Source: a bacterium (GTDB lineage: Bacteria > Sysuimicrobiota > Sysuimicrobiia > Sysuimicrobiales > Kaftiobacteriaceae). Taken from it: a stretch of 22,713 nt of DNA. The notes under the pieces were generated by a model. The model was given only the letters and a program-made list of their open reading frames with translations. It had not been told where the DNA came from and made no database searches. How positions within the stretch are numbered: the stretch's first letter is position 1; each line of letters begins with the position of its first letter. Location of the stretch: NCBI GenBank assembly GCA_044868695.1, contig JBIOWP010000071.1, positions 1 through 22,713 of the forward strand. Direction: 5' to 3'. The position numbers and the translations under genes are program-made. Shown here piece after piece: positions 1-22,713 of this stretch.

Positions 1-2
1 TG

Positions 3-197
3 GCAGGCAGCAGTCCCGACATCACGGTTCGGAAGAAGGCGTACTGCACGGCGGTCAGCGAGATCGTCAAGGACCGGCCGCACATCTACCTGTATGCGCG
101 CAGCGAAGTGGAGGCGTACCGCGACCGCCTGCAGGGGTGGGTGGCCAACGTCTGGGACAATCTCGGGTGGAACGCGGAGGACTGGTCGCTCCGGTAA
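3..197 (+). CDS. 3' end of a peptide/nickel ABC transporter substrate-binding protein (SBP family 5), 5'-truncated by the window
   Basis: Frame 3 reads AGSSPDITVRKKAYCTAVSEIVKDRPHIYLYARSEVEAYRDRLQGWVANVWDNLGWNAEDWSLR* (TAA 195-197). The 'D...RK..Y......P.I.LY' and terminal 'WN..DW' pattern is typical of OppA/AppA C-termini, and the ORF sits directly upstream of the permeases. Confidence 0.85.
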   Translation, partial: AGSSPDITVRKKAYCTAVSEIVKDRPHIYLYARSEVEAYRDRLQGWVANVWDNLGWNAEDWSLR

Positions 198-232
198 CCC
201 CGGCGATAAGGGGGTAGGCTGAGGGACACGCG

Positions 233-1207
233 ATGGGGCCGTACGTCGTCAGGCGCCTGCTGCAGGCGGTTCCGCTCCTGGGGCTGATCAGCGTCGCTGT
301 GTTCGCGCTGCTTCACATCATCCCCGGCGGGCCGATGGCCGCCTACGAGAACAATCCCGACATGACGGCGGAGGACCTTAAGCGCCTGGAGCATGACCTC
401 GGCCTGGACGCGCCCGTGCACGTACAGTACCTCCGCTGGCTGGGTGCACTGCTGCGGGGAGACTGGGGGTACTCCCTGGCCTCGAAGCGTCCGGTGCTGG
501 TCGAGATCGGGGACCGTCTGCCCAACACGGTGTACCTCATGGGCGTCGCCACGCTCGTCACCCTGCTCATCGCCATCCCCATCGGCGTCTTCTCGGCGGT
601 GCGGCAGTACTCCACGGTGGATCACGTGGTGACCACCGTCGCCTTCATGGGGCATTCGATCCCAATCTTCTGGTTCGGGCTGATCCTGATCATCATCTTT
701 CACGTGACGCTGCGCAACCCGCTCACGGGGGCTCCGCTCTTTCCGGGCGGCGGGATGTATACCCTGGGCGTGCCCCCGACCTGGCTGGACCGCCTCCATC
801 ACCTTGCGCTGCCGGTGGCGATGCTGGCGGTCGCGAACGCGGCCACGTACACCCGCTACACCCGGGCCAGCATGCTGGAGGTGATCGGCCAGGACTATAT
901 GCGCACGGCGCGGGCCAAAGGGACGCCGGAGCGCCGGGTGATCTGGAAGCACGGGTTGAAGAACGCGGCCACCCCGGTGGTGACGATTCTGGCGCTGGAT
1001 CTCCCGGCGCTGTTCACCGGCGCGGTGTTCACAGAGACCATGTTCTCCTGGCCGGGGATGGGCCGGCTCTTCATCGAATCCGCGTTCCGGGTCGACTACG
1101 CGCTGCTCATGGCCATCATCATGGTGACGGCCGCGCTCACGGTCGCGTTCAACCTGCTGGCCGACGTGTCGTACGCAGTGCTCGACCCACGGATCCGGTA
1201 TGGATAG
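233..1207 (+). CDS. oppB: Oligopeptide/dipeptide ABC transporter permease (OppB/DppB family)
   Basis: 'YVVRRLLQAVPLL', 'GLDAPVHVQYLRWL', the EAA-loop region 'QDYMRTARAKG' and C-terminal 'YAVLDPRIRY'. SD-like GAGGG upstream. Confidence 0.95.
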   Translation: MGPYVVRRLLQAVPLLGLISVAVFALLHIIPGGPMAAYENNPDMTAEDLKRLEHDLGLDAPVHVQYLRWLGALLRGDWGYSLASKRPVLVEIGDRLPNTVYLMGVATLVTLLIAIPIGVFSAVRQYSTVDHVVTTVAFMGHSIPIFWFGLILIIIFHVTLRNPLTGAPLFPGGGMYTLGVPPTWLDRLHHLALPVAMLAVANAATYTRYTRASMLEVIGQDYMRTARAKGTPERRVIWKHGLKNAATPVVTILALDLPALFTGAVFTETMFSWPGMGRLFIESAFRVDYALLMAIIMVTAALTVAFNLLADVSYAVLDPRIRYG

Positions 1208-2174
1208 CGGGGTCGGGGGCCGGGAGTCGGGAGCCGGCGCGGGCAGGGTCCTGGTTGTTGGGCCGACCCCCGACACCCGACCCCTGACCCCCGCCGTCAG
1301 GGCGCGGTCCGAGACGCTTGCCGGACTCACTTGGGCTCGCTTCAGGCGCCACCGGATGGCCGTCGCCGGGCTGCTCGTGGTGGTGCTGCTCGGCGCCGCG
1401 TCCGTGCTCGCCCCCTGGCTGTCACCGTACGATCCGGACAAACCGCAGCTGGCGACCCAGCTCCGGCCGCCGTCCCCCGCCCACCCGCTTGGGACCGACG
1501 ACCTGGGCCGCGACCTGCTCACGCGCATCCTGTACGGGGGCCGGGTGTCGCTGAGCATCGGCATCCTGGCGATGGCGCTGGCGGTGATCATCGGCACGGC
1601 CGTGGGCGCGCTGGCCGGATTCTATGGCGGGACGGTCGACAATCTGTTGATGCGCCTGACCGATCTGGTGCTCTCCATTCCGGCGCTGTTCCTGTTGATT
1701 CTCCTCACCCTGCTGCTCCGGAGCTTCCCGGTGCCGTTTCTCCGGGGCGGGGTGCTGGCGATCGTCCTGGCGATCGCCCTGCTCTCCTGGATGACGGTCG
1801 CCCGGCTGGTGCGGGCGTCGTTTCTGACGTTGAAGGAGCAGACGTTCACGGAGGCGGCGCGGGCGCTGGGGGCGACCAGCCGCCGCATCATCACCCGGCA
1901 CATTCTCCCCAACGCGGCCAGCCCGATCATCGTGGCCGCCACGCTGCGGGTCGCCAGTTCGATCATCACCGAGTCGGGACTGAGCTTTCTGGGGTTCGGC
2001 GTGCAGCCGCCCACCCCCACGTGGGGGAATATGCTGAAAAATGCGCAGGATCAGATGATGACCGCGCCCTGGACGGCGATCTTCCCGGGGCTCTTCATCT
2101 TCGTGACCGTTATTGCGATCAACTATGTCGGCGACGGCCTGCGGGATGCGCTGGATCCCCGCCACCTCCAGTGA
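1200..2174 (+). CDS. oppC: Oligopeptide/dipeptide ABC transporter permease (OppC/DppC family)
   Basis: 'WARFRRHRMA', 'HPLGTDDLGRD', 'FTEAARALGA', 'RHILPN', 'GDGLRDALDP'. The start overlaps the oppB end, and the N-terminal ~30 codons are built from repeats. Confidence 0.95.
   Translation: MDSGVGGRESGAGAGRVLVVGPTPDTRPLTPAVRARSETLAGLTWARFRRHRMAVAGLLVVVLLGAASVLAPWLSPYDPDKPQLATQLRPPSPAHPLGTDDLGRDLLTRILYGGRVSLSIGILAMALAVIIGTAVGALAGFYGGTVDNLLMRLTDLVLSIPALFLLILLTLLLRSFPVPFLRGGVLAIVLAIALLSWMTVARLVRASFLTLKEQTFTEAARALGATSRRIITRHILPNAASPIIVAATLRVASSIITESGLSFLGFGVQPPTPTWGNMLKNAQDQMMTAPWTAIFPGLFIFVTVIAINYVGDGLRDALDPRHLQ
1208..1293. repeat. Inverted pair of heptamer tandem arrays, (GGGRGYC)x4 and (GACMCCY)x4
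   Basis: 1208-1237 cggggtc-gggggcc-gggagtc-gggagcc-gg; 1263-1293 cc-gaccccc-gacaccc-gacccct-gaccccc-g. The two arms are imperfect reverse complements. Confidence 0.8.
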
Positions 2175-2189
2175 GCCGCGGCCGGGCGA

Positions 2190-2216
2190 ACAGGAGTTGT
2201 ATCGCAAAGATTGAAA
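2190..2216 (+). promoter_or_regulatory. Possible SigH-like internal promoter upstream of oppD
   Basis: acAGGAgtt-N11-attGAAA resembles the B. subtilis sigma-H consensus RNAGGAWWW-N11/12-RNNGAAT and lies in an AT-richer intergenic gap. Motif resemblance only. Confidence 0.3.
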
Positions 2217-2263
2217 GGAACAGGGCCCAACCGAGGACCGTATCTGGGAGTTGAGGTGACTCT

Positions 2264-3310
2264 ATGGCAGAAGTCTTACTGTCCGTCCGCAACCTGAAGA
2301 CCTACTTCTATACGGATGAAGGCGTGGTGAAGGCGGTCGACGGGCTCTCTTACGACCTGCGCAAGGGAGAGACCCTAGGGATCGTGGGCGAATCAGGCTG
2401 CGGCAAGAGCGTGCATGCCCTCTCGGTGATGCGGCTGATCCCGCAGCCGCCCGGCAAGATCGTGGAGGGCCAGATCCTCTTCGACGGCCGGGACCTGCTG
2501 AAACTGCCCGACGAACAGATGCGGCGGATCCGCGGGAACCGGATCGCTATGATCTTCCAGGAGCCGATGACCTCGCTCAATCCCGTCCTCACGATCGGCG
2601 AGCAGATCGCAGAAGCGGTCATGCTGCACCAGGGGCTGGCGAAAAAGGACGCGTGGGACCGGGCCGTCGAGATGCTGGAAAAGGTCAAAATCCCGCTGGC
2701 CCGCGAGCGGGTGCGCGACTACCCGCACCAATTCTCCGGCGGGATGCGCCAGCGCGTCATGATTGCCATGGCCTTATCCTGCAATCCATCCATCCTGATC
2801 GCCGACGAGCCGACCACGGCGCTCGATGTCACGATCCAGGCGCAGATCTTGGACTTGATGCGCGCGCTGCAGCAGGAGTTCAACATGGCCGTCATCCTGA
2901 TCACGCACAACCTGGGCGTCGTGGCCGAGATGTGCGACAACGTGGTGGTCATGTACGCCGGGCGCCCAGTGGAGCACACCACGGTCCAGCGGACGTTCCA
3001 GGACCCCAAGCACCCGTACACCTGGGGCCTGCTGCACTCCATCCCCAAGCTGTATGAGCGCAAGGAGCGGCTGATTCCCATTGAGGGGCAGCCCCCGAAC
3101 CTGATCGACCTGCCGCCGGGGTGCTCGTTTGCGCCGCGCTGCCCGTTCGCGATGGAAGTCTGCGTGAAGATGGACCCGCCGGACTACGAGGTGGGACCGC
3201 ACCACACGGCCCGGTGCTTCCTGCACAGCGACCACGCCACTGAGGAGGACAAGCGCGCCGCGGCCTCCGCGGGGCTGGCGGCGTCCACCCGAGGAGACAC
3301 CCGACGATGA
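2264..3310 (+). CDS. oppD: Oligopeptide ABC transporter ATP-binding protein (OppD/DppD)
   Basis: Walker A GESGCGKS, '[12 protein letters not shown]', signature FSGGMRQR, Walker [13 protein letters not shown], 'HPYT' and C-terminal Cys motif (GCSFAPRC...C...C). SD GAGGTG. Confidence 0.96.
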
Positions 3311-4332
3311 GCAGCGAAGTCATCCTCGACGTCAAGAATCTGGTCAAGCACTTCCCCATCACGAAGGGGTTCATCGTCCAGCGCCAGGTCGGGGCCGTGA
3401 AAGCGGTCGACGGCGTCTCGTTCTCGATCCGGCGGGGCGAGACGCTGGGGCTGGTGGGGGAATCCGGCTGCGGGAAAACCACCACCGGGCGCGTCATCCT
3501 GCGTCTGATGGAGCCCACCAGCGGCGAGGCCTCCTTCGAAGGCCGGAATATCTTCAAGCTCACCAAGGAAGACCTGCGCCGGATGCGGCGGGACATGCAG
3601 ATCATCTTCCAGGATCCCTACTCGTCCCTGAACCCGCGCATGACGGTCGGCGATATCATCGGGGAACCGCTGGAGATCCACAATCTGGCCCGCGGTAAGG
3701 AGAAGACCCGGCGGGTCCAGGAGCTGCTGGAGGTCGTCGGCCTCTCCCCGTACCACATGAACCGCTACCCGCACGAGTTCTCCGGCGGGCAGCGCCAGCG
3801 GATCGGGATCGCGCGCGCCCTGGCGGTGAACCCCAAGTTGATCATCTGCGATGAGCCGGTGTCGGCGCTGGATGTCTCCATCCAGGCGCAGGTGCTCAAT
3901 CTGCTGGAAGAGCTGCAGAAGGAGTTCGGGCTCACGTACCTGTTCATCGCGCACGACCTGTCGGTGGTCAAGCACATCAGCGACCGGATTGCCGTGATGT
4001 ACCTCGGGCGCATCGTCGAGATTGCCGAGACCGACGAGCTGTTCGCGAACCCGCAGCACCCCTATACGGAGGCGCTGCTGTCGGCGGTCCCCATCCCGAA
4101 TCCGGGGATGCGTCGAGAGCGCATCATCCTCCCGGGCGACGTGCCCAGTCCGGTCAATCCGCCACAGGGGTGCCGCTTCCACACCCGGTGCCTGTATGCG
4201 CAGGAGAGCTGCCGGGTCCACGATCAAACGCTGATCGATTCCTGGGGCAACGGCCATTACGTGGCCTGCGAGGTGTTGCCGTTCAAACATCAGCGCAGCA
4301 AGGCGGCCGTGCTGAAGCAGCCGACCGCCTAG
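3307..4332 (+). CDS. oppF: Oligopeptide ABC transporter ATP-binding protein (OppF/DppF)
   Basis: Walker A GESGCGKT, '[12 protein letters not shown]', FSGGQRQR, '[10 protein letters not shown]', 'HPYT', 'GCRFHTRC'. ATGA overlap with oppD. Confidence 0.96.
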
Positions 4333-4415
4333 CGCGAGGTGCGGGCGAAGGAGGTGACCGGGCCACACGTCAGTGCGTACACGCTGGAGCAGAACAACAA
4401 AGGGGGACTATCGGG

Positions 4416-6197
4416 ATGAGTGTTAGACAACGCATGCTGATGCTGCTCGTGTTCACGCTGAGCGTTACGCTGGTCGGCGTCACGGGCGTCGTGCAGGGCC
4501 AGGCGGTGAGAAACCCCGATTCGCTCGTCATCCAGCAGATCGGCGACGCGGAGACCCTGGATCCCTCACGCGCCTATGACACCGCCAGCAGCGGCGCGTT
4601 CCTCTGGACAGTCTACGAAACGCTGATCTTCTTCGACGGGCTGCGGACCGATCTGTACGGCCCGCTGCTGGCCACCGAGGTGCCCACCGTCGCCAACGGC
4701 GGCATCTCCAGAGACGGGCGGACGTACACCTTCAAGATCCGCCAGGGGGTTAAGTTCCACGACGGAACCCCGCTGACGCCTGAGGACGTCAAGTACTCGC
4801 TGATGCGCTTCATGCTGATGGACCCCGACGGCGGTCCGGCGTGGATCCTGCTATCGTCGATTCTCGGCGCCGACACGCAGACGACGCGCAACGACGACGG
4901 CAAGCTCCTGCCCGATATCTGGGACCGGGCGAACCGGGCGATCCAGGTCAGGGGCAACACCGTGGTCATCACGCTGAAGGACCCCTACGCGCCGTTCCTC
5001 AACATCATGACGACCTGGTCGGTCATCGTCTCCAAGGGGTTCGTCATGGCCAACGGGGGGTGGGATGGCACGGGGGCGACCCTGGCCAAGTACAACAACC
5101 TGCCCGATGCCGACCAGGACACCCTGTTCACCAAGGCCGCCGGCACGGGTCCCTTCAAGCTGGAGAGCTGGGACCGCAAAACGGGCACCCTGGTGCTGGT
5201 GCGCAACGACGCGTACTGGCGGGCGCCCGCCAAGCTTCGGCGCGTCGTCTTCCAGAAGGTTGAGGAATTCGGGCCCCGCCGGCTGGCCCTGCAGAATGGA
5301 GACGCGGACATCATCGACGTGGACCGGGCGGACCAGCCCGCCGTGACGGGCATTCCCGGCGTGCGCATCGTCGATGACCTGGCCACGCTGCAGACAGACG
5401 GCGTCTTCTACCAGCTGGCCATCAACGCCGAGGCCAATCAGAACATCGGCAGCGGCAAGCTCGACGGCAATGGCATCCCGCCGAACTTCTTCTCGGACAT
5501 CCACGTCCGGCGGGCCTTTGCCCACCTGTTTGACCGCGAGCGGTTCGTGCGGGAGGCACTGCGAGGGAAAGGGCGCCCGGCGCATGGCCCAATCCCATTC
5601 GGGATGCTCGGCTACAACCCGAGAGGCAAATGGTACGAGCTGAGCCGCGACCGGGCGACGGCCGAGTTCAAGGAAGCCTGGGGCGGACAGGTCTGGGACA
5701 AGGGATTCAAGTTCGCGCTGCTCTATAACTCAGGGAACATCTCGCGGCAGACCGCCGCGCAGATGATCAAGGAAGCGGCCGAGGCGCTGAACCCTAAGTT
5801 CCAGATCGAGGTGCGGGGAGTCCCGTGGGCGACCTACCTGCCGCAGTACCGCGGGCGGCAGCTTCCTATGTATGCCCTCGGCTGGATCGCGGACTTCGCC
5901 GACCCTGACAACTTCGTGGGACCCTTCCTCCACAGTACGGGGGCGTTTACCGGCCGCCAGGGCTATAAGAATCCCGAGGCTGACAGCCTGATCGAGGCGG
6001 CCATGCGGGAGAGCGACGCGAAGAAGCGCGAGGCGCTGTACTTCCGGCTGCAGGACATTGCCTATCAGGACATCCCGACCCTTTACACCGCTCACCCGGT
6101 GCGGCTGGTCGTGATGCGCTCCTGGCTGAAAGGCTGGTATCACAACCCGATGTTCTTCCAGGAGTACGGGTACCTGTACCAGCTCTCAAAGCAGTAG
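4416..6197 (+). CDS. Peptide ABC transporter substrate-binding protein (SBP family 5, DppA-like)
   Basis: The true start is probably ATG 4416 (SD AAAGGGGG 4399-4406), giving signal peptide MSVRQRMLMLLVFTLSVTLVGVTGVVQG. Motifs: 'TLDP', 'YETLI', 'YTFKIRQGVKFHDGTPLT', 'GTGPFKL', 'GWIADFADPDNF'. Confidence 0.93.
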   Translation: MSVRQRMLMLLVFTLSVTLVGVTGVVQGQAVRNPDSLVIQQIGDAETLDPSRAYDTASSGAFLWTVYETLIFFDGLRTDLYGPLLATEVPTVANGGISRDGRTYTFKIRQGVKFHDGTPLTPEDVKYSLMRFMLMDPDGGPAWILLSSILGADTQTTRNDDGKLLPDIWDRANRAIQVRGNTVVITLKDPYAPFLNIMTTWSVIVSKGFVMANGGWDGTGATLAKYNNLPDADQDTLFTKAAGTGPFKLESWDRKTGTLVLVRNDAYWRAPAKLRRVVFQKVEEFGPRRLALQNGDADIIDVDRADQPAVTGIPGVRIVDDLATLQTDGVFYQLAINAEANQNIGSGKLDGNGIPPNFFSDIHVRRAFAHLFDRERFVREALRGKGRPAHGPIPFGMLGYNPRGKWYELSRDRATAEFKEAWGGQVWDKGFKFALLYNSGNISRQTAAQMIKEAAEALNPKFQIEVRGVPWATYLPQYRGRQLPMYALGWIADFADPDNFVGPFLHSTGAFTGRQGYKNPEADSLIEAAMRESDAKKREALYFRLQDIAYQDIPTLYTAHPVRLVVMRSWLKGWYHNPMFFQEYGYLYQLSKQ

Positions 6198-6241
6198 CGT
6201 CCGCCGGCAGGCGGCAGAACCGTTCACAGGAGGCAGGAGCC

Positions 6242-6271
6242 GCGGGGGCCGGGGTCTCTTCCGGCCCCCGC
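6242..6271 (+). terminator. GC-rich stem-loop after the SBP gene (mRNA stabiliser or partial terminator)
   Basis: gcgggggccgg (6242-6252) pairs perfectly with ccggcccccgc (6261-6271). No following U-tract, so it is not a classical intrinsic terminator. Confidence 0.6.
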
Positions 6272-6282
6272 AGCGGGTTCAA

Positions 6283-7308
6283 ATGGCAGCGTACATCGGA
6301 CGGCGGCTGATGCTTCTCCCGTTCGTGGCCTTCGGGGTCACGGTCCTCATCTTTGCGCTGCTCCAGTTCCTGTCGCCTGACCAGCGCGCGTCGCTCTATG
6401 TCACCGACCCGAGGCAGTTCGACGACATCCCGGGGATCATCCGGCTTCACGGCCTGGACAAGCCGGTGCACATCCAGTACTGGAACTGGTTAAAGCAGCT
6501 GACCCATGGGGACCTCGGGTGGTCGAAGACCGCCCGGATGCGCACGTCCGAAGCGATCGGCGCGTTCTTTCCCGCGACCCTGGAACTGACGTTCTACATG
6601 TTCATCCCGATCATATTAATCGGGCTGTGGCTGGGGACAAAGGCCGCGGTCCACAAGGACCGCTTTATCGATCACTTCTCACGCTTTTTCGCCATCTCGC
6701 TGCGGGGCCTCCCGTCCTTTGTCTGGGGTCTGGTCGTGCTGATGGTGTTCTACGGCGGGTTGAACTGGTTCCCCCCGGGACGGCTGTCCCTGGAGGCGGA
6801 CCTGTTCGTCCGGTCAGATGCGTTCAGGCACTACACGCACCTGCTGACCGTTGACGCCCTCCTGAATGGGCAAGTCTGGATCTTCCTGGATGCGCTCCGC
6901 CACATCGCGGGACCGGCGGTGACCCTCGTGCTCGTGGAGATTGCGCTGCTGGTCCGCATCACCCGGTCCTCCATGTTGGAGGTCCTGCGCCAGGACTACG
7001 TCCGCACGGCGCGGGCCAAGGGACTCGTCGAGCCTGTCGTGGTCATGAAGCATGCCCGCCGGAACGCGCTCATCCCCGTGATTACCTTGAGCAGCTTGTT
7101 GTTCGTCAGCCTGCTCGGCGGCGTGGTGCTGGCGGAGACGATTTTCAACTACCCCGGGATCGGGAAGTGGGGCGCGGAGGCCGCGGTGCAGCTGGATGTG
7201 CCGGCCGTCACGGGCTTCGGGATGTTCATCGCCCTGGTGACTGTGATGGGAAACCTTGCGGCGGACCTGTTGTACGCGGCGGTGGACCCGCGGGTCCGGC
7301 TCCAGTGA
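6283..7308 (+). CDS. dppB: Peptide ABC transporter permease (DppB family)
   Basis: 'YIGRRL', 'GLDKPVHIQY', 'FPATLEL', 'RITRSSMLEVLRQDYVRTARAKGL', 'YAAVDPRVR'. Confidence 0.93.
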   Translation: MAAYIGRRLMLLPFVAFGVTVLIFALLQFLSPDQRASLYVTDPRQFDDIPGIIRLHGLDKPVHIQYWNWLKQLTHGDLGWSKTARMRTSEAIGAFFPATLELTFYMFIPIILIGLWLGTKAAVHKDRFIDHFSRFFAISLRGLPSFVWGLVVLMVFYGGLNWFPPGRLSLEADLFVRSDAFRHYTHLLTVDALLNGQVWIFLDALRHIAGPAVTLVLVEIALLVRITRSSMLEVLRQDYVRTARAKGLVEPVVVMKHARRNALIPVITLSSLLFVSLLGGVVLAETIFNYPGIGKWGAEAAVQLDVPAVTGFGMFIALVTVMGNLAADLLYAAVDPRVRLQ

Positions 7309-7318
7309 CCCGCCCGCG

Positions 7319-8392
7319 ATGAGCGTCCTGCGCGACGCGATCGCCCGGGGCCAGCCTGTGAAAGCCATCCCGCTGGCCGCTGCCCTCGCCGTGGTCGCCG
7401 CGGCGGGACTGGTCGCGTTCCCGGAACTGCGGGCGCGGGTCGTTCGATTCCCGCTCGATGTCGGGGCGTTCCTCCTGGCCGTCGCCGGCATGGCGCTGTT
7501 CTGGTCGCTGCCCTCGGACCTCACGAAGAGGCTGAGACGGAACCCACTCTCCATCACGGGGTTTGCCATCATTTCAGGCTTTGTGATCGTCGCCACGCTC
7601 GCCCCCATGCTCGCGGTCCCGTCGCCGAACGCGCGCGATCCGTACCAGATCCCGCACGAAGGATTCGCGCCGGACCCCAGGCCGCCGCGGGCCGGGCATC
7701 CGCTGGGAACGACCGGCCGGCAGTACGACATCTACTACGGCATCGTGTGGGGGACGCGCACCGCCTTTCGCGTGGCGCTCGTCGTGGTGGCGATTTCCAT
7801 CGCGGCCGGCCTGCTGCTGGGCAGCATCGCAGGCTACTACGGGGGGCGGATCGACGAGGGGATCATGCGGATCACCGACGTCTTCCTAGCGTTTCCAAGC
7901 CTGGTGCTGGCGGTCGTCGTGACCGCCGTGCTCGGCAAAGGGCTCGACAAGGTCATGATCGCCATCGCCGTCGTGAACTGGCCGACCTATGCCCGCCTGC
8001 TGCGGGGCGAGATCCTCTCGGTCCGGCAGCGGGACTACGTCGAGGCCGCGCGCGCGGCCGGCGCGGGCGACCGGCGCATCATCTTCCGGCACGTCATACC
8101 CAACACGATCTATCCGTTTCTGGTGTATGCGGCCTTCGACATGGGGCTCGTGGTCATCGTGGCCGCCGCGCTCTCGTTTCTGGGGCTGGGAGCGGAAATC
8201 GGATACGCAGACTGGGGCATGCTCATCAACATGGCGCGGAGCTGGATCCTCGGGGTGCCGGGCAGCCCGTTCATCTACTGGTTCACCGTCGTGTTTCCCG
8301 GCGTGGTGATCTTCTTCTTCGTCTTGGGTTGGAATCTGCTCGGTGATGCCTTTCGGGACATTCTCGACCCCCGCCTGCGCGGTTCGACGTAG
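7319..8392 (+). CDS. dppC: Peptide ABC transporter permease (DppC family) with an N-terminal hydrophobic extension
   Basis: ATG 7319 (alternative GTG 7358). 'RLRRNPLS', 'HPLGTT', 'DYVEAARAAGA', 'RHVIPN', 'WNLLGDAFRDILDPR'. Confidence 0.92.
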   Translation: MSVLRDAIARGQPVKAIPLAAALAVVAAAGLVAFPELRARVVRFPLDVGAFLLAVAGMALFWSLPSDLTKRLRRNPLSITGFAIISGFVIVATLAPMLAVPSPNARDPYQIPHEGFAPDPRPPRAGHPLGTTGRQYDIYYGIVWGTRTAFRVALVVVAISIAAGLLLGSIAGYYGGRIDEGIMRITDVFLAFPSLVLAVVVTAVLGKGLDKVMIAIAVVNWPTYARLLRGEILSVRQRDYVEAARAAGAGDRRIIFRHVIPNTIYPFLVYAAFDMGLVVIVAAALSFLGLGAEIGYADWGMLINMARSWILGVPGSPFIYWFTVVFPGVVIFFFVLGWNLLGDAFRDILDPRLRGST

Positions 8393-8407
8393 CGAACGGA
8401 CGGAAAC

Positions 8408-8431
8408 GGGAACGCGGGAGCGCGGGAATGC
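8408..8431 (+). repeat. Octamer tandem repeat x3
   Basis: gggaacgc-gggagcgc-gggaatgc in the gap between dppC and the hypothetical gene. Confidence 0.65.
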
Positions 8432-8451
8432 AGTAGGGGACCACTGCAGCG

Positions 8452-9198
8452 ATGCGCATCTCCTTCCACCTCGTTATGTTCATCGCGGCGACCGCTGTCG
8501 CAAGCCTTGTGGCGTGGACGTGGCCGCCGGCCGGGCCGCCGTCCGTGGGGGACGTCCAGCGGCTCATGCCCCGCGGCGGCCAGCTGCGCGGGCTCGTCCG
8601 GTTGGAAGCGACGGGGGCCCCACCGCTGGAGACCGCGGCCGTGGCCGTGGTGCCGCGTTTCCCCGGAGCCGTGGACACGGCGTACTACGGGGTGGTCGTA
8701 GCGTACGATCCGTGGCGCCGGCGGGCGGCGAGGGTGTACGCCGAGCCGCTGCCCGGTCCGATTCCTCTTTCCCCTGACGCCGCACGGATCGGGGGGCGCC
8801 GCGAGGCAGCGATCTTCCACGCGATGCGCCCCGACGGAACCCGGGTGCACGAGGTCGTCGCATTCACTCAGGGCCGCTGGCGGCGCCTCAATGCCCCGGC
8901 ATCGGAGCATCTCCTCGCTGCCGTACCGGATGCGCCGCCCGGGATCACCTGGCGGTTCCGCGCGCGGAATGGCATGATCTCGGCGCCGTCCCGGGTGCTG
9001 CGCGTCCAGGTACGCCAACCCGTGCGCATCGTCGCCAGCGGGGGTGGCCCAACGCCCATCATCGTCCCCGATGCCAGGCTGGATATCATCGAGCCGGGGT
9101 ACCGGGCGCGCGACCCCGGGACGTACACAATCCGCATTCTCCTGCCGTTCAACGCCGATCAAGGATATACGCTGACGCTGGTGGTGGAGTCTCCGTAG
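8452..9198 (+). CDS. Hypothetical secreted or membrane-anchored protein, with a possible cupredoxin-like C-terminal domain
   Basis: Co-oriented ORF that fills the gap between dppC and gatC. It has an N-terminal hydrophobic segment (FHLVMFIAATAVASLVAW) and a beta-rich C-terminus ending 'PGTYTIRI...TLTLVVE'. Confidence 0.7.
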   Translation: MRISFHLVMFIAATAVASLVAWTWPPAGPPSVGDVQRLMPRGGQLRGLVRLEATGAPPLETAAVAVVPRFPGAVDTAYYGVVVAYDPWRRRAARVYAEPLPGPIPLSPDAARIGGRREAAIFHAMRPDGTRVHEVVAFTQGRWRRLNAPASEHLLAAVPDAPPGITWRFRARNGMISAPSRVLRVQVRQPVRIVASGGGPTPIIVPDARLDIIEPGYRARDPGTYTIRILLPFNADQGYTLTLVVESP

Positions 9199-9205
9199 CG
9201 TCCTA

Positions 9206-9214
9206 TGCTACGAT
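9206..9214 (+). promoter_or_regulatory. Candidate extended -10 promoter for gatCAB
   Basis: TGcTACGAT matches TGnTAnnnT, 17 nt before the gatC ATG. No consensus -35 and no clear SD. Confidence 0.35.
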
Positions 9215-9231
9215 GAAACCGGTGACCCGCG

Positions 9232-9525
9232 ATGCCCATCGATCCCTCCATCGTTGACCATGTCGCACGGCTGGCCCGGCTGGAGCTCTCTGCGGAGGAG
9301 CGGCAGCGCTATGCGCAGCAGCTGGCCAGCATCCTCGAGTACTGCGCCACGCTCAACCAGCTGGACACCGAGCAGGTCGAGCCGACGTCGCACGTGCTGG
9401 CGCTGACCAACGTCTTCCGAGACGATGTGCCTGGGGCGCCGCTTGCCCGCGACACCGTGCTGGACGCGGCGCCGGACCACGCGGACGGATTTTTTAAGGT
9501 GCCCCCGATCATCGAGACGGAGTAG
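9232..9525 (+). CDS. gatC: Asp-tRNA(Asn)/Glu-tRNA(Gln) amidotransferase subunit C
   Basis: 97 aa; 'VDHVARLARLEL', 'LDTEQVEPTSH', 'NVFRDD', 'FFKVPPII'. Confidence 0.96.
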   Translation: MPIDPSIVDHVARLARLELSAEERQRYAQQLASILEYCATLNQLDTEQVEPTSHVLALTNVFRDDVPGAPLARDTVLDAAPDHADGFFKVPPIIETE

Positions 9526-9528
9526 ACC

Positions 9529-11103
<1,575 letters not shown>

Positions 11104-11111
11104 CGACACTC

Positions 11112-11188
11112 CTGTCACTGCGAGGCGCGGAGCGCCGAAGCAATCTCCTCCGACCCCGGGGATTGCTTCGCTGCGCTCGCAATGACAG
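11112..11188. repeat. REP/RPE-like nested palindromic element
   Basis: Outer arms ctgtcactgcgag / ctcgcaatgacag (12/13 complementary), inner arms cgaagcaatc / gattgcttcg (perfect 10 bp), and a mini-hairpin ggcgc-gga-gcgcc. It resembles the widespread GTCATTGCGAG...GCAATC...GATTGC...CTCGCAATGAC dispersed repeats. Confidence 0.8.
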
Positions 11189-11200
11189 AAACTGCAGAGC

Positions 11201-11228
11201 GAGTCACGAATCACGAGTCACGAATCAC
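11201..11228 (+). repeat. Heptamer tandem repeat (GAGTCAC-GAATCAC)x2
   Basis: gagtcac gaatcac gagtcac gaatcac, ending 2 nt before the gatB ATG. Confidence 0.8.
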
Positions 11229-11230
11229 GC

Positions 11231-12700
11231 ATGAGTACACCTGCGATCGCGACAGCGTACGAAGTCGTCATTGGGTTAGAGATCCACGCTCAGCTTCTGA
11301 CCGCGTCCAAGATGTTCTGCGCATGCCCGGTGACGTTTGGGGCACCGCCGAATACCCTGGTCTGCCCCGTGTGCCTCGGACTGCCGGGCTCGCTGCCGGT
11401 CCTGAACCGGCGGGCGGTTGACCTGGGATTGCGCACCGCGGCGGCGCTGGAGTGCACCGTGCATCCCGTCAGCCAGTTCCACCGGAAGAACTACTACTAT
11501 CCGGATCTGCCGAAGAACTATCAGATCACCCAATACCGGTACAAAGTCCATCCCCCGCTGGCCACCGACGGAGGGCTCGAGATTCAGACGGCCGCCGGCC
11601 GCCGGCCCATCGGCATCCGTCGGGTCCACCTCGAAGAGGACACGGGCCGGCTCGTCCACGTCGAAGGCGGCGGATCGATCCGCCACAGCCTGATCGATTT
11701 CAACCGGAGCGGGGTGCCCTTGATGGAAGTGGTGACCGAGCCGGAGCTGCGCTCGCCGTCCGAAGCGCGCGCGTTTCTGGGGCGGCTGCGGGCGCTGCTG
11801 CAGGCCATCGAGGTCAGCAGCGGGCGGATGGAAGAGGGCAGCCTGCGGTGCGATGCCAACGTGTCGCTGCGCCCGCCCGGAGGGGAGCTGGGCATCCGCA
11901 CCGAGGTCAAGAACATGAACTCCCTGCGGTCGGTGGAACGGGCACTCGCGCATGAGGTCCAGCGGCAGGCGGCGCTGCTGGCGCGCGGGCAGGCCGTGGA
12001 GCAGGAAACCCGCCACTGGGATGAGCGCCGCGGCGTGACCTTCTCGTCACGCACCAAAGAGGAAGCGCAGGATTATCGCTACTTTCCCGAACCCGACCTG
12101 GTGCCGATCGCGGTCACCGCGCAGTGGGTGGCCCAGGTGCGCGCCGCGCTCCCGGAACTGCCGGATGCGAAGCGGCGCCGGTATGTGGAGACCTATGGGC
12201 TGTCGGAGCATGACGCCGACCTCCTGACCTCTTCTGAGGCGATGGCCCGATTCTTTCAGGAGACGGTGGGCCTCTATACTCAGCCGAAAGTTGTCTGCAA
12301 CTGGTTGACCGGCGACATCGCCGCCTACCTGAACGCAGAGGGGAAGGAGATCGACGACCTGCCGGTGACCCCGTCCCACCTCGCCGAGCTCCTGCAGCTG
12401 ATCGACCGGGGCGCCATCAGCGGCCGTACGGCGAAGGAGATCGTGGGCGAGATGCTGGCGCGCGGCGCGCGGCCGGAGGCTCTCGTGGCCGAGCGCGGGC
12501 TGGGACAGATCAGCGACGAGACTGCACTGGTCTCCGTTGTCGAGGCAGTGCTGGCCGAGCATGCCGGTCCGGCAGCGGAGTATCGCGCCGGCAAACCGCA
12601 GGCGCTGACATTTCTGGTCGGCCAGGTGATGAAAAAGACCAGGGGCCGGGCGAACCCCGAACTGGCAAACCGGCTGCTGCGGGAGAAACTCGGGTCATGA
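11231..12700 (+). CDS. gatB: Asp-tRNA(Asn)/Glu-tRNA(Gln) amidotransferase subunit B
   Basis: '[10 protein letters not shown]', '[17 protein letters not shown]', 'RVHLEED', 'LRCDANVS', 'EVKNMNS', '[10 protein letters not shown]', and a C-terminal YqeY-like '[16 protein letters not shown]'. Confidence 0.97.
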
Positions 12701-14160
12701 CGCAGACGCGAGGGAAGTCGAAGCGCGGGACCAGGGACCTGGGATCAGGGACCAGAAAGAGGAAGCCTCCATCGGGCCGGTCCCCGGTCCCCGGTCCCGG
12801 GTCCCGTTCTCCGTCTGTGCGCGCCGGTCAGAAGCTCACCCTGTCGTTCCGCGAGTTGAACCTCGACGGCGCGGGGGTTGCCGCGGCCGGTTCCCTGAGG
12901 ATCGCAGTCCCGTTCGCCCTGCCCGGGGAAGAGGCGCTGGTCGAAATCACCCGCGGCGGGCGGCGGCCCGAGGGAAAGATTCTGACCCTTGTCCGCAAGG
13001 CGCCCCAGACGGCGGCGCCCCGTTGCCGGCACTTCGGTGTGTGCGGCGGCTGCCAGTGGCAGCACGTCGGGTACGACGCGCAGCTCGAACACAAGACCCG
13101 GCTCACCCGCGCGCATTTGGATCCGGTGCTGCGCGGAACCGGAGCGGCGGTGCGTGGTGCCGTGGGCGCGTCGCCGTGGGAGTACCGCAACCGGGTGCAG
13201 GCCGCGTTTGCCGTGCGGCAAGAGAAGGTGGTCGTCGGATACTACACCCTGGGGGACGACCTGCGGGTCATTAATGTGCAGGAGTGCCCGATTCAACATG
13301 GCGACAATGTCCGCCTCCTGCACGCGGCGCGGGACGTCGTCGCCGGTCTGGGTTGGCCGATCTACGACCGGTCGACCGGCGCCGGCCTCCTCCGCGGGGT
13401 GATCGGGCAGGTGGGGATGCAGAGCGGCGAAGCGATGCTGGTGCTCTGCGCCAGCCGTGAAGTTCCCGACCGGATGGCTCTGGTGCGCGAAGTCCGGAAC
13501 CGGGTGCTCAACCTCACCGCCCTTCTGCTCTCCGTGCAGCCGGCCCACACGCCCGAGCTGCTGGGATCGGTGCGGCTACTCTGGGGGCGGCCCTACATTG
13601 ATGATGAGATCGCTGGGCTGCGTCTCCGGCTGTACCCGGCCGCGGCGGTGCCTCCGAATCCGCGCGCGCTTCCCATGTGGCTGGAGGCGATCGTGCGGGG
13701 CGCGGCGGGCGACGGCGCAGAGACGGTCGCTGATACTGCCTGCGAAGAAGGGCTCGTCCCGCTGGCGCTGGCCCCACACGCCCACCGGGTGATCGGGATC
13801 GCCCCGGATCGCGAAGCCATGCACCGCGCGTGGGAGAACGCGCGCCTAAACAGCATCACCAACTGCGTGTTCTACACCCGCGCGCCGGCAGGCGTGCTGG
13901 CGAAACTCCACGGGAGGGGCGAGCGCCTGGATGCGGTGGTCACCTCCGCGCGGGGCGGCGTGACGGCGCCGGCCGTCTTCACGGAGGCGCGCGAGGCAGG
14001 CGCGCGCCGGCTGGTCTGCGCCGGCCACTCGCTGACGCTGCTGGCGCGCGACGTCGCCGCGGCGCGGGACGCCGGGTTCAAGCCGGTCGACGTCCAACCT
14101 GTCGACCTGCTGCCGCAGACGAGCCGTGTGCACTGCGTGGTGACCATGGTACGCGAATAG
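12697..14160 (+). CDS. RlmD/RumA-like protein (TRAM + Fe-S + methyltransferase fold) with degenerate catalytic motifs
   Basis: TRAM-like 'GQKLTL...GAGVA...VPFALPGEE', Fe-S cysteines '[14 protein letters not shown]...ECPI', 'WEYRNR', 'GLLR', 'AWENARLN', 'LARD', 'QPVDLLPQT'. ATGA overlap with the gatB stop. Confidence 0.85.
12726..12806. repeat. Inverted pair of heptamer tandem arrays, (NGGGACC)x4 and (GGTCCCS)x4
   Basis: 12726-12753 cgggacc-agggacc-tgggatc-agggacc; 12779-12806 ggtcccc-ggtcccc-ggtcccg-ggtcccg. 24 of 28 positions are Watson-Crick complementary. Confidence 0.85.
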
Positions 14161-14168
14161 CGAAAACC

Positions 14169-14199
14169 GTCTACAATGTCTACCAGGTCCACAAGGTCC
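14169..14199 (+). repeat. Degenerate 9-mer tandem repeat, copy 2
   Basis: gtctacaat-gtctaccag-gtccacaag-gtcc, just before the gabT SD. Confidence 0.65.
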
Positions 14200-14219
14200 G
14201 ATTCAAGGAGGAACATCCG

Positions 14220-15548
14220 TTGAGCAAAGCGACGACCCCCCGCTACACGCTCCCGGGTCCACGATCGAAGGCCCTGCTCACCGAGAAAGAGCAGTTTGTC
14301 GCCAACGCGATCGGCATCCACCTGCCGGCATTCGTGCAGCGCGCCGAAGGGGCACTGCTGACCGACGTCGACGGCCACACGTTCATCGATCTCTCCGGAG
14401 GCGTGGGCTGCCTGAACGTTGGGCACTCGCATCCCAAAGTCGTCCAGGCTATCGTCGACCAGACGCGGCGGTTCACCCACACCGATTTCAGCGTGGCGCC
14501 GTACGAGCCGTACGTCCGGCTGGCCCGCCGGTTGTGCGAGCTGGCGCCGGGCCCGCGCCCGAAGAAGGTGCTCCTGCTGAACTCCGGCACGGAGGCGGTG
14601 GAAAATGCGGTAAAGATCGCCCGGGCCGTGACCGGCCGCCCGGGGCTGATCGCGTTCCAGGGCGCGTTCCACGGGCGGACCTACATGAGCCTGTCGCTCA
14701 CGAGCAAAGTCGAACCGTACAAGAAGAACTTCGGTCCCTTCATGCCGGAGATCTACCGGGTGCCGTTTCCTGATCCGTACCGCAGCCCGGATCCCGATCC
14801 AACGCGCGGGGTCCTGCGCCATTTCGACGAACTGTTCGCGACGCACGTGCAGGCCGACCGGATCGCGGCCATCGTCGTTGAGCCGGTGCTGGGCGAGGGC
14901 GGGTTCGTGGTGCCGCCGCCCGACTTCTTCAAGGAGCTGCGGGCGCTAGCCGACCGCCACGGTATCCTGCTGGTGGTCGATGAGATTCAAACCGGCATCG
15001 GCCGAACCGGGCGCATGTTTGCCATCGAACATTTCGGCGTCGAGCCGGACCTGATGACGGTGGCGAAATCGATCGCGGTCGGGCTGCCCATCTCCGCAGT
15101 CGTTGCCGTCCGAGACATCATCGACGCGCTGCCCGAGAGCTCGCTGGGCGGCACGTATGTCGGCAACCCGGTGGCCTGCGCCGCGGCGCTCGCCGTTCTC
15201 GACGTCATGGAGGAGGAGCGGCTGACCAGCCGCGCCGCAGCGCTGGGAGAGCGGATGCTGACCCGGTTCCGCCGCCTGCAGGCGCGGTCCTCGCTGGTGG
15301 GGGACGTGCGCGGGTTGGGCGCCATGGTCGCGATCGAGCTGGTGCGGGACCGGACGACCAAGGAGCCGGCCGCGCGGGAGACGGCGGAGATCATCCGCCG
15401 CGCAATGGGGCGGGGAGTGCTCGTGCTGCGCGCGGGCATGTACAGCAACGTCATCCGCATCCTGACGCCGCTCATCATCTCCGATGCGCAGCTCGACCAG
15501 GCGCTCGACGTCCTTGATGAGTGCGTCCTGGAGGTGACGGCGGCCTGA
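14220..15548 (+). CDS. gabT: Class III PLP aminotransferase, 4-aminobutyrate--2-oxoglutarate transaminase (GabT)-like
   Basis: TTG start at 14220 with SD AAGGAGG 14205-14211. 'DVDG..FIDLSGGVGCLNVGHSHP', 'NSGTEAVENAVKIAR', 'AFHGRT', 'EPVLGEGGF', 'DEIQTGIGRTG', PLP lysine in 'TVAKS', 'LGGTYVGNP'. Confidence 0.88.
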   Translation: MSKATTPRYTLPGPRSKALLTEKEQFVANAIGIHLPAFVQRAEGALLTDVDGHTFIDLSGGVGCLNVGHSHPKVVQAIVDQTRRFTHTDFSVAPYEPYVRLARRLCELAPGPRPKKVLLLNSGTEAVENAVKIARAVTGRPGLIAFQGAFHGRTYMSLSLTSKVEPYKKNFGPFMPEIYRVPFPDPYRSPDPDPTRGVLRHFDELFATHVQADRIAAIVVEPVLGEGGFVVPPPDFFKELRALADRHGILLVVDEIQTGIGRTGRMFAIEHFGVEPDLMTVAKSIAVGLPISAVVAVRDIIDALPESSLGGTYVGNPVACAAALAVLDVMEEERLTSRAAALGERMLTRFRRLQARSSLVGDVRGLGAMVAIELVRDRTTKEPAARETAEIIRRAMGRGVLVLRAGMYSNVIRILTPLIISDAQLDQALDVLDECVLEVTAA

Positions 15549-18500
15549 TGCCGGATCCGTTCGTCCACCTGCATCTCCACACCGAATACAGCCTGCTGGA
15601 CGGTCACAGCCGCATCCCCGCGTTGATGGCGCGGGCGAAGTCCCTGGGCATGCCGGCCATCGCCGTCACCGACCACGGGGCGATGTACGGGGTGATCGAC
15701 TTCTACCAGAAGGCGACCGAGGCCGGGATCAAACCAATCATCGGGGTGGAGGCCTATGTGGCGCCGCGTGCCCTGGGCGACCGCGACCCCAGGCTCGATG
15801 CCAACGCGTCTCACCTCGTGCTGCTGGCGACGAATCTCGAGGGCTACCGCAACCTGATCAAGCTCACCACGATCGCACACCTGGACGGCTTCTACTACAA
15901 GCCGCGCATTGACAAAGAGGTCCTGGCCTCGCACAGCGCCGGTCTCGTTGCGCTGTCCGGGTGCCTGAAGGGCGAGGTCACCCAGGCGATCCTGCGGGGG
16001 GACCTGCCGGCGGCGCGCGCGGCCGCCGGGCAGTACCGGGACATCTTCGGTGCGGGGAACTTCTACCTCGAAGTCCAATCCCACGGGTTGCCCGAGCAGC
16101 GGCAGAACATCACCGGGATGATCGAGCTCTCCCGCGGCATGGGGCTGCCGCTGGTCGCCACCAACGACGTGCACTACGTCCAGCGGGAGGACGCGGACGC
16201 GCAGGACACGCTCATGTGCATTCAGATGAACGTGAACCTCGACGCCACCGACAAGCCGCGCATGGGCCAGACGCCGGAGTTCTACTTGAAATCGGCCGAC
16301 GAGATGGCGCGCGCATTCAGCGATCTGCCGGAGGCGCTGGGGACCACCCTCGACGTGGCCGAGCGCGCCGATCTGGCGCTGGAGCTCGGCGCCGTCAAAC
16401 TGCCTCACTTCCCGGTCCCGGCCGGCGAGACGCCGGAGTCCTACCTCCGCGCCCTGTGCGACGCGGGCCTCCGCGCCATCTACGGCCGCGTGCCGGTGGA
16501 GGCTCAGGAACGCCTCTCTTATGAGCTGTCGGTGATCGAGCGCATGGGGTACGCGCCGTACTTTCTCATCGTGGCGGACTTCGTGCAGTTCGCCAAACGC
16601 AGCGGCATTCTCACCACCGTTCGGGGCTCCGCGGCCGGCAGCCTGGTGCTCTACGCGCTGGGCGTCACCGACGTCGATCCCATTCAGTACCGCCTGCCGT
16701 TCGAGCGATTCCTCAACCCGCAGCGATACACGATGCCCGACATCGACGTCGACTTCATGGACAGCCGGCGCGATGAGGTCATCCGCTACGTGATGGACAA
16801 ATACGGCACCGACCGTGTCGCGCAAATCATCACGTTCGGGACCATGGGTGCGCGCCAGGCGGTCCGGGACGTGGGACGGGTAATGGGCCTGTCCTACACG
16901 GACGTGGACCGCATCGCCAAGCTCATCCCCTTCAACGCGGGGCTGGAAGACGCGGTCCGCAGCGAGCCGGAGCTGCAGCGCGCGGCCGAGGAGAACGCGC
17001 AGATCCACCGGCTGCTCGAGCTGGCCCGGAAGCTGGAAGGGGTCGCGCGCCACGCCAGCACCCACGCCGCGGGCATCATCATCTCCCGCGATACGCTGAC
17101 CGAGCACGTGCCGCTGCAGAAGGCCACCAAGAGCGAGACGCAGGTCCCGCCGCGCCCGGCGGGGGGTGAATCCCAGACCATGGTCATGACGCAGTACGAC
17201 ATGACTGCGGTCGAAAAGATCGGCTTGCTGAAGATGGACTTCCTGGGGTTGGCGAACCTGACGATCCTCGACACGGCGATGCAGATCATCCAGAAGACGC
17301 GCGGAGAAGCCGTCAACCTGGCGCGCATCCCGCTGGACGACCGGAAGACATATGACCTGCTGGCCGCCGGCGAAACGGTCGGCATCTTCCAGCTCGAGGG
17401 TGCCGGGATGACGCGCTACCTCAAGGAGCTCCGGCCGAGCAACATCCAAGACATCATGGCCATGGTGGCGCTGTTCCGGCCGGGACCCATGGCCAATATC
17501 CCCACCTACATCCGGCGGAAGCACGGCCACGAGCCGATCACCTCCCTGCATCCGGCGATGGAGGCGGTGCTGCGGGAGACCTACGGGGTGATGGTCTATC
17601 AGGAGGACGTGATGGCCGTCGCCCAGGCGGTGGCGGGATTCTCACCCGCGGAGGCGGACGTCCTGCGGTACGCCATCGGCAAGAAGATCCGCGACAAACT
17701 GCAGCAGCAGCGGGCGAAGTTCATCGCCGGATGTGTCGATCGGAGCGTGCCGGTGCATGTGGCCGAGCAGGTCTTTGAACAGTTCGAACCGTTCGCCCGC
17801 TACGGGTTCAACCGGGCGCACGCCGCCTGCTACGGGCTGATCGCCTACTACACCGCCTACCTGAAGGCCAACTATCCCGCCGAGTACATGGCGGCGGTGT
17901 TGAGCAGTGAGGCCGGGAATACGGACAAGGTCGCGGCGGCGGTCGGCGAGTCGGTGCGGATCGGGATCCGGGTGCTTCCGCCGGACGTCAACGAGTCGTC
18001 CGAAAACTTTACCGTCGCCGGCGACGCCATCCGGTTCGGGCTGGCGGCGGTCAAGAACGTCGGTCTGGGCGCGGTGGAGGCGATCCTGCAGGCCCGGACG
18101 GCCGGCGGCCCGTACACGTCGCTGACCGATCTGGTGGAGCGGGTGGATCCGCGCGCGGTCAACAAGCGTGTGCTCGAAAGCCTGATCAAGGCCGGCGCGC
18201 TGGATTCCCTGGGCGCTCCCCGCGCGCTGATGCTGCAGACGCTGGACGACGCGATGGAGGGAGCCCAGCGGGTCCTGCGCGAGCGCGAGTCGGGGCAGAC
18301 CGGACTGTTTGATCTCAGCGGCGCGACCCCTCCGCCGGAGCCGGTTGAGGCCGGGCTTGCCGTGGAAGAGTTCTCCAAAGAAGAACTGCTCGCGATGGAA
18401 AAGGAGATGCTGGGGCTGTACATCTCCGACCATCCCCTGCGGCACGTGCAGGACACCCTGGCCGCCCGCATCAACGCCCCGCTGCATCAGTTGATGGACG

Positions 18501-19084
18501 TGCCTGACAAAGCCCTGGTGACGGTCGGCGGCATTATCACGGGGGTCAAGCGCACGACGACCAGGAGCGGCTCGGCGATGGCGTTCGTCACCCTGGAGGA
18601 TCTGACCGGCAGCTGTGAGGTCATCATTTTCCCGAAAACCTATGAGCAGGTGCATTTCTTGCTCAAACGGGATTCCGTGATCGTCGTGCGGGGCAAGGTG
18701 GACATCATGGAGCAGCAGGCCAAGATCCTGGCGGACCGCGTCTCGACCCTCGAGGAGGCGGAGGACGTCCAGCCCCTGCCATCGCTGGCCTCACGGCCGT
18801 CGGGCAACGGCAACGGCGGCCCATCGGCGGCCCCCGCCCGCGAGAGCGAGCCGGGGACGGCGCTGCACGTGCGCGTGGATACCGCGCAGTTCGGGGAGGA
18901 AGGGCTCCACCGTCTGAAGGAGCTGCTGGCGCGGCGCCGCGGCGACACTCCGGTCCATCTCCACCTGCAGACGTCCGGCCGGGAGGTCGTGATGAGCGCG
19001 CGTGATCTCCGGGTCAGCCTCTCCAGCGAGCTGCAGGCCGAGCTCGAGAGCCTGCTGGGCGCAGGCTGCGTCTGGCACGAGTAA
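15548..19084 (+). CDS. dnaE: DNA polymerase III alpha subunit
   Basis: ATG 15548 overlaps the gabT stop (TGATG). PHP 'FVHLHLHTEYSLLDG', 'RGSAAGSLV', catalytic 'PDIDVDF' and 'KMDFLGL', 'YGFNRAHA', clamp-binding-like 'QTGLF', OB fold 'MAFVTLEDLTG'. Confidence 0.98.
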   Translation: MPDPFVHLHLHTEYSLLDGHSRIPALMARAKSLGMPAIAVTDHGAMYGVIDFYQKATEAGIKPIIGVEAYVAPRALGDRDPRLDANASHLVLLATNLEGYRNLIKLTTIAHLDGFYYKPRIDKEVLASHSAGLVALSGCLKGEVTQAILRGDLPAARAAAGQYRDIFGAGNFYLEVQSHGLPEQRQNITGMIELSRGMGLPLVATNDVHYVQREDADAQDTLMCIQMNVNLDATDKPRMGQTPEFYLKSADEMARAFSDLPEALGTTLDVAERADLALELGAVKLPHFPVPAGETPESYLRALCDAGLRAIYGRVPVEAQERLSYELSVIERMGYAPYFLIVADFVQFAKRSGILTTVRGSAAGSLVLYALGVTDVDPIQYRLPFERFLNPQRYTMPDIDVDFMDSRRDEVIRYVMDKYGTDRVAQIITFGTMGARQAVRDVGRVMGLSYTDVDRIAKLIPFNAGLEDAVRSEPELQRAAEENAQIHRLLELARKLEGVARHASTHAAGIIISRDTLTEHVPLQKATKSETQVPPRPAGGESQTMVMTQYDMTAVEKIGLLKMDFLGLANLTILDTAMQIIQKTRGEAVNLARIPLDDRKTYDLLAAGETVGIFQLEGAGMTRYLKELRPSNIQDIMAMVALFRPGPMANIPTYIRRKHGHEPITSLHPAMEAVLRETYGVMVYQEDVMAVAQAVAGFSPAEADVLRYAIGKKIRDKLQQQRAKFIAGCVDRSVPVHVAEQVFEQFEPFARYGFNRAHAACYGLIAYYTAYLKANYPAEYMAAVLSSEAGNTDKVAAAVGESVRIGIRVLPPDVNESSENFTVAGDAIRFGLAAVKNVGLGAVEAILQARTAGGPYTSLTDLVERVDPRAVNKRVLESLIKAGALDSLGAPRALMLQTLDDAMEGAQRVLRERESGQTGLFDLSGATPPPEPVEAGLAVEEFSKEELLAMEKEMLGLYISDHPLRHVQDTLAARINAPLHQLMDVPDKALVTVGGIITGVKRTTTRSGSAMAFVTLEDLTGSCEVIIFPKTYEQVHFLLKRDSVIVVRGKVDIMEQQAKILADRVSTLEEAEDVQPLPSLASRPSGNGNGGPSAAPARESEPGTALHVRVDTAQFGEEGLHRLKELLARRRGDTPVHLHLQTSGREVVMSARDLRVSLSSELQAELESLLGAGCVWHE

Positions 19085-19088
19085 CGCT

Positions 19089-20180
19089 ATGAGGGTTGCC
19101 GACCCCCGACCCCCGGCCCCCGGCACTTACGATGTCGTGATCGCGGGCGCCAGCTTCGCCGGGCTGGCCGCGGCGCAGCGGCTCTCCGGGAAGCGTGTCG
19201 TTCTCGTGGACCGCGCGCCGCTGGGGGAGGGGCTCACGTCCGCCTGCGCCGCACCGGTCTCGATCGTGCGCGCCATGGGGGCGGAGGACTCCATCCAGCA
19301 GGTCCACGATCGGCTGGTCCTGCACACCCCCGCGGCCGAGACCGTCTGGCCGCTCGGCGACCCGTTCTGCACCTTTGACTACCGGCGGTTTTGCGCGCTG
19401 GCACACGAGCGGGCCGGTGCAGAGTTCTATCAGGCGTCGGTGCGGGGGCGGGACGGCGCGGTCGTGCACACCACCGCGGGGAACGTGACCGGAGCCGTGC
19501 TGGTGGATGCCACCGGATGGCGCGCCGCGCTCGCCGGGTCCGCGACGCCGCCGGTGGGCCGCCGCTGGATGGCCTTCGGGATTGAGTCTGAGGTCCCTGG
19601 GGCGTTCCCCTCCGGGCTGCACTTCTATTTCCTCCCGGAAGTCCGGGACGGATACGCCTGGGCCTTCCCCTGCGGCGGCGGTGTGCGGTTCGGCGTCCTT
19701 AGCTACCGCGGCCGCACCAAGCTGTCACCGGCGCTGGAGACCTTCATGGCCCGCTTCGGACGGCGCCCCGACACCGTGCACGGCGGGTTCCTCGCCTCTG
19801 GGCTCAGATCTCCTGTGGTGGATGGTGTGTTGGTGACCGGGGATGCCTCCGGGCATTGTCTCCCGCTGACCGGGGAGGGCATCCGCACCGCGGTCCTGGG
19901 CGGCTTCCGCTGCGGGGAGATCGTGCGCCAGGTACTCGACGGCGGCCTCAGCCGCGCTCAGGGGGCCGCCGCCTATCGCGCCTTCACGGAATCCTCGCGG
20001 CGGTCTTTTCGTGCGCTGGTCTGGGGAAATCTGCTGCTGCTGGTCCTGCCGTTGCGGGCCACCGGCGTCCTGGCACGGTGGCTCGCCCGGCCGCGGGCGC
20101 TGCGGTGGTTCCTGCGATCCTATCTGAGGATTTTTGCCTGGGACCCGCTGCAGCCTCCGGAGAACGCGCCTGCTAGGTGA
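19089..20180 (+). CDS. FAD-dependent oxidoreductase, geranylgeranyl reductase/FixC family
   Basis: ATG 19089. Rossmann 'YDVVIAGASFAGLAAA', 'VDATG', 'GYAWAFP' (YxWxFP), 'GDASGHCLPLTGEGI'. Confidence 0.82.
   Translation: MRVADPRPPAPGTYDVVIAGASFAGLAAAQRLSGKRVVLVDRAPLGEGLTSACAAPVSIVRAMGAEDSIQQVHDRLVLHTPAAETVWPLGDPFCTFDYRRFCALAHERAGAEFYQASVRGRDGAVVHTTAGNVTGAVLVDATGWRAALAGSATPPVGRRWMAFGIESEVPGAFPSGLHFYFLPEVRDGYAWAFPCGGGVRFGVLSYRGRTKLSPALETFMARFGRRPDTVHGGFLASGLRSPVVDGVLVTGDASGHCLPLTGEGIRTAVLGGFRCGEIVRQVLDGGLSRAQGAAAYRAFTESSRRSFRALVWGNLLLLVLPLRATGVLARWLARPRALRWFLRSYLRIFAWDPLQPPENAPAR
19101..19121 (+). repeat. Heptamer tandem repeat (GRCCCCC)x3
   Basis: gaccccc-gaccccc-ggccccc at the 5' end of the oxidoreductase gene; same unit as 1265-1292. 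Confidence 0.7.
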
Positions 20181-21723
20181 GGTCGCTGGCGCGGACGACC
20201 GGCCGTGTCTCATCCGCGGCCTCCAGCGCATTCCGCGCCGCATGGAGCAGTTCAGTTCCGCTCATCGCGTCATCCGGAAACGCCGCAATCCCCAGTCTGA
20301 TATCCAGCCCACCTGCGGCAGCCCGCAGCGCAGGAACCACAGCGCTCTGGCGCAGCCGCTGCCGCAACTGCGTGGCGAATTTGCCCGCCGCCGCCGCGCC
20401 GGTCATGGGCAACAGGACGAAAAACTCGCCCCCCGCCCCGCGTGCGACGACGTCCACGCCGCGGGCCATCTCCAGAATCCGCGATGCGATGTCCTTCTGC
20501 AGCAGATCCACTCCGGCCGCGCCCAGGTCGGCGGCGAGCGCGTCCAGGTTGGCGAGCTGCAGGGTGACGAATGCGAACGGCGCGCCCAGCTGCGTCGCCC
20601 GCCGGACCTCTTCCCGGAGAATGCGGTCCACCTGCTCGCGGGGGTAGAGACGGGCTGTTGGATCGGCCAGTGCCAGACGCTGGAGGTCTTCCAGCAGATA
20701 CGCGCGTTCCAGGGCCACGCCCCCGTGGTCCGCGATACTGCGCAGGACGGCCGCATCGGCCGCCGTCCACGTTTCGTCTCCTCCCGCGCAGATGCCTCCG
20801 ATCAGGCGGCCCGCCGCGACGATGGGTGCGCAGATCCCGCGTGTCCACTGCACGCCGTCGGGGGCGCTTACAGTCTGTGGATCCATCGCCGTCTCGCTGA
20901 TCGTGTCGCCGCAGGCATACATGATCGCGGCGGTGTCATCCGGTTCGATCCCGCGCGCGTGCGCCAGGGAGAGGGCGCCTCCCAGCCGTTCGTAGAGAAA
21001 GACCGCGCCATAGGGCGCGGTCATCTGTTGACGGGCGGCCTCGACGATCGTCTCCAGCACCCTCGACGTCTCGGGGGCGCCGGCCAGACGGCGGGCCAGG
21101 TCGTAGGAGAACTCGAGGTCGGCAACGCGCTGCCGCAGCTGCTCGGTCGCCTCGGCCAGCTTCACATCCAGGATCCGGTTCAAGGAGGCGCGTGCCCGGG
21201 AGAGCCTGGTCTCTTGCGCCAGGACGCCGAAGAAGAGCGCCAGCAAAAAGCTGCCCGACGTGAAGATGCCGACCCGCATGGCGGTCGGCCCCAGGGATGG
21301 CAGGCCGCCTTCTGCCACGTTCCACATCCAGACAGCGATCGCCGACACGGCGAGGGCGGAGAGGAACGTGTGACGCAGATCCAGACGCACCGCCGCGCTG
21401 AGCACCGGAAGGTAGAGCAAGAACAGCAGCGTGCTCCGGATCCCGCCGGTAAAGAAGACGAGCGCGGCGGCGGCGAGGATGTCGATGGTGAGAAACAGGT
21501 CCTGGCGCGGGGCGCGGCGCAGCCGCGGCAGGACCAGCAGCGCGCTGGCGATATACGCGGCAATGAGCGCGGTCAGGCCGGTGAGGACGAGTTCGCTCTG
21601 TGGAGAGACGACGTCCCACGAGAGGAGCGGGAGGAGCGCAAACAGCACGACGAGGCGGACAAAGGCGATGCGCCGCTCCGCCGTGCTCCACGCTTCGAGC
21701 TCGGCGGCCGTCGAGTCAGGCAT
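20173..21723 (-). CDS. Membrane protein with about 6 TM helices, coiled coil, GAF domain and degenerate GGDEF domain (start ATG 21723, alternative 21795)
   Basis: Hydrophobic N-terminus with 'DILAAAALVFFTGG'; GAF 'ICAPIVAAGRLIGGI...IADHGGVALERAYL'; GGDEF fold 'LREEVRRA', 'RGVDVVARGAGGEFFVLLP', 'LGIAAFPDDA', 'ELLHAARNAL'. Confidence 0.85.
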   Translation of the reverse strand: MPDSTAAELEAWSTAERRIAFVRLVVLFALLPLLSWDVVSPQSELVLTGLTALIAAYIASALLVLPRLRRAPRQDLFLTIDILAAAALVFFTGGIRSTLLFLLYLPVLSAAVRLDLRHTFLSALAVSAIAVWMWNVAEGGLPSLGPTAMRVGIFTSGSFLLALFFGVLAQETRLSRARASLNRILDVKLAEATEQLRQRVADLEFSYDLARRLAGAPETSRVLETIVEAARQQMTAPYGAVFLYERLGGALSLAHARGIEPDDTAAIMYACGDTISETAMDPQTVSAPDGVQWTRGICAPIVAAGRLIGGICAGGDETWTAADAAVLRSIADHGGVALERAYLLEDLQRLALADPTARLYPREQVDRILREEVRRATQLGAPFAFVTLQLANLDALAADLGAAGVDLLQKDIASRILEMARGVDVVARGAGGEFFVLLPMTGAAAAGKFATQLRQRLRQSAVVPALRAAAGGLDIRLGIAAFPDDAMSGTELLHAARNALEAADETRPVVRASDLT

Positions 21724-21826
21724 CGACGGGCGTTGAGCGACTCCTTTCAGGACGCTGACAAGATGAGCCGGGATCAACCGCACAGAAAATGTCATGCCCC
21801 GATTAGTTCGCCGCGAGTCCCCTGGG

Positions 21827-21915
21827 TGGTGCCGGGGGAGGGAGTCGAACCCTCACGGGCCTTTCGGCCCACGGGATTTTGAGTCCCGCGCGTCAGCCAG
21901 TTCCGCCACCCCGGC
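21827..21915 (-). tRNA. tRNA-Leu (anticodon CAA), long variable arm, CCA encoded
   Basis: The minus strand folds as acceptor GCCGGGG/CCCCGGC + ACCA, anticodon arm CGGGA-CTCAAAA-TCCCG, variable arm GGGCC-GAAA-GGCCC, and T arm GAGGG-TTCGACT-CCCTC. Confidence 0.97.
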
Positions 21916-21923
21916 GCACACCG

Positions 21924-21953
21924 AGTATAGAGGGCGCCGATTTCTCTCGTCAA
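21924..21953 (-). promoter_or_regulatory. Sigma70-type promoter of tRNA-Leu
   Basis: Minus strand TTGACG (21953-21948)-N18-TATACT (21929-21924), 8 nt upstream of the mature tRNA 5' end. Confidence 0.75.
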
Positions 21954-22019
21954 TGTCGTCGCTCGTAGGGGGCCCCAGGAAGGTCATCGAAGAGGAGACT
22001 CGTCGGCTCTGGTCGGGAT

Positions 22020-22713
22020 ATGAACGCGACCCGCGGCAAGCTGGTCCTCATCGACGCCAACGGCCTAATCTACCGGGCCTTTTTCGCGCTGCCGTACTTC
22101 ACCACCAGCCACGGCCGGCCGACCAACGCGGTGTACGGCTTCACGAACATGCTCCTCAAGATCTTGGACGAGGAGCAGCCGGGCTATATTGCGGCGGCCT
22201 TCGACAAGGCGGCCCCAACGTTCCGCCACGCCGAGTTCAAGGACTACAAAGCTACCCGCCAGCGGATGCCGGATGACCTGCGGCCCCAGCTGCAGACGAC
22301 CAAAGAGATCCTCGACGCCCTGGCCATCCCGATCTTTGAGGTCGAGGGGTACGAGGCCGACGACGTCCTGGGCACCATCGCGCGGAGGGCCGCGGCCGAG
22401 GGGTTCGAGGTGCTCATCGTCACGGGCGACCTCGACGTCCTCCAGCTCGTCGACGACGGGATCAAGGTGATGGTCACCAGTCGCGGGATCAGCGAGACGA
22501 CCGTCTACGACCGCGAGCGCTTCCGCGCGCGCTTTGGATTCGAGCCGTCGCAGCTGCCGGATTACAAAGGCTTGAAGGGCGACACTACCGACAACATTCC
22601 CGGCGTCCCGGGTGTCGGAGAGAAGACCGCCGGCCAGCTGATCCAGCAGTTCGGCCGCGTCGAGGACCTGCTCGAACAGGTCAACCGGGCGCCGGCGAAG
22701 CTACACGATCCGC
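22020..22713 (+). CDS. polA: DNA polymerase I, N-terminal 5'-3' exonuclease domain (runs off the window)
   Basis: MNATRGKLVLIDANGLIYRAFFALP...PTNAVYGFTNML...FD...TFRH...YKATR...GYEADDVLGT...IVTGDLD...LKGDTTDNIPGVPGVGEKTA. Not in the ORF track because it has no stop. The polymerase domain is not visible in this window. Confidence 0.9.
   Translation, partial: MNATRGKLVLIDANGLIYRAFFALPYFTTSHGRPTNAVYGFTNMLLKILDEEQPGYIAAAFDKAAPTFRHAEFKDYKATRQRMPDDLRPQLQTTKEILDALAIPIFEVEGYEADDVLGTIARRAAAEGFEVLIVTGDLDVLQLVDDGIKVMVTSRGISETTVYDRERFRARFGFEPSQLPDYKGLKGDTTDNIPGVPGVGEKTAGQLIQQFGRVEDLLEQVNRAPAKLHDP

Follow-up and report, generated by a model that had tools for sequence, protein, structure and literature searches.

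The window, i.e. the whole stretch of 22,713 nucleotides analysed here, carries on its + strand the genes gatC (9232..9525; TIGR00135, 94.8 bits), gatA (9643..11103; TIGR00132, 613.4 bits) and gatB (11231..12700; NF004012, 650.8 bits). Directly downstream of gatB and on the same strand follows an rlmD-like gene. Its maximal ORF (12697..14160, +) encodes 487 amino acids without any interruption, which confirms the view of the first-pass annotation, and begins with an ATG that overlaps the TGA of gatB. The likely true coding sequence is shorter (12817..14160, +; 447 amino acids) with a putative GTG start. Numbered along the maximal ORF, residues 44-105 (12826..13011, +) form a TRAM (OB-fold) domain, residues 106-318 (13012..13650, +) a central domain, and residues 319-487 (13651..14157, +) a degenerate class-I methyltransferase-fold domain. 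The spacer between gatB and the rlmD-like gene contains a REP-like palindromic element (12725..12808, no strand assigned), which falls within codons 10-38 of the maximal ORF. The scan of positions 9000-16000 for promoters and terminators returned no match on the + strand.

The homology of the encoded protein to RlmD/RumA extends over its full length. The profile search matched TIGR00479 at residues 54-478 with 203.6 bits (cut-off 183.55), and among proteins of solved structure, spRlmCD (E 3.7e-30) and RumA (E 1.4e-25) came out as closest. Pfam yielded zero families for this protein even at E 1, and PF05958 was matched by the paralogue on contig C159 only; the zero result was set aside as an argument, being informative solely as a sign of motif loss. 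The AF2 model (pLDDT 91.5, pTM 0.88) and its Foldseek comparison revealed the three-domain architecture of TRAM OB-fold, central domain and class-I methyltransferase fold, with TMt values of 0.92-0.93 to spRlmCD (rmsd 2.1-2.2 A, 22% identity), 0.88-0.90 to RumA and 0.80 to TrmA (3bt7). The TRAM domain consists of five beta strands (E46-100, pLDDT 95-97) and aligns to the TRAM domains of spRlmCD and RumA. In the central domain, the cysteines C110 (13024-13026), C116 (13042-13044), C119 (13051-13053) and C197 (13285-13287, all +) are invariant in 83/83 family members, as are R164 and Q200, and they make up a predicted [4Fe-4S] ligation motif of the RlmD/RumA type. Alignment, model and invariance thus bear out the initial statement that the TRAM domain and all four cluster cysteines are kept. 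The best structural match, RlmCD of S. pneumoniae and B. subtilis (YefA; 5xj1, 5zq0), a methyltransferase for m5U747 and m5U1939, shares the order of TRAM, central and methyltransferase domains; spRlmCD, however, lacks Fe-S cysteines over the aligned part, whereas the rlmD-like protein keeps all four. The same four-cysteine motif together with a TRAM domain is found in E. coli RumA/RlmD (1uwv, 2bh2; TIGR00479), the [4Fe-4S] enzyme for m5U1939.

Alignment to P0121, the canonical paralogue of the same genome, verified every motif substitution listed in the first-pass annotation. At the uracil-recognition motif X (F-x-Q), TFFQTN has become AAVPPN; A317-V318-P319 occupies the site, with A317 for the F and P319 (13651-13653, +) for the Q, and two prolines stand in for the uracil-binding Q and its neighbour. 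P319 reaches 90% in the degenerate family versus 100% Q in canonical enzymes. The SAM motif I loop, DLYCGVGTF in P0121, is replaced by DTACEEG with E350 at the motif I Gly, the acidic GVE of motif II reads GIA (Glu to A369), the Gly-Asp of motif III is exchanged for R395/A396, and DPPR of motif IV for TSAR (Asp to T416). In motif VI, YVSCNP is changed to CAGHSL, where H444 (14026-14028, +) replaces the nucleophilic Cys (C389 in RumA, C324 in TrmA), and in motif VIII HVE is changed to RVH, where H479 (14131-14133, +) replaces the general-base Glu (E424 in RumA, E358 in TrmA). Regarding the solved enzymes, F281, Q283, D381, C408 and E443 of RlmCD correspond to A317, P319, T416, H444 and H479 and its SAM motifs are lost, while equivalents of RumA F263, Q265, D363, C389 and E424 and of its SAM loop are missing.

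These changes are shared by the relatives of the gene. The canonical FxQ, SAM-loop and GVE motifs are absent in 115/115 aligned homologues (121 were collected, and 6 shorter than 380 aa were left out), the nucleophile Cys and base Glu are missing from all 112 whose sequence extends to the C-terminal motifs, and neither residue occurs in the 38/38 gatB-linked copies covering motifs VI and VIII. The base Glu is kept only in three unlinked degenerate copies from the genus g21, in which the Cys is still absent. A glycine loop, AGIGAY, is preserved in family f4, and two further representatives (P0139, P0264) are independently devoid of the Cys. Of the columns that 152 canonical enzymes conserve to at least 85%, 4/6 are retained by the degenerate family in the TRAM domain, 17/22 in the central domain and 19/38 in the methyltransferase domain; the 19 lost there belong mostly to SAM or catalytic motifs, and the loss is concentrated in the active site. 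Mutation of each equivalent residue in TrmA, RumA and RlmCD abolished or strongly reduced activity, according to PMC1904294 and PMC6235398. Because all four SAM motifs, the uracil-recognition residues F/Q/D, the Cys and the Glu are replaced, it is very unlikely that the rlmD-like protein acts as an m5U methyltransferase, and the alignments support the initial proposal in this respect. The name 'RlmD', which PGAP-style naming sources give to such proteins, is a misannotation of function, because the equivalents of the RumA catalytic residues and SAM loop are missing.

In the tree, the degenerate copies from the uncultured phylum Candidatus Sysuimicrobiota (CSP1-3) group together as a single clade (SH-aLRT 99), and the catalytic loss has a single ancient origin within this phylum. 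The dN/dS ratio of the rlmD-like gene was below 1 throughout (0.115-0.259 in 15 pairs versus 0.093-0.236 for gatB). All domains are constrained, with 0.09-0.35 for TRAM and 0.11-0.37 for the degenerate methyltransferase domain, and the same pairs of genomes give similar values for the canonical copy. The five strain variants found in the gene are all synonymous (5/5), 35 columns do not vary in the set of 83 members, whose identities go down to 41%, and all complete loci examined have an uninterrupted reading frame. Moreover, new residues around the old pocket are fixed in at least 90% of the 83 aligned members (P319, P320, P322, S445, R395, Y393, H479), and several arginines are newly fixed (R100, R174, R298, R372, R395). 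The catalytic loss is not random decay, because it is ancient, common to the whole clade and under purifying selection; the idea of a targeted loss was hence justified. The genome also contains an intact canonical gene, for which the first-pass annotation had suggested looking; its product P0121, encoded on contig C159, has all motifs (349.5 bits). The rlmD-like gene is kept under selection in most lineages and families of the phylum, however, it is not indispensable there, because family f5 (8 genomes fetched) lacks it. With an enzyme fold that is kept, catalytic and cofactor residues that are lost, purifying selection and a single clade, the protein has the attributes of a pseudoenzyme.

The start of the rlmD-like gene is connected with the REP-like element. 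The latter comprises four GGGACCN units (12727-12753), a loop and four NGGTCCC units (12779-12805), is also recorded as inverted repeat I1 with a TRF period of 7, and its RNA hairpin has an MFE of -79.5 kcal/mol (z -4.04). The pattern matches the genome 173 times (93+80) versus 41 times (23+18) for the reversed control and represents a dispersed repeat family; the 19 complete elements in the genome are all situated at gene boundaries, and a depth spike occurs at the element in metagenome contigs. The Rfam search of positions 10900-14400 returned no family; its matches, to miRNA-precursor hairpins at 12718-12818, all stayed below threshold. The repeat is stop-free in the rlmD-like frame. Codons 1-40 have GC1/2/3 values of 0.53/0.78/0.75 compared to 0.77/0.51/0.85 in codons 41-487, the differences between the loci L008 and L009 in codons 1-40 are distributed over 23/23/20 sites by codon position, and residues 1-40 are modelled as disordered by AF2. 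The spacer from gatB to TRAM varies from 26 to 193 nt in relatives, with no conserved frame relation. Between the hairpin and the TRAM homology, the frame offers no start codon other than the GTG at 12817, which is also where the GC3 pattern of coding sequence sets in; canonical copies have their start 4-6 residues ahead of the position corresponding to residue 44. From these sequence features, the GTG at 12817 is likely the true start, and extending the ORF through the stop-free repeat hairpin probably produced the ATGA overlap with gatB as an artefact. The overlap pointed out in the first-pass annotation is indeed present in the sequence, but codons 1-40 are without coding signature, and the translational coupling to gatB proposed on this basis is not upheld, since the overlap is most likely a stop-free repeat extension. 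N-terminal extensions had a median length of 32 aa and a charge of +7 in degenerate proteins versus 10 aa and +2 in canonical ones, when ORFs over 520 aa were left out. A basic N-terminal RNA-binding tail was considered and rejected, the stretch being repeat hairpin without coding signature. In high-GC genomes, stop-free repeat hairpins can give rise to spurious N-terminal extensions and gene overlaps.

Since the fold, the TRAM domain and the cysteines are kept while SAM-binding and catalytic residues are lost, the protein is likely a non-catalytic RNA binder. With moderate confidence we regard it as an RlmD/RlmCD-fold protein devoid of the methylation residues, which would bind 23S rRNA, the predicted target, or another structured RNA. 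The suggestion of an RNA-binding or Fe-S-sensing factor in the first-pass annotation is, as we infer, the best reading of the data. The residues of RlmCD that contact the RNA backbone and loop, R127, Q131, F145, Q162, R384 and H441 as given in PMC6235398, have counterparts in R164, Q168, Y182 and Q200 of the central domain and in R419 and R477 according to the alignment to spRlmCD, while uracil-pocket residues are lost. The target RNA need not be the ancestral one, because H284 and P286 stand in the places of N247 and N249, with which RlmCD contacts bases. The fixed new pocket residues could indicate a new ligand or chemistry instead of mere filling, and the former pocket may represent a re-shaped ligand site. 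The RlmCD mutants Q283A and D381A still bind RNA as reported in PMC6235398, and TrmA is described as tRNA chaperone in PMC7641329. In the trypanosome mitoribosome, a deactivated MRM has a structural role in assembly (PMC7957421).

Among the other explanations, that of a decaying relic, i.e. a redundant paralogue drifting towards a pseudogene without function, is highly improbable. The loss of catalytic residues in the presence of a functional paralogue and the one family of the phylum without the gene would be compatible with it, however, the selection data already contradict it: no complete locus examined has a broken frame, the 15 pairs gave dN/dS values of 0.12-0.26, strain variation is exclusively synonymous, 35 columns are invariant and the AF2 model is confident. 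The constraint on the methyltransferase-fold domain, which equals that on the other domains (0.11-0.37), and the coherent set of new residues fixed round the old pocket could also point to a rewired enzyme, in which the pocket has acquired a new chemistry or cofactor, His-based or with another nucleophile, and modifies RNA or another substrate. In the closest genera, C441, H444, H479 and C480 even cluster in motifs VI and VIII. However, all SAM-binding motifs are gone (E350, A369, R395/A396, T416), two prolines occupy the sites of the uracil-binding Q and the residue next to it, and the Cys position varies freely across the degenerate clade (H/S/T/A/G/R/Q, never C), with H solely in the closest genera. 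H479 is common in the families f1 and f2, whereas other members of the same clade have T/S/A/N/M/Q/Y or even E there. The two His substitutions are thus not family-invariant, the new His/Cys-based active site put forward initially is not supported, and a rewired enzyme appears improbable.

The position of the gene next to gatB has been taken as functional tie to tRNA transamidation. The adjacency itself is conserved. In 40 of the loci fetched, representing four families of this phylum, the gene immediately follows gatB in the same orientation after a spacer of 26-193 nt, and all these linked copies are degenerate (40/40). Moreover, the same-fold relatives TrmA and PabTrmU54 bind the tRNA T-arm. 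It is conceivable from these observations that the protein serves as GatCAB accessory, with its dead T-arm/rRNA-binding fold holding tRNA(Asn) or tRNA(Gln) or docking on GatB. Nevertheless, fully catalytic RlmCD-type genes of Bacillota also occur one ORF downstream of gatB (12/76 loci within 2.5 kb), gatB is not found within 2 kb of four degenerate copies, and family f5 keeps gatCAB but continues from gatB directly into gabT or dnaE in the absence of the rlmD-like gene. The ATGA overlap, finally, is probably no real start. Because catalytic RlmCD genes of Bacillota also sit just downstream of gatB, the linkage looks inherited from a catalytic ancestor; a special functional tie to transamidation is not supported, and the accessory role is as doubtful as that of a rewired enzyme. 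Somewhat less remote, though still unlikely, is an Fe-S or redox checkpoint, in which RNA or a ribosomal precursor is bound only with an intact [4Fe-4S] cluster, coupling ribosome biogenesis or translation capacity to the iron-sulfur or oxygen status as counterpart of METTL17/Rsm22. The checkpoint is a more specific form of the RNA-binding-factor explanation. It would agree with the cysteines being invariant in 83/83 members and occurring in all degenerate copies examined despite the loss of the catalytic site, and with the retention of canonical-conserved columns being highest in the central domain. However, canonical paralogues share the same four cysteines, hence their retention may be purely structural, and no Fe-S assembly or stress genes are located near the rlmD-like gene. 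The narrower version, in which most families of the phylum would have retained the dead fold because the cluster gates the binding to a 23S rRNA hairpin, with large-subunit assembly becoming iron-sulfur-dependent as in a bacterial counterpart of METTL17, is slightly less probable still. The H35 loop is suggested as 23S rRNA target by the invariant Q200, which is equivalent to the G748-specificity residue of RlmCD.

For the non-catalytic RNA-binding factor that we favour, the following scenario can be envisaged. The rlmD-like gene would probably be co-transcribed with gatCAB and read from the GTG start at 12817, and its expression compared with that of gatCAB would be expected to depend on the REP-like hairpin in the spacer. 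The canonical paralogue would make the rRNA m5U marks, as the single RlmCD of B. subtilis makes both m5U747 and m5U1939 (PMC3241648). The gatB-linked copy might have been kept for binding alone, e.g. as rRNA-folding or large-subunit assembly factor or as RNA chaperone, whereby the predicted [4Fe-4S] cluster would hold the central domain together.

Comparable situations are known from other systems. METTL17/Rsm22 is an Fe-S-bearing methyltransferase-fold factor of mitoribosome small-subunit assembly that binds rRNA during assembly, according to PMC11046306, but it belongs to an unrelated methyltransferase-fold lineage of eukaryotic/organellar systems and has its cluster in another position, while ribosome binding of the rlmD-like protein is a proposal. 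The T. brucei mitoribosomal MRM and RPUSD4, deactivated rRNA-modification enzymes serving as assembly factors, likewise kept an enzyme fold, whose cofactor site is blocked or disrupted, and play a structural role, as stated in PMC7957421; however, they have SPOUT and pseudouridine-synthase folds instead of COG2265 and were seen by cryo-EM, whereas the rlmD-like protein is known from sequence and model. E. coli TrmA belongs to the COG2265 superfamily and is reported to have an RNA-folding function besides methylation (PMC7641329), but it is catalytically active and has neither a TRAM domain nor an Fe-S cluster. In the open-access literature searched, a dead RlmD/RumA paralogue was not described in any title or abstract opening.

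To our knowledge, deactivated rRNA-modification factors are documented mainly in organellar ribosome assembly, and the purpose of the RumA-type Fe-S cluster has, as far as we know, been an open question since the RumA structure. Inferences on m5U1939 or m5U747 pathways in the phylum that are drawn from the name 'RlmD' would be wrong. The rlmD-like gene provides a clean, clade-wide bacterial case of an RNA-modification enzyme turned non-catalytic, with its Fe-S and RNA-binding parts under selection and the active paralogue retained. As a bacterial example with simple domain structure, it would offer an accessible model for the purpose of the RumA-type Fe-S cluster.

The maximal open reading frame 12697..14160 on the forward strand runs without interruption for 487 aa; its start codon ATG overlaps the gatB stop codon TGA. 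The genes gatC, gatA and gatB are located 5' on the same strand, a 4-aminobutyrate aminotransferase-like (gabT-like) gene and dnaE 3'. As noted in the first-pass annotation, the frame is full-length: the RlmD model TIGR00479 matches with 203.6 bits (cut-off 183.55) over residues 54-478, i.e. end to end, whereas the Pfam search matched zero families. The closest solved relatives by sequence are RlmCD of S. pneumoniae (E 3.7e-30) and RumA of E. coli (E 1.4e-25). Since a confident AlphaFold2 model built from an alignment of 83 family members (pLDDT 91.5, pTM 0.88) superposes on RlmCD at TM 0.92-0.93 and on RumA at TM 0.88-0.90 (both target-normalised), the three-domain fold consisting of TRAM, central Fe-S domain and class-I methyltransferase fold is predicted to be intact.

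The same genome contains a second RlmD-type protein, P0121 on contig C159 (395 aa; TIGR00479 349.5 bits, PF05958 81.8 bits), with every motif canonical (TFFQTN, DLYCGVGTF, GVE, DPPRAG, YVSCNPATLATD, DLFPHTHHVEC). Alignment of the window protein to P0121 revealed the replacement of F/Q in motif X by A317/P319, of the motif I glycine by E350, of the motif II Glu by A369, of the motif IV Asp by T416, of the nucleophile Cys by H444 (14026-14028) and of the base Glu by H479 (14131-14133). Hence, the substitutions reported in the first-pass annotation are real and its positions for both His codons exact. In TrmA, RumA and RlmCD, mutation of equivalent residues abolished or strongly reduced activity (PMC1904294, PMC6235398). 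A set of 83 degenerate members was compared to 152 canonical enzymes, with only representatives of 400-530 aa admitted. Of the columns at least 85% conserved in the canonical set, the degenerate family retains 4 of 6 in TRAM and, in the central domain, 17 of 22, however, only 19 of 38 in the methyltransferase domain, where the majority of the 19 lost columns belongs to motifs X, I, II, IV, VI and VIII. All four cluster cysteines are invariant (83/83). The earlier impression of a targeted loss is thereby supported, and the substitutions in the window protein are selective.

A word-indexed protein search with the window protein returned 471 matches at E 1e-10 or better. The best 120 of them (83-42% identity) are unnamed or named RlmD in metagenome-assembled genomes of an 'Armatimonadota bacterium' or 'bacterium', and none of these 120 has a precomputed PF05958 match. 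Of 121 sequences, 115 were aligned (six shorter than 380 aa were excluded); FxQ, the SAM loop and GVE in their canonical form are absent from all 115 homologues, and neither a nucleophile Cys nor a base Glu is present in any of the 112 reaching the C-terminal motifs. An exhaustive representative search gave 14,831 relatives with E no higher than 0.001, among which only about nine 50%-identity clusters (the top seven matches, one fragment and P0212) fall into the degenerate clade. Outside this clade, the representatives P0139 and P0264 miss the nucleophile Cys (YLSPNP, YISSNP) and keep the motif VIII Glu, which look like independent events in other lineages.

The degenerate clade was placed in Candidatus Sysuimicrobiota (CSP1-3), with close loci including 'Candidatus Fervidifonticultor octavus' and 'Bacillati bacterium ANGP1'. 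In this phylum, 92 of 94 genomes match the window protein at E 1e-20 or better, most of them with two copies. Motifs read in 70 fetched loci identified 44 degenerate copies (families f1, f2, f4 and f6) and 26 canonical ones; the eight genomes fetched from family f5 have the canonical copy only. A quick LG+G4 tree was built from 81 rows: 28 taken from the 44 degenerate copies, 19 canonical sequences from this phylum, 8 from Bacillota and 26 representatives. It joined the degenerate copies and P0212 in one clade and the canonical copies of the phylum in another (SH-aLRT 99 each), which fits a single ancient loss of the catalytic motifs. Recent decay of the gene is contradicted by the old clade, by dN/dS and by the synonymous variants. 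The dN/dS values (Nei-Gojobori, 15 pairs) amount to 0.115-0.259, with gatB at 0.093-0.236 over these pairs. Split by domain, they are 0.09-0.35 (TRAM), 0.13-0.25 (central domain) and 0.11-0.37 (methyltransferase fold), compared to 0.15-0.42 for the canonical paralogue in the same genome pairs. Four runs showed five variant sites, each a synonymous change at a third codon position, and an independent soil-metagenome contig across 12600-14200 has three differences and no indel.

The first-pass annotation had regarded the His substitutions as a possible new active site. A conserved His-based site is argued against by the variability of the former catalytic positions and by the seemingly stepwise erosion of the SAM site. 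His stands at the nucleophile position only in the closest genera; further genera of that family have S, T, A or G there, while f2, f4 and f6 have R, also Q. H479 shows 93% conservation across the 83 aligned members, and other members of the clade have T, S, A, N, M, Q or Y instead. Three degenerate copies of genus g21, none of which adjoins gatB, keep the motif VIII Glu. The f4 copies (L038-L046, L048, L052, L055, L056) retain the glycine-rich motif I loop E-x-x-AGIGAY and are already devoid of Cys, F/Q and DPPR. Because of this glycine loop the SAM site seems to have been eroded stepwise, and together with the g21 Glu it hints at the order of the losses in the active site.

The ATGA overlap with gatB is probably not a real start, since the stretch 12725-12808 looks non-coding with regard to repeat content, base composition, substitution pattern and disorder. 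It forms a hairpin of four GGGACCN and four complementary NGGTCCC units in the spacer between gatB and the rlmD-like gene (MFE -79.5 kcal/mol, z -4.0). GC1/2/3 is 0.53/0.78/0.75 in codons 1-40 compared to 0.77/0.51/0.85 in the rest of the gene, the extensions of loci L008 and L009 differ at 23/23/20 sites by codon position, and residues 1-40 are disordered in the AlphaFold2 model. Ahead of the TRAM homology, GTG 12817 is the sole alternative start codon in frame and thus the likely true start, giving a 447 aa product. The corresponding spacers of relatives (L011 excluded, its gatB match ending before residue 470) measure 26-193 nt with frame offsets 0, 1 or 2.

The element is a dispersed REP-like palindrome (GGGACCN x3-4, loop, NGGTCCC x3-4) of tandem heptamers without a matching Rfam family. 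The genome contains 173 arm matches compared to 41 for the reversed control; a strict regular expression found 19 complete elements, all at gene boundaries and 0 inside genes. Other copies are located at C1:181-258, C29:27208-27280, C68:4287-4387, C72:52997-53110, four sites on C107 and elsewhere. Several downstream open frames run through the elements, because these contain no stops. Depth of the metagenome contig changes from 12.8 to 76 over 12708-12815. At the corresponding spacer, relatives carry different lineage-specific hairpins of heptamer or octamer units (GGGACTN/CAGTCCC in L009, GTGACTC in L022, GCGGGAAC in L014 and L016), which suggests that the repeat unit turns over fast under a conserved palindromic architecture. 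A different long hairpin occupies 11108-11190 in the gatA-gatB spacer (MFE -54.3 kcal/mol, z -3.0), and a 7-nt array (CGAATCA/CGAGTCA x4.3, 11200-11229) ends 1 nt before the gatB ATG. Intergenic arrays occur at 14169-14198 (GTCTACAAG x3.3, beginning 9 nt past the stop of the degenerate gene), 1208-1293 (CGGGGTCGGGAGC x2.2 facing CCGACCC x4.4), 19099-19122 (CCGACCC x3.4) and 8407-8428 (CGGGAACG x2.8).

Adjacency to gatB is conserved: gatB precedes the gene in the same orientation at 40 of 44 degenerate loci, all 40 linked copies are degenerate, and gatB is absent within 2 kb at four degenerate loci (G069, G060, G057, G058). The functional coupling proposed initially is not supported, since catalytic RlmCD-type genes are gatB-proximal, too. 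Among 76 genome-scan loci of other phyla, gatB is found upstream within 2.5 kb in 12 (Selenomonadales, Veillonellaceae, several Bacillaceae), all with complete catalytic motifs and one ORF between gene and gatB. In f5, gatB is directly followed by the gabT-like gene (4/5) or dnaE (1/5), i.e. the window synteny minus the degenerate gene. Both observations suggest inheritance of the gatB link and not a new functional tie.

The RNA contacts of RlmCD, as given in PMC6235398, were transferred via HMMER alignment. Residues touching backbone and loop persist (R127 as invariant R164, Q131 as Q168, F145 as Y182), likewise Q162, which reads G748 in RlmCD, as invariant Q200, and R384 and H441 as R419 and R477. 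In contrast, the uracil pocket is replaced and N247 and N249 are lost. Five arginines are newly fixed in the degenerate family (R100, R174, R298, R372, R395), and RNA binding is retained by RlmCD with the pocket mutations Q283A and D381A (PMC6235398). Hence, a non-catalytic RNA-binding protein represents the best-supported reading of these sequence comparisons. Because P0121 (G000:C159:11545-12699 (-) = L001:1468-2652 (-)) is devoid of a TRAM domain, the only TRAM of the family in this genome sits on the dead copy. The canonical copies of G042-G044 also lack TRAM (matches begin at query residues 97-106), and most other genomes of the phylum retain it on the canonical copy.

Pseudo-methyltransferases are already known as a kind. 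Precedents for factors of this type are the chaperone function of TrmA (PMC7641329), METTL17 with Fe-S ligands that outlast the SAM motif (PMC11046306), and MRM, a deactivated protein that takes part in mitoribosome assembly in trypanosomes (PMC7957421). No description of a catalytically dead RlmD/RumA paralogue was found in titles and abstract openings of the open-access papers matched by full-text searches. New here is a putative clade-wide bacterial pseudo-methyltransferase that keeps a predicted Fe-S cluster. In B. subtilis, a single RlmCD makes both m5U747 and m5U1939 (PMC3241648). The ancestor was probably a gatB-proximal RlmCD-type enzyme; with a second paralogue covering the ancestral methylation job, the gatB-proximal copy presumably became a non-catalytic RNA binder.
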